From Methanotrichaceae archaeon (GTDB lineage Archaea; Halobacteriota; Methanosarcinia; Methanotrichales; Methanotrichaceae), in the NCBI GenBank assembly GCA_963803145.1, contig CAWDLW010000017.1:193188-257187 (forward strand): a stretch of DNA of 64,000 nt. The letters are read 5' to 3'. How positions within the stretch are numbered: the stretch's first letter is position 1; every line of letters starts with the position of its first letter. The notes beneath the pieces are model-generated. The model was not told the origin of the DNA and did no database searches. It saw nothing but the letters and a program-made list of their open reading frames with translations. Position numbers and translations under genes: made by a program. Below are positions 1-64,000 of this stretch, piece after piece.

Positions 1-142
1 CCTTCTCGGAGCGATACTGATTTAGTTCTTGCCCCAAAACCTTGATCAACTTTTCTTTATTATTACTCATACGATATGCCTTCATTTCTTTACCGGATTT
101 TGAAGGATATGTGTTTTCTGGCCTAATCTCGCTTCATCCTGA

Positions 143-1360
143 TTAGTCTAAGATCCTGTCCCAAACTCCATTGCCATTTTTATCGGTCTCAATCAGCCAG
201 ACCATACTATTCTCGCCGCCTACTCCATAGGGATACTTAGAACCTGTAATTATATATCCGCCATCTCGAGTCTGCTGAACCGATTTGCCTTCATTCCATC
301 CGTCTCCGTCGAAGATCCTGTCCCAAGCTTCGCTGCCATTAATATAAGTCTTGATCAGCCAGATACCCTGACTAGCCCCGCCAGCGAGCGCCCTGCCGCC
401 TACTAAGATATACCCGCCATCTGGAGTCTGCTGAACTGATTTGCCTACAACGACGCCTGATCCGCCTAAAGTTCTGTCCCAAAGCTCGTTGCCGTTGGCA
501 TCCGTCTTTATCAGCCAAATTTCCCCGGTTGTTTGAGTATAAGGCACCTTTGAACCCGCGATGATGTATCCACCATCATCGGTCTGCTGAACCGAATAGC
601 CCTCGGTTTTGAGAGCTCCTCCGAAAGTTCTATCCCAAACCCTATTGCCATTGGCATCGGTCTTGATTAGCCAGAGAACGCTGTTTCCACCTTCGCTATA
701 GGATTTCGTAGCGCCTGTAATTATATACCCGCCATCGCTTGTCTGCTGGACCGAGTTGCCCCAATCATCTCGCGGTCCTCCAAATATCCTGTCCCAAACC
801 TTGTTGCCATTGGTATCAGTCTTGATCAGCCAGACGACTTGGCTTTGTAGCCCTGCCTCAAAAGAGTACATAGAGCCTGCGACGATATATCCACCATCGC
901 TTGTCTGCTGGACTGAGCGTGCCCAATCGGTGCGTACCCCGCCAAAGGTTTTGTTCCAAACCTCCTCGCCATTGGAATCGGTCTTGATCAACCAGGCATC
1001 CCGGTCTCCAGCGCCAAAAGACTCCGTGGACCCTGCGATAATATATCCACCGTCGCTTGTCTGCTGAACGGAGTAACCTATATCATTGCGCGATCCGCCA
1101 AATATTCTGTCCCAAACCTTGTTGCCGTTGGCATCCGTTTTTATCAGCCAGACCATCTGGCTCTGGAACTGTGGCTCAAATGAGTATTTGGTGCCGGCAA
1201 TAATGTAACCGTTATCATTGGTCTGCCGGACTGAGTAACCTGCTCCATAGCCTTGTCCACTAGATGCGTTGCTTGCTATTGGAGCATCCTCGGCAAAGGC
1301 TGACACACTTAACGCGACGAACAGCAATACAAAACAAAGATAAATTCTGCCCATGAACAT
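143..1360 (-). CDS. Secreted beta-propeller-type repeat protein
   Basis: N-terminal signal peptide; about 7 repeats of ~52 aa (SVQQTxDGGYIIxG...WLIKTDxNGNxxWDRxFGG). Confidence 0.85.
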   Translation of the reverse strand: MFMGRIYLCFVLLFVALSVSAFAEDAPIASNASSGQGYGAGYSVRQTNDNGYIIAGTKYSFEPQFQSQMVWLIKTDANGNKVWDRIFGGSRNDIGYSVQQTSDGGYIIAGSTESFGAGDRDAWLIKTDSNGEEVWNKTFGGVRTDWARSVQQTSDGGYIVAGSMYSFEAGLQSQVVWLIKTDTNGNKVWDRIFGGPRDDWGNSVQQTSDGGYIITGATKSYSEGGNSVLWLIKTDANGNRVWDRTFGGALKTEGYSVQQTDDGGYIIAGSKVPYTQTTGEIWLIKTDANGNELWDRTLGGSGVVVGKSVQQTPDGGYILVGGRALAGGASQGIWLIKTYINGSEAWDRIFDGDGWNEGKSVQQTRDGGYIITGSKYPYGVGGENSMVWLIETDKNGNGVWDRILD

Positions 1361-1876
1361 AGCCTACCATTGCATGATCTTGTGGTTATTAGTCATACGA
1401 CCGCCATCTACTGAGCTAGTCCTGTAGAGAACATAATCCAGTCATTCAATCAATGTGACTGTTGCAGCCACACGTAACATATTTTCTTCATATTTCATTG
1501 TGCTACCTCACCCATCAATATATATTGCGGAGTTCTGAGTAATAATATCCATCGCAGATCAAAGTTCTATAATCGCATCCGGGTGTGTCTGTTATCGGAT
1601 ATAATCTATTTTAATTCTTAATAAAATTCTCAATACATCATAGGCCAACACTCTTAAAAGTATCCTTGCAACAGCAGTCTCCTCGAGGAACCAAGGTGCA
1701 CTATCTCCAAACCAATTGGTCAAAGCGCCGGAAAACCTTCACAAATTGATCTACGTTTGTATATTTCATCATTGAATAACCTATCTCTAATTCTAGATCC
1801 AAACCCACCCGCGCTTATTCTCTTAGGCTAAATGATAGGTAGATCACCTTGGTCAGCGATTTTATTTTTAGACGTA

Positions 1877-1993
1877 ATACCCCGCTAGCTTGCTGCGGAT
1901 GGGATAGAGAGCATCCGTGTTCAACTTAGGTATGGATCAGTTAGCCAACTGTGGCTTAATGCGGCGGCGCACCCCACTGCAAGCAGCCGGGAT
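1877..1993. mobile_element. Non-autonomous palindromic element (REP/IS200-IS605-end-like MITE)
   Basis: Imperfect inverted, internally palindromic ends ATACCCCGCTAGCTTGCTGCGG ... CCCCACTGCAAGCAGCCGGGAT; no ORF. Confidence 0.5.
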
Positions 1994-2206
1994 AAAATGC
2001 AAGTAATCCCATTTGAGGTTTGACAGTTAACTTGTTTGCATCTTTATGCGAGGCGCAGCCATTTGATTATGGCTCTTTATAATAACTGTTGATGCCGTGT
2101 TGGGTCATAATACCTAAATAGGTAAAAACCTAAAAGCATAAAAAGGAAATATGCCAACACGTTATATTATAGAATACGTAACTAGCGGCGGCAGGGCGCT
2201 TAGAGT

Positions 2207-2947
2207 ATGAAGACGTTTATAGTCGATTCGCACAGCGAAGTTCTTCCATACTGGTTCAAGGAATACCTGGAACTGAGATCACCATTGGTCATAGTTAGAA
2301 TAGACAAGCATGACGATATGAACCACGAATGTCCTGCGCTGCCATCAAGCGAAGGGAGACAAACCTTTGAATATTTGAAAAAAATGATGCCCTACTTATC
2401 CGAGTATTCGAAAAGCGAACTAAACGAAGCTAATTTCACGTGTCCTGCATTCCATTATGGTGCCATAGGAGCTTTATACCATTTCAACCCGAATGGAAGT
2501 AAAATAGATGCGTACGGAAGGGTCAGCGGCACAAAGTTTGTAAATGTTCCAAAAACGAAGAAGGATTTCCTGCTGATTGGAAGAAAAAGAAGCAATAGAA
2601 TAATGTGGGATGATACAGTCACAAAACTGAGAATACAGTGTGGAAGGATAATCCCGGCTCCACAGGCAATAACGATAGAGGAATTCGGCAAGGATATTCG
2701 AAGGAGCTGTTTTCCTGTAGCAATCGGTTTTGACCTTGATGGCTTATATGGAATTGGTGACAAAGGTATAGCCGAAGTGATTGTAGCTAGAAAAATTGAA
2801 AAAATTAGGCATGTGTTGGAGAATATCCCATCACCCATATTCGCTTGCATTGCGCGCTCTCAGACTCCAAGGGCATATGTGCCGCCGGAAATAGTAGATA
2901 AATTGCAGGAAACGGCATTAGATCTTATTGGGAATGTCTATTCCTAA
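2207..2947 (+). CDS. UPF0489-family protein (arginase/deacetylase-like fold)
   Basis: IVDSHSEVLPYW, RIDKHDDM and FDLD motifs. Confidence 0.65.
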   Translation: MKTFIVDSHSEVLPYWFKEYLELRSPLVIVRIDKHDDMNHECPALPSSEGRQTFEYLKKMMPYLSEYSKSELNEANFTCPAFHYGAIGALYHFNPNGSKIDAYGRVSGTKFVNVPKTKKDFLLIGRKRSNRIMWDDTVTKLRIQCGRIIPAPQAITIEEFGKDIRRSCFPVAIGFDLDGLYGIGDKGIAEVIVARKIEKIRHVLENIPSPIFACIARSQTPRAYVPPEIVDKLQETALDLIGNVYS

Positions 2948-3101
2948 TATCCTCTAGAATTCATATCTTTTCCAACTTTAAGCTAGACCTCAAAATCGAC
3001 GGCATTTTATAAAACAATCCAAGCTATCTAATGACAATTGGAAGGAGATTTAAATAAAAGTTAAACATCATTGAGTGCAGAAGTAGCAGAGGAGTCAAAG
3101 G

Positions 3102-4211
3102 TTGCCTGTAGATCTCTATTCCACTGCGCTTATTGCACTTGTCGTAGTAGCGACGGGCATCGCCAGCATAAGGATAAATGTCTCATCGGCTATTCTGGAA
3201 GCAATAGCGGGAATATTGCTTGGAAATTTTTTTGGGGTAAGAATAGAGCCCTGGTTGGACTTCCTTGGGACTTTTGGGGGACTTACGCTAACGTTTCTAG
3301 CTGGGTCAGAGGTCGATTTAATATTGCTGGGGAAGAACTTAAGGCCGAGCCTAACTATAGGGGCGATGGCGTTCGTTGTACCGCTAGTTAGCGAGATGCT
3401 CTTTTTATCGCTATTCACCAACTGGTCTTATTTAGCGAAGCTGACTACAAGCTTGGCGTTAACTGCTACAGCAGTGGCCGTAGTATATACATTGCTTTTA
3501 GAGCGCGGGCTTCTAGAAACATCTATCAGTAAATTGATTCTGGCTGCAATCTTCGTTAACGATATTCTCACTTTAATAGGAATAAGTCTGATCTTGCACA
3601 CGATTAATTTGTTTACAATAGTTTTCTTCCTTGTGATAGGGATCATGATAATTGTATTGCCAAAAGTATTGGCGTACTTGGTTAGACGCTATGGGAGGCG
3701 TGCAGTTGAGCTTGAGCTCAGATTCATATTTGCAGCTATGCTCGGAGTTTCATTTCTAGCAGATGCTGGCAATATGCAAGCAGTATTTGGAGCTTTTATA
3801 CTGGGCCTGGTGTTTGCAAACAGCATCCACAGTTATGAGGATCTACTTCCGAAGCTGCGATCTGTGACTTTTTCCCTATTATCGCCAGCCTTTTTCATCA
3901 GAGCAGGTCTGCTTATTTCTCTGCCTGCAGTGATAGAAAATATAACATTGATCCTAGGTTTGCTGGGTGTTAAAATGCTGTCAAAGTTCTTGGGGACCTA
4001 TTATTTTAATAAGTTATGGATTCCAGATGCTCCCTTTTTTTCAACGATGCTTCTTTCAACGGGACTGACCGTGGGAATAATAACTGCCTCATTTGGAAGA
4101 GATATGGGATTCCTTGATCCAACTCAATTCTCTATTGCTATGATTGCTGTGATCTTAAGTGCGATAATCCCTACATTGATCGCTAAGAAATATACGCCCG
4201 CCAAGGTATGA
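3102..4211 (+). CDS. Cation:proton antiporter (CPA2/Kef type)
   Basis: About 12 hydrophobic segments; FLAGSEVD and FVNDI motifs. Confidence 0.85.
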   Translation: MPVDLYSTALIALVVVATGIASIRINVSSAILEAIAGILLGNFFGVRIEPWLDFLGTFGGLTLTFLAGSEVDLILLGKNLRPSLTIGAMAFVVPLVSEMLFLSLFTNWSYLAKLTTSLALTATAVAVVYTLLLERGLLETSISKLILAAIFVNDILTLIGISLILHTINLFTIVFFLVIGIMIIVLPKVLAYLVRRYGRRAVELELRFIFAAMLGVSFLADAGNMQAVFGAFILGLVFANSIHSYEDLLPKLRSVTFSLLSPAFFIRAGLLISLPAVIENITLILGLLGVKMLSKFLGTYYFNKLWIPDAPFFSTMLLSTGLTVGIITASFGRDMGFLDPTQFSIAMIAVILSAIIPTLIAKKYTPAKV

Positions 4212-4258
4212 AGATGAGTTTCGACAAAAAGTTAAAGTTTCCTGCCAGACTATGCTGT

Positions 4259-5458
4259 TCACAGGAAACGATACACGATCGGGCAATTAACTACTATTCC
4301 AACCGAACCAAACGGTCCTCCAGCAGGCCCGGTGATCCAGCCTTTCTGGGCCATACCTAGAATCTGGAACTCCTCGATCATCCTGGATCTGTAGCCTTTG
4401 CTGATAGACTCATTTGTCCACATGCCGAGGTTCATATCCCACAGTGGGCTATAGTCTGTGGCAACTGAGGGAATGCCGCCCAAGACGTTGAGAGGCGACT
4501 CGCCATCTACTATTGCACTATCCAGTCCCTGACGCTGCGGGTTGTCATTGCCCATCGGGCCGTTGATGAATACGAAGATCCTCTCGATCGGGCTGAAGGC
4601 GCTGTCGTCACGTCCTACAGGAATATCCTTCAGTGCTGGAGCATAGGTTGCACCTTCCAGTGTAGCCGCTAATGGATCGTTGGCATCAGTGCTGAGGTAA
4701 AGCACAGGTTTTGCAAAGCTGAAACCCTGGGTGAGTTTTAGCGTCACAGTCATATTCTTTGGATCAATGCTCACGACCTTATCTTCCACTATGCTGTAAT
4801 CTGGCTTGCCGTTCGGGAACGAAAGCTGACTCGCATCAACGTTGAAGGCTATCATCGGAGCATTGTAGATATGTTCGCCAGCATTTACTATCTTAACCAA
4901 TGGACTGTAGTCAGCGTCCCCAACCGATCCTGGCGTCGCATTCTTGGGCGGGAATGCATTGGGCGCATCTCCTGGAACTAGGTCGCGCACGGGCTTGAAG
5001 TCCACTGTGCCGCTATCGAACGTCAGTGTGGCGTTCTTCTCAAGGGTTGCTGTGCGCACGGCTTTGCCGACCGCTGCATAAGTCAGCTTTGGAGCATAAT
5101 TGAGTCCGAGAGCATCTGCGTTCCCCTTATCATCGGTATCTGTCAAGATGTACCATACCTTCCTTCCATCCTTCAATTGACCCTGATAAAGCGGTAGAGT
5201 AATCGTGCCAGCGTTCAAATCGACCATACCGGATCTTAACAGTTGATAGGAGCCGACAAGCTCGCGCTGAACTGTGGAAGGTGCAGGCCCAAAGTAAGTT
5301 AAAGGTACATCTGCGCCAATCGATGGCGGCGCAGGCACTACACTATCCGACTCGACGGCCACTCCTTGCGTCTTCTGGGCAAAGGTGGTAGTACTTAACA
5401 GCAAAACAACTGCTAGCACCAAAATGAAATAGACTTTTGTTCTCATAAGACCTACCAT
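4259..5458 (-). CDS. Exported hypothetical protein with two DYSPL(W) half-repeats
   Basis: Signal peptide; YILTD...DYSPL and YLSTD...DYSPLW duplication. Confidence 0.7.
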   Translation of the reverse strand: MVGLMRTKVYFILVLAVVLLLSTTTFAQKTQGVAVESDSVVPAPPSIGADVPLTYFGPAPSTVQRELVGSYQLLRSGMVDLNAGTITLPLYQGQLKDGRKVWYILTDTDDKGNADALGLNYAPKLTYAAVGKAVRTATLEKNATLTFDSGTVDFKPVRDLVPGDAPNAFPPKNATPGSVGDADYSPLVKIVNAGEHIYNAPMIAFNVDASQLSFPNGKPDYSIVEDKVVSIDPKNMTVTLKLTQGFSFAKPVLYLSTDANDPLAATLEGATYAPALKDIPVGRDDSAFSPIERIFVFINGPMGNDNPQRQGLDSAIVDGESPLNVLGGIPSVATDYSPLWDMNLGMWTNESISKGYRSRMIEEFQILGMAQKGWITGPAGGPFGSVGIVVNCPIVYRFL

Positions 5459-5737
5459 TTATTTTAGATATCTGTATCTGTTTATTTGCGATTCTATGCA
5501 GGAGACAGAATAATCTTTTGTCTCAATTGGATATAATAATCTTCTCAAATCCTATTTAACTGTTAGCTTTCGGCATACTCAGCATAGTCTTGCTGTAAGA
5601 AACCATGTGGGGCGGAGTGAACCGGATCGACTAATCGGCCTTCTGGATCTATATGATGCATTCGAGGGCCAATGTTTGTAAATCTGCCACCAGGGAGATA
5701 TCATGGCTTACCTTGGCGATATCAGCTATCTTATCTC

Positions 5738-6607
5738 TCAGCCAGAGATTGCGCCATATCTAATTACCAGGACAGGCCTTTCCGCTAAGTTAACAATATT
5801 GTGTATCCTGCGCCCTATCCCGTTTGTATTCGATGATGTCATGCCGTGAGAGCTCATTGCTATAAGAGAAACATCTTCTTTACCAGAAATTGCATTTATC
5901 TCCTTAGCGACATTTCCTACAGCAATATGTGGTATAACGTTAATGCCTACCTTTCGCAAACCCTCAGCCATTCCATCAAGATGCTCTTTCGCATTAGATG
6001 TTCTTGCATCTATCCTTCCATTTGCATCGCCATCAGGTATGACGTGAAGGAGCATTACCTCTCTGAGTCCCGGTATGCTTTGAATGAAGGAGACTGCAGC
6101 CTTGGACGGCTCTGAGAGGTCTGTTGGAATAAGGACCTTAGAAAATATGCGCCTGCAATAGCTCTCGAAGGTCTCCCTTTCCAGAGACCCAAGAAGCTTG
6201 TAGCGCATAATAAGAAGATTTCTGTTTCCGAAATTGAGCAATCTCCTGGATGCACTTCCCTGTATAATGCTCCTGATAGGGTTCCATCCATGGACGCCCA
6301 TTACAATAAGATCGGCATTTTCCTGATCGGCAACTTTTCCGATCATGGAGGCAATATCGCCGTCAAAGTTTATGATTGCCCTGGGCTTTACAGCGATGCC
6401 TGGAATCTTGATATGCCTTCCTTCGTTCAGCACCTTCTTTTCAGCATCCGATACAAGAGTTACAGGATCCCATATTTCAACAGCAGGATTCCTTGTAAGA
6501 ACATTCAGGAGCACAACCTCCTTTAGTCCAGGCAGACCGCCAAGACATCCTAAAACCTTTTGTGCATACCTCGAAAAATCCGTAGGAACCAAGACCTTCT
6601 TGAACAT
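5738..6607 (-). CDS. Tandem-domain universal stress protein (UspA)
   Basis: Two KVLxPTDxS domains; ADLIVMGVHG and SLIAMSSHG; start moved to MFKK. Confidence 0.9.
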   Translation of the reverse strand: MFKKVLVPTDFSRYAQKVLGCLGGLPGLKEVVLLNVLTRNPAVEIWDPVTLVSDAEKKVLNEGRHIKIPGIAVKPRAIINFDGDIASMIGKVADQENADLIVMGVHGWNPIRSIIQGSASRRLLNFGNRNLLIMRYKLLGSLERETFESYCRRIFSKVLIPTDLSEPSKAAVSFIQSIPGLREVMLLHVIPDGDANGRIDARTSNAKEHLDGMAEGLRKVGINVIPHIAVGNVAKEINAISGKEDVSLIAMSSHGMTSSNTNGIGRRIHNIVNLAERPVLVIRYGAISG

Positions 6608-6953
6608 CTTTAGTCCACCAGTATATATTAATATCATGCACATAATATTTCAAGTTGTCTACAAACCAGTAAATATTAAGGATGGAAGTTAAGAACAAAA
6701 AACCTTTATTGGCAAATTATGAAAATATAATAACTTCATGTGGCAGAAACAGCGAATATGGGACGCATCCTCATCGCATGCAACTGCCTATCTAAAATAT
6801 TCGCTCTATCTAAGTACTTGCTATATCGTAGGCTATGATTCCTAATAATGATCTGCATTGTGGCATCGGGTATGTCTTTGTTAAGCAGTGCCAGTAATAA
6901 TTCCAGTAGTTATAATGACCATCCCGGTAATACTGCAAATAAGCTATAGTGAT

Positions 6954-7916
6954 TTACTCCAGAGGGGTGCCAAAAGATTTCTCCTCTAAATTCATCACAT
7001 TCTTCCACGCAGATCTGCACCTACAATCCAGGCCGTCAAACAGACTAAGATCCTGGGTTGTGGCATGTTTCCTTATCGCCTCTGCAATGGATGCATCGCA
7101 TTTGCCGCAGTTATGCGGGCCTCGCTTTGTGCCTGCACCAACAGGGTCGCAGATGATCGGACCTTCAACGCTTTTTAGAATCTCTACAGCAGACCAGAGC
7201 CATGGAGGCCTGTACTCGCCGCGCTCCCAGAGGCGCTCGACATAAGTTCCCCGCTGTATATTGCAGAGGTTAAGCGAGAGCGTATCGGCATAAGGTCTTG
7301 CAGCCCTTGCAGAGGATACCGCGTCCTTCAGTGCCTCTCTTTCTGAGAGCAGAGGCGGCTTCAGCAATAGATATGCTTTGACCCTGCCGCCCTCTTCGTG
7401 AACAATATCCGATGCAAGGGCGAAATCATTAAAGGAAAAGCCTTTGTGAATGGTGTTATCTCGAATAAGATCGTTCGATGTTTCAAGACCTATCGCGAAC
7501 TCCGTCTCAACCTTTGAAAGACAATCCTTTACGTGCTCCGGGGTGATGTGCTCGGGCCTTGATTCTATCACCAGCCTTTCAATGCCTTTATCCCTGATTA
7601 TATCCAGGATGCGATCCCTGGCAGTCTCTGGCACCTCCCTTGGATCTAGGAAGCTTCCGCTTGTGTAGATCTTGATGATCTTGTCCTCAGGGGATAGCCT
7701 CTGCAGGGCCTGGGCGAACTGCATAAGTAAATCGTCTGCAGTAGCGGGAGCTCCTTCTGAAGCATAACCGCACATTGTGCATTTATTCCACCTGCATCCG
7801 ATAGTGCGCAATATAACCGTAAGGGAAGACACACTCTTCGCGTCCAAAAGATCCTCTGACTTCCAAATCGCCACAGGTCTCTTAGGATCAAGGTGTCTAT
7901 TGTTTTTCAAGGTCAT
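6954..7916 (-). CDS. Archaeosine-biosynthesis radical SAM protein (RaSEA, TIGR01210-like)
   Basis: LRTIGCRWNKCTMCGY, KIYTSGSFLD, ESRPE, YRPPWLWS and RGPHNCGKCD motifs. Confidence 0.85.
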   Translation of the reverse strand: MTLKNNRHLDPKRPVAIWKSEDLLDAKSVSSLTVILRTIGCRWNKCTMCGYASEGAPATADDLLMQFAQALQRLSPEDKIIKIYTSGSFLDPREVPETARDRILDIIRDKGIERLVIESRPEHITPEHVKDCLSKVETEFAIGLETSNDLIRDNTIHKGFSFNDFALASDIVHEEGGRVKAYLLLKPPLLSEREALKDAVSSARAARPYADTLSLNLCNIQRGTYVERLWERGEYRPPWLWSAVEILKSVEGPIICDPVGAGTKRGPHNCGKCDASIAEAIRKHATTQDLSLFDGLDCRCRSAWKNVMNLEEKSFGTPLE

Positions 7917-7929
7917 GATTTATCCTAAA

Positions 7930-8829
7930 TTATCCTAAATACTGTAAAGCGCTTATGCCCGCTGATGCACCTGAGCCGACTGCTGTAGTAACCTGCATCC
8001 TTCCGCCAGTGACGTCTCCTGCTGCAAAGACTCCGGGCATGCTTGTCTCTTGGTTCATTCTGTTTACTTTGATGAACCCGCCCTGAGTTATTTCAAGGCC
8101 AAGGGTAGAAGCAAGCTCGACATTGGGCTTCATGCCCATTTCAACGAAGACGCCGTCGACTTTTAGAGATCTCGGCATTCCGCCGACCACAAACTCAATA
8201 CTTCTCACCAGTTCGTCGCCAAGTATCTCCTTCATCTCAGCTCCATTGATGATGCTTAAATTGCCAAGGCTCTTCATACGTTCGAGGTAAGTCGATTCCG
8301 CGACCAATTTTTCGCGCGGCACTATAAGGTGAACTTTGCTGCTGATGTTTGCAAGATAAAGGACCGCCCTCGCAGCGCCATTGCCGTAGCCTACAACTGC
8401 TACAGTCTTGTTTCTAAAGAGGGCGCCATCGCAATGAACGCAGTAAGACACTCCTCTGCTTGTGTACTCCGTCTCACCCGGAACCCCAAGCTTTCTGTGG
8501 CTTGATCCCATAGTAAGAATCAGAGCTTTACATTCATACTGCCAGTTTTCAGTTTTTAGACGGAAGAGGTCTTCAAGGTGAACTATCTTCTCAACAATCT
8601 CTGCCTGATATTCTGCGCCGAACTTCTGCGCCTGGGCAAGCATCCTCTCAGATAACTCTATACCCTGTATGCCATCGGGAAAACCGGGATAATTCTCGTA
8701 TAGTCCTCCCATGGATTGCTGAGAACCGTAGAGGTTCCCGAGAATCAATGTCTTCCTTCCGCCTCTTGCGCAATACATGCCAGCGGTCAGCCCCGCAGGG
8801 CCTGCTCCCACAATGATGACATCATGCAA
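7930..8829 (-). CDS. trxB: Thioredoxin-disulfide reductase
   Basis: GAGPAG FAD motif, GVSYCVHCDG redox CxxC, GVFAAGD. Confidence 0.85.
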   Translation of the reverse strand: MHDVIIVGAGPAGLTAGMYCARGGRKTLILGNLYGSQQSMGGLYENYPGFPDGIQGIELSERMLAQAQKFGAEYQAEIVEKIVHLEDLFRLKTENWQYECKALILTMGSSHRKLGVPGETEYTSRGVSYCVHCDGALFRNKTVAVVGYGNGAARAVLYLANISSKVHLIVPREKLVAESTYLERMKSLGNLSIINGAEMKEILGDELVRSIEFVVGGMPRSLKVDGVFVEMGMKPNVELASTLGLEITQGGFIKVNRMNQETSMPGVFAAGDVTGGRMQVTTAVGSGASAGISALQYLG

Positions 8830-9011
8830 TCAGACTCACCATGAAATAGAGGCCCGCTCATTGTAGATAAAAGGTATGTAGATAAAAGGCATGCAGTGCA
8901 AACTGCAGTTTGCTACGGTGAATCTACATGGGCATCGCCCTAAGGCCATAATCAACCCGCAATGTTTTTAGACTAGAAGGTAATTAGTGGGGATGCTTCG
9001 CATGTAAGCTC

Positions 9012-9083
9012 GCGTCGATAGTGTAGCGGTTATCACTAGGCGTTGCCAACGCCTAAACTCGGGTTCGAATCCCGATCGACGCA
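9012..9083 (+). tRNA. tRNA-Gly(GCC)
   Basis: Acceptor stem GCGTCGA/TCGACGC; anticodon arm AGGCG-TTGCCAA-CGCCT; GGTTCGAATCC T arm. Confidence 0.95.
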
Positions 9084-9285
9084 TTTAATTACCCGTAACA
9101 AAATTTGGGTTTGGCTTAGAAAATTATATTGTAGTTATTGGTTTTCATTACATCAATGACATTGCCAACTCATATACATTTACCCTTCTTAAATAATAGA
9201 TCAATCCCCCCTATCGAATATTTTCAGCCCTTCCCCTCCTGTTCTGCCTTATTTCTCCTCTCTATCCTAGCCTATCTCATGGCCT

Positions 9286-9576
9286 TCAAGCCATTTGCAT
9301 TGTATTATGGGTATATGTGTATAGCTGGTCCATTGTGCCTTTAAATTGCTCAAGCTTTTCTTGCAGCTCTTGTCCCTTGGGTGTTGTTTTGTATATGAAC
9401 CAAGCGCCATTGGGGGTAGTCTCAATAAAACCTCTTTTTATCAGAATACCCAAATATTTGGTCGTCGTTATGGAGTTCAAATTACCCTTGTATATGATTC
9501 TGTTCTTGTTTGCGCCGTTTTTACATATTTTTAAGATATGGATTAAAACTATATCTAAATTTCTTCGGTCGGACAT
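9286..9576 (-). CDS. Archaeal winged-helix transcription regulator (HTH_45-like)
   Basis: RRNLDIV..ILKIC..GANKNRIIYKGNLN..YL..L...YKTTPKG pattern; start moved to MSDRR. Confidence 0.8.
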   Translation of the reverse strand: MSDRRNLDIVLIHILKICKNGANKNRIIYKGNLNSITTTKYLGILIKRGFIETTPNGAWFIYKTTPKGQELQEKLEQFKGTMDQLYTYTHNTMQMA

Positions 9577-9719
9577 ATTTTTTCTGCCTCTATAAAGAAT
9601 TGAAATTTCACCAATTATACGATTCAAGCTTACAGACATTAAGTACTCATGATACTTATAAATGATCTAACAAATCTATAAAAATATACGAACCTTAGTT
9701 AATTATTTATGAATCTGAC

Positions 9720-9941
9720 TTAATTACATATCAAAAGTTGGCTTCCCGGAGATAGGAAGATTGTCTTGGCTCCGGAATCTGCCGATACACCTGGAGTAGA
9801 GCCAGGCGTAACTGTAATCTGAATGCCGCCGTTTCCGTTGTAGGAAAGCATAAGGGTCACCGTTGCAGTCACACCAACAGCTGCGGTTGACGGTTTCACC
9901 TGTTGGTCGGCAGTTAGCTCGAATGCTGCAGCTTTTTGTTG
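9720..9941 (-). pseudogene. Fragment of an Ig-like/surface-protein domain
   Basis: A frame other than the listed 128-aa ORF reads AAAFELTADQQVKPSTAAVGVTATVTLMLSYNGNGGIQITVTPGSTPGVSADSGAKTIFLSPGSQ; bounded by stops, no signal peptide or plausible start. Confidence 0.5.
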
Positions 9942-10258
9942 TTACGAAATATATCTTCAATCGCAAATCAAGAATATCCCCAGGTATTTTGGCCATATGC
10001 CATATTAGCATCTCCAAGCGATCTACAATCATCCCTAGCTCTATATGGATCAAAAAGTAGTTATCCATCAAATAATTATTACTATATGGCGAAGGGATAC
10101 TTGCCTTCATGATGTTGGTCTATTCAGTTTATTTGTTCAGTAGACTTCTCATGCCCTTCGCTCCTATATTCTTATGCTGTAGTATATCCTCAAGATTCTT
10201 ATATTAAATATCTAAAAATCTATATGTCTATATGACAGAATAGTTAATATCCTCCGAA

Positions 10259-10333
10259 TGGGCTGTGGTGAATTAACACAGAGCCTCCTTGCAACAGCTT
10301 TCCCCGCGAGGTGATACTCTCGACCACAGCCCA
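10259..10333. ncRNA. Candidate structured element closed by an 11-bp stem
   Basis: TGGGCTGTGGT...ACCACAGCCCA enclosing TCCTTGCAACAGC, which also occurs at 1663-1675. Confidence 0.3.
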
Positions 10334-10584
10334 AGTATGATTGTATTTTATCGGTAATGTTAACACTAGATGGGATTACCTCTTATCTTAAACTACATAT
10401 CACATATCACTTATTGCTCTATTAAATTCAGCTTCGGTTCTTTCCTGGTCCAATCCTTACAGCTTAATGGTACTGCTGGCACATTGCTAGCTTTTGGCTA
10501 TGGGTTGTACCGGGTAAAATCCTCTGGCGCTAATAATTTTAAAATTATCAATACAGTTAAATACTTTGGGCACTCATATAAAAA

Positions 10585-10668
10585 TGACAAACCTCCTTAT
10601 CTGGAGAGCCGATATTCTCCTCCCTACTTATTTTGGCTCTCCAGACCCAAATCCCGATTAAATTTTTA
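10585..10668 (+). ncRNA. Candidate small RNA with anti-SD-like motifs (copy A; strand uncertain)
   Basis: ACCTCCTT, then stem TCTGGAGAGCC/GGCTCTCCAGA with loop CTCCTCCCTAC; upstream TTAAATA and downstream T-tract. Confidence 0.4.
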
Positions 10669-10777
10669 ATCTTACAATATCAGCATTTATTACAAAACCG
10701 ATAATCGGATCATCTCTTTACGAAAAAGCACAAAGATTTCTTCGATGTTATATATTTTTCAGATGATTTCTCAATAT

Positions 10778-10850
10778 GATGTGGTAAAGGAGGTCGGCAA
10801 AAGTCCTGGGTGTAGGAGGGAGAAAAACGGCTTAGACTTTTGCCATCACA
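10778..10850 (-). ncRNA. Candidate small RNA with anti-SD-like motifs (copy B; strand uncertain)
   Basis: Stem GGCAAAAGTC/GACTTTTGCC with loop CTCCCTCCTAC, then ACCTCCTT; BRE/TATA-like AAAAACTTATATA about 25 nt upstream on the minus strand. Confidence 0.45.
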
Positions 10851-10976
10851 ATTACTCGACATTTAACGTATATAAGTTTTTCTATCAACGACAATAGACG
10901 TATAAAGATATACTTTCCAGTCGGAGCGATCATTGTTCATTATCTCAGTTATCAGCTATATGAGCAGCCACTAAAA

Positions 10977-11432
10977 TTATTCACATGGCAGCCAATCGAT
11001 GCTTACAGATCCAACAGTGCTGTTGGACCACAGCTGAATAAATCTATCAACTGTGAATATGCCGGATACATCCTGGATGTTATGGCTCGAAACTACATGG
11101 CGACCATTATTATCCGCGGTGACAGCAGCGGATTCCGATACGCTATGCAGCTTGCCGCTGACATTTGCTCTCAAATCTGCATTTATGCCAGCAGGCATAC
11201 CAGAGGGACATCCAGGACCGTTAGAACTGGCCTCGATCGATGTGGATTCCACTAGCCGTTCTGCGCTGCTGTAATCATTTGTCAGGAGAGCACCTGCACT
11301 ATAGCTTTTCACACACACTAGCGAATTCCATTTCTGATTGTAAAGCGTTGCTGCAAAGAGAGGCATTGTTAACGTGGCAAGGCTGATTAGTGCCAGAATC
11401 ATCAGGGATATAGATATTGTCGAGCCTTTCAT
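10977..11432 (-). CDS. Exported hypothetical protein (paralog of 11568-12026)
   Basis: Signal peptide; CVKSYSAGA...GRH...FIQLWSNST...IDWLPC. Confidence 0.8.
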   Translation of the reverse strand: MKGSTISISLMILALISLATLTMPLFAATLYNQKWNSLVCVKSYSAGALLTNDYSSAERLVESTSIEASSNGPGCPSGMPAGINADLRANVSGKLHSVSESAAVTADNNGRHVVSSHNIQDVSGIFTVDRFIQLWSNSTVGSVSIDWLPCE

Positions 11433-11567
11433 TGCAACAGCTTCCTAAGGGGCATAAGAAGCGATCAGCTAACGTTATCAAACTAATATACTTAAAATAA
11501 TTTGTACTGTATTGTATTTATAGCTAATGCTGATTTAAATAGGAAATCAAGCTTTGGATATAGCATT

Positions 11568-12026
11568 TCAGGCACACGGCAGCCAGTCTATGCTGGGCCC
11601 TTCGGTTGTGCTATTGGACCACAGCTGCAAGAATTTAGCGATTGAGAAGACTCCTGTCACATCTTCGGAGCTTCTGCTCAGCACTGTATGGCGGCCCAAG
11701 CTGTTGATTGCTGGATTGATCGATTGCCAGGCAATATGTGCATCGCCGATTACCTCTGAGTTTATATCGGCCTCAAGTACGGCATTATCTGTACTATTCC
11801 TTCTTGATCTGCTCACGACCTGAGTATCTTTATTCAGGTACTCGAAGTCGGTATATGATTCTGTAATACTTGCGCCCGCATCGTAATTCTTAACGCATAG
11901 GGTATCCTCAGTTCTCATGTTGTTCATGGCCTGGTAAAAAGCGGCTGGCATCTCAGCAGTGGCAAGGATGGTAATAGCGATAATTGTGATCGCAATAATA
12001 GCAATTACCTTGAAGGTTGGCCTCAT
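11568..12026 (-). CDS. Exported hypothetical protein (paralog of 10977-11432)
   Basis: Signal peptide; CVKNYDAGA...GRH...FLQLWSNST...IDWLPC. Confidence 0.8.
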   Translation of the reverse strand: MRPTFKVIAIIAITIIAITILATAEMPAAFYQAMNNMRTEDTLCVKNYDAGASITESYTDFEYLNKDTQVVSRSRRNSTDNAVLEADINSEVIGDAHIAWQSINPAINSLGRHTVLSRSSEDVTGVFSIAKFLQLWSNSTTEGPSIDWLPCA

Positions 12027-12178
12027 TATCTTAACCCTACCACAAAACTAATTATCGCTTGATTGCCTATTAAATGTGTTGCCCGTCAAATAAAATTGAT
12101 GGAAAATATATACCTTAAGTGCATACCTTATCTGGAATATGGCGGTTTCATCTCAATTGGCTACTACTCAATTAGCTA

Positions 12179-13354
12179 CTATTTCGTAGATACTATCTTT
12201 ATCACATCGCTATCCTTCAGTTCGTACTTCTCTCCAAGCCTCATCTTCTTTTTTGCATCAATTGCAAAGAGGAAGCTCTCGCCGATATCTGAGTGGATGC
12301 GATAGGCCAGCTCCTTTGCAGTGCTACCGCGCTTCATGAGATATGCATCCGGCAGGATTATGCCGTTCTTATCTGTAAACTTATTTTCATCTTCAACAGG
12401 ATAGACTACGATATAATCCAGAAGATTAAAGACTGCATGGTTGATGCATTCTTGGATACCTGTTCCGCCATACTGCTTCATAACAGCCCTGATCTTCTCA
12501 AGGCCTGCAGCCTGAGCTTTGGTCAGCTGGCCTACCGTCTCGAAGTCAGGGTCTCCAGGCTTATACCGGATCAGCCCTGCCTTCTCTGCCATCCGTAGGG
12601 CAATCTCCGCTGCACCGCTCACGGGTATTACTATCTCACCCTTCAAAGCCAGAAGCTTATCAATGAACTCCTTGGGAGCAATATCAGTTTTGTTGGCAGC
12701 TATAATCATGGGCTTGCTGTATTTACGCAAGAGGCCGGCAAACCTTTTCAAATCATCGTCGCTCCAGCCTCCGGGATCTGTCTTCATCTCAGCAAGCGCT
12801 CGTCTGACGTGCGTATCCATAACACCAACACCGCCAAGCTGCTCGAATATTATCTGCTCTGGCTTTCCTCCAAGGGCGTTATAGCCGCGCATCAGCTTCT
12901 CCCAGTTTCTCTTGAGGATGCCGTAGATCCACATGCCTATCTCGTACTCAAGGAACTTCACATCGCTGATAGGGTCGTGGTTTCCTAGACCAATTGGATT
13001 TCCCTCTGCATCAGTTGAGCCTGATGCATCCAGAACATGGATGATCGACTCAGCCAGTCGAAGGCTATCAAGGAATTCATTTCCAAGACCTCTGCCGAGA
13101 TGGGCATCAGGCACAAGGCCAGCTACGTCTATCAGTTCGATTGCTATGAACCTCACGCCATCTTTACATTTTCCACAGCCCTGTGCTAGCCCTAGCTCCT
13201 TGCACGCGCAGGGCGCTCTGACATAGGATACTCCATGGTTTGCGTCTATCGTTGTGAAAGGGTAGTTCGCGATATCTACATCAACAAGGGTAGCGGCCTT
13301 GAAAAATGTGGATTTGCCTGAGTTCGGCTTTCCAGCCAATCCGACGGATAGCAT
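12179..13354 (-). CDS. ychF: Archaeal YchF/Obg-family NTPase with TGS domain
   Basis: GKPNSGKST, ANYPFTTI, DVAGLV, ANKTD; C-terminal TGS (LAYRIHSDIG). Confidence 0.9.
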   Translation of the reverse strand: MLSVGLAGKPNSGKSTFFKAATLVDVDIANYPFTTIDANHGVSYVRAPCACKELGLAQGCGKCKDGVRFIAIELIDVAGLVPDAHLGRGLGNEFLDSLRLAESIIHVLDASGSTDAEGNPIGLGNHDPISDVKFLEYEIGMWIYGILKRNWEKLMRGYNALGGKPEQIIFEQLGGVGVMDTHVRRALAEMKTDPGGWSDDDLKRFAGLLRKYSKPMIIAANKTDIAPKEFIDKLLALKGEIVIPVSGAAEIALRMAEKAGLIRYKPGDPDFETVGQLTKAQAAGLEKIRAVMKQYGGTGIQECINHAVFNLLDYIVVYPVEDENKFTDKNGIILPDAYLMKRGSTAKELAYRIHSDIGESFLFAIDAKKKMRLGEKYELKDSDVIKIVSTK

Positions 13355-13368
13355 ATCAATCGTTCGTC

Positions 13369-14472
13369 CTACCGTTTGATATCAAGCTTTGTTCCGCTCT
13401 CAGCAAGCTCCTTTGCCTTCTCCTCGAAGCGTTTGGATTTGCCTCCAGCCAGCCTCTTGATAAGGGTTAATCCTTTCTCAGAGATCGCTTTTTCCTGGAT
13501 GATATCGGCAGCAAGGGCGGAGTTGTAGAGCTGCTCACCCACATCGGTTCGCGGCATTACTGTAGACCAGCCCTCGGCAGATCCCACACTTCCAACGGAG
13601 ATATCTGCGAGTTCAGAGACTAGATCGAAGCAAGCCTCACATCCTTTGAATGTAAATCTATCAGTCTCTTCGAGCTTGACCTCGTGAACCTTGCCATCGT
13701 TAGCGATCACCCGGAACATGCCCTTTTTGATTTCGAACTTCTTAACGTCCTTGGGCTCGAGTCCAAAGAATCCCCTGACAACACCGTTCATTAGCGAGTC
13801 GTAGTCAAAGTTCTCCATGCAAAACAGCCCAATTAGAAGAGCTATCTTCTCCTGGCCAAACTCATACGGCTCTTCCAGCAATTGGATCTTTCTTAAAGCC
13901 TGGATCTGGCAGGGTGTCCCAACAAATCCTATCTTGCTGTATCCCTTCTCCAGTGCATCCTTTAACGCAATTACGCTATTGGAGATTGTATATTTCGTGC
14001 CAGCTGCAGCGGCGATCTCCTCGGCGGTTGTTGCAACATGAGGCACAGTTGCCCAGTTCTCATCCCTGTCGGTTACGATGGCACAGTCGATAATGCCTGC
14101 TTTCAGGGCATGAGCAAGAAGAACAGAGGCAATGCCGCCATCCTGTGCCTTATCTATCGCAGGCTTCGCCTGGGCCGAGGTCACCTTCCTGTAGATTCCC
14201 AGCGCTTCATCTTGGGTTCTGGATCTGCCGAAGAGCCTGCTCTCGAGGGCTGGCAAGTCGAGGGATGTCCTGGGGCAATAAGCGAAGCAAAGGCCGCAGA
14301 GGGGGTCATACTCCTTCAACTCCGGCCTGTTCTCCTTATGCTCAATCCTGGGGCAAATAGCCTCACAAGTACCGCATCTGCAGCATATCTCGGGGGTTAT
14401 AACTTTATGCTCCAGCTCTCCAAATCCGCATTCAAGATAAGTAGGTTCAGCATATTTTTCTTTGGCAGCCAT
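13369..14472 (-). CDS. Coenzyme F420 hydrogenase/dehydrogenase beta-subunit (FrhB) family protein with N-terminal ferredoxin
   Basis: CCRCGTCEAICP; AQDGG, GTKY, VGTPCQ, GLFCMENF, ADISVGSVG. Confidence 0.85.
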   Translation of the reverse strand: MAAKEKYAEPTYLECGFGELEHKVITPEICCRCGTCEAICPRIEHKENRPELKEYDPLCGLCFAYCPRTSLDLPALESRLFGRSRTQDEALGIYRKVTSAQAKPAIDKAQDGGIASVLLAHALKAGIIDCAIVTDRDENWATVPHVATTAEEIAAAAGTKYTISNSVIALKDALEKGYSKIGFVGTPCQIQALRKIQLLEEPYEFGQEKIALLIGLFCMENFDYDSLMNGVVRGFFGLEPKDVKKFEIKKGMFRVIANDGKVHEVKLEETDRFTFKGCEACFDLVSELADISVGSVGSAEGWSTVMPRTDVGEQLYNSALAADIIQEKAISEKGLTLIKRLAGGKSKRFEEKAKELAESGTKLDIKR

Positions 14473-14553
14473 AGCTGTGATCTCCGAAAAGTTGGTGGTC
14501 TACTAAAGGGCTTCAGACCTAAAGCTTTTATGGTTCGGATTCTGCATGGAAGC

Positions 14554-15507
14554 ATGATTCTGGGCCTGGATATCGGCGGAGCGAACACAAAGGCTGCGAG
14601 CTCAGACGGCAAATTCGCCGAGATTGTTTACATGCCTTTGTGGCGAAACGCCCCTTTGGATAGAGTTTTGGAGAGGCTAACAGAGCTCGAGCCGGAGGCC
14701 GTAGCGGTTGTTATGACTGGTGAACTGGCAGATTGCTATTCAAGCAAGATCGCAGGGATTGTAAGTATAAAATCTGCAGTCAAGGCAGCGTTCCATTGCC
14801 CAAGCTATTTCTGGGGTGTCTCTAGATTTAATCCACAAGATCCAATGGATTTGGCAGGAGCAAACTGGTCCGCTTCAGCTCGAGTGATCGCGAAGGATAT
14901 TGGCAACTGCATATTTGTGGATATGGGAAGTACAACGACTGATCTGATACCCATAAAAGAGCATCCTCTGGCAGAGACAACAGATTTTAAGCGTCTTATC
15001 AATGGCGAATTGATCTACATGGGCATGCTCAGAACGAGCCTTGCCTCTCTCCTTCATGCAGCAAGAATTCAGGGGAATTCAGCGCCTCTCTCATCAGAGT
15101 TGTTTGCAATCACGGGAGATGCCTATCTCGTTCTAAAGGAGATCAGCCAGGAAGGCTACAACTGCGATACGCCTGATGGCGCTGAGAAAAACTATGATGC
15201 CTCTCTGCGCAGGCTTGCTAGAACTGTCTGTGCAGATCTTGAGGAGATTGGTGAAGCAGGAGCGCTTGCTATAGCAGAACAGGTCCGAGATCGTCAGCAT
15301 AGGCTTCTCACGAATGCCATACGAAGACAAGCGAAAAAGCACCAATTAACGAGTGTAGTCGCTGCAGGTATCGGCGAGGAGATCATCGCCCTAGCAGCGT
15401 CTGGTCTTGGCATGGGCTGTATCAGGCTTTCAGAGAGGTACGGCAAAAATTTATCCGATATTTTCCCGGCCTTTGCGGTGGCAAGATTACTCGCAGAAAA
15501 ATTATAG
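14554..15507 (+). CDS. mfnF: MfnF-like methanofuran biosynthesis enzyme (hydantoinase/H4MPT-linked C1 transfer family)
   Basis: ILGLDIGGANTK, VMTGELAD, ANW, DMGSTTTDLIP, RLARTVCAD; start moved to ATG 14554. Confidence 0.8.
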   Translation: MILGLDIGGANTKAASSDGKFAEIVYMPLWRNAPLDRVLERLTELEPEAVAVVMTGELADCYSSKIAGIVSIKSAVKAAFHCPSYFWGVSRFNPQDPMDLAGANWSASARVIAKDIGNCIFVDMGSTTTDLIPIKEHPLAETTDFKRLINGELIYMGMLRTSLASLLHAARIQGNSAPLSSELFAITGDAYLVLKEISQEGYNCDTPDGAEKNYDASLRRLARTVCADLEEIGEAGALAIAEQVRDRQHRLLTNAIRRQAKKHQLTSVVAAGIGEEIIALAASGLGMGCIRLSERYGKNLSDIFPAFAVARLLAEKL

Positions 15508-15547
15508 AAAATGAAGCGGAATGCCACCTTTTTAAGGGAGGAAGCCA

Positions 15548-17158
15548 CTAGGATAAACCGTGGGTAAACGGTGCGAACACTGAGATTATCAGTGATGTCA
15601 GCACAAGCCAGGCCAGAATCGCAACGACAGTCCTTGTAAGTCTCTCTGCCTCCTTCACGCTAACAAATCTCTCAAATCCAGCCTGGACGAGATCTTTGAA
15701 TACATATCCTCCATCAAGGGGTACTGCAGGCAGGCAATTGAACAGACCTGCATAAAGGTTGATCCAGCCTATCCAGAGAAGTGTATTTGCTATCCAGAAG
15801 AAGTAGCCTCCAAGAGGCGCTGCCCACCCAGTCGGCACGAAGAAGTTAGTAGTCCATCCGCTAAAACCCTGGAATCCTCCTGATATCAGCCCTGAAATGC
15901 CTGTGAAGGGCAATGTGAGAAATATCGCAAAGAACCCAGAAATTCCTGCATAGGGCAGCCTCTTCAGTATATCCAGGAACTGTCTGGCAGGGAACTCCTG
16001 TAGTGTCATGCCGTCGATGTAGACTGCATTTCCTGAGATCGCTATACCTATCTGGCCTGTACCATCGAATTTAGGTGCTAGAGTGATGTTATAGCTTTGG
16101 CCGGTCGCAGCAGTAATAGTGATATTTTGCCCTGGACGAGTTGTATTCATGTATCTTCTGAAGCCATCGAGGTTACCAATTTTCATCCCGTTGATCTCAG
16201 TTATGACAGATTTTTCTGGAATGCGAGCATTTGCGGCAGGTGATCCATCGAAGATAGAGGCTACAAGGATCCCTTGAGCTGGAGTGCCTTGAATCGTAAT
16301 ATTCTTTTCATAGTTATCAAGAAGCGTCTCCATATGTGCCGGACCGTGCTGTAGTGCTTTGTAAACATCCGTAAGGTTATTCGTTTCCTTTGAGTTCACA
16401 TCCAGAATTATCGTCCTGCTCTGTAGGCCGGCTTGCTCGGCAATGGAACCGCTCTGGACGTCCGAGATCATTACCCTATCAACAGGCGCAATTGAGCCTA
16501 TGACAGGTCCAAAGAAAAGGGCTATGGCAATGGCGGCCACTATAAAGTTTGATATTACGCCAGCCGAAATTATCCTTATTCTGGCCCCTTTGCCGACTAT
16601 CGGCGGCTTATCCTTTGTCCCGTAGAGTTCTTCGTCATCGGGCTCGACGAATGCTGCTATGGGCGCTATCAGGATCGTCACAAGTCCCATTGATTTAACG
16701 CGAACCCCCTCTACCCTGCTGAGTATTCCATGGGAGAATTCGTGTACGACCATAGTCACGAAAAGGGCTATCCAGCCCCAGACAAATGGTATGTACTGGT
16801 TGACGCCTGGGATCAGCAGAATATTCCTGGGCGCGTTGTAGCTGCTGGGCTCAGGAGGAGATTTGATCATAAGATATGCCATGAGCAGAACAAGCACCAG
16901 AAAATAGCCCATGCTTAGTACAACGAGAGGGACGCCAGCAGTCGCGATGACTCTCCACAGCGTTTTGGGCCTGCTTAGCCTATCAAGCAGGTCAAGCCCG
17001 CGTTTAGTTCGTATGAATATCGCGACAGGAATTGGTCCCCATGTAGTTATCCCTCGTCGTTTCCAGTTCTCGCTGTTTTTTATGGGCCAAAGAATGATCG
17101 AGTATAGACCTATAGCGCAGGCCGCTATCAGTATCCAGTCATCGGTGGTCAATTGCAT
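15548..17158 (-). CDS. Site-2 intramembrane metalloprotease (M50) with PDZ domains
   Basis: HEFSH and NCLPAVPLDGG motifs; two PDZ-like segments. Confidence 0.9.
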   Translation of the reverse strand: MQLTTDDWILIAACAIGLYSIILWPIKNSENWKRRGITTWGPIPVAIFIRTKRGLDLLDRLSRPKTLWRVIATAGVPLVVLSMGYFLVLVLLMAYLMIKSPPEPSSYNAPRNILLIPGVNQYIPFVWGWIALFVTMVVHEFSHGILSRVEGVRVKSMGLVTILIAPIAAFVEPDDEELYGTKDKPPIVGKGARIRIISAGVISNFIVAAIAIALFFGPVIGSIAPVDRVMISDVQSGSIAEQAGLQSRTIILDVNSKETNNLTDVYKALQHGPAHMETLLDNYEKNITIQGTPAQGILVASIFDGSPAANARIPEKSVITEINGMKIGNLDGFRRYMNTTRPGQNITITAATGQSYNITLAPKFDGTGQIGIAISGNAVYIDGMTLQEFPARQFLDILKRLPYAGISGFFAIFLTLPFTGISGLISGGFQGFSGWTTNFFVPTGWAAPLGGYFFWIANTLLWIGWINLYAGLFNCLPAVPLDGGYVFKDLVQAGFERFVSVKEAERLTRTVVAILAWLVLTSLIISVFAPFTHGLS

Positions 17159-17311
17159 ATGGCTTAAATTTCCTCGCTTATTTTCTCACTATATTTCTAT
17201 CATGCACTGTATATAAACCCACTATAAACTCACGGAGAAAACTTAAGCCCTATGCCTATCGTATTAAGCTGTACGAAAATTGATGCTTAAAAGGATAATA
17301 GTAGTAGCCCT

Positions 17312-17854
17312 CTACAGGGCATCCTTATCTTTAAGCACTTCTTTGGCCATCTCCTGGTGTTTCCTCTCAAGGAAGCTGTAGACATTGCCATGAGGCGCAC
17401 CTTCGAGAAGCATTTCAATGGCCGCACGTGCGGTCGTGATCTGTTCAGGATAGCCTAGGAGTGAAACGGTCTTTCCATATACTGATACTTTGGCACCTGA
17501 CAGCCTCTCCATGATCTCTCGAGTCTTGCCATCCTTGCCGATTATCCTGCCTTTGATGCGTGCCATATCGCTTTTTGTGCCCACCATCTTCGAGAGGTCT
17601 AGGACATCTAGCATCAGCATTTCATCATCAAGAATGGGGAGTGCTCTCTCCGGGGAAAAGCCCCTGCCGATGGCACGTACAAGATCGGTCACTCTCATGG
17701 CGGAAATTGGGTCTTCAGAGGATTCTACTGTCACCATGCCGCTCTCGCTGTCTATTCCCAGTGCTGTCTTCGTCTTCTCCTCGATAAGGCACTTCATCGA
17801 TCCGTTCGGCCCTACCAGCACTCCGATACGTTCCTCAGGAATCTTGATCTGCAA
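17312..17854 (-). CDS. KH-domain rRNA-processing protein (Dim2/Pno1-like)
   Basis: RIGVLVGPNG, AIGRGFSPE, GRIIGKDG; conserved aIF1A-RIO1-KH gene order. Confidence 0.9.
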   Translation of the reverse strand: MQIKIPEERIGVLVGPNGSMKCLIEEKTKTALGIDSESGMVTVESSEDPISAMRVTDLVRAIGRGFSPERALPILDDEMLMLDVLDLSKMVGTKSDMARIKGRIIGKDGKTREIMERLSGAKVSVYGKTVSLLGYPEQITTARAAIEMLLEGAPHGNVYSFLERKHQEMAKEVLKDKDAL

Positions 17855-17868
17855 AATGATAACCTCCT

Positions 17869-18660
17869 TTACTGTTCGTCATGTTTTTCTGCGTCATTTT
17901 TTAGCTTAGCCCGGATCTCTTCCTCCGAGCCAATGCCATATTTCTTTTGGAAATAGCGTGCGATATTCTTTATATCGCGCTCAAGGAATTTCCTTGCCAT
18001 GGGGTGGTCCAGGGTTACAGACTGTCCCATGTCTATGATGATTGGCTCGTCGTCGTAAAGCACATTGAACTCGCTTAGATCCGAGTGCACAAGGTCTGCC
18101 TTATTGTAGAGCAACGAGATGTACTCTACAATCTTATCAAAGGCGCGCTCTGCCTCCTCTGGGCCAAGTTTAATGTCTTTCAGCGTCGGAGCTGGACTCC
18201 CCTTCTGACCAATAAGATCCATTATGAGAATATTCTCTCTCGTGTCTATAGGATGGGGCACACGAACGCCGACCTCTTCAGCGCGTTTAAGGTTCCTAAA
18301 CTCTTTTTTTGCCCAGGCAGAAACAATCGCCCTTCTGGTGCCCTTGATGTTTCCGAATCTGGGATCTCCATGTAAGTAATCCTGCATGGCCTTGAAGTTG
18401 CTAGTGGAGACCCTATATATCTTGATGGCCAGATCCTTCTGGCCGCAAGTTGCATAAAAGATGTTTGCCTCTTTGCCGGTGCTTATAGAACCGCCAAGGG
18501 TGTCAATGATGCCCTTGCTTGCAAGATCATAAAGGTTCTTAAGCGTGCGAGTATCAAATACGGCCTCCTGAACCTGCAGGTCATCGGAGTCCTTGATCCT
18601 CGTGCGAAGAACATCGATTTGAGTATCGAACTTTTCTTCGTTCTTATCCTGCTTGCTCAT
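17869..18660 (-). CDS. rio1: RIO1 serine kinase
   Basis: [31 protein letters not shown]. Confidence 0.9.
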
Positions 18661-18977
18661 GGAGTGCCTTTTAGGAAGCCCTTACGTTGCAGCCAGTCCA
18701 CCTGAGGTCCTGTGTATCTCCAGATCACGTCCGCCTTGTCGTCTTGAAACTCCCATGGTACGATTATGACTACGTCACCCTCTCTGATCCAAATTCTCTT
18801 CTTCATCTTGCCGGGTATGCGGGCCATGCGAGTTACGCCATCGAGGCCCCTGACCCTTATTCTGTTTGAGCCAAGCAGCCCCTCTACAAAGCCAAACAAC
18901 TCTCTTTCCTGCTTATGCGGAAGACGTACCCTGGTTACAACGCCCTCTTCATCACTCTTACTCTTACTCTTATACAG
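18657..18977 (-). CDS. eif1a: Translation initiation factor aIF-1A (probable CTG start)
   Basis: [28 protein letters not shown]; frame extends upstream through VTRVRLP to CTG at 18977 behind GAGGTGG; in-frame TGA further upstream. Confidence 0.85.
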
Positions 18978-19137
18978 CTTACCACCTCTAATGATAAAAG
19001 TACCTCAGATCAATGGAATTTTGATTTCCTCTCGCACATATAGATTATAGATTTCCGGCGAGCTAAAGAATCTTTGGCGCCTCAAGAATAGAATCCATCT
19101 TAAATAGTTAAAGGTTGTGACGATCGGCTAATAATTA

Positions 19138-19211
19138 TGGGCCCGACGCGATTCGAACGCGCGATCCCCGCCGTGTGAAGGCGATGTCATAACCAGCTAG
19201 ACCACAGGCCC
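19138..19211 (-). tRNA. tRNA-Val(CAC)
   Basis: GGGCCTG...CGGGCCCA; anticodon arm TCGCC-TTCACAC-GGCGG; GTTCGAATC. Confidence 0.95.
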
Positions 19212-19331
19212 ACGAAAAGATGCAATAGGACAATTGTTATTAGTATCTTACCCTATGACATGGCATCCCTTCAGATCTCATAAGACGAAGCACAACATTT
19301 TAAATATCAATTCGCGAAATCAACTCTTCGA

Positions 19332-20123
19332 ATGAGTTTAAATTGGTCTAACCCAGTATATTCCTTATACGAGCGATTTCTTAGACGTGACGTACTGGCT
19401 GGACCATCTGTTAAGCACGTAGCCGTAATCCAGGATGGTAACCGGAGATATGCTAGAAGGATGGGCTTGCCTACCTTCCTAGGCCACAACCAGGGAGCAG
19501 AGACGGCGAGCAATGTCTCCGACTGGTGTCTTGAGCTGGGAGTAAAACATCTTACGGTCTATGCATTCTCAACAGAGAACTTCAAGAGGGATGAGGAGGA
19601 GAAGAGCTACCTCTTCGATCTAATAAAGAGCAAGTTTATAGAGATGTATAACTCTGAGAGGCTCCATCATAACCGCGTTCGTGTTAGGGCGATAGGCAGA
19701 GTTGATCTCCTTCCCAAGGATCTTCAGGAGGCAATACGCAGAGTGGAGGAGGCCACTCAGGGATATTCGGGTCTTTTCCTGAATGTTGCACTGGCCTATG
19801 GTGGACAATGTGAACTAGTTGATGCTGCTAAGGCTTTAGCCCGCGAGGTGGCAGCTCACAAGATTAGCGCAGGATCTGTAGATGAGAGTATCATAGCCAA
19901 ATACCTTTATCCGCATAATGGTGTCCCAGTTCCTAAGGTTGACCTGATAATAAGGACCGGTGGCGAGTTTCGTACCTCAAACTTCCTGCCCTGGCAGGCG
20001 AACGGCAACGAGTGTGCAGCATATTTTTGCGCACCATATTGGCCAGAATTTAGGAAGATTGATTTTCTAAGGGCGATACGAATCGCTCAGATAAGATTAT
20101 CATCAAGGGGCCAACAGGCTTAA
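19332..20123 (+). CDS. uppS: Polyprenyl (undecaprenyl) diphosphate synthase, cis-prenyltransferase
   Basis: HVAVIQDGNRR, YAFSTENF, DLIIRTGGE.RTSNFLPWQ. Confidence 0.92.
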   Translation: MSLNWSNPVYSLYERFLRRDVLAGPSVKHVAVIQDGNRRYARRMGLPTFLGHNQGAETASNVSDWCLELGVKHLTVYAFSTENFKRDEEEKSYLFDLIKSKFIEMYNSERLHHNRVRVRAIGRVDLLPKDLQEAIRRVEEATQGYSGLFLNVALAYGGQCELVDAAKALAREVAAHKISAGSVDESIIAKYLYPHNGVPVPKVDLIIRTGGEFRTSNFLPWQANGNECAAYFCAPYWPEFRKIDFLRAIRIAQIRLSSRGQQA

Positions 20124-20152
20124 TTACATGAAGCATGCCATGAACGCTCATT

Positions 20153-20242
20153 GTCCCGATGGGGTAGTGGACATCCCGAAGGCCTGCGGAGCAATCCCTG
20201 CGTAGAAAGCCTTCAACCCGGGTTCGAATCCCGGTCGGGACG
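20153..20242 (+). tRNA. tRNA-Arg(GCG) with 18-nt intron (20190-20207)
   Basis: Acceptor stem GTCCCGA/TCGGGAC; anticodon GCG at 20186-20188; intron at 37/38 forms a bulge-helix-bulge (CTGC pairs with GTAG). Confidence 0.9.
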
Positions 20243-20292
20243 CTTATTTACGAGCAATTAAGAAAATATAAACTCAAAAATCACATTATAGT

Positions 20293-20618
20293 CATTCGGT
20301 TCCACCAAAACGGAATGACTCAGAGAGCAGCGAGCGCTAACAAGGGTTCTCGCTTTTCCTCTCTGAAAGCTTTTCGCGTGCCAGTTTTTTACCGGCTTGA
20401 TCGAAAAAGTGACTTACGCTTCGATATTCTCCAGTCTCTACCAGCTTAACAGCTTCATCATAGAGCTCTGGCTCTATACTGATATTGATTTTCTTCCTTG
20501 GGGTTCTCGCCATGCGGTTAGTATTCTCGGTTCTTTGTTTAAATAGATTACTACCAGGTGTTCAACAGTAAGCTTAAAATATTAGTAGTGCTTAGTGTTC
20601 ATTTGGTGGAACCGAATG
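20293..20618. repeat. Perfect 17-bp inverted repeat (20293-20309 / 20602-20618)
   Basis: CATTCGGTTCCACCAAA and TTTGGTGGAACCGAATG. Confidence 0.85.
20337..20513 (-). CDS. Ribbon-helix-helix (CopG/Arc-like) regulator, 58 aa, absent from the ORF track
   Basis: Manual translation: MARTPRKKINISIEPELYDEAVKLVETGEYRSVSHFFDQAGKKLAREKLSERKSENPC. Confidence 0.75.
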   Translation of the reverse strand: MARTPRKKINISIEPELYDEAVKLVETGEYRSVSHFFDQAGKKLAREKLSERKSENPC

Positions 20619-20939
20619 CGTAAAAGAACAATTCCAGAGCTTAAGCTCCCGGTCTCTCAGACCGCTGAAGCTGTAGAGTCTTTAATAACCACAATCCTTG
20701 GCAGTAAGCCTGAAGGCATTGAGAAAATCACGTCGGTTAATATAGAAGAAGCTAAGGCTACAGCTGAGGAATCCAGGCGCCAGGCTCGCGAACACCAGGC
20801 AAAGATGGGGCTGCTTAGGAACATAGCTAAAATCGAGAGAGGTGAGCCCGTTGATAGCATCGTGCCTGTGCTCAGAAAAGCAAATAGCAAGCTGAGAGGC
20901 GAGTACGGAGGGGTTTATGATGGACCCATCTATTTCTGA
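20616..20939 (+). CDS. Hypothetical protein (mobile-element-like)
   Basis: ORF with GGTGG before ATG 20616; divergent from the RHH gene; overlaps the next ORF. Confidence 0.55.
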   Translation: MRKRTIPELKLPVSQTAEAVESLITTILGSKPEGIEKITSVNIEEAKATAEESRRQAREHQAKMGLLRNIAKIERGEPVDSIVPVLRKANSKLRGEYGGVYDGPIYF

Positions 20940-21492
20940 AGGCACGGGGCCTGCGCATCCTGATCATAAGAAACGACCTGCTTCTTTAGCCTCCCTAGAA
21001 GAGATTAACAGGGCTCTTGATGGCCTTCAACCTTTGGCATCAAAAATCGATGAGTTGAAGACAGGGATTCTTGATAAAGAGGCTGATATCTTAAATGTGA
21101 TCCTGCAGAGGATCTCGCCTCTCATACCGTTGCTCAGCAAGGACTATGAAGCCTGTTATCGTCATGAACTTATACTTCTCACAAAAACAGAACGTGTGAA
21201 ACTTGAGGATTCTGTAGATTTCTACAGTAATTACATGCTGATCTTATACGAAAACGGCCAATTGATAGATCAGCATTGCTATGGTGAAAACACCATTAGC
21301 ACAAGGATCGGCTGGGAGATCATTAACGAGACCTATCTGACGTCCACAGCCGCTATAATCAATTTCGGCCTTGATGCCATAGTAGAGGGCTTGATGAAGA
21401 TTATCAAGGATGCTAGGGAACTCTTTGTCTTGAAAAGCGAACTCGAAAATAGATTTATCGCCTTGACGGGTTTGCTGGAGGCTCTGCAATGA
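20917..21492 (+). CDS. Hypothetical protein
   Basis: 191-aa ORF with GGAGG upstream, coupled to the previous ORF. Confidence 0.6.
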   Translation: MMDPSISEGTGPAHPDHKKRPASLASLEEINRALDGLQPLASKIDELKTGILDKEADILNVILQRISPLIPLLSKDYEACYRHELILLTKTERVKLEDSVDFYSNYMLILYENGQLIDQHCYGENTISTRIGWEIINETYLTSTAAIINFGLDAIVEGLMKIIKDARELFVLKSELENRFIALTGLLEALQ

Positions 21493-21662
21493 GAACACTG
21501 AATGTAAGGGAGGTGAAAGGAATGCCCACTAGAAATTATGCAACGGTGTGGGAAAGGAGAATGAATTGCCAGGTCTTGTGAAGATAGAGATAGGTTGCCA
21601 TCATGTCAAACCTTTTTTAGGTGCTAGTTCATATATTAACTTGACAGCTCATCTCTAAGCTC

Positions 21663-22814
21663 TTACCTTTCCCAAATCGGGCGATAAAGTTTATCCGCCT
21701 GAGCACTAACGAAATCGGGATAATTATAAACGAGAGTAGCGCCCTCATATTCCTGTTTTTCGGATAGCTTCTCATGGATCTCATCGACTTCGCCTATAGC
21801 CGAGTCCGCTTCAACGTATGATTGAGCGATCACAACATGGTGCTTTTTTGAGAATAAAGGCTTATCGCCTACTAAGCGCGCCCCTTTGATCATAGCGATC
21901 CCAGTAGCTGTAACTCTTCCACCGAGTTTAGCTACTTTGAGAGGTCCAGCCGTCAAAGCATAGCGGCAATCTAAATCTTTTACATCAATTTGCTCCAATA
22001 TTCCGCTTGCCTTAGATAGAAGGTTGCGTTCTACCTCATAATGGATTTGACGAACAGCATCAAGAGCCAAGCTACTTTTGGAGCTTTTGTTGCATGGGAA
22101 TAGAGCAATGAATCCGTCTCCCGCGAAGCAATCAAATACTCCACCGGCATCCTCAATAGCGTTTGCCATCATTTCAGAATACATAGCTAGAAAACTGCTA
22201 AAGTCTTTTGGCCCCAGTTGTGTGAGGGTTTTGGTAGAGCGCACTATGTCGGAATAGACCACAGCTATTTTCTTTGCCCTTAGCAAAGATTGTACACCTT
22301 TTGCTTGAGAAGGCTTTGCAGATTCTAGTTTCTTCATTTTATTATAATCAATACTTTCTTTTAGACATCGTCCCAATTTTATCGCAGATTTGTATTTCTC
22401 AACTGATATTAAGGGATCTACACCTACTGAACTTAATTCTAATCGTCTTGCTTCGTCAATTATATTTTTAAATTCATTATATTTCGAAATAAAATCGTCA
22501 GGGCTGATATCAATGCAAGAAAATAGCCTTTCGTTATCTTTGTATATTGGGGCAAGTTCGTCATTTATTCCGACCCATATTAATTTATAGCAATCTAATG
22601 TTAACCGTGTCAAATGATTTCTTGCTTTTAGAATATTCTCTTCTCTCTGAGTTTCAGTTAAGTGTGGGTTATAGAACTGAAAAACGTGACCAAGAGCGTT
22701 TTCAAATTCTACGAGAACTTGCTGAGGTTTCCTTCCAAAATGAGCAACAGCATCTGCGTACGCGCTAATACATTCGCTTCTATAAAACTCTGCTAATTCA
22801 TCAATATTTGACAT
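21663..22814 (-). CDS. Helical N-terminal domain fused to an atypical class III nucleotidyl cyclase
   Basis: C-terminal AVVYSDIVRST and FAGDGFIALF (two metal-binding Asp), RYALTAGP, MIKGARL; N-terminal EFENALGH...KARNHLTRLTLDCYK. Confidence 0.7.
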   Translation of the reverse strand: MSNIDELAEFYRSECISAYADAVAHFGRKPQQVLVEFENALGHVFQFYNPHLTETQREENILKARNHLTRLTLDCYKLIWVGINDELAPIYKDNERLFSCIDISPDDFISKYNEFKNIIDEARRLELSSVGVDPLISVEKYKSAIKLGRCLKESIDYNKMKKLESAKPSQAKGVQSLLRAKKIAVVYSDIVRSTKTLTQLGPKDFSSFLAMYSEMMANAIEDAGGVFDCFAGDGFIALFPCNKSSKSSLALDAVRQIHYEVERNLLSKASGILEQIDVKDLDCRYALTAGPLKVAKLGGRVTATGIAMIKGARLVGDKPLFSKKHHVVIAQSYVEADSAIGEVDEIHEKLSEKQEYEGATLVYNYPDFVSAQADKLYRPIWER

Positions 22815-22825
22815 AAATTAGCACA

Positions 22826-23044
22826 TCATGAAGCCAATATATCATCTATCATCTCGTTTAATTCGATTTTTTCTACTGGGACAATGCTACCCCTATTAAG
22901 AACTACATTTGTTATAATCTCTTCTGTTTTCAATTCTCCTCTACCACACCTTTTTTGAACAAATTCATCGATCTCTTCTGTAGTAGAAAAATCCTCTATA
23001 TTGATATTGAATACAGCCTCAAAGATCTCTGCCCTTGGCTTCAC
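22826..23044 (-). CDS. Small acidic hypothetical protein, probably co-transcribed with the cyclase fusion
   Basis: 72-aa ORF ending 11 bp before the cyclase start; upstream TATA-like tract. Confidence 0.65.
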   Translation of the reverse strand: MKPRAEIFEAVFNINIEDFSTTEEIDEFVQKRCGRGELKTEEIITNVVLNRGSIVPVEKIELNEMIDDILAS

Positions 23045-23412
23045 GATTAATCCCGTCCTGTTATACTTATACCTGCTTTATAAATCTTATGTTTATTCAA
23101 TCCATGTAGGGTATATAAATTTTTTTCGATTCAATCTCTGACTATCGGACTTTGACGCACCTTTTATTCTTTAATTGCACACGCCATAACCCTGAATGGC
23201 TCTCTTTCTTTATTTCAAATTATAGTTCGCGAATACAATAACCTTCTTGAGCATCTTCTAAGTTTATCTGGAAATGGATGCCTAAGTTTATACATTTGAC
23301 CCACAAGTTAATTGGCGTTCATATTGAATCTTAGCTCCGGGCAAGACACTCTCTTCTGCGCCATTGCCAAGGATTATTTTTATATGGTTAGATAACTCTC
23401 TTTTACAGGCTT

Positions 23413-24741
23413 ATGGTACTTGATAATTTAGGCGGATCATTGCGCAGTGCGCTACGGAAGATCGCATCTGCAAACAAGATAGATAAACCCCTAATCGAGG
23501 AGACGGTCAGGGAGATTCAGCGTGCTCTTTTGCAGGCCGACGTGAATGTTAAGCTGGTGATGCAGCTTTCCAATAAAATAAAGGAGAGGGCTCTGGATGA
23601 AAAGCCGCCCACAGGCATGAACCCGAGAGAGCACGTCATCAACATCGTCTATCAGGAACTCATAAACCTTGTAGGAAAAGGCTCCGATATCCCACTAAAG
23701 AAGCAGGATATAATGCTCGTGGGCCTTCAGGGCTCAGGAAAGACAACAACTGCAGCAAAGCTGGCGACATATTTCCAACGAAAGGGCCTGCGTACTGCTG
23801 TTATCTGCGCGGATACATTTAGGGCGGGCGCATATGATCAGCTCAAAGCCCTTTGCGAAAAACAGGGCATCTTCTTTTATGGCGAGAGGGGCAACACTGA
23901 TGCACCAGCTGTCGCTAGAAACGGCCTTGAGGCCGCGAAGAAATACGATATCAGAATCATAGATACGGCGGGCAGACATGCACTGGAGGCAGATCTGATC
24001 AAGGAGATGGAGGAGATCCATGCTGTAGTAAATGCAGATCAGAAGCTGTTGGTGATGGATGCGGCCATTGGACAGCAGGCGAGTGAGCAGGCTAGGGCTT
24101 TCAATGACGCAGTCAACATAACTGGCGTCGTTATCTCTAAGCTTGATGGAACCGCCAAGGGAGGCGGCGCACTGAGCGCGGTCGCGGAGACCAAGACATC
24201 AGTTGCTTTTATCGGCGTTGGAGAGACGCCCAGCGACTTAGAGCGCTTTGAGGCCGATAGGTTCATTTCACGATTGCTGGGAATGGGCGATATAAAGACG
24301 CTCATTGAGCGGGCGCAGGAGATTCAGGCTACTGAGGAAGTGGATGTTGAATCCATGATGAGGGGCAAGTTCACCCTCAAGGATATGTACACCCAGATGG
24401 AGGCCATGAACAAGCTTGGGCCTCTGAAACAGATAATGCAAATGTTGCCGATGGGAGGCCTAGGCATCGAGCTATCAGATAAGGAGTTCCAGGCTACAAA
24501 AGACAAGTTGGATAAGTATCGGGTCATCATGGACTCAATGACTGATGCTGAACTAGAGGACCCGAAGATTATAACCGCCTCTCGGATAAAGCGTATTTCC
24601 TACGGAAGCGGAAGTTCACCCGAGGTTGTTCGAGAGCTTCTTAAGTCTCACCAGGCGATGCAGAAGGCAATAAAAGGTATGAAGGGCATGGGCAAGATGA
24701 ATATGAAACGCCTTATGAAAAGGTTCGGCCCGATGGGCTAA
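23413..24741 (+). CDS. srp54: Signal recognition particle protein SRP54
   Basis: [27 protein letters not shown]; Met-rich M domain. Confidence 0.97.
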
Positions 24742-24907
24742 GTGGTCGGCGCATAAACCAAAGCAAAAAGCTAAGCCGATTGCTTTAGATTGCCTAGTAG
24801 ACTGCCTTGTGCTCTCCCTGCATAATTTTTTTATCAGGCCACATTGAAGTTTGAATCGCTCAGGTCGTCGTATGATGTCGTGCCTCCTAAGCTGCATTCT
24901 ATCATCC

Positions 24908-25603
24908 CTAACTGTAATTGGTAGTAATGGCCACATCGGATGTAGTGATCTGGCCGCTATCGTTCGTGCTTGAATAACTTTTTCTCTCGATTCTATGATC
25001 GGTGCCGTTTGATGTAGCGCCCTGTATTGATTCCTGTGTTGCTGCCGAGTTTCTTACATCTACCGGTGCTGCTTGGTTCAGATAATTGCCCAGTATTATG
25101 GTAGTCCCGCCTAAAGCATTTGAGGGCTTTATACTTCCGGTTACAGTTCCTGATAGGGTGATTACGCCAGCTGAATACGTATCATATTTACCTGTAAGAG
25201 ATGTGCCCGATTGAGAGACCTTAAGCCTATACATCTCAGAGCTATTGATGACCAGGACGGATAGGTCTATATTACTCCCTGAGATATTTCCTGAGGCACT
25301 GACTCTGCGGCTATTTCCCTCTGCGGTTATGCTTCCGTAACCCATGAGAACATCTTTGCTCTGCTGAGCGTTTAGCTCAATATATTTCATACTGGAACCT
25401 AACAAGCCTAAAGACCAGATTCCCGTCAAGTTTACCTGATTTCCTGACCCTGTCCTAGCCTCTATGGCGCCGTCCGATCCAACTTTCAGTGGTGGAATTA
25501 TTCCCTTTCCTGTTGTCACAGTCCCTGCATAACCCTGCGATGAAGCCTGAGCCACTAGGAAGACGAGAACTAGAACTAATATCAGCAGTCTAATCAATCC
25601 CAT
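24908..25603 (-). CDS. Exported beta-barrel-like protein (paralog 5 of 5)
   Basis: Signal peptide; GIWSLGL...QQSKDVLMGYG...YRLKV core. Confidence 0.75.
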   Translation of the reverse strand: MGLIRLLILVLVLVFLVAQASSQGYAGTVTTGKGIIPPLKVGSDGAIEARTGSGNQVNLTGIWSLGLLGSSMKYIELNAQQSKDVLMGYGSITAEGNSRRVSASGNISGSNIDLSVLVINSSEMYRLKVSQSGTSLTGKYDTYSAGVITLSGTVTGSIKPSNALGGTTIILGNYLNQAAPVDVRNSAATQESIQGATSNGTDHRIERKSYSSTNDSGQITTSDVAITTNYS

Positions 25604-25698
25604 AATCTTAACCCCTCCTTTTTACGATAATGAAGATATTAAAAATAGTGGTATCTCGGGCAGAAGCCGAGAGGAAAGGCTGACCTGCCCAAGACTCT

Positions 25699-26394
25699 TC
25701 AGATAGAGTTATTCTGCAATTGCTGGCCTGGATACTGTGAATACTGCTGAACATTTGGTTGAGCAGCAGGCTGTGCCGCTGTCCCGGCAGGAGCTACTAT
25801 ATTTCCAAAGGCTACTCCTGGCTGGGTTATCTCCGGTGCGCTGAAGAGGTAGTCGCCTCCCATCGATCCTGGCCTGACCGTCAGACTGAATCTATACATG
25901 TTATTGGGAGATCCTGTTGGGATAACATACATCGCCAATTTGTCACCCAAAAGCGTTCCTCCGGCAGTGACCTGAGATATGCTGCTTCCGGATGTTAGCT
26001 CTCCCGAGCCGAAGACTGCGTCTCCTGACTGGAACAGCGATAATGTTAGGGTCTTTGTGCCGATATCTGTAAGAGTAAATGACCAGACTCCTGCGATATA
26101 TATAGGCAATCCTATAGCGATAGGCGTCCTAACGCCCTTCCCTGCCGCTCCTGGAGTCATGCCCGTACTTTTGCTGATGAGGAAGAGGCTTTCATTTCTG
26201 AACGATAGGTCGCTATCACTTGGATTAGTGCTGGATCCAGTAGTAACCTCTTGCTTTATCTGATAGCCCGACATGTCCTGATTCGGGAACGGCTGGTTCA
26301 CTTTATCCTTCGGCCCAAGCGGCATGTCGGCAAATGCTGGAATAGCCAAGCATACAACCAGGGCGAGTGTTAATACTACACTTTTGAATTTCAT
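25699..26394 (-). CDS. Exported beta-barrel-like protein (paralog 4 of 5)
   Basis: Signal peptide MKFKSVVL; GVWSFTLTD...LFQSGDAVFGSG core; Q-rich tail. Confidence 0.78.
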   Translation of the reverse strand: MKFKSVVLTLALVVCLAIPAFADMPLGPKDKVNQPFPNQDMSGYQIKQEVTTGSSTNPSDSDLSFRNESLFLISKSTGMTPGAAGKGVRTPIAIGLPIYIAGVWSFTLTDIGTKTLTLSLFQSGDAVFGSGELTSGSSISQVTAGGTLLGDKLAMYVIPTGSPNNMYRFSLTVRPGSMGGDYLFSAPEITQPGVAFGNIVAPAGTAAQPAAQPNVQQYSQYPGQQLQNNSI

Positions 26395-26690
26395 CTCCAC
26401 ACTCCTCCTAATTTGGATCAGCATTATCTCTCACAGGGTTTAAAGGTTGCCCTTTTATGGGCTTGTAGCTGGAATTGTCATCAAAAACAGGTATATTAGC
26501 ACTGTCTTGAAATTATTTCTCAGGCATTTGGCTACGAAGATGGTTTAATATTTAACTTTTGCTGCAATTCGCACAACTCTGGATTCATGAGGATTTATAG
26601 TGCCAGCTATATCCTTTTCTCCAAGATCTTCCAGGCGGTTGCCAATATGCTTGTCTAGATAAAGAAAACAGGGCCTTTAGGCCCAATGAT

Positions 26691-27428
26691 CTACTGGGAT
26701 GATCTCGTGCCATTGGCGCTTCCCGTCCAAGTGTTTCCACTGGCTGAGAATGCCTGGTAATCGCCGGAAGCAGAATCGCCGCTAGGTGTTAATGCGAGCC
26801 TATAGAGGTTGATAGACCCTAACGTTGTCAGATCCAAATTTAGTTTACTGCCATCGAACGACCCTGAGGCAGCAACAATTAGGGTGTTGTTTCCATCGTT
26901 CATGCTTCCCGTCCCAAAGACGGCATCTCCCGACTGGAATAGCGTCAAGACCATATTTTTAAGTGTATTATCGTTAAGCTCAAACGACCAGCTTCCGGAT
27001 ACGCCTCCTGATGTGGTTGAAGATGAAGGCGTTGTTTGAGTGGTCTGGGCTGTCTGAGTTGCTTGAGTTGCCTGGGTTGTATCGGGTGTTTGGCCGGCAC
27101 TTGTTCCTTGTGTATTTGCAGACTGATCCTGAGATGTTGAAGCTGACTGAGCCTGATCTCTGGATTCCTTGGCGCTCATAGCGTTGTCTGAGAGTGTGCT
27201 GGGCATCGTGAAATCTTTGCCAGTTTCGTTGCTCCATTCCTGACGAGCTAGTTGAGGTGTAAGTGACATGCCGGGAGCCGCTGGTGTATATGTTCCTTCA
27301 TCACCGCCATTTATCAGCTGATCGGCAGATAGGCCATCGGGATTGTCCCAATCGGCAGAGTGGGCTAATACAGCACAAAGGCCAACTAGCGCTAAGGATG
27401 ATATTAACAATAATATTATAATTCTCAT
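26691..27428 (-). CDS. Exported beta-barrel-like protein with S/T/Q linker (paralog 3 of 5)
   Basis: Signal peptide; TQATQA linker; GSWSFELND...LFQSGDAVFGTG core. Confidence 0.8.
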   Translation of the reverse strand: MRIIILLLISSLALVGLCAVLAHSADWDNPDGLSADQLINGGDEGTYTPAAPGMSLTPQLARQEWSNETGKDFTMPSTLSDNAMSAKESRDQAQSASTSQDQSANTQGTSAGQTPDTTQATQATQTAQTTQTTPSSSTTSGGVSGSWSFELNDNTLKNMVLTLFQSGDAVFGTGSMNDGNNTLIVAASGSFDGSKLNLDLTTLGSINLYRLALTPSGDSASGDYQAFSASGNTWTGSANGTRSSQ

Positions 27429-27660
27429 TCGCTCTGAACCTCCTTTCTATATGATCTTGGATCTTTGATTAAGATCTTCTCTTCAAGCCATTATACCGCC
27501 ATTAGATCCCATCTATAAAAGCTTAATGCCGTTTATCTGCATTAATCGATTTATCTTTAGGATGTTCTTCGACTGTTGAGGAATAGCGCTGTCTCAGAAT
27601 GCAATGCCCAGCATATAATCTATGGGCTAACAAAAAATTGTAAATTATAAATTCAAACCT

Positions 27661-28239
27661 TTACGCAAGGGTGCCAGTTATGGTTCCCGTCCAGGGTGTA
27701 GGGCTTGAACCGAATGCACTGTAGCTGCCAGATAAGGATCTACCGCTGATATCTATGCTGAGCTTGTAGAGATTGGTATCTTTCATGGAGAGCAGATCCA
27801 TATTCAGGTTGCTTCCGGATACCGATCCAGTGGCTGCAATATCCTGGGTCACGCCTCCAGATATCATACTGCCTTTGCCGAAGACAATGTCGCCCGACTG
27901 TGTGAGGACGATTGTGATTGATCTTATCGTGCTATCTGTCAGAACCAGGGATATGCTTCCTGCAATGCTTGATGCGATGCTTGAGGCCGACGATGTGCTT
28001 TGAGGAAACTTTGTGTTCTTGGCTGAAATCATCACTGCGCCCTTAGCAGGTATTGTGGCTCCGGCCTGTGGGCTCACGTTGAAGATATTTTCGTCTCCCA
28101 TGGTATGTTTTATATCCTGACTGGCGGCAGAATTTGCGCCTGAATCACTGGGGTTTAGGTAATCATCCTGGGCATATGCTTGGGCCGCCATCAGGATAAG
28201 GATGAATATATACATGAATACTCTGTAATATCTCATCAT
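27661..28239 (-). CDS. Exported beta-barrel-like protein (paralog 2 of 5)
   Basis: Signal peptide; LTQSGDIVFGKG...LYKLSI core. Confidence 0.78.
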   Translation of the reverse strand: MMRYYRVFMYIFILILMAAQAYAQDDYLNPSDSGANSAASQDIKHTMGDENIFNVSPQAGATIPAKGAVMISAKNTKFPQSTSSASSIASSIAGSISLVLTDSTIRSITIVLTQSGDIVFGKGSMISGGVTQDIAATGSVSGSNLNMDLLSMKDTNLYKLSIDISGRSLSGSYSAFGSSPTPWTGTITGTLA

Positions 28240-28324
28240 GATTCCTCGCTAATTGTTATGAGATTCATTCCACACTCGGTTTAGTCCAAGATACCTTAAA
28301 TCTAGCGCTGTATTCCTATCCCAG

Positions 28325-28882
28325 TTAGCCGCTGAAGCTTCGGGGCTCATTACTGCCGCCGTAGATCGTTCCCGTCGATGGAGCGTCTCCTCCAGGCGTA
28401 AAGAGCTTGAACGATCCTGATGTAGAATTGCCACTACCGATGTTTATCGAGAGCACGTAGAGGTTGGTATCCTCAAGTGGGACTGCATTCAGAATCATCG
28501 TGTTCCCTTCGAGTAGCGAGCCATCTGCTGTTGCAGTCTGCTCTCTCAGGCCGTTCTTTAGCACTCCCTTGCCGAAGACAACACCGCCCGCCTGGAAGAG
28601 CTGCAGGTTGAAATCTCCAATTGGCCTTGATCTCTGGTCCCTCAGCTCAAAAGTCCAATTGCCTGCTACATTCCTGTAAGAACCTTCAGGGCTTGCAATG
28701 CCGCCAGTCTTTGCCAGATAATCTGCAGTATGCTCTGTGCTGGCTATCTGCATGTTATCAGCCGAAAGGTCCTGGGGGTATTCTGTGGGCTGTGTTACCG
28801 TGACCGGTGAAGCCTGAACAGCAATCGTGAGGCTTACTACTAATACTGCTACTGCTAATAGAATAGTGCTATTGATTCTCAT
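28325..28882 (-). CDS. Exported beta-barrel-like protein (paralog 1 of 5)
   Basis: Signal peptide; GNWTFELRD...LFQAGGVVFGKG core. Confidence 0.78.
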   Translation of the reverse strand: MRINSTILLAVAVLVVSLTIAVQASPVTVTQPTEYPQDLSADNMQIASTEHTADYLAKTGGIASPEGSYRNVAGNWTFELRDQRSRPIGDFNLQLFQAGGVVFGKGVLKNGLREQTATADGSLLEGNTMILNAVPLEDTNLYVLSINIGSGNSTSGSFKLFTPGGDAPSTGTIYGGSNEPRSFSG

Positions 28883-28994
28883 CTTCCGCTAACCTCCACC
28901 CCTGTTTTTGTGAGAAGAAGATGAGATACTTCGATGGATAAACTTGACGCTACCAGTAGCTCTTCTTTCTTAGAATTATTAACCGCTCACTCTA

Positions 28995-30485
28995 TCAGGC
29001 CCTTCCATATAATTCGGTCATTTCCCTGAGTAGCCCTAATGCCTTCATCTGCTCAGGCAGCATCCTCCACTGGTAGTTACCCTCTGTTGTGCTTGGGTGG
29101 TTCATCCGAGCATCCTCGCCAAGGCCCAATATATCCTGCATGGGAATAATGGCGGTATCTGCAACAGACATCATTGCAAGCCTTATCAGCTCCCAGGAAA
29201 CGTTTTCGGCATTGATCTCATGTCCCACATATTTCGAGAGGCGCTGTTTATCCTCTGGCTGGGCTTCATGCTCAAACCATCCCTTAGCGGTGCTATTGTC
29301 ATGGGTTCCTGTGTATATGACACAATTCTTGATATTGTTATGAGGTGCATAGGGATTTTTCGGTAGACCCTCTCCAAAGGCAAATAGGAGCACTTTCATC
29401 CCTGGAATACCAAATTTATTCATGATTTCTCTAACATCTGCAGTTATGATTCCCAAATCCTCAGCTATTAAAGAGATGCATCTGAAATGCCTGAAGATCC
29501 TTGTGAGAAAGTCCTCTGCTGGTGCTGGGGTCCATTTGCCGTTCACGGCTGTTTTCTCTCCTGCAGGCACCTCCCAATAGGCGATAAGTCCGCGGAAATG
29601 GTCTATTCTCAGCACATCGACGAGGCCTAGAACATGGCCTAGGCGCTGTATCCACCAGGAATACTCTGATCCTCTGATAACATCCCAGTTGTAGATGGGA
29701 TTTCCCCAGAGTTGGCCTGTAGCACTGAAGTAATCTGGAGGAACTCCTGCAGATGATATCTGCTGTTTGTTCTGATCCAGCTTGAATATCCTTGGATTTG
29801 ACCAGACATCGGCGCTATCATAATTGACGTATATAGGGATATCTCCGATGACCTTTATGTTACGATCATTACACCTCTGCCTGAGAGCCCCCCATTGTCT
29901 GAAGAAGATGTACTGAGTAAACTTCTCTCTCTCAATCTTGCCCTTGAGTCGATCCCTGGCCTTATCGATCTCTTCCTTCTGCTTATCCTTCAGCCCCTGA
30001 GGCCAGCTGGACCAGACCAATCCTCTTTGCTCGGCCTTGATAGATTTGAAGAGCGTAAAATCGTCGAGCCAGAAATCATTCATAGAGCAAAACCGATCGT
30101 AATCGCTATCTTTGCTCTTGTATCTAAACCGTTCATAAGCCTTGTCCAGAAGCTTGTCTTTATAGGCGGTGACCGCAGGATAATCGATTTTATCAGCCTT
30201 GAAGGATGGAACTGGCTCGGTATCCTCCTTATATAAGAAACCCTCAACCATTAGAAGTGCGGGGCTTATCAGCAGTGAATTCCCCGCAAAGGCGGATATG
30301 CTGTTGTAAGGTGTATTGCCGAAGATTGGATCGGTCATGCTGAGCGGCAGTATCTGCCAGTAGCTCTGTTTGTTTTCAGATAAAAAGTCCACAAATCTAT
30401 ATGCTTCTGGCCCAAGATCGCCTATCCCGTATGGCGACGGAAGTGATGTTATGTGAAGAAGTACTCCGCTTCCTCTGAACCTCAT
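28995..30485 (-). CDS. malQ: 4-alpha-glucanotransferase (GH77)
   Basis: GVLLHITSLP, GVPPDYFSATGQLWGNP, LRIDHFRG, AEDLG, YTGTHDN. Confidence 0.95.
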   Translation of the reverse strand: MRFRGSGVLLHITSLPSPYGIGDLGPEAYRFVDFLSENKQSYWQILPLSMTDPIFGNTPYNSISAFAGNSLLISPALLMVEGFLYKEDTEPVPSFKADKIDYPAVTAYKDKLLDKAYERFRYKSKDSDYDRFCSMNDFWLDDFTLFKSIKAEQRGLVWSSWPQGLKDKQKEEIDKARDRLKGKIEREKFTQYIFFRQWGALRQRCNDRNIKVIGDIPIYVNYDSADVWSNPRIFKLDQNKQQISSAGVPPDYFSATGQLWGNPIYNWDVIRGSEYSWWIQRLGHVLGLVDVLRIDHFRGLIAYWEVPAGEKTAVNGKWTPAPAEDFLTRIFRHFRCISLIAEDLGIITADVREIMNKFGIPGMKVLLFAFGEGLPKNPYAPHNNIKNCVIYTGTHDNSTAKGWFEHEAQPEDKQRLSKYVGHEINAENVSWELIRLAMMSVADTAIIPMQDILGLGEDARMNHPSTTEGNYQWRMLPEQMKALGLLREMTELYGRA

Positions 30486-33226
30486 ATTTTATCCCTTCCC
30501 AGGAGCAGAGCAACGGGAAAGCGGTCAAGGACATCTCCAAGATACATCTCGTCATTCGTATTAAAGGACTGATCAGTTATCGCATTTATCCAGGAGACAG
30601 GCATGTCATTGTCAATGATAAGACTGGCATCGTTCCATATATTCCTGCCCAGAGGCATATCATCCTCCTTTACCAAAGCTGTAGTAAGCCTTGGTGCAAT
30701 TGTAAGCGCCCAGGAATTTCTATACTCGCGTGCGAAGGCTATTACATTTTCCTTACGGCATCCCTGAACGTTGAGACGCAGGTAGCTTCCTCTCGCAAAG
30801 AGCTCAGCCTCCTTATTTCTTGACTTGAGCGCCCTGTGGATCAGGAAAAGCTTAATCCTCCCATCCTCTTTTGTAGCAATCAGATTTTCAATCAGGCCTG
30901 TGATGTCCTTTTTTTCCTCTTCCATAATCTCCCTCAGATACGACATCCTTTTCCCAAAGTCAACCGGCCTCCGGTTATCGGGATCAACGAAGCTGAAGTC
31001 CCAGATCTCAGTCCCTTGATAGAAGTCTGGAATTCCAGGAGCAGTTATCTTGATAAGAGTTTGAGAAAGTGAGTTCAGAATCCCATAAAATGCTACCATA
31101 CGTGCAAAAGGCATGAAGCTTTTTAAAAAATCGTCGGAATCTAAAAGGCCATCAAGAAACGACGTAAATGCCATCTCATAGGATGTGTCTGGCCTCACCC
31201 AGTCGGAATGGATCTTTGCCTCTCTTACAGCCTTCACGAGGTAATTCTTAATCCTATCTCTGAAATCGGCATCGGAGCCGAAAGGAACAGAGCCTATTAG
31301 CGACTGATATAGGAAATATTCGTCGTTTCTGTCCGGCATATTCATTCCTTCTGCACCTTTTTTCCCGGCCTTGTTCAGTCTGCTCCAAGTTTCAATATGC
31401 CTTTCCCACTCATCAGGCATCTCCGAGAGCACGTTAATCCTTGATCTTGCATCCTCACCGCGTTTCGTATCGTGAGTAGATGTAGCGTTTATTGTATCAG
31501 GCCAGCTTATGGCCCTTGATTCGTTGAAATTATGGAACTCATCGAGGGTTAGACCGAATTTTCCTGGATTCCCGCCCACATCGTTAAGTGAAAGAAGCCT
31601 GTTGTAGACATACAGTGCTGTATCCTCGGCACCCTTGGCCATAAGAGGACCTGTGAACTGTTGAAACCTCATGACGGCTCCAAGCCAACTCTCCCTTCTT
31701 TCATCATCCGGCATAATGAGGAAATGTTCCAGAAAATCTATCTCGTTGAAAAGATCTCGATTTCTTTCCTTGGCCATTCTCGCAGTCTCAGCTATTATAG
31801 TACTGTCTGTCTCGCTAAAAACATTCGAATCGACATATGTCCGGTAAACTGGGAAGTTTACCATAAGCTCCGTCAGAGCCATTTTGATTCCTGCGAATGT
31901 TATATCTTTTCCGTATCTGTCTTTGCCAATAGCATTTTTGAATAAGAGGGCTAGGTTATCTACCTCACCGCTCATGTACCTATCTGCTATTAGCTTCTTT
32001 TTTTCATAGACTATTTCGTTATAGGATTTTTCCAACCCTGAAAACTTTGAGTATATCTTCTCGAATTCTGCTTTTCGGTTTTTATCACATAGAACTCCGT
32101 TTACGGAGTTTGAAAAATCATAGCCCGTTGTCCCCTGGATCTGCCAGCCTGAAGGCAATTCCTCCCCAGGAAGCAGAATCTTCTCAGCTACGAGGTATAT
32201 ATCATCTATTTTTTTCCTTACAGATTTTACGTAATCTGCCGGATTATTCAACCCATCGAGATGATCAATCCTTAGCCCCGTGACCTTACCATCTTTGATC
32301 AGGTCGAAAATAAACGAATGGATGTGATCGAAAACGTCGTGCCTCTCAGTCCTAATGCATATCAGATCGTTAACGATAAAGAACCTTCTATAGTTTATAT
32401 AATCTGATGCTACCTTCCAGAAGCTTAAGCGGAAACGCTGATCAGATAGGAGATTATCAAGAGAATTGAAGCTCTCAGGATCGCCCTTTTCCCCATTGAA
32501 TGATTCAATGTTCGAATCAACAAATCTCTTAATATTTTCGCTTCTGGAGTACAGCTCCCATAGCTTATTCTTCAATTTTTGGTCCGAGTCATCGCCACCT
32601 GCTTCTAGTATTATTGACTTGATTTCAGCAAGGTCGGAATTATCCTCTCCAAGGAGCCTTACCAGTTTCGGAAGTCCCCTGCTCAAGATCTTTGCATATG
32701 AGCTCAATCGCAGGGGCATTCTGATGCCATAGTAGCTGGCGGCAAAGCCGGCTTTATCATAGATAAGCTTGATCTCGCCTTGTTCGAGGACTTTGCCGAA
32801 AAAGTCTCCGAGAAACGGGGCAAGAAGCTTCCCCTTCAGTCCCTCCCAGGGGTGATCCCATTCAATGTCAAAAAATTGATAGTAATCGGACCTGTTCCCC
32901 TTCTCAAGGACATCAGAAAGCATATGGTTCTCGTGGCTATATGACATATGGTTAGGCACTATATCCTGAAGCCATCCCATTCCATAGGTCTTCAGCTCTC
33001 TTATCAGCGCATCGAAATCTTCTGGCGCTCCAAGCTCTGGATTAAGGGCGTTTTGATCGACAATATCATAACCGTGAAGGCTTCCTCCCTTTGCCTTGAA
33101 TATTGGTGAAGCATAAATATCCGATATCCCGAGCTCAGCCAGATAAGGCACAATCTCCAACGCAGCATCAAAGCCGAATGAAGAGTTGAACTGAAGCCTG
33201 TAGGTTGCGACAGGCAAACGCATCAA
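30482..33226 (-). CDS. treY: Malto-oligosyltrehalose synthase (GH13)
   Basis: ATYRLQF, DIVPNHM, GLRIDHLDGL, STHDTKRGED, VDPDNRRPVDF. Confidence 0.95.
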   Translation of the reverse strand: MMRLPVATYRLQFNSSFGFDAALEIVPYLAELGISDIYASPIFKAKGGSLHGYDIVDQNALNPELGAPEDFDALIRELKTYGMGWLQDIVPNHMSYSHENHMLSDVLEKGNRSDYYQFFDIEWDHPWEGLKGKLLAPFLGDFFGKVLEQGEIKLIYDKAGFAASYYGIRMPLRLSSYAKILSRGLPKLVRLLGEDNSDLAEIKSIILEAGGDDSDQKLKNKLWELYSRSENIKRFVDSNIESFNGEKGDPESFNSLDNLLSDQRFRLSFWKVASDYINYRRFFIVNDLICIRTERHDVFDHIHSFIFDLIKDGKVTGLRIDHLDGLNNPADYVKSVRKKIDDIYLVAEKILLPGEELPSGWQIQGTTGYDFSNSVNGVLCDKNRKAEFEKIYSKFSGLEKSYNEIVYEKKKLIADRYMSGEVDNLALLFKNAIGKDRYGKDITFAGIKMALTELMVNFPVYRTYVDSNVFSETDSTIIAETARMAKERNRDLFNEIDFLEHFLIMPDDERRESWLGAVMRFQQFTGPLMAKGAEDTALYVYNRLLSLNDVGGNPGKFGLTLDEFHNFNESRAISWPDTINATSTHDTKRGEDARSRINVLSEMPDEWERHIETWSRLNKAGKKGAEGMNMPDRNDEYFLYQSLIGSVPFGSDADFRDRIKNYLVKAVREAKIHSDWVRPDTSYEMAFTSFLDGLLDSDDFLKSFMPFARMVAFYGILNSLSQTLIKITAPGIPDFYQGTEIWDFSFVDPDNRRPVDFGKRMSYLREIMEEEKKDITGLIENLIATKEDGRIKLFLIHRALKSRNKEAELFARGSYLRLNVQGCRKENVIAFAREYRNSWALTIAPRLTTALVKEDDMPLGRNIWNDASLIIDNDMPVSWINAITDQSFNTNDEMYLGDVLDRFPVALLLGRDKI

Positions 33227-35637
33227 TGGGTCCTCACATGCATATCATTTTCAAGGATCTCAAACAGCTCCATCCATTTCTTTGCTGCCTCATCACCTTT
33301 TTCTGCCCTGGACTTCATTTCGCCTAGATGCTGCCTGCTTATAGAGAACAGGATGTTTTGTGACTTCCAAAGATCCAAGCCCAAGTGGATATTGTTAAGA
33401 GCTTTGACAATCCGGCTAACCGTCTGCAGAAGTGCGATATCATCAGGCTTCTCTCTAAGCTTCTCCATAAGCCCATCGATCCGATGGCTTGCAATTAGAG
33501 TTAATGCAGGATCAAAGTCGATGGGCCATCTCCCCGCCTCCTCAACAAGCTTCTGGAGCTTCCCTGCATCTTTATCAACTATCGCCCTTTCAATTTCGTC
33601 ATTCAGTACGTGCCTTCTTACATCTATAAGAACCGGAGGTATGACAACTCCCACGTTTTTCATAATCTGCATAGTTGGGTAATGGTGATCGTAGATCTGC
33701 TTGAACATTGCCGAGGCCTCCTGGAGTTGCGGCTTAAGGATTTGCCTGAAAATTTGGTTCTGGGCGTCCTTGAAGAGATGCCACATACCGTAGTTATGAT
33801 CTCCAAAATTCTTATCCATTTGCCTTATGACATCAGGTATATCTGACCTTGCAAATGCATCCTCAACATCCTTCTTCATTGCCTCGTATTGATCATCACT
33901 CTCGAGCCTTCGTACTCCGCCGCTGATGTAATGTTCATCAAAATAAATAACAGCAAAAGTCATAATTGCCTCCTCCCATGTGAGATCAGAGCGGACTCTG
34001 ACTTTACCAACAGCCAGTTTCTGTGCGCCTATCTCCTTGCTTTCATATGTTTCTCTCTTGGCAGTATAGCTGAAGATTCTGGCAGTCTCAGGATACTCTT
34101 TAAATATGGATGATATAGCATAATGAGCGGTGACTCTGTTCAGGTCTACAGTGGCGGGCTTCACCATATTATCATATATATTGGCGCCGTTTCCGAACCC
34201 CGGAATATTGCTGATGGCCTGGCTGAGAATTTTCTTGTATTCAGGCTCAAGATCTGCTCCGACCATATCCTTTGCAAGCTGCATTGCTCTGGCTGCATAC
34301 TTCATCACCTGCGTTGTCTCAATGCCGGATATCTCATCGAAGAACCAGCCGCAGCTCGTGAACATCAGCAGTGCATGGCGCTGCATTCCTAAGAGCTTCA
34401 AGACCTTTATCTTCTCTTCCAGAGATAGCTCCCTTGCAGTGTGTTCCGACAGGAATTTATCGATGTTCTGGACGGACCTATCCAGTATGATATAAATATA
34501 ATCCTCTCTGGCCTGCCAAGGATCTTTTAGATACTGAGATGCTTCCTTCTCGTAAATGGGTATGAGGGCATCCCTGAGCCAGTTCATGGCATCGCGTAGC
34601 GGCGTTCTCCACTTCTGGTTCCAGCCAGGATGCATGCCTGTATTGCAGCCGCAATCTGACCTCCATCTCTCAATGCCATGAATACATGACCAAGATGTGT
34701 TCTCGACTATTTCTACTTCATGAGTCGGAGGATGGTTCTCTAGGTATTCTCCATAGACTGTAATCTTGGCGAGACCCTTGGATTCCAGATGGTAAAGACA
34801 GTATGCCAGTGCCATGTCGCCATTGGGATGATGATGGCCGTATGTCTCTCCATCTGTGGCTATATGGACTATCTGATCCTCTTGGGAATCTGAGAACGCT
34901 TGCATTAGACGGTTTGCAAAGGTTTCGCCGTTATCGAGAAGATTAGAAAAGGCCACATCTTTGGATATTGACCCATCATAAACAAAAACATTTATTGCCC
35001 TGCCTGATTTGAGCCTACAAAGGTAAGGCATTCTGATATTCATGCCACCATTGGAGATCTCTTGCCAGGCTTCATCCCCGATCTTCCTGAATTTACCTAT
35101 CTGATGTGGATCGAGGATGACGAACTTAATCCCTTGCTCGGCCATTAGGTCAAGGCTCTCAAGATCTACTGCAGTTTCCGGAAGCCACATCCCTTCAGGC
35201 TTCCTCCCAAACCTGCGCTCAAACTCCCTAACGCCCCAGATTACCTGCGTTCTTTTGTCCCTGCTGTTTGCGAGAGGCATGATCATGTGATTATATGCCT
35301 GGGCTATTGCAGGACAGTGGCCTGAGAATTTATCTTTGTTAATTTTATCTGAGGCTATTATGGCCTTAAACGTATCGGATGACATCACATCCATCCACGA
35401 AAGGAGGGTGGGACCGAAGTTGAAGCTTATCTTACCATAGTTATCAGTTATATCTATGACCTTCCTCTCAGGGCTCAAAATCCTAGACGCTGCATTGGGA
35501 GCATAGCATTGTGCAGTTATCCTCACGTTCCAGTCATGGTAAGGATAGGCCGATTCCTGAAGCTCAATCTCCTCGAGCCAGGGGTTCTCTCTGGGGGGCT
35601 GATAGAAGTGGCCGTGAATGCAAATATATCTAGTCAT
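33223..35637 (-). CDS. Glycoside hydrolase family 57 with DUF3536
   Basis: IHGHFYQPPRENPW, WLPETAVD, ATDGETYGHH, FTSCGWFF. Confidence 0.9.
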   Translation of the reverse strand: MTRYICIHGHFYQPPRENPWLEEIELQESAYPYHDWNVRITAQCYAPNAASRILSPERKVIDITDNYGKISFNFGPTLLSWMDVMSSDTFKAIIASDKINKDKFSGHCPAIAQAYNHMIMPLANSRDKRTQVIWGVREFERRFGRKPEGMWLPETAVDLESLDLMAEQGIKFVILDPHQIGKFRKIGDEAWQEISNGGMNIRMPYLCRLKSGRAINVFVYDGSISKDVAFSNLLDNGETFANRLMQAFSDSQEDQIVHIATDGETYGHHHPNGDMALAYCLYHLESKGLAKITVYGEYLENHPPTHEVEIVENTSWSCIHGIERWRSDCGCNTGMHPGWNQKWRTPLRDAMNWLRDALIPIYEKEASQYLKDPWQAREDYIYIILDRSVQNIDKFLSEHTARELSLEEKIKVLKLLGMQRHALLMFTSCGWFFDEISGIETTQVMKYAARAMQLAKDMVGADLEPEYKKILSQAISNIPGFGNGANIYDNMVKPATVDLNRVTAHYAISSIFKEYPETARIFSYTAKRETYESKEIGAQKLAVGKVRVRSDLTWEEAIMTFAVIYFDEHYISGGVRRLESDDQYEAMKKDVEDAFARSDIPDVIRQMDKNFGDHNYGMWHLFKDAQNQIFRQILKPQLQEASAMFKQIYDHHYPTMQIMKNVGVVIPPVLIDVRRHVLNDEIERAIVDKDAGKLQKLVEEAGRWPIDFDPALTLIASHRIDGLMEKLREKPDDIALLQTVSRIVKALNNIHLGLDLWKSQNILFSISRQHLGEMKSRAEKGDEAAKKWMELFEILENDMHVRTH

Positions 35638-35975
35638 TTCTGTAAATATAATATAAAGGATAGAGGCTTTATATGAAATTTTTCAGTTCGTACGGTCTTC
35701 TTGAGTTTAAAGATTTATTCCCTATCTGAGATCCATTAGCTGGAATTATCGTTAAACTCTGTAACCGCTCCTTTTGAGTTGCATATAGCGATTATTAATC
35801 TCAACTATTGGATAGAAGATTGTAATAATCGGCATTTACGATAAGGACGAATACATTACATAGACACTAAAATCGGTGCCAAGTGCAGCATAGGCATAGA
35901 ATTTAAGGCCATAAACGCATAATACTTCGAAGGTCGCGACGGATTAAAGATCTTTCGTCTGGAGGAAAAGTCTAG

Positions 35976-38900
35976 CTATTTCTCATCTGATGCTTCCTGA
36001 TTTGGGTTTTGTTTCTTATTCTCTACAATCTCATCCATTAAAGTGCTCAGCACTCTTATGGGAACCTCTGCTGACCCAGGCTTAACCGCAAGTGTATCGC
36101 TTAGCTCATGTATAGACCTGTCTAATATGAAGACCTTTAGTAGCTCCTCCAGATCTTCTCTATTTGACGGCATGAACGGCGCTTTATTGGCAGTATCTAT
36201 ATAGGATCTTATGAATGCACAGCTTACATATCTTGACCAGAGCTCAGACCAGACATCTAATATTTGTGAATCCTCAGGTCTTGTTGATGAGCGTCTGCGG
36301 AGTGCAGTTCTAGCTGCGGAGCGTAAAGACACCATCATGCTGGCCACATCTCTGATGGGCGAGCGCTTTACCTTGCGCTCTGCCAGGGTATATCCGGCCC
36401 TATCCTCGAAGCTGAAAACATAGAAATCCTTACCAGTATACAGGAGTTTACCTAGCAGGTAGTTTCCATGGATCCTTATTCTCATAATCTCGATCCTTCG
36501 CTCTTTGATAGTTTTGAGCTGATCCATGATCTTCTTTTCAGAATCCAGGATTTTAGAGGCATGCGGCTTCAGGCTTTCCGGCAGGCTGTCCAATGACTTG
36601 GTTAGGGATTGCAGTGCCCTATAGGCCGATATACGCATCGATTGGTAAACTGACCTCTGATACAGGGCTGAAAAAGGCTCAGGTATGAAGTCCCGCTCCT
36701 TAGATGATGCCAGAACAAGGTGCATCTCCCCTGTTCTATTGCCCAAAAGCCGTATCATCTCCAGGTACATTCCGCCAATCAAATCCTTCATAAGATCTGG
36801 AATAGATTCAGAATCCATGCCCATAACAGAGGAGGGCATCTCCGGCGGCTGATCAACCTTTCTGGCCAGGACCCTATCGAAATATCTGCCTAGTTCGTCT
36901 AGAGTATAGTTCCAGGCATCGCCCTCATTTGGCACAAATCCCTGGAGCATAGCGATGGATATAGGCTCAAGGCCATGTTGCATGTATTCTATCTCGCCCT
37001 CGAAGGGAGGAACATTTGCAAAGCCGTGTCTTGTCAGGAACCTTGTCATATCGAGACCATGGTTGACGCCTTCATCGAGCTGCCTGTAGAGCTTCATGAA
37101 GAATCTGTCATTCAGTTTAGTGTAGGTAACACCTTGAGTATTTCCAATGATCTCCGAGGCTATGGTGCCATTATCATAGTACCTTGGTAGCGCCTTTTCA
37201 GAGCGAAATATGAGTTCACCGTGTTCTCCTCTGGCCCTCCTCTTGTGCAGGATCATATTGAGCAGGTTCTGCCTGAACTCATCATCGTAAGACCCATCAT
37301 AGATGATGCCATCTTTGGTGCCCATCCTGAGCCAGGCAATGATGCTCTGTGGTGCTCTCTCGCGTATTCTTTCTGCTTTATCCTGAGGGGCAAATGAGAG
37401 TGGAAGCATGTAGAGCTCCGGCAGACCTTCTGTATATTCCACTCTTAATATGAGCAGATACGTTAGAGAGCCTTTAGAAATGGGAATCCCCTCTAAAATA
37501 CTGGCCCGACGGATGGTTCTTCTTCCGCCGAACCAGCTGCAGCATGTGATATAGTTGGGCAGGATCTCCTCTTCAATCTTGCCGCTATCTACATCTTCCA
37601 GCAGCTTAGCCCAATCCCTGGCCTCTATTAAAGGCAGTGGCCCTTGACCCGTCACACATACTGCTTTTTCCTTCCTGAGAGTGAACCAGTAATAATCATA
37701 AGGCCCCATAATGACTTGATAGGGTTGTTTCTGAATTGTATGGAATGTATTTCCGCTGAAGAGGCCATAGGGTACAAGGTCCGCATACTCCGAGAGATCA
37801 ATCTCTGTATATTGAGTATATCTGGATAGGTTCACAGCCACGAGTATAGTTTCATCCTCGTACCTGCGTAAGAATGCCATAATCTTTGGATTATCTGGCC
37901 TAAGAAGCTTGAGATCCCCTCTGCCGAATGCCTTGAATCGGCCCCTAAGGGATATGGTATGCTTCATCCACCAAAGGAGCGAGAACTGGTCCCTTTCCTC
38001 TCTGGCAACATTGACAGCCTTGTAATGGTACTCAGGCTCTGTGATGATAGGCAGATAGAGCTTTCTAGGATCGGCCTCTGAGAAGCCTGCGTTCTTCTCA
38101 GCACTCCACTGCATAGGAGTCCTAACGCCGTTTCTATCTCCGAGATAATAGTTATCGCCCATGCCAATCTCATCACCATAGTATATGATTGGCGTTCCAG
38201 GCAGAGAGAAGAGAAGGACGTTCATAAGCTCTATTAGCCTCCTGTTGTTTCCAAGTAATGGCGAGAGCCTGCGACGTATGCCAAGGTTGAGCTTGGCTTT
38301 AGGATCTATGGCATAGACCCTGTACATGTAGTCTCTTTCCTCATCAGTAACCATTTCGAGCGTTAGCTCATCGTGATTGCGCAGGAAGAGGGCCCACTGA
38401 CAGCTCTCGGGTATCGGCGGCGTCTGGGCCAGGATATCAACTATAGGGAACCTATCTTCCATCTGCACCGCCATGAACATCCTGGGCATCAGCGGAAAGT
38501 GAAATGCCATGTTGCATTCGTCGCCTTTTCCAAAATAGGTCACTGCATCTTCTGGCCACTGGTTTGCCTCAGCCAAAAGCATTCTATTCTTGAACTTGCT
38601 GTCCACGTGCGCTCTCAGCCTCTTCAGAAAGGCATGAGTCTCTGGAAGGTTCTCACAGTTCGTTCCCTCATGTTCGTAGAGATATGGAACAGCATCAAGC
38701 CTCATGCCATCAACTCCCATTTCCAGCCAGAAGTCTATCACCTTGAACATCTCACTTTGGACACGAGGATTATCGTAGTTCAGGTCAGGCTGATGAGAGT
38801 AGAATCGATGCCAATAATAGGCATTGGCTACTGGGTCCCATGCCCAATTGGATGTCTCGAAGTCTTTGAAGATTATCCTGGCATCGGCATATTTGTGAGG

Positions 38901-39410
38901 CGTATCGCTCCAGACATAGAAGTTTCTCCATATTGATCCGGGCTTTGATCTTCTAGCCCTTTGGAACCAGGGGTGCTGATCTGATGTATGGTTAAGCACC
39001 ATCTCCGTAATAACCCTGATTCCGTGCTTATGTGCTTCTCTGAGAAGTCTGCGAAATGTCGGAAGATCACCATAATCAGGATGAATTGCGAAGTAGTTTG
39101 TGATATCGTATCCGTCATCCTTTAAGGGAGATGGGTAGAACGGCAGGAGCCATATTGCTGTGATGCCTAGATCTTTGAGGTATGCCATCTTCTCTATGAT
39201 TCCCTGAAGATCTCCTATTCCATCTCCGTTACTGTCATAGAAGGATCTCACATGAAGTTCGTAGATGACCGCGTCCTTGTACCATAATGGGTCATCCTTC
39301 AGGTGATCCGTTACAGAAATCTTTTGAGCTGTGCTAGATTTTTCAGCAATAACGTTCATCCTTCCTGTTAAAATAACGTTCACAATTGATTTAAGTTTTG
39401 CTTGATTCAA
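35976..39410 (-). CDS. treS: Trehalose synthase TreS fused to a maltokinase-like (Pep2/Mak) domain; true start probably slightly downstream
   Basis: WYKDAVIYELHV, RLDAVPYL, LAEANQW, FLRNHDELTLE; C-terminal kinase-like domain. Confidence 0.92.
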   Translation of the reverse strand: MNQAKLKSIVNVILTGRMNVIAEKSSTAQKISVTDHLKDDPLWYKDAVIYELHVRSFYDSNGDGIGDLQGIIEKMAYLKDLGITAIWLLPFYPSPLKDDGYDITNYFAIHPDYGDLPTFRRLLREAHKHGIRVITEMVLNHTSDQHPWFQRARRSKPGSIWRNFYVWSDTPHKYADARIIFKDFETSNWAWDPVANAYYWHRFYSHQPDLNYDNPRVQSEMFKVIDFWLEMGVDGMRLDAVPYLYEHEGTNCENLPETHAFLKRLRAHVDSKFKNRMLLAEANQWPEDAVTYFGKGDECNMAFHFPLMPRMFMAVQMEDRFPIVDILAQTPPIPESCQWALFLRNHDELTLEMVTDEERDYMYRVYAIDPKAKLNLGIRRRLSPLLGNNRRLIELMNVLLFSLPGTPIIYYGDEIGMGDNYYLGDRNGVRTPMQWSAEKNAGFSEADPRKLYLPIITEPEYHYKAVNVAREERDQFSLLWWMKHTISLRGRFKAFGRGDLKLLRPDNPKIMAFLRRYEDETILVAVNLSRYTQYTEIDLSEYADLVPYGLFSGNTFHTIQKQPYQVIMGPYDYYWFTLRKEKAVCVTGQGPLPLIEARDWAKLLEDVDSGKIEEEILPNYITCCSWFGGRRTIRRASILEGIPISKGSLTYLLILRVEYTEGLPELYMLPLSFAPQDKAERIRERAPQSIIAWLRMGTKDGIIYDGSYDDEFRQNLLNMILHKRRARGEHGELIFRSEKALPRYYDNGTIASEIIGNTQGVTYTKLNDRFFMKLYRQLDEGVNHGLDMTRFLTRHGFANVPPFEGEIEYMQHGLEPISIAMLQGFVPNEGDAWNYTLDELGRYFDRVLARKVDQPPEMPSSVMGMDSESIPDLMKDLIGGMYLEMIRLLGNRTGEMHLVLASSKERDFIPEPFSALYQRSVYQSMRISAYRALQSLTKSLDSLPESLKPHASKILDSEKKIMDQLKTIKERRIEIMRIRIHGNYLLGKLLYTGKDFYVFSFEDRAGYTLAERKVKRSPIRDVASMMVSLRSAARTALRRRSSTRPEDSQILDVWSELWSRYVSCAFIRSYIDTANKAPFMPSNREDLEELLKVFILDRSIHELSDTLAVKPGSAEVPIRVLSTLMDEIVENKKQNPNQEASDEK

Positions 39411-39413
39411 GGG

Positions 39414-40559
39414 TTATGAGCGCTTGATCATCTCGTAGTGAGCTTCCCGGAAGGCTGAGTCCTTCATCTGACAGGGACATCTCCCTTTAAACCATTTATA
39501 CCTGGACATATCTTTCCAGATTTCTTTTAGGCCCATATCATTTATGTTGCCGAAGGGGATGGGCATGTAGGCACATGGCAAGGCGTTACCTGATGGATCG
39601 ATATGTATCCATCTTCTGCCTGCGAAGCATCCGAACATCTTAGGGCTGAGAATATAAGGTAACGCTGTAACTCTTGGGCCTTCTGATCTATTCTTCTCCT
39701 TATGAAAATTCTCAAGCCTAAATACATCTTCAGAGGAAAGGGTTTCATCCTCATGGGATGACCATCTGCCTACAGCTACTATTTCATAGAGCGATAGCTC
39801 GTGGACTTTTAAATCAGATGCAAGGCAAAATGCATCATCAAGAGAATCTATATTTGATGGTGATGTAACCATGAAAAGATCCACAAGGAGACCTGCATCA
39901 AGGGCATTTTTCACTCCCGATATGGCATCAGCAAATGCCCCTTTCCGTCCCCTGACTCTATCATGCTCATTCTCATATGGACTATCTATGCTGATCCTGA
40001 TTGCGTAAAGTCCTGCCTGTTTGAGCCTATGGGCAAGTTCAGATGTAAGGCCGTAGCCGCTGCTGAATGAAGTGGATATTGCTCTCTCGTCTACGTGAGC
40101 CACAAGCTCCGGCAGCTCCTTTCGAAGCATAGGCTCGCCGCCATCAAATGTGATAAGATAGGAGCCGAGCTCAAGAGATTCACCTATTGCTTTTTTAATG
40201 CTGCTGTTACTAAGAATATCTCCCTGCCTTGAGGGAGCGCTGCAATGTATGCAGTTATTTGGACAGGCGCGCATTATCGCTATCGATAGCTGATCGGGGA
40301 TATTGCGCCTTGTCAGGGCGCCCACCTGTGCTGATAGCATTCTCTCGAATGCGATGCTGGGCGCAGGAGGTATCCATGTTGAGAAGATGAATTTGCCTGG
40401 ACCCGAGCTTATGGGCTTTTCGTTTGCAAAGATCTTGTTTATTCTATCGATGATAGGTTTTGCGATGATGGCAAGGGGGCCACGAGGGATAAGCTTGATG
40501 CCTTTATCCGAATCTGAGTATGCCTCAATCTTCAGCAGAGGTTTCTCAGCAATCTGCAT
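39414..40559 (-). CDS. Radical SAM/SPASM-type protein
   Basis: CPNNCIHC, GGEP, GCFAGR...PCAY...CPC; overlaps the upstream prenyltransferase gene. Confidence 0.85.
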   Translation of the reverse strand: MQIAEKPLLKIEAYSDSDKGIKLIPRGPLAIIAKPIIDRINKIFANEKPISSGPGKFIFSTWIPPAPSIAFERMLSAQVGALTRRNIPDQLSIAIMRACPNNCIHCSAPSRQGDILSNSSIKKAIGESLELGSYLITFDGGEPMLRKELPELVAHVDERAISTSFSSGYGLTSELAHRLKQAGLYAIRISIDSPYENEHDRVRGRKGAFADAISGVKNALDAGLLVDLFMVTSPSNIDSLDDAFCLASDLKVHELSLYEIVAVGRWSSHEDETLSSEDVFRLENFHKEKNRSEGPRVTALPYILSPKMFGCFAGRRWIHIDPSGNALPCAYMPIPFGNINDMGLKEIWKDMSRYKWFKGRCPCQMKDSAFREAHYEMIKRS

Positions 40560-41401
40560 CTCTCAAGTCCTCGTGAGGTCATCCTATCGATTATCTCTTC
40601 CAAATGAGCTACTATGCTATCATCTCCAGATGTGCCTGAAAGAGCCTTTTTGGCAGCAGCGCAATGGTCATTGATGGATTTGATACACATTTGGAGAGCT
40701 ATCTCTTCAGAATATTGCTCCCTATAAATTCTCGGAAGTGTAACGGATGCCTTTTTGGATATCTTTCCCTGATCTATGCCTAGATATTCCTCCAGATCAT
40801 CTAAAATCTGATATGCTAGGCCCAGATGCATTCCGTATTTCTCAAACCGTGAGGCATCTTCTTCTACCGCGCCGCCGATAATGCATCCTATCTTGGCAGA
40901 TGCCGCGAAGAGCGAGGCGGTTTTCTTTGATATGCAATGATAATACTCATCCGGAGAGCACGTAATCGAAATGTCAAGCATCTCGCCCTCTGCCATATCC
41001 GTACAAGCGCGAGCGAAGCTGCAGATCACCGGCTGGCTATAGGATGATATAAGCTCTATTGATTTCGAGATTAGATAATCGCCAGTGAGCAGTGCTGCCT
41101 CCGGTCCATACCTTTCAAAGGTGCTGGGTGACCCACGGCGCTCAATTCCGTAATCCAGAATATCATCGTGAACAAGAGATGCGGCATGAACCAGCTCTAT
41201 TGCAAGGGCGGCATTCATCGCTTTTTCGCTTGAGGACTCAAATGCCCTCGATGAAAAGATAAGAATTAGCGGCCTCACTCTTTTGCCTGGTGCGGAGAGG
41301 ACATAGCCTATCACCTCTCCAAGCTCGGTCCTGGGCAGATCCTTCACCAGACTCGCAAGCTCATTATTGATCAGGTGATATTCGTCCCAGCCATCGATCA
41401 T
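40532..41401 (-). CDS. trans-Isoprenyl diphosphate synthase (geranylfarnesyl-PP synthase-like)
   Basis: GKRVRP, ASLVHDDILD, KTASLF, YQILDD; from memory resembles Methanosarcina mazei GFPP synthase. Confidence 0.85.
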   Translation of the reverse strand: MIDGWDEYHLINNELASLVKDLPRTELGEVIGYVLSAPGKRVRPLILIFSSRAFESSSEKAMNAALAIELVHAASLVHDDILDYGIERRGSPSTFERYGPEAALLTGDYLISKSIELISSYSQPVICSFARACTDMAEGEMLDISITCSPDEYYHCISKKTASLFAASAKIGCIIGGAVEEDASRFEKYGMHLGLAYQILDDLEEYLGIDQGKISKKASVTLPRIYREQYSEEIALQMCIKSINDHCAAAKKALSGTSGDDSIVAHLEEIIDRMTSRGLERCRLLRNLC

Positions 41402-41962
41402 CGATTGCGTACTGACGGGAGGCTATTTAGCTTTTGCTGCCTAAAAGTTTAGCGGAATATTACAATCTAAAATCTTTTCAAAGATGTATATAATGACGTT
41501 GTTGTTTGACAAATATATTGCCCGTTAGATTGCTCGTCGTTTTCCTGATTGGATCTCCAAAGTATCTTCAAAGTTTGTTATTTATATATGCACTTTCACC
41601 TCAATGCCCGTTATCGAAATGCCTATACATCCTGATCTGATTACGCAGCCCATCCCTTAATAGAGGGATGTCTAAATCAAATTATATATAAATTTATACC
41701 GATAAAGATTTATACGATCTGAAACAGATCGTGCCATAACTCTTAAGACAATGAAAAAAAAGCTGCAGTGGGGTCGAATGATCGAAAAACGATAGATGAC
41801 GCTATACTCTAATATCCAATTAAAAAACCGTATGTTATCTGTGGTTTCCCGAGATCTTGTTCAATAATCAGCAACACAACCAAAAAAGAATACTGCTGGA
41901 TGCCTCGGTTACAAACCGCATTTCGCATGAATGAATTTGCGGGCCGTTGAATCGGATCATTT

Positions 41963-44194
41963 ATGCCAGGGGATGAAGGGGAGGAAATAAGAATGATACT
42001 GCCTAGGCTCAGTTTTAATGCTCAGATCTTTATCGGCATTCTCTTTGGGCTCTTCGTGGGTTTGTTCTTTGGTGATTCCAGCTCGATTTTCCACCCTTTC
42101 GCAACGGCTTTTATCAGGATTATGCAGATCACAGTGCTGCCTTATCTCATAGCCAACCTCGTTGGAGGTGTAGGCAGTATGAACAGCAGTGAAGCAAGGA
42201 GCATCGTGACTAAGGGCGGCAAGGTCCTGCTCCTCTTCTGGGCGCTTGGTGCAATTGCTTTCTATTCCATGCAGTTTGCTTTCCCTGATCTTTCCAGAGC
42301 TTCTTTTTTCAGCATCAGCAAGATTACAGAAACAGATGGTATCAATCTAATTGATGTATTCATTCCTTACAATATATTTTCGTCCATGGCAAAAGGCATA
42401 CTTCCTTCAATTGTGATCTTCAGCCTGCTTTTGGGTTTTGGGCTAATTGGAGCTGAGAATAGCAAATCCATCCTGGATTCTTTAAAGGTCCTATCCTCAG
42501 CCATGCTCAGGATTAACGGCATTATAATGAGGATAATTCCCTTTGGAATCTTTGCAATTACTGCCGATGCTGTCGGCACTATAGCCCTGGATAAGCTATT
42601 TGCGATTCAGATCTTCTTCATCTCTCTAACTGCGCTTGCTCTTCTGCTTTCCTTTCTAGTCGTTCCGCTGCTGACAAATTCCATTACGCCCTTCAACTAT
42701 CGTGATCTGCTCTCCATATCGAGCCGGGCAATGATCCTGGGAATGACAACAGGAAACGACTTCATTACTCTCCCTTTGATCGCTGAAGGAGTCCAGAACC
42801 TGTTTAAGAAGCAAAATAAGGACGATATAGCCCTGAATGTGAAGAAATACAGCGAGGTCCTAGTTCCTTTAGCCTATAGTTTTCCGCTTCTTGGAGCCTT
42901 CCCTCCAATTCTCTTTATCCTCTTCACGGCCTGGTTCTACATGCATCCTCTGCAGACCTGGGATCGTTTTGTACTTATTCTCGCAGGGATTCCCAGCCTG
43001 TTTGGGTCGTCTATCATATCGGTTCAATCTCTACTCGATCTCATGCACCTGCCGGCAGATGCATTGGAGCTTTACGAGAGCTCCCATTCCTTTCACGTCT
43101 ATTTCATCACCGGCTTGACCTGTATGTCCATCTTCTCCTTCACTGTGATCGGCGTAGCTTCTTTCACAGGCATGGCTTCTATAAGATGGAAGAGGCTGGC
43201 AGTCTCTGCTATTATGGTTATAGCCGTATTCATTGCGGTCATTCTCGGGCTCAGGATCGGGTTTGAGCACATGCTCGGAGATCAGAATCAAGAATATCGG
43301 ATTATCAAGGGCATGGATTTGCCATGGAATGAATTGAAAGAGTCCGGAAGAGGGCCTCTTGAGATATCGGTTTATAAGAGGCTTGAGGCTATGCCAAGCA
43401 TAGCCTCTTCGGAGGAAGTTGACAATGTTCTTGAACGCATCAAGAGCCGCGATACTTTGAGGGTGGGTTACATTCCAAATATAGTGCCCTTTGCCTTCTT
43501 CAACAGCCGCGGAACGCTGGTGGGCTACGATGTGCAGACGGCCTGCGAGTTTGCCCAGTTCTTGAATGTTTCCCATCTGGAGTTCATACCCGTCAGATAT
43601 GATTTAATGACGAAAGCTTTGGATTCCGGCTTTTGCGATATTATCGTCTCGGCAGTTTCTGTGACTTCTCACAGGATGGAGACAATGGATTTTTCCAATC
43701 CCTACATTGATCTCCATCTGGCCTTTGTGGTGCATGATTGGAGGGCAAAGGAGTTTGGGCAGCTGGAAGATGCACAGAATATGAAGGGTTTAAAGATTGC
43801 CGTCCTGAACAGCACTGATGAGGTTACAGGCGCCCAGATGCTTTTTCCACATGCTACAATTATCCCTGTTGACTCTTATGATGAGTTCTTCGCGAAAGAT
43901 GAGGACTACGTGCTTTTAGATTCTGCAGAGGAGGGGTCGGCCCAGACCCTTCTGCATCCCTACTATACTGTGGTCCAGCTCCAACCAAGCGATATACCCT
44001 GCGATTTCTATGCTTACCCCGTGGCTAAAAGCAAAGATCGGTCTCTGCTCAATCTTCTGAACTATTGGATACTTCTCGATAAAATGAATGGTGGAACGGA
44101 TGAGAAATTCAATTACTGGGTCATGGGAATAGGAGCCCAAAAGACGTCGCCCCGCTGGTGCATAGCCAGAGACGTTCTCCACTTGATTCCTTGA
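41963..44194 (+). CDS. Dicarboxylate/amino acid:cation symporter fused to a substrate-binding (family 3) domain
   Basis: N-terminal multi-TM SDF-like region; C-terminal IKSRDTLRVG...PFAFFNSRGTLVGYD. Confidence 0.85.
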   Translation: MPGDEGEEIRMILPRLSFNAQIFIGILFGLFVGLFFGDSSSIFHPFATAFIRIMQITVLPYLIANLVGGVGSMNSSEARSIVTKGGKVLLLFWALGAIAFYSMQFAFPDLSRASFFSISKITETDGINLIDVFIPYNIFSSMAKGILPSIVIFSLLLGFGLIGAENSKSILDSLKVLSSAMLRINGIIMRIIPFGIFAITADAVGTIALDKLFAIQIFFISLTALALLLSFLVVPLLTNSITPFNYRDLLSISSRAMILGMTTGNDFITLPLIAEGVQNLFKKQNKDDIALNVKKYSEVLVPLAYSFPLLGAFPPILFILFTAWFYMHPLQTWDRFVLILAGIPSLFGSSIISVQSLLDLMHLPADALELYESSHSFHVYFITGLTCMSIFSFTVIGVASFTGMASIRWKRLAVSAIMVIAVFIAVILGLRIGFEHMLGDQNQEYRIIKGMDLPWNELKESGRGPLEISVYKRLEAMPSIASSEEVDNVLERIKSRDTLRVGYIPNIVPFAFFNSRGTLVGYDVQTACEFAQFLNVSHLEFIPVRYDLMTKALDSGFCDIIVSAVSVTSHRMETMDFSNPYIDLHLAFVVHDWRAKEFGQLEDAQNMKGLKIAVLNSTDEVTGAQMLFPHATIIPVDSYDEFFAKDEDYVLLDSAEEGSAQTLLHPYYTVVQLQPSDIPCDFYAYPVAKSKDRSLLNLLNYWILLDKMNGGTDEKFNYWVMGIGAQKTSPRWCIARDVLHLIP

Positions 44195-44318
44195 TGCTGA
44201 AGAGATCCTTGACTAAAGAGATCGATTCTCTCAGCCATCGAATCCATTCAAAGTTAGCGAGATTCAGGCAAAAGTTTAGCAATCATAAAAGAATAATATA
44301 AGTTCATTTTTTGCGCAT

Positions 44319-44840
44319 TTATGCCACAGCCTTAATTATCTCTCTGCAGAATGCCGGCAGATCCTGTGGGAAACGTGAGGTTATCAAGTTTCCATCGACT
44401 ACAACCTCCTTATCAACCCAGTCAGCTCCTGCGTTGATCATATCATCCCTTATGGAGAAGAAGGATGTAGCTCGCTTACCTCGCATAACTCCTGCCGAGA
44501 TGAGCACCCAGCCTGCATGGCAGATAGCTGCCGTAACTTTTCCTGATTCGTTGATAGCCTTCACAAATCTCAGAGTATCGGGGCATCTCCTGAGAAGATC
44601 AGGCGCATAGCCGCCTGGAATAATGATCGCATCGAAATCATCAGGGATTACATCCCGTGTCCTCTTCTCCATTTTGGCCGGGAGTCCATGCTTGCCATGT
44701 ACCTCCTCAGGGCCGAGGCACGGCCCCAGTATCATGACCTCGGCACCCGCCTCCTTCATGCGGTAATATGGATACCAGAACTCCACATCCTCATAGAGAT
44801 CTGCTACAAGAATGGCTATCTTCTTGCCGTCAAGCTCCAT
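44319..44840 (-). CDS. PfpI/DJ-1 family protein
   Basis: YEDVE, IPGG, AICHA, VVDGNLITSR. Confidence 0.9.
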   Translation of the reverse strand: MELDGKKIAILVADLYEDVEFWYPYYRMKEAGAEVMILGPCLGPEEVHGKHGLPAKMEKRTRDVIPDDFDAIIIPGGYAPDLLRRCPDTLRFVKAINESGKVTAAICHAGWVLISAGVMRGKRATSFFSIRDDMINAGADWVDKEVVVDGNLITSRFPQDLPAFCREIIKAVA

Positions 44841-44865
44841 TTAAGTGCCAGCCTTTAATATAGCC

Positions 44866-45438
44866 TCATTTTTTGGTCAAGGCATTTATGATCTCTTTGC
44901 AGAACATCGGCAGAGCCCATTTCGTCCTTGAGGTGATCAGGTTGCCATCGACAACAACGTCCTGATCCTGCCATTTGATCCTCTGATCTACGCGTGACTG
45001 CCTGGCTATCTCCTGCTGGAGATCCTCTTTGGCTGTTGCCTTCTTGCCTTTGAGAAGCTCAGCGGAGGCAAGGACCAGCAGGCCGTGGCATTTGGCTGCG
45101 ACCAGTTTTCTGCTATTGAACATTGAAGTAACAAACATGAGAACATCCTCATTTCTTCTGAGCATCTCTGGGGCAAAGCCACCGGGAATGATGAGGCAAT
45201 CGTAGTCCTCAGGTTTTGCCTCCTTCGCGCTTTTATCTGTCTTCAGAGGATAGCAGTGTCTGCTCAGGATCTCGACTGGACTGTCTATCATGCTTACGAC
45301 CTCAACATCAGCGCCCTCCTCCATCATACGGAAGTAGGGATACCAGAACTCAAGGTCCTCGTACATTTCAGAGGTTAGGATCGCTATTTTCTTGCCTTTC
45401 AGCCTCATATCATTCATTGTCATCACCTTTGGCCGCAA
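44866..45438 (-). CDS. PfpI/DJ-1 family protein (second paralog)
   Basis: YEDLE, IPGG, KCHG, VVDGNLITSR. Confidence 0.88.
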   Translation of the reverse strand: MRPKVMTMNDMRLKGKKIAILTSEMYEDLEFWYPYFRMMEEGADVEVVSMIDSPVEILSRHCYPLKTDKSAKEAKPEDYDCLIIPGGFAPEMLRRNEDVLMFVTSMFNSRKLVAAKCHGLLVLASAELLKGKKATAKEDLQQEIARQSRVDQRIKWQDQDVVVDGNLITSRTKWALPMFCKEIINALTKK

Positions 45439-45583
45439 AAATCCGAGCCTTATGAATGCAAAATTTTAGACTGCTACTATGATTACTATCATCATCAAGG
45501 TTGGCTTTGAAAGATCCTGCTAGATAACGGCCACAAAATACTATCGTCTTCTGCAGATATGAACATTTCTCTTTTTGAAAGGT

Positions 45584-46000
45584 TTATAAAAGTTTCAAGG
45601 ATTCCACCTTGGCGCATCTCCCGAAGACAACGTTGTATCCCTCTTTATCCAGCTCTTTGATGACATCTTTGTTCTCCGTGCCTGGCTGCATCCAGAATGT
45701 CTTGAAGCCCTTTCGCTTTGCCTCATTCGCGACTTCCGGCACTGCAGATGGCCTGCGGAAAACGTCCACGATATCGATTTCGTCTGGAATATCAACGATG
45801 GATGCATAAACTCGCTCTCCATGGATCTCCTGGCCTTCATAATTGGGGTTGACTAGGCATAGCTTGAAACCCTTGCTTTGCAGGACGCGTGAAACAAAGT
45901 TGCTTGGGCGGGATTCATCCGGCGAGATGCCAACGATTGCTATGCATTTGCACTCTTGTAGGACACGCTTTATGTCTCTTTCATCTCGAAGAATGGGCAT
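45584..46000 (-). CDS. CoA-binding protein (YccU-like)
   Basis: IAIVGIS, VNP, DIVDVFR, WMQPG. Confidence 0.9.
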   Translation of the reverse strand: MPILRDERDIKRVLQECKCIAIVGISPDESRPSNFVSRVLQSKGFKLCLVNPNYEGQEIHGERVYASIVDIPDEIDIVDVFRRPSAVPEVANEAKRKGFKTFWMQPGTENKDVIKELDKEGYNVVFGRCAKVESLKLL

Positions 46001-46049
46001 ATATTATCTTTAGGCAGTGCTCGGATAAATAAATGGACTACTTGGTTTT

Positions 46050-46120
46050 GGGTAGTCTACCATAATTGAGTTGATGATTCCAGTCTCTTCCATCAGCCTT
46101 TCGTGGCTTCGCGCGCGCGA
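46050..46120. mobile_element. Partial copy of the MITE at 59919-60050
   Basis: GGGTAGTCTACCATAATTGAGTTGATGA identical to that MITE's left end; also shares TTCGxGGCTTCGCGCG. Confidence 0.6.
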
Positions 46121-46341
46121 GTTCCCCTATTTCATGCAAAGCCGCGATGTTCCAGGCGGTTCTTCCTGGGTCTGCTTAGCCGCTTCTTGAAGAATAGCTA
46201 TTTTTGGGCGCATGTAAGCGATTGCATGGTTTATAATAGACAACCTGAAAAGTTCAAGCTGTAAAATGTATGGACTCCTCCAGGATCAAACTTTGCCATC
46301 TGCCTATAAGTCACGTCTTAGTCAACTTTGCAGCGCTCTAA

Positions 46342-46431
46342 TTCCGGAGTGCCCGCGAGTCGCTTCGCTCCCGCGCTAGCTGTTTACGGGGCTGTCGCTC
46401 AGTCGCCGCGACGGGCTAACGCCCTCCGGGA
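46342..46431. repeat. Structured GC-rich element, copy A (copy B inverted at 60801-60882)
   Basis: Shared CGCGCTA..GTTxACGGGGC...CGCTCAGTCGCCGCG with stems preserved. Confidence 0.6.
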
Positions 46432-46617
46432 CGGTTCACAGTGGAGAGATAGGCAGGTTGATTGATTGCCTGTCTTATTGTACTGTAATTTCTGATTTCC
46501 ATTATAATCAGAAGTTTCAAGCGTTGGATTATAAACAAGAACGAAGATTTTCGCACTTATTGTCGCAAACCATTTATCATGATGAAAAGGTAAGTGAGCG
46601 ATAAGGAGGAGCTATTA

Positions 46618-46932
46618 TTGAGTACAAAAGCACTGGGACTCTTATGGTGGATGATGATGATGCTTTTTGTATCAGCTAAAGTGCTAAATAAATTAGGAAA
46701 AAATGATGAAGCCAAGAAAGCATATGCATATGCCTGGCATCTCAAAGGCCGCTACGAATTTCATTTCGGTTGCTACGATGAGTCAATTCAGGCTTGTGAT
46801 AAGGCTATCGAATTGAAGCCGCAAAATGCAACGTTCTGGTTAAGCAAAAGCAGGATTCTTAGTGCAGCAGGCCGTACAACAGAAGCTGATGCGGCTTTAT
46901 CCAAGGCAAAAGAGCTGGGATATACAGGCTGA
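46618..46932 (+). CDS. Internally deleted secreted TPR protein (possible pseudogene)
   Basis: Signal peptide paralogous to those of neighbours, joined to a degenerate TPR; ends SKAKELGYTG. Confidence 0.55.
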   Translation: MSTKALGLLWWMMMMLFVSAKVLNKLGKNDEAKKAYAYAWHLKGRYEFHFGCYDESIQACDKAIELKPQNATFWLSKSRILSAAGRTTEADAALSKAKELGYTG

Positions 46933-46947
46933 TTCGAGGGATTATCG

Positions 46948-47943
46948 ATGGGGGCAAAGGCAATACTCATTATATGGCTGATACTCATGGCATATTTTAT
47001 ATCAGCGTCTGGGCAGCAGACTGCTCAAGACTGGTTAGATAAAGGCAATGCTCTCGCTATTCAGGGCAAGTATGATGAAGCCATTCAAGCTTATGATAAG
47101 GCTATTGAGATCAATCCAAAAATTGCAACTATATGGTATAACAAAGGCTATGCTCTCGATAGTCAGGGCAAGTATAACGAGGCCATTCAGGCTTATGATA
47201 AGGCTATAGAGATCAATCCTCAATATGCAGAAGCCTGGAATAACAAAGGCTATGCTCTCGATAGTCAGGGCAAGTATAACGAGGCCATTCAGGCTTATGA
47301 TAAGGCTATAGAGATCAATCCTCAATATGCAGAAGCCTGGAACAACAAAGGCTATACTCTCGATAGTCAGGGCAAGTACGATGTGGCCATTCAAGCACTC
47401 AATAAAGCTATTGAGATCGATTCTCAATTTGCTTTGGCCTGGCGTAACAAGGGGCTTGCCCTCTGTGACCAAGGCAAGTACAATGAGTCGATTCAAGCCT
47501 ATGATAAGGCCATCCAGATCAATCCAAATGATACAACTGCATGGTACAACAAAGGCTATGCTCTCGATAGTCAGGGCAAGTATAATGAAGCAATTCAAGC
47601 CTATGATAAGGCCATCGAGATCAATCCTCAATATGCAAAAGCTTGGAATAACAAAGGCTATGCTCTCGCTATTCAGGGCAAGTATGATGAAGCCATTCAA
47701 GCTTATGATAAGGCTATTGAGATTAATCCACAATTTGTAGGGGCCTGGATCAACAAGGGCAATGCTCTTGATGACCAGGGTAAGCACGATGAGGCAATTC
47801 AGGTTTACGATAAGGCAATTGAGCTAAATCCTCAATCTTCTGCAGCCTGGTATAACAAGGGACTTGCTCTCAAGGCTCTCGGTCGAACTGCTGAGGCAGA
47901 CGCAGCCTTCGCCAAGGCCAAAGAGCTGGGATATACAGGCTGA
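46948..47943 (+). CDS. Secreted TPR protein (~9 TPRs)
   Basis: Signal peptide, SASGQQTAQDW, near-identical 102-bp TPR units, AKAKELGYTG end. Confidence 0.92.
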   Translation: MGAKAILIIWLILMAYFISASGQQTAQDWLDKGNALAIQGKYDEAIQAYDKAIEINPKIATIWYNKGYALDSQGKYNEAIQAYDKAIEINPQYAEAWNNKGYALDSQGKYNEAIQAYDKAIEINPQYAEAWNNKGYTLDSQGKYDVAIQALNKAIEIDSQFALAWRNKGLALCDQGKYNESIQAYDKAIQINPNDTTAWYNKGYALDSQGKYNEAIQAYDKAIEINPQYAKAWNNKGYALAIQGKYDEAIQAYDKAIEINPQFVGAWINKGNALDDQGKHDEAIQVYDKAIELNPQSSAAWYNKGLALKALGRTAEADAAFAKAKELGYTG

Positions 47944-48095
47944 TCATATTTCCTATAAGTATGTATAACCTGTAAACTCATCCTACCCTTTTTTAGCATC
48001 TCCAAAGCCAAAGCAGTATTTTATAAATATCTTCTCTGATTGCAAAGGCATGCCTTTGCGCCCTGGATTTTATATTTGCGTGCAAGGATAGGATT
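47880..48095 (+). repeat. 'KELGYTG-stop + 3-prime noncoding' repeat, copy 1
   Basis: GGGATATACAGGCTGA...TATGTATAACCTGTAAAC...T-tract...GTATTTTATAAATA...GCAAAGGCATGCCTTTGCG; similar at 49072, 54655 and 59495. Confidence 0.85.
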
Positions 48096-48254
48096 TTGCT
48101 ATGCGTATGCAATGAAAAGGCCAAGACGGTATTTTTATCATACATGACAAATAAACGCTATTTTTAATTGTTCCATGAATTTGTGAGTTAACGCTAAATA
48201 TGTAAGCGTTATGCAGTAAAATTTAAGAAATTTCAGTATGAAGGAGATGATGAA

Positions 48255-48911
48255 ATGAAGTTAAGCTCAAGAATCGCACTATGCCTGTTGATTATGAGTA
48301 TAGGTATGATCTACTTCGCTTCCGCTGATCTGTCATATGGCGGTGTGTCTAAGGGTAAACTATTGTACGAAGATAATTTTTCGAGCAGCAAATTTAGCGG
48401 ATTTTCAGGATTACTTGGCGCAAATACCAGCGAATACTTCGGAAATGGTAGATATCATATTGAAGTAGTGCCGCTTTTTACGATGCCAGGAGAAGATTCC
48501 GGTGCAGAATATAATAACACCATTATTGAGGTAGAAGCTACTCAAGAGTCTGGTCCGGATGATAACGTCTATGGTGTCGTGTTTAGGAAGGTTGACTGGA
48601 ATAACTATTATGCGTTTCTAATTTCCGGGGATGGCTACTATAGGATCCAAAAGATGCAGAACAATAGTTGGGTCTTCATTTCACCATGGAAAAAATCTAG
48701 CGCAATTCATACAGGTAATGCCACCAATTTAATCGATGTCGTATGTAATGGAAACAAGTTCTCCTTCTATGTGAATAACATTAAGGTCGATGATTATAAT
48801 GATAGCAGCTTTGGGTCTGGTATGATTGGCTTCATAGCCGGAACTGAATATTCCAAGGGTCCTGTTATAATAGGTTTTGACAATCTAACGATCTGGCAGA
48901 TCGCCCAATAA
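48255..48911 (+). CDS. Exported ConA-like/DUF1080-type lectin or hydrolase domain protein
   Basis: Signal peptide; LLYEDNF, YGVVFR, YAFLISGDGYY, FYVN, FDNLTIW. Confidence 0.75.
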   Translation: MKLSSRIALCLLIMSIGMIYFASADLSYGGVSKGKLLYEDNFSSSKFSGFSGLLGANTSEYFGNGRYHIEVVPLFTMPGEDSGAEYNNTIIEVEATQESGPDDNVYGVVFRKVDWNNYYAFLISGDGYYRIQKMQNNSWVFISPWKKSSAIHTGNATNLIDVVCNGNKFSFYVNNIKVDDYNDSSFGSGMIGFIAGTEYSKGPVIIGFDNLTIWQIAQ

Positions 48912-49071
48912 TGTATATTCCCATATGTAGATGATGGTTTGCCAAGTAAGGTCTATTGGTAAAAAGCGAGAGGCAGCAAAAGATTTTCGCCCCAGTATTC
49001 CTGCCTTCTCGCTATCATTCTTTCAGTGATATCAATTTTTGTAGTTAACCACTACGATAAGAGTGGATTAT

Positions 49072-49375
49072 AGCAGATGCAGCCTTAGCCAAGACCAAGG
49101 AGCTGGGATATACAGGCTGATCCTACCATCTCTGGGTATGTATAACCTGTAAACCCATCCTTTCATTTTTTAGATCTGCAAAGCCGGAGAGGTATTTTAT
49201 AAACATCTTTCCGACTTGCAAATGTCCCCCCTTTACGCTCCAGATTTTATGCTTACGCGAAGATATAATATTCGATAACGAGCATACAATTAGTAGATAA
49301 ACAAAAGTGTTATCATTATACAATATATATATATATATATATAGATCTATTCTGATTTTGTCAGCTCAGTTTTCT
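49072..49375 (+). repeat. Orphan 'KELGYTG-stop + 3-prime noncoding' repeat, copy 2 (no TPR gene attached)
   Basis: Encodes only ADAALAKTKELGYTG*, then aligns to 54670-54975 over about 300 bp; contains (AT)10 at 49323-49343. Confidence 0.85.
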
Positions 49376-49446
49376 AGTAGATAACTCTCTCTTCAAAACG
49401 TTTATCATCATAAAATGTGAATTAACGCTTGAGGAGGGATTTATCG

Positions 49447-52400
49447 TTGAGAGTAAAGGCAATACTGATTTTATGGCTGGTGCTCATCGTAATTTCTATA
49501 TCAGCTTCTGGGCAGCAGACGGCGACCGATTGGTTGAATAAAAGCGTTGATTTGGTTAAGCAAGGCAAGTACGATGAGGCTATTCAGGCTTGTGATAAGG
49601 CTATTCAGCTAGATCCAAAATTAACAGCAGCCTGGGATAGCAAAGGCCTGGCACTTATAAGTCAGAGCAGATATAACGAATCCATCCAAGCTTTCGATAA
49701 GGCAATTGAGCTTAATCCCCAGGATGCAGTAGCCTGGGCCTACATAGGCGCAGATCTCGTAGAACAGGGCAAGTACAATGAGTCTATCATAGCTTTGGAT
49801 AAGGCCATCCAGATCAATCCGCAATTAGCACCGGCCTGGATCAACAAGGGACTTGCTTTCTATGGTCAAGGCAAGTACGATGAAGCCATCCAAGCCTATG
49901 ATAAGGCTACTGAGCTTAATCCACAAGATGCCACAGCCTGGAATAACAAGGGCAATGCTCTCAATAGCCTAGGCAAATACAATGAGTCAGTTCAAGCTTT
50001 TGATAAGGCAATTGAGATCAATCCTCAATTTGCAATGGCCTGGAACAACAAAGGCGAAGCTCTCAGGGCACAAGGCAAATACAATGAATCCATTCAGGCC
50101 TATGACAGAGCCATTGAGCTGGACCCTAATAATGAACTGGCTTGGAATAATAAAGGCCTTGCTCTTGACCAACAAGGCAAGTATGATGAGGCTATTCAGG
50201 CTTTAAATAAGACTATCGAACTTAATCCTCTAGATGCAGAAGCCTGGAGTAACAAAGGCCTTGCCCTTGATCATCAGGGAGAATATGACGATGCCATTCA
50301 AGCACTCGAGAAAGCTATTGAGATTAATCCGCAATTTGCACCAGCCTGGACCAACAAGGGACTTGCTCTCTATGATCAAGGCAAATACAACGAGTCAATT
50401 CAGGCTTATGACAATGCCACCCAGATCAATCCTCAAAATGCAGATGCTTGGTATTCCAAAGGCATTGTGCTCTATCTTCAGGGCAGATACAATGAGTCGA
50501 TTCAGGCTTGTGATAAGGTCATCCAGATCAATCCGCAATTTGCAATGGCCTGGAACAACAAAGGTGCTGCTCTTAAAAGTCAGGGCAAGTATGATGAAGC
50601 CATTCAAGCTTATGATAAAGCCATCCAGATCAATCCTCAACTTGCAATTGCCTGGAACAACAAAGGTGTAGCTCTTAAAAGTCAGGGCAAGTATGATGAA
50701 GCCATTCAAGCCTATGATAGGGCCATCGAGATCAATCCTCAAGATAGCGATATACGGTTTAGGGCCGCGGTTACTCTCGGCGAGATCAACGATACCAGAG
50801 CCGTAGAGCCACTGATCCTAGCTCTCAAGGACAATGATAGCTATGTACGGGCTGATGTTGCAGATGCTCTCGGAAAGATCAAAGATACCAAAGCCGTAGA
50901 ACCACTGATCCTTGCTCTCAAGGACAATGATAGCGATGTACGGGTGAGTGCTGCACAGGCTTTTGAACATATCAAAGATACCAGCGCCGTAGAACCACTG
51001 ATTCAGGCTCTCAAGGACAATGATAGCGATGTACGATATAGTGCTGCAGATGCTCTCGGCAAGATCAATGATACCAGAGCCGTAGAACCACTGATCCTGG
51101 CTCTCAAGGACAATGATAGCGATGTACGGGCGGGTGCTGCATTTGCTCTCGGCGAGATCAAAGATCCCAGAGCCGTAGAACCACTGATCATCTTGGCTCT
51201 AAAGGATAACGATACGCTTGCACGGATTGATGCTGCAGATGCCCTCAGCGAGATCAATGATACCAAAGCCATAGAACCACTGATCCTAGCTCTAAAGGAC
51301 AATGATAGCGATATACGGTTTAGGGCCGCGGTTACTCTCGGCGAGATCAATGATACCAGAGCCGCAGAACCACTGATCCTGGCTCTCAAGGACAATGATA
51401 GCGATGTACGGGCGGGTGCTGCATTTGCTCTCGGCGAGATCGAAGATCCCAGAGCCGTAGAACCACTGATCCTAGCTCTCAAGGACAATGATAGCGATGT
51501 ACGATTTGATGCTGTACTGGCTTTTGAACATATCAAAGATACCAGAGCCGTAGAACCACTGATTCAGGCTCTCAAGGACAATGATAGCTATGTACGGGCG
51601 ATTGCTGCAGGGGCGCTCGGAAATATCAAAGATACCAGAGCCGTAGAACCACTGATCCTAGCTCTCAAGGACAATGATAGCGATGTACGGGCTGATGCCG
51701 CAAAGGCTCTCGGAAATATCAATGATACTAGAGCTGTAGAACCACTGATCCTAGCTCTAAAGGATAATTATTGGCGGGCAAGAGATAATGCCGTGCTTGC
51801 TCTCGGCGAGATCAAAGATACCAAAGCCGTGGAACCACTGATCCTAACTCTAAAGGATAATGATAGCGATGTACGAGTTGATGTTGCAGAGGCTCTCGGA
51901 AAGATCAATGATACTAAAGCTGTAGAACTACTGAGTCAGGCTCTAAGGGAGAACGATACCCTTGTACAGCAAGAGGCTTCAGAGGCGTTCAAAATACTAG
52001 GCGATGCTCTCTATGCTCAAGGCAAATACAATGAGTCCATCGAGGCTTATGTTAGAGCTACTGAAATTGACCCAAATGATGTGAACACGTGGGCTAAACT
52101 GGGAGATATTCTAGACAACATCGGAAGATATGAAGATGCCATTTCATGCTATAATAAGACTATCGAATTGTCTCCAGACTTTGCATCTGCAATGGTTAGC
52201 AAAGGCAGAACTCTTACTAAAATGGGAAAATACAATGCGGCGCTTGATATAATCGATAAATCATTAGAGTTAGACCCACAGTCCTCATATGCCTGGGAAA
52301 GCAAAGGTCTTGCTCTCTATGGTCTGGGCAAGTATGACGATGCCATTCAGGCTTATGATAAAGCCGTCGAGATCAAGCCACAAGATGTAGTTGCCTGGCT

Positions 52401-53313
52401 CTTCAAGGGCGAAGCTCTCAGGGCACAAGGCAAGTACAATGAGTCTATTCAAGCTTATGATAAGGCTATAGAGATTAATCCTCAATATGCTGATGCCTGG
52501 AATGACAAGGGTAATGCTCTCTTGGCACAAAGCAAGTACAATGAATCGATTGAGGCTTACAATAACGCCATTGAGATTGATCCAAAATATAAATGGGCTT
52601 GGAGAAATAAAGGTCTAGCTCTTTCGGATCAGGGTAAATACAATGAATCGATTGAAGCTTCTGATAAGGCTATCCAAATAGATCCTGGATTTGCGGATGC
52701 CTGGACTGACAAGGGTAATGCTTTCTTCCGCCAAGGTATGTACAATGAATCCATTAAAGCTTATAATAGGGCTATTGAACTGGATCCAAAATACAAATGG
52801 GCCTGGAATGACAAGGGTAGTGCTTTCTTCCGCCAAGGAAAGTACAATGAATCCATTAAAGCTTATGATAAGGCCATTGAGATTGATCCGCAATTTGCAG
52901 ATGCCTGGAGCAACAAAGGGGATGCTCTAAGTCACTTGGGCAAGTATAACGAATCAATCGAGTGCTGCGATAATGCCATTGATATAGATCCTAATTTGGC
53001 ACTGCCTTGGAATGAAAAAGCATATACATTGTACAAAATGGGGAAATTCAACGAATCGTTACTATGCGTTAATAAATCCTTAGAACTCGATTCCAATTTT
53101 GCAGATGCATGGGGTACGAAAGGAACGACATTGTACGGCTTAGGCAGATATGAAGCAGCCATTGAATGTCTCAATAAAGCTATAGAGCTTGATCCTACTA
53201 AAAACCAGGCAGAGTCCTATTATTATAACGGCGAGGCACTCAAAGCCCTCGGTCGAACTACCGAAGCCGATGCAGCCTTCGCCAAGGCCAAAGAGCTAGG
53301 ATATACGGGCTGA
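49447..53313 (+). CDS. Large secreted TPR-HEAT-TPR protein
   Basis: TTG start behind GGAGGG; ~12 TPRs, 13 HEAT/PBS-lyase-like 31-aa repeats, ~13 TPRs, AKAKELGYTG end. Confidence 0.92.
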   Translation: MRVKAILILWLVLIVISISASGQQTATDWLNKSVDLVKQGKYDEAIQACDKAIQLDPKLTAAWDSKGLALISQSRYNESIQAFDKAIELNPQDAVAWAYIGADLVEQGKYNESIIALDKAIQINPQLAPAWINKGLAFYGQGKYDEAIQAYDKATELNPQDATAWNNKGNALNSLGKYNESVQAFDKAIEINPQFAMAWNNKGEALRAQGKYNESIQAYDRAIELDPNNELAWNNKGLALDQQGKYDEAIQALNKTIELNPLDAEAWSNKGLALDHQGEYDDAIQALEKAIEINPQFAPAWTNKGLALYDQGKYNESIQAYDNATQINPQNADAWYSKGIVLYLQGRYNESIQACDKVIQINPQFAMAWNNKGAALKSQGKYDEAIQAYDKAIQINPQLAIAWNNKGVALKSQGKYDEAIQAYDRAIEINPQDSDIRFRAAVTLGEINDTRAVEPLILALKDNDSYVRADVADALGKIKDTKAVEPLILALKDNDSDVRVSAAQAFEHIKDTSAVEPLIQALKDNDSDVRYSAADALGKINDTRAVEPLILALKDNDSDVRAGAAFALGEIKDPRAVEPLIILALKDNDTLARIDAADALSEINDTKAIEPLILALKDNDSDIRFRAAVTLGEINDTRAAEPLILALKDNDSDVRAGAAFALGEIEDPRAVEPLILALKDNDSDVRFDAVLAFEHIKDTRAVEPLIQALKDNDSYVRAIAAGALGNIKDTRAVEPLILALKDNDSDVRADAAKALGNINDTRAVEPLILALKDNYWRARDNAVLALGEIKDTKAVEPLILTLKDNDSDVRVDVAEALGKINDTKAVELLSQALRENDTLVQQEASEAFKILGDALYAQGKYNESIEAYVRATEIDPNDVNTWAKLGDILDNIGRYEDAISCYNKTIELSPDFASAMVSKGRTLTKMGKYNAALDIIDKSLELDPQSSYAWESKGLALYGLGKYDDAIQAYDKAVEIKPQDVVAWLFKGEALRAQGKYNESIQAYDKAIEINPQYADAWNDKGNALLAQSKYNESIEAYNNAIEIDPKYKWAWRNKGLALSDQGKYNESIEASDKAIQIDPGFADAWTDKGNAFFRQGMYNESIKAYNRAIELDPKYKWAWNDKGSAFFRQGKYNESIKAYDKAIEIDPQFADAWSNKGDALSHLGKYNESIECCDNAIDIDPNLALPWNEKAYTLYKMGKFNESLLCVNKSLELDSNFADAWGTKGTTLYGLGRYEAAIECLNKAIELDPTKNQAESYYYNGEALKALGRTTEADAAFAKAKELGYTG

Positions 53314-53376
53314 TTCATCTTCGCGCCTAATATCATTCATCAAACAGAATTCGACATAAAGTAAAGACTAAGGAGG

Positions 53377-53844
53377 GTGAAAATGAAACAATCTAAGAGG
53401 CTGATTGCTGTCCTATTTGTGGTGGCACTAGCCTTGATACCCATGGGTGCTTGCTCACCTCAGGATATACTCGGAACTTGGACTGTAATAGGCCAAATTG
53501 TAACCACATGCAGCACAGACCCGAATGCTCCTCAACCTGGGTCTTTCATGCCACCGCAAATCTGGTCAATTACTAACTCAGCAAATGGACCGATTCTTAC
53601 TAGCGATAAAGGGAGTGTTACAGGGCAATACACAGCTAACGGAGCAATGTTTGAGTTCACTACGACATTAGGCTCGGATCCTAGCTACGGACGCACGGAT
53701 TGCCTGACCCAAATCGAATGTCAGGCTGATAGCCCTACATCAATGGTTGGAACTGTTGTGAATCATTGGATCCGGACAATCTACATAACAGGATCGACTT
53801 TCGAAGAGTGCAGAGAGGCAATCCAATTTAGCGCGACAAAATAG
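53377..53844 (+). CDS. Exported Cys-containing hypothetical protein
   Basis: AGGAGG SD; signal peptide ending MGACS; ILGTWTV beta-rich domain. Confidence 0.7.
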   Translation: MKMKQSKRLIAVLFVVALALIPMGACSPQDILGTWTVIGQIVTTCSTDPNAPQPGSFMPPQIWSITNSANGPILTSDKGSVTGQYTANGAMFEFTTTLGSDPSYGRTDCLTQIECQADSPTSMVGTVVNHWIRTIYITGSTFEECREAIQFSATK

Positions 53845-53999
53845 CAATATAATCACTGAGGGTTGCAAATATAAGCATATGAGGGATGCCGATTCGAGGA
53901 GAGATCGTCATATTAATGAAAAATACGGGGTTGCCTAAATTGATGAATTATTGGTATGCTACCCAAGAGTGGCACCCAATGCCTAGGAGGGAATAATTT

Positions 54000-54719
54000 A
54001 TGGAAAGTAGAAAGAGGATAATAACTCTGGCGCTATGTATATGCGCAATTTTGGCTTTATATTTTATGCCTATTTCCATTGCAAGAGCGATCGAGTAATC
54101 AACATATGATGGACCATTCTTTACAGTTGAATATCCAACAGGCTGGCAGACGTCAGGAGGAACTACCGCTTTTCTATTCTTTGACGAAAACAAAGAGCAC
54201 TATATTAACGTCAGTATAAGTGATAACTATCCAGCTATTAAAATACTAAATGATTTTAGTACTTTCGATAATGGCGTATTCGATGAACCAACTATGCATT
54301 TCCTTAACACGCTTAAGTTCAAATCATATTCAACTGGTCCGGCAAATAATAACAAAGCGAATACAGAAACGCAACGAAACAGTGAAACATCGGCTTCTGG
54401 CCCAAACTCTGCAGAAGATTGGCAAAATTTAGGTTTGGATTTAGCTAAACAGGGCAAATATGATGAGGCCACTCAGGCTTACGACAAGGCCATCGAGCTA
54501 GATCCGCAATCTGAATTTGCATGGTACGGCAAAGGTATTACCCTAGGTATGCAGGGCAAATACGATGAGTCTTTACAGGCGTTAGATAAGGCGCTAGAGA
54601 TCGATCCACAAGATAAATACGCGTGGAATGGCAAAAGCATTACTCTCAAGGCTCTCGGTCGAACTGCGGAAGCCGAAGCAGCCTTCGCTAAAGCTAAGGA
54701 GCTGGGATATACAGGCTAA
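54000..54719 (+). pseudogene. Secreted variable-domain + TPR protein interrupted by one in-frame TAA (54096-54098)
   Basis: ATG 54000 behind AGGAGG gives MESRKRIITLALCICAILALYFMPISIARAIE*STYDGPFFTVEYPTGW..., in frame with ORF 54294-54719. Confidence 0.75.
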
Positions 54720-54975
54720 TACTATCTCCAATGAGTATGTATAACCTGTGAATTTCCTTATTTCTTTTTCAATCTCTCGGAGCCAGAGTCGTATTTTATA
54801 AATACCTATTTCGGCTGCAAAGGCAAACCTTTGCGCTCTAGATTCCATGTCTGAGTGCGAAGATACTATACGATACTGCCTATATAATTATTAGATTAAC
54901 AACAGGTTAATATCATACAGCTTGAATATAAGTGAGTGGATGGCCCTATACCGATTTTGCCAGCTCGGCCTTTCA
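54655..54975 (+). repeat. 'KELGYTG-stop + 3-prime noncoding' repeat, copy 3
   Basis: Same motif order as copies 1 and 2; stop codon is TAA here. Confidence 0.85.
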
Positions 54976-55099
54976 ATAAGCATTAAGCCAGGCTCCATGG
55001 CCGTTTTTGCCCCGTCTCCGATCGCAAGCTACCCAGCCCCGTTTTATTAATGATCTGAGGGGTTCTGGAAAGCTTCAAATTGCTAGGATAAAAATCAAA

Positions 55100-55342
55100 C
55101 TGCGTGCGGCCACCCCACCCTAAAGGGATGGGATATGCTTCGGGCCGCACGCCGATCGGTTTTCTGGAATCTAATAATTGTCTATTTTTTGTTGTCCAGA
55201 TCTCATGATCTGAACAATCGGAACTTTGCTTTCGGTTTCTAGAGATTCCTTGTTAATCAATCTAAGAAACATGAAAACCGGGCGAGGGTTCACTTCATCC
55301 CCGACTCTGAAGGTCGGGGTATTCGTGACCCTCTGCACTCCC
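55100..55342. mobile_element. Non-autonomous IS200/IS605-type palindromic-end element
   Basis: Hairpins CCCCACCCTAAAGGGATGGG (inside GCGTGCGGCC/GGCCGCACGC) and ATCCCCGACTCTGAAGGTCGGGGT (inside GAGGGTTCAC/GTGACCCTC); no ORF. Confidence 0.65.
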
Positions 55343-55369
55343 AATATAATAATAAATAAAAAAGGCTAA

Positions 55370-56749
55370 TTAATCCTTGCTAGGATCGCTGACCCTGCCC
55401 ATGAACAAGATGTTGCCAGTTTCCCTCTCTTGAATTATGAATATGAAGGGGTGATCAGCCCTGAATACCGGTATTTCTATTCTGCGAGAAGGTGGAGCTG
55501 CTGTAGCCCCGAATATTACTGCTGTAGCTGCTGCCGCCTCTGTCCCTTCCTCATTTACATCCACGAATGCTTGGTGAATTACATCGCTTATGAACAGGTC
55601 CTTTTTGCCATCGATCCCTGAAAAATCGGCTTCAGATGCGAATGGGATCGTCAAGCCTATTCCTTTTAAATTATCTACTAAAGAGTATTTTGTGGAAAAT
55701 TTGAACTTAGGGATATAAACCTCCACGAGTCTCTCCTGGAGGCCTTTCCTTATATCAGAGAGCTTTTCAAGTGAAAGCGATCTCTCCAAGGAAGAGATGT
55801 TATCATTCTTGGGGAGGAGTATTATCATAGAGACTCTTTCGCCTTGATAGGGAAGCTCCAGAGCCTGCATATCATCTGTTTCTAGGTAGTTAAATAGGAA
55901 TTCATTTCCATCTTTATGCATCATGGGCGTTTCGATAATCTTTCCTTCAGCAGTTGTAAAATTTCTTGGTTGCGTTAAATTTTTATCAAAGGAATTGACC
56001 CATTTGCCATTGAAATATACAGCATTCGTGATTATGAGCCGTGTGTCTGAGCTTATGTCGACTGGAGATATGAGATCCGTTATCTTGTTGCCAGTTCTCT
56101 CTGCAACCCAGGAATTTATCGTCTTCCTTGTATCCTCTGTCGAACCTTTGAAATCGACATTCTTCGCGATTCCATGAAAATTCCTGTCTATGTCATTCGT
56201 AAAATTGCTCAGCAATGGATAATCATTCTCTACCCAAAGTGCGTTAGCAACAGAAAGAGCATACCCTTTATCTCCTGGGTTGAGCCTGTCGTAGGCTGAG
56301 GCAAATTGCTGTCTGGTTACGTTTTCATTATCTGAAAAGTGCAATACATCATTCATTTCTTTTTCAGTCGTCCCTCTTGCACCCTCGTGGACAATTGCAA
56401 GGGCTGAATAAATGCTCCAGGGAGAGAGGAAGATGTTTTTCTGTTGGCCGTCGCTTATTTGTGATAGCATATCCAGCGCAAACTGGTTACTTCCATTTAC
56501 TGGGTCCGATATATTCCATTGATTTATTTTGACAGACGTTGTTGGTATTTGCCTAATATTAATATTATTTTGATTCATTTTCGAGGCTATTGTTGATATT
56601 TGCTTTTTCGAAATATTCTCTTGATTAAGTTGAGTATGCGTTGCTGATTCTTGCTTTACTGAAATACATCCACTTATCAACACAAACGAAACCAATAAAG
56701 ATACTAGGACTAATGATAGAGAACATTTGTCAAATAGGCTCCTCGACAT
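55370..56749 (-). CDS. Serpin with lipoprotein-like signal
   Basis: ISGC lipobox-like; NIFLSPWSI, NAVYFNGKW, hinge EEGTEAAAAT, FRADHPFIF. Confidence 0.95.
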   Translation of the reverse strand: MSRSLFDKCSLSLVLVSLLVSFVLISGCISVKQESATHTQLNQENISKKQISTIASKMNQNNINIRQIPTTSVKINQWNISDPVNGSNQFALDMLSQISDGQQKNIFLSPWSIYSALAIVHEGARGTTEKEMNDVLHFSDNENVTRQQFASAYDRLNPGDKGYALSVANALWVENDYPLLSNFTNDIDRNFHGIAKNVDFKGSTEDTRKTINSWVAERTGNKITDLISPVDISSDTRLIITNAVYFNGKWVNSFDKNLTQPRNFTTAEGKIIETPMMHKDGNEFLFNYLETDDMQALELPYQGERVSMIILLPKNDNISSLERSLSLEKLSDIRKGLQERLVEVYIPKFKFSTKYSLVDNLKGIGLTIPFASEADFSGIDGKKDLFISDVIHQAFVDVNEEGTEAAAATAVIFGATAAPPSRRIEIPVFRADHPFIFIIQERETGNILFMGRVSDPSKD

Positions 56750-57132
56750 ACAGTTTTGATATCAATTTAAATTATTAATCTTTTTGGTCTTAGGACGGAG
56801 AGAAGTTCCTAGGCTGGCTGGTAGAGACCGGCAATGGAGAGTCTGCCTAAAAATTTATCAAAACGCTAAAGCGGCTGCGTTGTTAAACTCTTTTGGTGGA
56901 TGCACATAAATACAGAGGAGCGGAGCCTGTCTTATATGTACTAATGCCTAATGTGCTGGCATATCAGACTAGACAATACCTCCCGAGAGTAAATAATACA
57001 TGTGTAATTAAATATTTTATCTGACAAATTTAAGTATAGAAAAGAATAAAATAGTTGGAGACTAACAACAAAACGCTAGTTATTCAAGACATATTGGAAC
57101 CATCATAAATATCTAGCTATCGAAGGGATATC

Positions 57133-58056
57133 ATGAATAATCAGGGCCCGCCTCGCTGGCGCTATGCGCTAGCAATTCTTATCGTCATAGTTGGCATGGC
57201 AGCCTTCTCTTATCTACTCATCAATGATATAGGAAATCTGACTAATAGCCTAATCACTGTTATGGTTCCAGGCAGTTCTGACCTGAACCTCACCGAGCCC
57301 GGAAAGTACACTATCTCTTACGAGTATCAAACCATTGTAGGAGGTAGGGTCTACTCCTCGGACATAAATTCACCTAATCTATATTGCCGTCTTCTGGAAA
57401 AGCAGACAAGATCCGAGGTAGCTTTACATCTTCCCTCGATTAGAAGTACATATTCTATCAATGGCAGATCATGGGTCTCTCTGTTTGATTTCGAGATCAA
57501 TAGATCAGGGACTTATGAGCTTTCCGCGTGGTATCCTGAAGGCCAAGTCGGACAACAAGTCGTATTGGCAGTCGGTCCAAATACTGCGGGCGGTATACTG
57601 GAGATTATCCTTAGAGGATTAGTGATATTCCTTGGGCCCTCTCTAATAGCTTTATTGATTATAGTCGTTACATATAGAAAAAGGAAGAAGACATTGGAGC
57701 AAGCTGGAAATATGAAAATCGCAAAGCTAGTAATCGAAGGCAGGGGAATTGAAGAGCTTCCTGCCTTGATCAAAGAGAAATTCAAAACTGATTATCAGTT
57801 TACATCTGAAGCAGTTATTGTATTGATGAAGGAAAAGTTCTATTATAGAATTAATTCAACCCTCCTCGCAGTCATAATCCTAAATTATACATCTAAAGAC
57901 TCATGCGAGGTTGAAATAATTGCTGGTGGAGGCAAGAAGGGGCGACTCATGTCAACTGATTGGGGAGCTGAGGGCGACATGAGAAACCAAATAGTTGGTT
58001 TTTTTAAGGAGCTGTGCCCGTCAAAAAGCTGGGCCTATACTGAAGCATCGCCATAA
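57133..58056 (+). CDS. Membrane protein, apparent fusion with a C-terminal soluble (DUF6054-like) domain
   Basis: Two TM segments around an extracellular beta domain; internal MKIAKLVIEG starts a second domain (YYRINS...IAGGG). Confidence 0.65.
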   Translation: MNNQGPPRWRYALAILIVIVGMAAFSYLLINDIGNLTNSLITVMVPGSSDLNLTEPGKYTISYEYQTIVGGRVYSSDINSPNLYCRLLEKQTRSEVALHLPSIRSTYSINGRSWVSLFDFEINRSGTYELSAWYPEGQVGQQVVLAVGPNTAGGILEIILRGLVIFLGPSLIALLIIVVTYRKRKKTLEQAGNMKIAKLVIEGRGIEELPALIKEKFKTDYQFTSEAVIVLMKEKFYYRINSTLLAVIILNYTSKDSCEVEIIAGGGKKGRLMSTDWGAEGDMRNQIVGFFKELCPSKSWAYTEASP

Positions 58057-58204
58057 TTGCTTTTTAGGTTCAACGCAGACAATAAATGATTCTGCATCGG
58101 AATTTCCGTGAAGGTCTGGGATCATACGCTTTTATAGTACAAGTGGAAAGATCCGAAAAGTTAATCTTTAAATAGTATTATTCTAGGAAGCTGAGGAGAC
58201 TCCA

Positions 58205-59203
58205 TTGAGAAAAATCGCTTTTGCTCTAATAGCGTTAGTTATGTTGTGCGTCTTGATTGCGCTAGCTCAAGGCTGTGATTGGACTGGCACGTGGGACTCG
58301 AAATGGGGAAAAATGATGCTTCAACAGTCTGGAAACGCCGTGACAGGAACGTACACTTACAATGATGGGCAGATTCAGGGAACTGCCTCAGGAAATACAT
58401 TTATTGGAACGTGGACAATGGCTCCAACCCGCAGCCCACCAAACGATGCTGGGGATGTAGAGCTTACTATGTCAGATGATTGTAATTCGTTTAGCGGCTA
58501 TTGGCGGTATGGATCATATGGAGGATGGTCTGGAATTTGGACTGCCTCGAGAGTTGGAAATGCGGTCTATGCTAAGGCCAATGAGTATGGATATTCAACT
58601 AATCAGGTAAAAAATAACGAAGCGAATACAGAAACGCAACGAAACAGTGAAATATCGGCTTCGGGACAGCAGAACGCTGAGGATTGGAACAGCAAAGGTG
58701 TAGATCTCTATTTGAAGGGTCAATACGATGAGGCTCTCCAAGCTTTAGACAAGGCCATTGAGCTGAACCCACAATATGCAGAGGCTTGGAGCAACAAAGG
58801 CTATGCTCTTTATCTGCAAGGTAAATGCAATGAGGCTCTCCAGGCTATCGATAAGGCTATCGAAATCGATCCAAACGATGCAGATGCCTGGGAAAACAAA
58901 GGCTTAGTTCTCTTAAACCAGAGCAAAAATGATGAGGCTCTCCAGGCTTATGATAAGGCCATTGAAGTAAATCCAAACGATCCTCAAGCCTGGGATGGCA
59001 AAGGTGAAGCTCTCGATGGACAGGGAAAATACGAGGAGGCTATTCAGGCTTACGACAAGGCCATTGAGATAAAACCAGATGATATAGGTGCCTGGATGTT
59101 CAAGAGTTTTGCTCTCAGGACTCTTGGGAGAACTGCTGAGGCAGACATAGCTGATAAAAAGGCAAGTGAGCTGTTGAATGCAAGCACGGAAATACAATAT
59201 TAA
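58205..59203 (+). CDS. Secreted beta-barrel domain + TPR protein
   Basis: Signal peptide; CDWTGTWDSKWG...GTWT...GYWRY domain; NNEANTETQRNSE linker; ~5 TPRs. Confidence 0.85.
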   Translation: MRKIAFALIALVMLCVLIALAQGCDWTGTWDSKWGKMMLQQSGNAVTGTYTYNDGQIQGTASGNTFIGTWTMAPTRSPPNDAGDVELTMSDDCNSFSGYWRYGSYGGWSGIWTASRVGNAVYAKANEYGYSTNQVKNNEANTETQRNSEISASGQQNAEDWNSKGVDLYLKGQYDEALQALDKAIELNPQYAEAWSNKGYALYLQGKCNEALQAIDKAIEIDPNDADAWENKGLVLLNQSKNDEALQAYDKAIEVNPNDPQAWDGKGEALDGQGKYEEAIQAYDKAIEIKPDDIGAWMFKSFALRTLGRTAEADIADKKASELLNASTEIQY

Positions 59204-59314
59204 AATACTGTTCCCAAAAGGGGTACATGAACCTGTAATCCCGCTCTTAATTTTTTGCATCTTCAAGGCATATGCACTTAGCGATTTTTTGCTTATTGAT
59301 ATCGATGGTGCCCT

Positions 59315-59576
59315 CAGGCTTATAACAAGGGCATTGAGATCAATCCTCAACTAGCAAAAGCTTGGTACAACAAAGGCGTTGCTCTCGATGATTTGGGCAA
59401 ATATGATGAAGCCATTCAAGCCCATGATCAGGCCATCAAGATCAATCCTCAATACGCAGAAGCATGGGTATAATAAAGGCATAGCTCTCAAGGCTCTCGG
59501 TCAAACTGCTGAGACAGATGCAGCTTTTGCCAAGGCCAAGGAGCTGGAGTACACAGGCGGATCCTATCTTCTATGA
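59315..59576 (+). pseudogene. Start-less, frameshifted TPR C-terminal fragment
   Basis: QAYNKGIEINPQLAKAWYNKG...; extra G near 59468; terminal TGA replaced by GGA (KELEYTGG). Confidence 0.75.
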
Positions 59577-59690
59577 GTATGTATAACTTGTAAACCCATC
59601 CCTCCATTTTTGGGATCTTCAAAGCCAGAGTGGTATTTTATAAATACTTTCTCTGATTGCAAAGGCATAGGTCGGCGCATCAGATTTTAC
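59495..59690 (+). repeat. 'KELGYTG-stop + 3-prime noncoding' repeat, copy 4
   Basis: GTATGTATAACTTGTAAACCCATCC...GGTATTTTATAAATAC...GATTGCAAAGGCAT. Confidence 0.8.
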
Positions 59691-59918
59691 TTTGTAATTT
59701 TCGTTATTCCGTAGCCACATTGACCGATATCAGGTGTGATAGTTCGTCCATGCTTATAGTTTATGGAATGAACGGTCAATTTGAATACGTGCTAGCTCGA
59801 TTTTGAGCTATTTTTGCAAGTTGTATATTTTGCTACATCCAACTGCCAGGCTGAATAAGTGCAATTGGGAAATAGTTCTATGACAGTTATCCTGAGAAAA
59901 GATTAGAGCTTGAAGACG

Positions 59919-60050
59919 GGTAGTCTACCATAATTGAGTTGATGAATCCCTTCGCGTCCTTCGCGGCTTCGCGCGACCATTCTCATTTTCAAGCGAAGCC
60001 GCAAAATACAATGATTTCTGTATTCATCAACGCAACATAGGTAGACTACC
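59919..60050. mobile_element. MITE with ~29-bp imperfect terminal inverted repeats
   Basis: GGTAGTCTACCATAATTGAGTTGATGAAT ... ATTCATCAACGCAACATAGGTAGACTACC. Confidence 0.7.
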
Positions 60051-60124
60051 TGATTTAGATCAATGTTAGAGCCCGCTGTAGGCGTCAAAAATTATTTTTC
60101 CCATAATAGCAATGATATTCTCAA

Positions 60125-60694
60125 ATGCTTCATCTCAACAAGCCCGCTTTGCGTGTGCTCGGCATAGCAGAGAGCTTTGTGCGTGCGATGCCTGTATCTC
60201 GTTTGGCCGGCGTGGTCATGCGGGCCGACCTCAGAATCGATGGATTAGCTCTAGCAAGCGCAACAGTTGGTGGCGATGATGCTACTCGCGCTGTTCTAAA
60301 TATATATGAGGAACTTGATCGCGAAGACCTGAATGCAATCCTCTTGAGCGGCGCTGTGATAAGCTGGTTCAACATCATAGACCTTCAGGAGGTCTTCGAA
60401 AGAACAGAGAAGCCTGTGGTCTGCCTGACATATGAGGAGTCACCAGGTCTTGAGAAATATATCCGGGAGTATTTCCCAGATCCTGATGAGAAGCTTCGCA
60501 GCTATGAACGATTAGGATCTCGCCAGCAAATAATGCTAAAGACTGGCTACGAGGTCTATGTGCGAACTCTCGGCATCCGTTCTGAAGATGCCAGGATTCT
60601 GATCAACAAGTTTTCCCTTGATGGCAGAATTCCAGAGCCGGTGCGTGTAGCTCGATTGGTTGCCAGGGCAGCGCTTCATGAGAACGAGAAATAA
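60125..60694 (+). CDS. DUF99 family protein (endonuclease V-like fold)
   Basis: RVLGIAESF, VGGDDAT, SWFNIID, RIPEPVRVAR. Confidence 0.85.
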   Translation: MLHLNKPALRVLGIAESFVRAMPVSRLAGVVMRADLRIDGLALASATVGGDDATRAVLNIYEELDREDLNAILLSGAVISWFNIIDLQEVFERTEKPVVCLTYEESPGLEKYIREYFPDPDEKLRSYERLGSRQQIMLKTGYEVYVRTLGIRSEDARILINKFSLDGRIPEPVRVARLVARAALHENEK

Positions 60695-60784
60695 TGGCGC
60701 GATATGGTATAACGTTGAGAATAGCGAGCATAATCTCAAATCATCGTATGCTCTTCAACCTTATTTCATACGTTTTCCAAAACA

Positions 60785-61007
60785 TTCCCCCGAAGAGGGG
60801 CCAGGGGCAGCCTGCGCGGCGACTGAGCGCGCCCCGTTAACCATTAGCGCGCGAGATCCACAGACGCGTGGCACCCCAGAAAGTTAGCAGTTTGTTTTTG
60901 CATACTGCTGCAATGAGTTCCTCAGGCTAACAGCAATTACATCACTTACGGATTCCGCCTGCGGATAGCGGCTTGAAAAAATAACACCCTCACCCCTCTT
61001 CGGGGAA
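60785..61007. ncRNA. Candidate ~220-nt structured element containing copy B (60801-60882)
   Basis: Closing inverted repeat TTCCCC(C)GAAGAGGGG / CCCCTCTTCGGGGAA; lies just downstream of the RNase P RNA gene. Confidence 0.4.
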
Positions 61008-61112
61008 AGTTTCTGGAAACATAGGCGATATAGTTGATGAGGACAAAATGAACAATTTCTTAATTTGAAGAGGATATCCATCTATAATTATATACAAATC
61101 AGCAATATTAAA

Positions 61113-61416
61113 CGAGTGAGGAGAGTAAGCCCCCTTCTGTTTCGGCGGCATTTAGCTTAGCGCCATACCCGAGCTTGGCTGGACAACCAAACTATATTGC
61201 TCTATTTTGGCTTGCACCCACAGGGTTTCGCCGTTTCATCCGCCTTCGACGTGACCTCAGCCTTGCGGCATCATCGCATTAGCGCCGGGCGGTCTCGTTT
61301 CTGTGCCAGAGCCGGAGCTCTCGCCCCACATCCGTTGGGATGTCTGTGCGTCCAGAGGTGGGGGGACTTTCCACACCGACCTCAAAAGGCCAGCGGCGGC
61401 CGCCCTTCCTCTCTCG
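61113..61416 (-). ncRNA. rnpB: Archaeal RNase P RNA
   Basis: Minus strand has GGAAAGTCCCCCCACC, CACAGAAAC, GATGAAACGGCGAAACCC, GTGCAAG, AACAGAAGGGGGCTTA; paired termini. Confidence 0.93.
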
Positions 61417-61555
61417 TCTGCTGCTACTTTGTTTCACGATATTTATAGATATGGGGTGTATGGGCCAAGAAAACCCCGGCCTAAATGCCGGGGAGAAAGT
61501 CACAATGCCTTCGCCGGGGCCAAAGCTATATTCCTTATATGCCCTGCTATAAAGG

Positions 61556-62326
61556 ATGGCCAGAGATCAGAGGGATCATTACTACTGGAAGGCAAAGGAA
61601 GAGGGCTACCGCGCACGCTCGGCTTATAAGCTGCTGCAAATAAACCAAAGGTTCCATCTAATCAAAAAGGGAGACTCTGTCGTCGATCTTGGCGCAGCTC
61701 CCGGCGGCTGGCTGCAGGTTGCCCAGCAGCTATCAGGCGGGAAGATTGTGGGAGTTGATCTGGTGAAGATAGAGCCAATTCCCGGCGTGATCACCTTCAA
61801 GGCGGACATAACTGAAGAATCAACCGTTAATCTGACAAAAGATGCTATCGGCGGCAGCGCAGATGTGGTAATCTGCGATGCAGCTCCCAATTTATCAGGC
61901 ACTTGGGACGTAGATCATGCCCGATCCATAGATCTGGCAAGATCTGCCCTAATGATTGCGAAAAAACTTCTGAAACCGGGAGGCAGCTTCCTGGTAAAGG
62001 TTTTTCAGGGCGATATGTTCAATGATTATCTCAGGGACGTCAGGCATGAATTCTCTCGCGTACAGGCACACTCGCCGCTTGCATCCAGAAAAGAGAGCGC
62101 TGAGATATATATTATCGCCAAGAAGCTTCTGTCTGCGCCAGTACGCATAGGCGATGTTCGCGATGTTCAGATAGAATCTGTTGGAAAATCAGGCGATGGA
62201 ATAGCAATAGTTGATGGCTTTGCCGTGATTGTCAAGAGCGCTAAGCTAGGTGAAAAACTTCGTATAAAGATAAGTGCTGTAAAGCAGAACTTCGCCTTTG
62301 CAAATATCCTTGATAGAAAGGATTAA
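61556..62326 (+). CDS. rlmE: 23S rRNA 2'-O-methyltransferase RlmE (FtsJ) with TRAM domain
   Basis: YRARSAYKL, DLGAAPGGW, KVFQG, SRKESAEIY; C-terminal TRAM. Confidence 0.95.
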   Translation: MARDQRDHYYWKAKEEGYRARSAYKLLQINQRFHLIKKGDSVVDLGAAPGGWLQVAQQLSGGKIVGVDLVKIEPIPGVITFKADITEESTVNLTKDAIGGSADVVICDAAPNLSGTWDVDHARSIDLARSALMIAKKLLKPGGSFLVKVFQGDMFNDYLRDVRHEFSRVQAHSPLASRKESAEIYIIAKKLLSAPVRIGDVRDVQIESVGKSGDGIAIVDGFAVIVKSAKLGEKLRIKISAVKQNFAFANILDRKD

Positions 62327-62364
62327 TAACCTGTTAAAGAAAACTAAAGTGATTGGGTGACGGT

Positions 62365-62640
62365 ATGGAAGATAATGCGGTGGTCTTTATAGGCGATAAG
62401 CCTGTCATGAATTACGTGCTAGCGGTTCTAACTCAGTTCAATAAAACAGTGGGCACAGTTACTTTGAAGGCAAGGGGCAGGTCCATCTCACGCGCCGTAG
62501 ATACGGCAGAGATCACCAGAAACAGATTCATGCCCAACCTGATGATACAAGGGATAACTATAGGGACCGAGAGCATTCCGGATGATCAGGGCAGGAACAT
62601 CAACGTATCCTCAATGGAGATTGTGCTGATGAAGCAGTGA
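62365..62640 (+). CDS. albA: DNA/RNA-binding protein Alba
   Basis: IGDKPVMNYVLA, LKARGRSISRAVD, VSSMEI; GGTGA before ATG 62365. Confidence 0.93.
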   Translation: MEDNAVVFIGDKPVMNYVLAVLTQFNKTVGTVTLKARGRSISRAVDTAEITRNRFMPNLMIQGITIGTESIPDDQGRNINVSSMEIVLMKQ

Positions 62641-62915
62641 TCCCGCCTCGCTTTGTATCGCTTCCTACTGAAGCCATAATATCTTTTCTTTGTTTCAAAG
62701 TGTTTCATAGCTATTGTAGAGGAAGTCTTAGATTTAGGTATAGGGCACTGCGATCCTGAAATCCGGAATAATTAGGGATTTTAAGGATACTGTATTTGTA
62801 ACATCAGTAGCATAAATCAGTAGCATAAAGCCAGTCTTATTATTATATACTCAAACACGTGCTCTCCATTCGCCTACAGGAACAATTTTAAATGTGAAAA
62901 TCTTATTCGCATACT

Positions 62916-64000
62916 GTGACGGCATTCAAGGCTTACGATATTAGAGGTATCTATGGCACGGAGATCACTGAAGATTTAGTCAGGCGAGTAGGCGCAGCCT
63001 TTGGTTCTTATGCAGATGGTAGTCCCATATCGCTTGGAAGGGATACACGGAATAGCAGCCCCTCTCTTGAGAAGGCATTTTTGGAGGGCGCTCTTAGTAC
63101 AGGCTGTGAAGTCTACAGTTACGGGATAATCCCAATTGCCGTTCTAAGTTATATCACCTGTGCGAGATCGCTCAAGGCAGCGGCCTATATCTCTGCCTCT
63201 CATAATCCCCCGGAGTACAATGGAGTCAGGTTCAGGACTGGCGATGGCTACGGCATGCTCTATAAAGAGACAGAGATGATGAAGTTCTATAACGAGGGCA
63301 ACTTTAGGTCGGGCAAAGGGCACTTGGTTGAACTGCGATCTGAAGATGCTATTGCCAGATACTCGGATTATGTCTCTGAGAAGCTGAATATCAAGCGCCC
63401 TCTGAAGATCGTTCTGGATATGGGCAATGGCTCGGCCTGTACTATGAGACCTCTCTACAATAGCATGGGCTTTGACTCTCAAGTTCTCAATGGCGAAATG
63501 GATGGCAAATTTCCTGGCCGCGGGCCGGCTCCGACAGAGGAATCGCTTAAGCGCGCATCAGAGTTAGTTAGAAGCAGCAGGGCGAATTACGGCGTAGGCT
63601 TTGATCCTGATGCTGATCGCGGTATAGTTATCGATGATCTTGGCCGCATAGTCCCGCCGGAGAAGGTGGCCATAATTCTCGCCAGAAGGCGGTATCATTC
63701 GGGTGATCTCGTAATCGCCGGATTCGACTGCTCAATGATCATCGAGCGGCAGCTTGAGCCTGATGGCATAAGAGTAAAGCGCGAACGTGTAGGTGACGTC
63801 TTCGTCGCCAATACTGTAAAGAACTCAGGCGCAGTCCTGGGCGTTGTACGCAGCGGTCATTTCTTCCTCCCCGAGTTTCAGTATTCTGACGATCCATTCG
63901 TAATGAGCCTGGCTATTGGAGAGATACTCGCAGAAGATAAAAAAAGCTCTCTGAGCTCGCAGATGAGATACCAGATTATCCTTATGTGCAGAAGAGCATC
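62916..64000 (+). CDS. Phosphohexomutase (PGM/PMM family), partial; apparent frameshift near 63940
   Basis: Manual translation: FKAYDIRG, ISASHNPPEYNG, FDPDADR; runs off the window end. Confidence 0.85.
   Translation, partial: MTAFKAYDIRGIYGTEITEDLVRRVGAAFGSYADGSPISLGRDTRNSSPSLEKAFLEGALSTGCEVYSYGIIPIAVLSYITCARSLKAAAYISASHNPPEYNGVRFRTGDGYGMLYKETEMMKFYNEGNFRSGKGHLVELRSEDAIARYSDYVSEKLNIKRPLKIVLDMGNGSACTMRPLYNSMGFDSQVLNGEMDGKFPGRGPAPTEESLKRASELVRSSRANYGVGFDPDADRGIVIDDLGRIVPPEKVAIILARRRYHSGDLVIAGFDCSMIIERQLEPDGIRVKRERVGDVFVANTVKNSGAVLGVVRSGHFFLPEFQYSDDPFVMSLAIGEILAEDKKSSLSSQMRYQIILMCRRA

What the first reader, a model, noticed from the sequence alone, without database searches (positions are those of the whole stretch)
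21663..23044. Two-gene module with an atypical class III nucleotidyl cyclase fusion in a tRNA-adjacent island: candidate new cyclic-nucleotide defence or toxin-antitoxin system
Seen: a 72-aa acidic ORF lies 11 bp upstream of a 383-aa ORF in AT-rich DNA between tRNA-Arg and SRP54, on the opposite strand to flanking genes. The C-terminal ~200 aa keeps both metal-binding Asp motifs of class III cyclases (YSDIVRST, FAGDG). The base-specifying position is Cys (DCFAGD), and the N-x3-R motif reads I-KGA-R. Known: that position is Lys in adenylyl and Glu in guanylyl cyclases, and Pycsar PycC pyrimidine cyclases deviate at these same positions. The N-terminal ~165 aa is a separate helical domain (E..NA..H...KA..HL.R..LDCYK) in visibly more AT-rich DNA, suggesting a fusion. 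Inference: a sensor/effector-cyclase fusion with a small partner, making a non-canonical cyclic nucleotide. No PycTIR/PycTM-type effector is adjacent.
Basis: partly seen in the sequence, partly recalled or inferred. Interest (0 to 1): 0.78.

Follow-up and report, generated by a model that had tools for sequence, protein, structure and literature searches.

The report
Conserved two-gene cassette with swapped-in cyclase
A small protein and a helical-domain protein form a widespread, unnamed gene pair of archaea and their viruses; here the pair's usual membrane anchor is replaced by a divergent nucleotide cyclase, which suggests a new modular defence or toxin-antitoxin family.

Summary

The C-terminal half is a class III cyclase domain by sequence and by fold. 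It keeps both metal Asp residues and the catalytic Arg. It has Cys at the Lys/Glu base-specifying site and Ile in place of the catalytic Asn.

The 72-aa ORF and the N-terminal 165-aa helical domain ("N-dom") are a conserved gene pair. In metagenome and viral loci, 49 of 51 distinct N-dom genes have a homologue of the small ORF directly upstream. All 56 full-length N-dom proteins end in a hydrophobic anchor. Other N-dom proteins carry TIR or caspase domains instead.

The window's cyclase fusion is the only one found. Its junction coincides with a sharp GC break.

The pair lies in a 3.05-kb insertion that a same-genus genome lacks. A complex model supports binding of the small protein to N-dom's most conserved surface (ipSAE 0.66, best control 0.00).

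The genome has no cNMP-binding domain and no adjacent Pycsar effector.

Best reading (0.5): a toxin-antitoxin-like conflict cassette with interchangeable, proximity-activated outputs, here a cyclase. The cassette is absent from Pfam, NCBIfam and PADLOC.

The parts
22826..23044 (-). Gene for the 72-aa acidic small protein, the partner in the cassette.
   Evidence: ORF; pI 4.37. It is homologous to the small ORFs directly upstream of N-dom genes in other genomes and metagenomes. The 38-sequence alignment A5 has F8 and G52 invariant. No Pfam, PADLOC, NCBIfam or PHROG family matches it. It is predicted to bind N-dom through its residues 55-72.
22815..22825 (-). 11-nt spacer between the two genes.
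   Evidence: Read from the sequence. Homologous pairs have gaps mostly of -4 to 26 nt.
22305..22814 (-). Codons 1-170 of the 383-aa ORF. They encode N-dom, a seven-helix domain of an unnamed family.
   Evidence: 145 of the 150 listed representative hits match only this part. H43, N60, H67, R70, D74, K77 and E126 are invariant in 70 sequences. The AF2 model has pLDDT 96.7. No solved fold relative was found. GC is 0.333. A weak match to phrog_9168, of unknown function, has E 3.3e-11.
21663..22304 (-). Codons 171-383 plus the stop codon. They encode a divergent class III cyclase homology domain.
   Evidence: PADLOC PycC models match, best E 2.1e-8. PDB phmmer finds Cya2 at 1.6e-5. The AF2 model has pLDDT 80. 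Foldseek gives 185 PDB matches at E <= 1e-3, the best being CyaC 1wc1 (E 3.9e-10, TM 0.66/0.71). D189, D233 and R313 are kept; C229, T302 and I309 occupy the specificity and Asn sites. GC is 0.448.
23077..23119 (-). Two TATA-like boxes upstream of the small ORF: TTTATATA at 23112-23119 and TTTATAAA at 23077-23084. They are candidate archaeal promoter elements.
   Evidence: Read directly from the sequence. The consensus is recalled and no tool tested it. This is inference only.
20297..23349 (.). Strain-specific insertion of about 3.05 kb between tRNA-Arg and SRP54. It contains the module.
   Evidence: In blastn against same-genus genome G002, window 17000-20296 and 23350-24733 are collinear with only about 100 bp between them. 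G001 carries a different 4.2-kb insert at the same place. No flanking direct repeat longer than 17 nt was found.
20337..21492 (.). Three other ORFs of the insert: 58 aa (20337-20513, -), 114 aa (20595-20939, +) and 191 aa (20917-21492, +). They are probably not part of the module.
   Evidence: No family hits. None occurs in any of the cassette or cyclase loci that were fetched. The 191-aa ORF belongs to a family of about 22 copies within this genome, and the 58-aa ORF recurs beside one of those copies.

Best explanation
The locus is a variant of a widespread, so far unnamed two-gene conflict cassette. Gene 1 encodes a ~72-aa acidic protein. Gene 2 encodes a ~165-aa helical domain (N-dom) followed by an output part.

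In nearly all relatives the output is a single C-terminal membrane-spanning helix. In a few it is a TIR or caspase domain. Here, uniquely, it is a class III cyclase domain, joined by a recent recombination.

Proposed mechanism (inferred). The small protein docks its C-terminal helix into the conserved groove of N-dom and keeps the protein inactive, as an antitoxin does. When the small protein is lost or displaced, for example during virus infection, N-dom self-associates and brings the output parts together. All known outputs need such proximity: a single helix to form a pore, TIR and caspase to form active oligomers, and a class III cyclase to form its active site across a dimer. In this archaeon the result would be a burst of a cyclic nucleotide, or loss of the NTP substrate. 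The base specificity would be unusual (a Cys/Thr pair).

Shown: the anatomy, the conservation of the pair, the fold, the insertion and the uniqueness of the fusion. Predicted: the binding. Inferred: inhibition, oligomerisation, the trigger and catalysis.
For: **The pair is conserved.**
- A homologue of the small ORF lies directly upstream, on the same strand, of 58 of 60 N-dom ORFs that have at least 250 nt of upstream DNA. Counting distinct proteins, this is 49 of 51. The loci are 1 viral and 76 metagenome loci.
- The same holds in 6 archaeal genome loci.

**Outputs vary.**
- 56 of 56 full-length N-dom ORFs have a C-terminal hydrophobic segment.
- Other N-dom proteins carry TIR_2/TIR-TM (P0074), the CAP12/PycTIR-type TIR (P0116, Pfam 4.3e-29), a caspase (P0111, 2e-14) or a weak C-terminal TIR_2 match (P0032, E 0.0016, 19.4 bits, below Pfam's 28-bit cut-off).
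- In a quick tree the window's N-dom is sister to a membrane-anchored form (P0002, SH-aLRT 95). The seven fusion proteins need at least 4 changes of architecture.

**Binding.**
- The ESMFold2 complex scores ipSAE 0.66, 0.66 and 0.69 against a best control of 0.00. That mark was reached by 58 of 80 solved complexes and 2 of 110 mismatched pairs. The runs agree in at least 50% of contacts, and the partner's pLDDT is 51-65.
- The interface includes the invariant or near-invariant N-dom residues D74, K77, W80, R123 and E126, and residues 55-72 of the small protein.

**Conflict or mobile character.**
- N-dom occurs in 16 of 401 genomes sampled from the phylum, G000 included.
- It was not found at this locus in 40 relatives.
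- It lies in a 3.05-kb insertion beside tRNA-Arg.
- It is AT-rich against the genome.
- One copy sits just after a tail-sheath gene in a 39-kb viral contig.
- Of 145 neighbouring ORFs, 4 are Fic/SoFic. Three transposase families match 3, 2 and 2 ORFs. Also present are a type I R-M specificity subunit, IetA and MADS genes.

**The cyclase half looks functional.**
- It has the class III fold.
- All 10 residues invariant across 65 relatives are kept, including D233 and R313. The other metal Asp, D189 (in at least 90% of relatives), is also kept.
Against: - No experiment supports any step.
- The fusion is a singleton. Nothing matches both halves among the 150 listed of 317 hits in 1.84 billion representatives, among 77 cassette loci or among 80 cyclase loci. 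Selection for it cannot be shown.
- The GC break at the junction says the fusion is recent.
- Lys is nearly invariant in the cyclase family at the site where the window has Cys229. This could mean loss of substrate binding rather than new specificity.
- The catalytic Asn is absent. This is true of the whole family.
- The last 27 residues are modelled below pLDDT 50.
- No cNMP-binding domain is found in the genome, so no receptor is known.
- Neighbours of the cassette are mostly ordinary genes. The enrichment for defence genes is weak, and it was not tested against a background.
- Self-association of N-dom was not tested.
- The small protein could be an activator or a sensor instead of an inhibitor.
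Confidence: 0.5

Rival explanations
1. A Pycsar-like signalling system. N-dom, with the small protein, senses infection. The cyclase makes a non-canonical cyclic nucleotide as a second messenger for an effector encoded elsewhere.
For: PADLOC finds only PycC models for the cyclase half (5 models, best E 2.1e-8). The solved cUMP synthase 7r65 is among the fold matches (E 3.3e-8). In the cytidylate cyclase EaPycC a specificity residue (R142) lies four residues before the second metal Asp (D146). That is the spacing of C229 and D233 here (passages of PMC11224242; the mapping is my inference). The Pucsar preprint, section 5, describes immune cyclase clades with many N-terminal fusions.
Against: No effector is adjacent. 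PF00027 was not found in the genome. The conserved cassette works without any cyclase in all the other loci examined, so N-dom is not a dedicated cyclase sensor. The PycC hits are weak (31.9 bits or less). The family profile prefers CyaB (1.9e-19) to PycC (3.6e-8).
Confidence: 0.2
2. A recent, selectively neutral or decaying chimera. Recombination between an incoming AT-rich cassette and a cyclase gene destroyed the membrane anchor and the cyclase's own N-terminus. The intact ORF has no working function.
For: The fusion is a singleton. The GC/GC3 step is sharp at about codon 180. The near-invariant Lys is replaced by Cys. No receptor domain is present. Other cassettes decay: some copies contain internal stops or frameshifts.
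Against: The ORF is open over 383 codons. The join falls exactly between the two domains (N-dom ends at about residue 165 and the first cyclase strand starts at about 182). Every invariant residue of N-dom, of the small protein and of the cyclase family is retained. The closest cyclase relative (P0003, 46-47% identity) also has Cys at this site, so Cys is not a private lesion.
Confidence: 0.2
3. An assembly chimera. Two strain variants of the same hotspot were merged in this metagenome-derived genome, so the 383-aa ORF exists in no cell.
For: The genome has 51 contigs and 6.77% contamination. The locus is a variable hotspot. The composition changes at the join.
Against: A chance merge would need a shared k-mer between unrelated genes, would have to stay in frame and would have to fall at a domain boundary. 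Both flanks of the insert are collinear with a relative. The contig is 257 kb long.
Confidence: 0.05
4. An ordinary physiological signalling cyclase of the organism, with a regulatory N-terminal domain.
For: Class III cyclases with N-terminal sensor domains are common (established knowledge). The closest cyclase relative lies among housekeeping genes (MmgE/PrpD and solute-binding proteins).
Against: No full-length match was found in 40 relatives, which include two genomes of the same genus. The gene lies in a strain-specific insertion. N-dom's other partners are TIR, caspase and membrane anchors. The genome has no PF00027 and no other PF00211 match.
Confidence: 0.03

Closest known systems
Pycsar (PycC cyclase with a PycTIR or PycTM effector) and the related Pucsar systems
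   Same: Both have a class III-type cyclase domain with non-canonical base-specifying residues, in a strain-variable locus. PycC models are the only PADLOC hits. The outputs seen on N-dom proteins (TIR, including the CAP12/PycTIR type, and membrane helices) are the effector types of Pycsar (preprint section 5).
   Different: No cNMP-binding effector lies beside the gene, and no PF00027 match was found in the genome. The similarity to PycC is weak (31.9 bits or less). The conserved partner is a 72-aa protein that Pycsar lacks. In the cassette, TIR and membrane parts are fused to N-dom directly. They are not activated through a diffusible nucleotide.
Canonical class III adenylyl/guanylyl cyclases (CyaC 1wc1, CyaB 3r5g, Cya2 2w01, Rv1900c 1ybt)
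   Same: The fold matches (Foldseek E 3.9e-10 to 3.6e-8, TM 0.57-0.74). Both metal Asp residues and the transition-state Arg are present.
   Different: Cys stands in place of Lys/Glu, and Ile in place of the catalytic Asn. Pfam PF00211 gives no match at E <= 1. The N-terminal partner domain is of an unknown family.
Type II toxin-antitoxin modules
   Same: A small acidic protein is encoded directly upstream of a larger one, with a short or overlapping gap. Its C-terminal helix is predicted to cover the larger protein's most conserved surface. The distribution is sporadic and mobile.
   Different: There is no match to any known toxin or antitoxin family. Toxicity, neutralisation and DNA binding by the small protein are untested. 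The 'toxin' has exchangeable output domains, which is more typical of abortive-infection effectors.
Modular effectors of CBASS/Thoeris/Pycsar-type immunity (one regulatory domain combined with TM, TIR or caspase-like outputs)
   Same: One regulatory domain (N-dom) is found with TM, TIR and caspase outputs. The tree requires at least 4 changes of architecture.
   Different: In those systems the regulatory domain binds a nucleotide made by a partner enzyme. The cassette has no such enzyme. N-dom's conserved surface is predicted to bind a protein helix.

Membership tests
Class III nucleotidyl cyclase homology domain | Cyclase (palm-like beta-alpha-beta-beta-alpha-beta) fold | tested here: met
   The AF2 model has pLDDT 80. 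Foldseek finds 185 PDB matches at E <= 1e-3, all listed ones cyclases. The top match is CyaC 1wc1_A (E 3.9e-10, TM 0.66/0.71, rmsd 3.1 over 181 columns).
Class III nucleotidyl cyclase homology domain | Two metal-binding Asp residues | tested here: met
   D189 and D233 align with the conserved Asp columns.
Class III nucleotidyl cyclase homology domain | Base-specifying Lys (adenylyl) or Glu (guanylyl) four residues before the second Asp | tested here: not met
   The residue is Cys229. It aligns with Glu of Cya2 and Lys of 6fht. Lys is present in at least 90% of the 65 relatives.
Class III nucleotidyl cyclase homology domain | Transition-state Asn and Arg (N-x3-R) | tested here: not met
   Arg313 is present but the Asn position is Ile309. 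The whole family has a hydrophobic residue there, aligned to the Asn of CyaB's VNLASRL.
Class III nucleotidyl cyclase homology domain | Match to Pfam PF00211 above its cut-off | tested here: not met
   There is no Pfam match at E <= 1. The genome-wide PF00211 search finds nothing at E <= 0.01.
Pycsar system | The cyclase belongs to the PycC clades | tested here: inconclusive
   Five PycC models match, but weakly (best E 2.1e-8, 31.9 bits). The family profile scores CyaB at 1.9e-19 and solved PycC 7r65 at 3.6e-8. No phylogeny with reference PycC sequences was made.
Pycsar system | An adjacent effector with a cNMP-binding domain plus TIR, or a multi-pass TM protein | tested here: not met
   PADLOC gives no hit on the four other ORFs of the insert. 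PF00027 was not found in the 99.3%-complete genome.
Pycsar system | Virus-triggered synthesis of cCMP or cUMP | not testable with these tools
   This needs an enzyme assay and an infection experiment.
Small protein + N-dom cassette (unnamed; defined here) | A homologue of the small protein directly upstream on the same strand | tested here: met
   The window's 72-aa ORF aligns with 37 such ORFs (A5, 20-44% identity). The HMM E-value in the own genome is 3.1e-30.
Small protein + N-dom cassette (unnamed; defined here) | N-dom with the invariant residues H43, N60, H67, R70, D74, K77 and E126 | tested here: met
   All are present in the window protein, which is the first row of A1.
Small protein + N-dom cassette (unnamed; defined here) | A C-terminal membrane-spanning helix after N-dom | tested here: not met
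   56 of 56 full-length relatives have it. The window protein has the cyclase domain instead.
Type II toxin-antitoxin module | The antitoxin binds and neutralises the toxin | tested here: inconclusive
   The complex model supports binding (ipSAE 0.66, best control 0.00). Neutralisation and toxicity were not tested.

The most novel reading that the evidence does not exclude
The small protein + N-dom pair is a new, largely archaeal and virus-borne immune or toxin-antitoxin family. A protein-gated helical assembly domain drives interchangeable, proximity-activated outputs: a pore-forming helix, TIR, caspase and, in this genome, a nucleotide cyclase. The window would then hold the first archaeal case of a class III cyclase used as the terminal output of such a system. 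With its Cys/Thr specificity pair it might make a nucleotide other than cAMP or cGMP.
Probability: 0.3. Interest if true: 0.8.

Novelty: new variant of a known kind. Interest (0 to 1): 0.62.

Why it matters
**An unnamed module.** The work exposes a gene pair that is common in environmental archaea. It was found in 76 metagenome loci, 1 viral contig and 16 of 401 sampled genomes. It has no entry in Pfam, NCBIfam or PADLOC, and sources name its members 'hypothetical protein'.

**A handle on function.** N-dom combines with TIR, caspase, membrane and cyclase outputs. This pattern marks the regulatory modules of immune systems, so the family is a concrete candidate for a new defence or toxin-antitoxin type in archaea, where few such systems have been tested.

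**Archaeal cyclic nucleotides.** A 2023 review (PMC10249747; passages read) states that no archaeal enzyme for cGMP, cCMP or cUMP synthesis has been characterised. An archaeal cyclase with an unusual specificity pair is therefore a useful test object.

**Evolution in progress.** The GC step at the junction shows an effector swap recent enough for both donor compositions to remain visible.

Tried and rejected
**Searches that found nothing.**
- The word-based homologue search with the whole 383-aa protein and with the 72-aa ORF found only the queries themselves. HMMER over the representatives and HMMs on fetched loci were needed instead.
- N-dom has no solved relative. The PDB profile search's best E is 0.15. 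Foldseek found nothing at E <= 1e-3. The VIA wide search's best Z is 9.6 with rmsd 7.3 Å on dynein linker and other generic helical bundles, which is below the level meaningful for helical proteins. HEPN was considered because of the conserved His/Arg residues. It was not supported: no R-x4-6-H motif (the motif is recalled) and no HEPN chain among the significant hits.
- The ESM Atlas gave only unnamed clusters below 0.8 for N-dom and nothing for a small-protein homologue.
- The small-protein profile found nothing meaningful in the PDB.
- The search for related loci with the whole protein in genome contigs confirmed no relative.
- tblastn of N-dom found no match in named phages or plasmids.
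- The search for longer N-dom fusions (476-2000 aa) found none, which is weak evidence.
- No conserved neighbour was found for the cyclase relatives in 80 loci.
- No flanking attachment-site repeat was found around the insert.

**Sequencing runs.** No RNA holder was listed. The two DNA runs that were laid hold only 223-nt and 208-nt contigs within the cyclase part. None bridges the junction. The join is therefore neither confirmed nor denied.

**Not available.** The earlier-findings tool was not open. Supplementary tables of the Pucsar preprint (the accession list of its tree) could not be seen. They might already place relatives of this cyclase in its 'immune clade 1'.

**Literature.** Two searches and passages of five papers turned up no description of N-dom or of the small protein. 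A family without a name cannot be searched by words, so this is weak evidence that it is unpublished.
Full report
**1. Observation.**
The two ORFs are as described. The 383-aa ORF is at 21663..22814 (-). The 72-aa ORF is at 22826..23044 (-) with a GTG start. The gap is 11 nt. They lie between tRNA-Arg (20153-20243, +) and SRP54 (23413-24741, +). The surrounding genes are of archaeal type: a RIO1 kinase, a PNO1/KRR1-type KH protein and an undecaprenyl-diphosphate synthase family protein. The window is G000:C17:193188-257187 in a 4.13-Mb genome of 51 contigs, 99.3% complete with 6.8% contamination.

**2. The C-terminal half is a class III cyclase domain.**
- *Family scans.* Pfam gives no match at E <= 1. 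PADLOC gives five PycC models, the best with E 2.1e-8 and 31.9 bits over residues 184-300.
- *Solved structures by sequence.* phmmer finds the guanylyl cyclase Cya2 (2w01, E 1.6e-5) and other class III cyclases.
- *Relatives.* A scan of species genomes for the motif FD[KC]F[TA]GDG gave 80 confirmed loci. A 65-row alignment of the domain (A7) has 10 invariant columns, all kept by the window: G225, F227, D228, F230, G232, D233, G234, G290, G305 and R313. D189 is kept too.
- *Profile against the PDB.* The A7 profile matches CyaB (1.9e-19), Cya2 and CyaC. It matches the solved pyrimidine cyclases more weakly: 7r65 at 3.6e-8 and 8jsf at 3.9e-4.
- *Fold.* The AF2 model (pLDDT 80; residues 357-383 below 50) gives 185 Foldseek PDB matches at E <= 1e-3. 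The top one is CyaC 1wc1 (E 3.9e-10, TM 0.66/0.71). The cUMP synthase 7r65 scores 3.3e-8.
Cys229 sits where Cya2 has Glu and where at least 90% of relatives have Lys. Ile309 replaces the catalytic Asn, as a hydrophobic residue does throughout this family. Thr302 is at the second specificity position by my mapping onto the canonical YDIWG..VN..R segment, which is recalled.
- *Closest relative.* P0003, a 684-aa Chloroflexota MAG protein with 46-47% identity, also has Cys.
- *Relation to PycC.* The relatives themselves hit PycC models only weakly (E 1e-5 to 2e-13). This group is therefore a distant relative of PycC. Membership in the PycC clades is not shown.

**3. The N-terminal half is a separate, widespread family.**
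- *Representative search.* HMMER over 1.84 billion representatives gave 317 hits at E <= 1e-3. Of the 150 listed, 145 match only within residues 1-192 and 5 match only the cyclase half. None matches both.
- *Typical members.* Most are about 200 aa, made of N-dom plus a hydrophobic tail.
- *Conserved residues.* A 70-row alignment (A1) has H43, N60, H67, R70, D74, K77 and E126 invariant.
- *Fold.* AF2 gives a confident seven-helix model (pLDDT 96.7). It has no solved relative by sequence profile, Foldseek or VIA.
- *Family libraries.* Pfam, NCBIfam and PADLOC have no model for it. PHROGs has a weak match to phrog_9168, of unknown function (E 3.3e-11). Sources call the members hypothetical proteins, from Euryarchaeota and Altiarchaeales MAGs.
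- *Other architectures.* These are TIR_2/TIR-TM + N-dom (P0074, P0122), CAP12/PycTIR-type TIR + N-dom (P0116), caspase + N-dom (P0111) and N-dom + a C-terminal TIR-like part (P0032, P0136).

**4. The small ORF is the conserved partner of N-dom.**
- *Archaeal genomes.* In loci fetched from genomes of the same phylum, a 71-84-aa ORF lies just upstream of the N-dom gene and aligns with the window's ORF.
- *Environmental loci.* One viral and 76 metagenome loci were fetched. Of 60 N-dom ORFs with at least 250 nt of upstream DNA, 58 have a small-protein homologue upstream on the same strand. Most gaps are -4 to 26 nt. After removing identical proteins the count is 49 of 51.
- *C-termini and fusions.* All 56 full-length N-dom ORFs have a C-terminal hydrophobic segment. 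None of the 77 loci has a cyclase domain, and none of the 80 cyclase loci has N-dom.
- *No third gene.* No third gene recurs beside the pair in these loci.
- *The small-protein family.* A5 has 38 rows. It has no Pfam or PDB relative.
- *Own genome.* The genome holds one copy each of the small gene, N-dom and the cyclase domain, all at this locus.

**5. Predicted binding.**
ESMFold2 folded N-dom (A1) with the small protein (A5) three times. The ipSAE scores were 0.66, 0.66 and 0.69, and the best of three controls scored 0.00. In the calibration this mark was reached by 58 of 80 solved complexes and 2 of 110 mismatched pairs. The runs agree in at least 50% of contacts. The partner's pLDDT is 51-65. 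My own alignments were used, so the calibration counts hold only roughly.

The model supports binding but does not show it. Residues 55-72 of the small protein, its C-terminal helix, contact N-dom residues 74, 77-78, 80-81, 84, 88, 116, 119-120, 123 and 126. These include the invariant D74, K77 and E126 and the near-invariant W80 and R123.

**6. Genomic setting.**
- *The insertion.* Against same-genus genome G002, window 17000-20296 and 23350-24733 are collinear with about 100 bp between them. Window 20297-23349 is therefore a 3.05-kb insertion. G001 carries a different 4.2-kb insert there, encoding a PAS histidine kinase. No flanking repeat longer than 17 nt was found.
- *Relatives.* No full-length match was found in 40 relatives. 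G002 has a distant N-dom-anchor gene elsewhere in its genome.
- *Distribution.* N-dom occurs in 16 of 401 genomes sampled from the phylum, G000 included.
- *Composition.* GC is 0.347 for the small ORF, 0.333 for N-dom (GC3 0.24), 0.448 for the cyclase part (GC3 0.40) and 0.4535 for the genome. The step falls at about codon 180.
- *A viral copy.* In a 39-kb viral contig the pair sits right after a tail-sheath gene (phrog_205, E 1.5e-34).
- *Neighbours.* Among 145 neighbouring ORFs of cassette loci, Pfam finds Fic in 4 and three transposase families in 3, 2 and 2. PADLOC finds SoFic in 4, MADS genes in 2-3, and a type I specificity subunit and IetA in 1 each. Most of the rest are ordinary genes, and no background test was made.

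**7. Origin of the fusion.**
In a quick tree of 76 N-dom sequences the window's N-dom is sister to the membrane-anchored P0002 (SH-aLRT 95). The seven fusion proteins need at least 4 changes of architecture. The careful search did not finish, and the root is at the midpoint only. Together with the GC step, this indicates a recent swap of the anchor for a cyclase domain on an incoming AT-rich cassette. The direction of the change is inferred from the majority state.

The join could not be checked in reads. Two runs hold only 223-nt and 208-nt contigs inside the cyclase part.

**8. Mechanism.**
I commit to a toxin-antitoxin-like or abortive-infection cassette. The small protein caps N-dom's conserved groove. 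Its loss lets N-dom assemble and activates an output that needs proximity. This is an inference from three things:
- the range of outputs: a single helix, TIR, caspase and a class III cyclase, whose active site forms across a dimer (established knowledge);
- the predicted interface;
- the gene order.

No PF00027 and no other PF00211 match is found in the genome. A Pycsar-type relay therefore lacks a visible receptor. The cyclase may act through an unknown receptor, by draining an NTP pool, or not at all.

The rivals, with my confidence in each, are a Pycsar-like relay (0.2), a neutral or dead chimera (0.2), an assembly chimera (0.05) and a housekeeping cyclase (0.03).

**9. What is known.**
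- Section 5 of the Pucsar preprint (10.64898/2026.08.12.744502; read, passages) describes two immune clades of cNMP cyclases with many fusions. Their effectors are mainly CNBD-TIR and 3TM proteins. It mentions no domain like N-dom. Its supplementary tables were not available.
- Passages of PMC11224242 give the metal Asp and specificity residues of PycC.
- Passages of PMC10249747 state that no archaeal enzymes for cGMP, cCMP or cUMP synthesis have been characterised.
- Passages of PMC13069673 describe a new Pycsar clade F but nothing like this cassette.

**10. Verdict.**
The main finding is the conserved small-protein + N-dom cassette with exchangeable outputs. The cyclase version is a unique and probably recent variant.

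Novelty: new variant of a known kind (toxin-antitoxin-like or abortive-infection modules, and immune cyclases), built on protein families that have no name yet. Interest 0.62.

Noticed in passing
window 20917-21492 (+); G000 contigs C8, C9, C15, C16, C18, C20, C23, C43, C45, C50, C51: The 191-aa ORF of the insert has about 22 paralogous copies (38-60% identity by tblastn) scattered over this genome. Only one weak hit (E 2.3e-5) was found in 400 other genomes of the phylum. It matches no family. This is a lineage-specific expanded gene family.
   Followed up: partly
window 20337-20513 (-) and G000:C23:47222-47377: The 58-aa ORF next to tRNA-Arg looks like a ribbon-helix-helix protein; this is read from its sequence and has no significant family hit. 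It has one paralogue, which lies beside a copy of the 191-aa family. The two may form a recurring divergent pair.
   Followed up: no
window 20153-20243 (+): ARAGORN calls tRNA-Arg(GCG) at 91 nt, longer than a standard tRNA. It probably contains an intron, as many archaeal tRNAs do.
   Followed up: no
L036 4031-8582, L037 3656-8627, L038 3975-8600: In three bacterial MAGs (Verrucomicrobiota, Planctomycetota, Phycisphaerae) an HSP90-like ATPase gene is followed by a second HSP90-like ATPase fused to a cyclase domain of the same family (906-943 aa). This recurring two-gene unit may be another uncharacterised system.
   Followed up: partly
L039-L114 (genome-contig loci): Many cyclases of about 330-420 aa, mostly from Bacteroidota and other bacteria, carry the motif FDKFTGDG and an unassigned N-terminal region of about 150-200 aa. 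They hit PycC models only weakly. They have no conserved neighbour in the 80 loci examined.
   Followed up: partly
L115 3970-6591 (viral contig): The small-protein + N-dom pair is inserted directly after a tail-sheath gene and a 129-aa ORF in a 39-kb viral contig, like a moron inside a structural module.
   Followed up: partly
L026 (G193:C68), L004 (G305:C2), L027 (G280:C74), L010/L020/L023 (G415): Several cassette copies in archaeal genomes have an internal stop codon (TAA or TAG) in N-dom or a frameshift in the small ORF, and G415 holds only fragments. Some copies are therefore decaying, unless a TAG is read through.
   Followed up: no
L197 3798-7736 (G001, same genus): At the same tRNA-Arg/SRP54 site the sister genome carries a different insert: a 1106-aa multi-PAS histidine kinase and a 145-aa ORF. 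The site is a hotspot for variable DNA.
   Followed up: partly
window 24908-26424 (-): Two adjacent ORFs of 231 and 241 aa have N-terminal hydrophobic segments and Ser/Thr/Gly-rich sequence, and no Pfam match. They are probably secreted or surface proteins.
   Followed up: no
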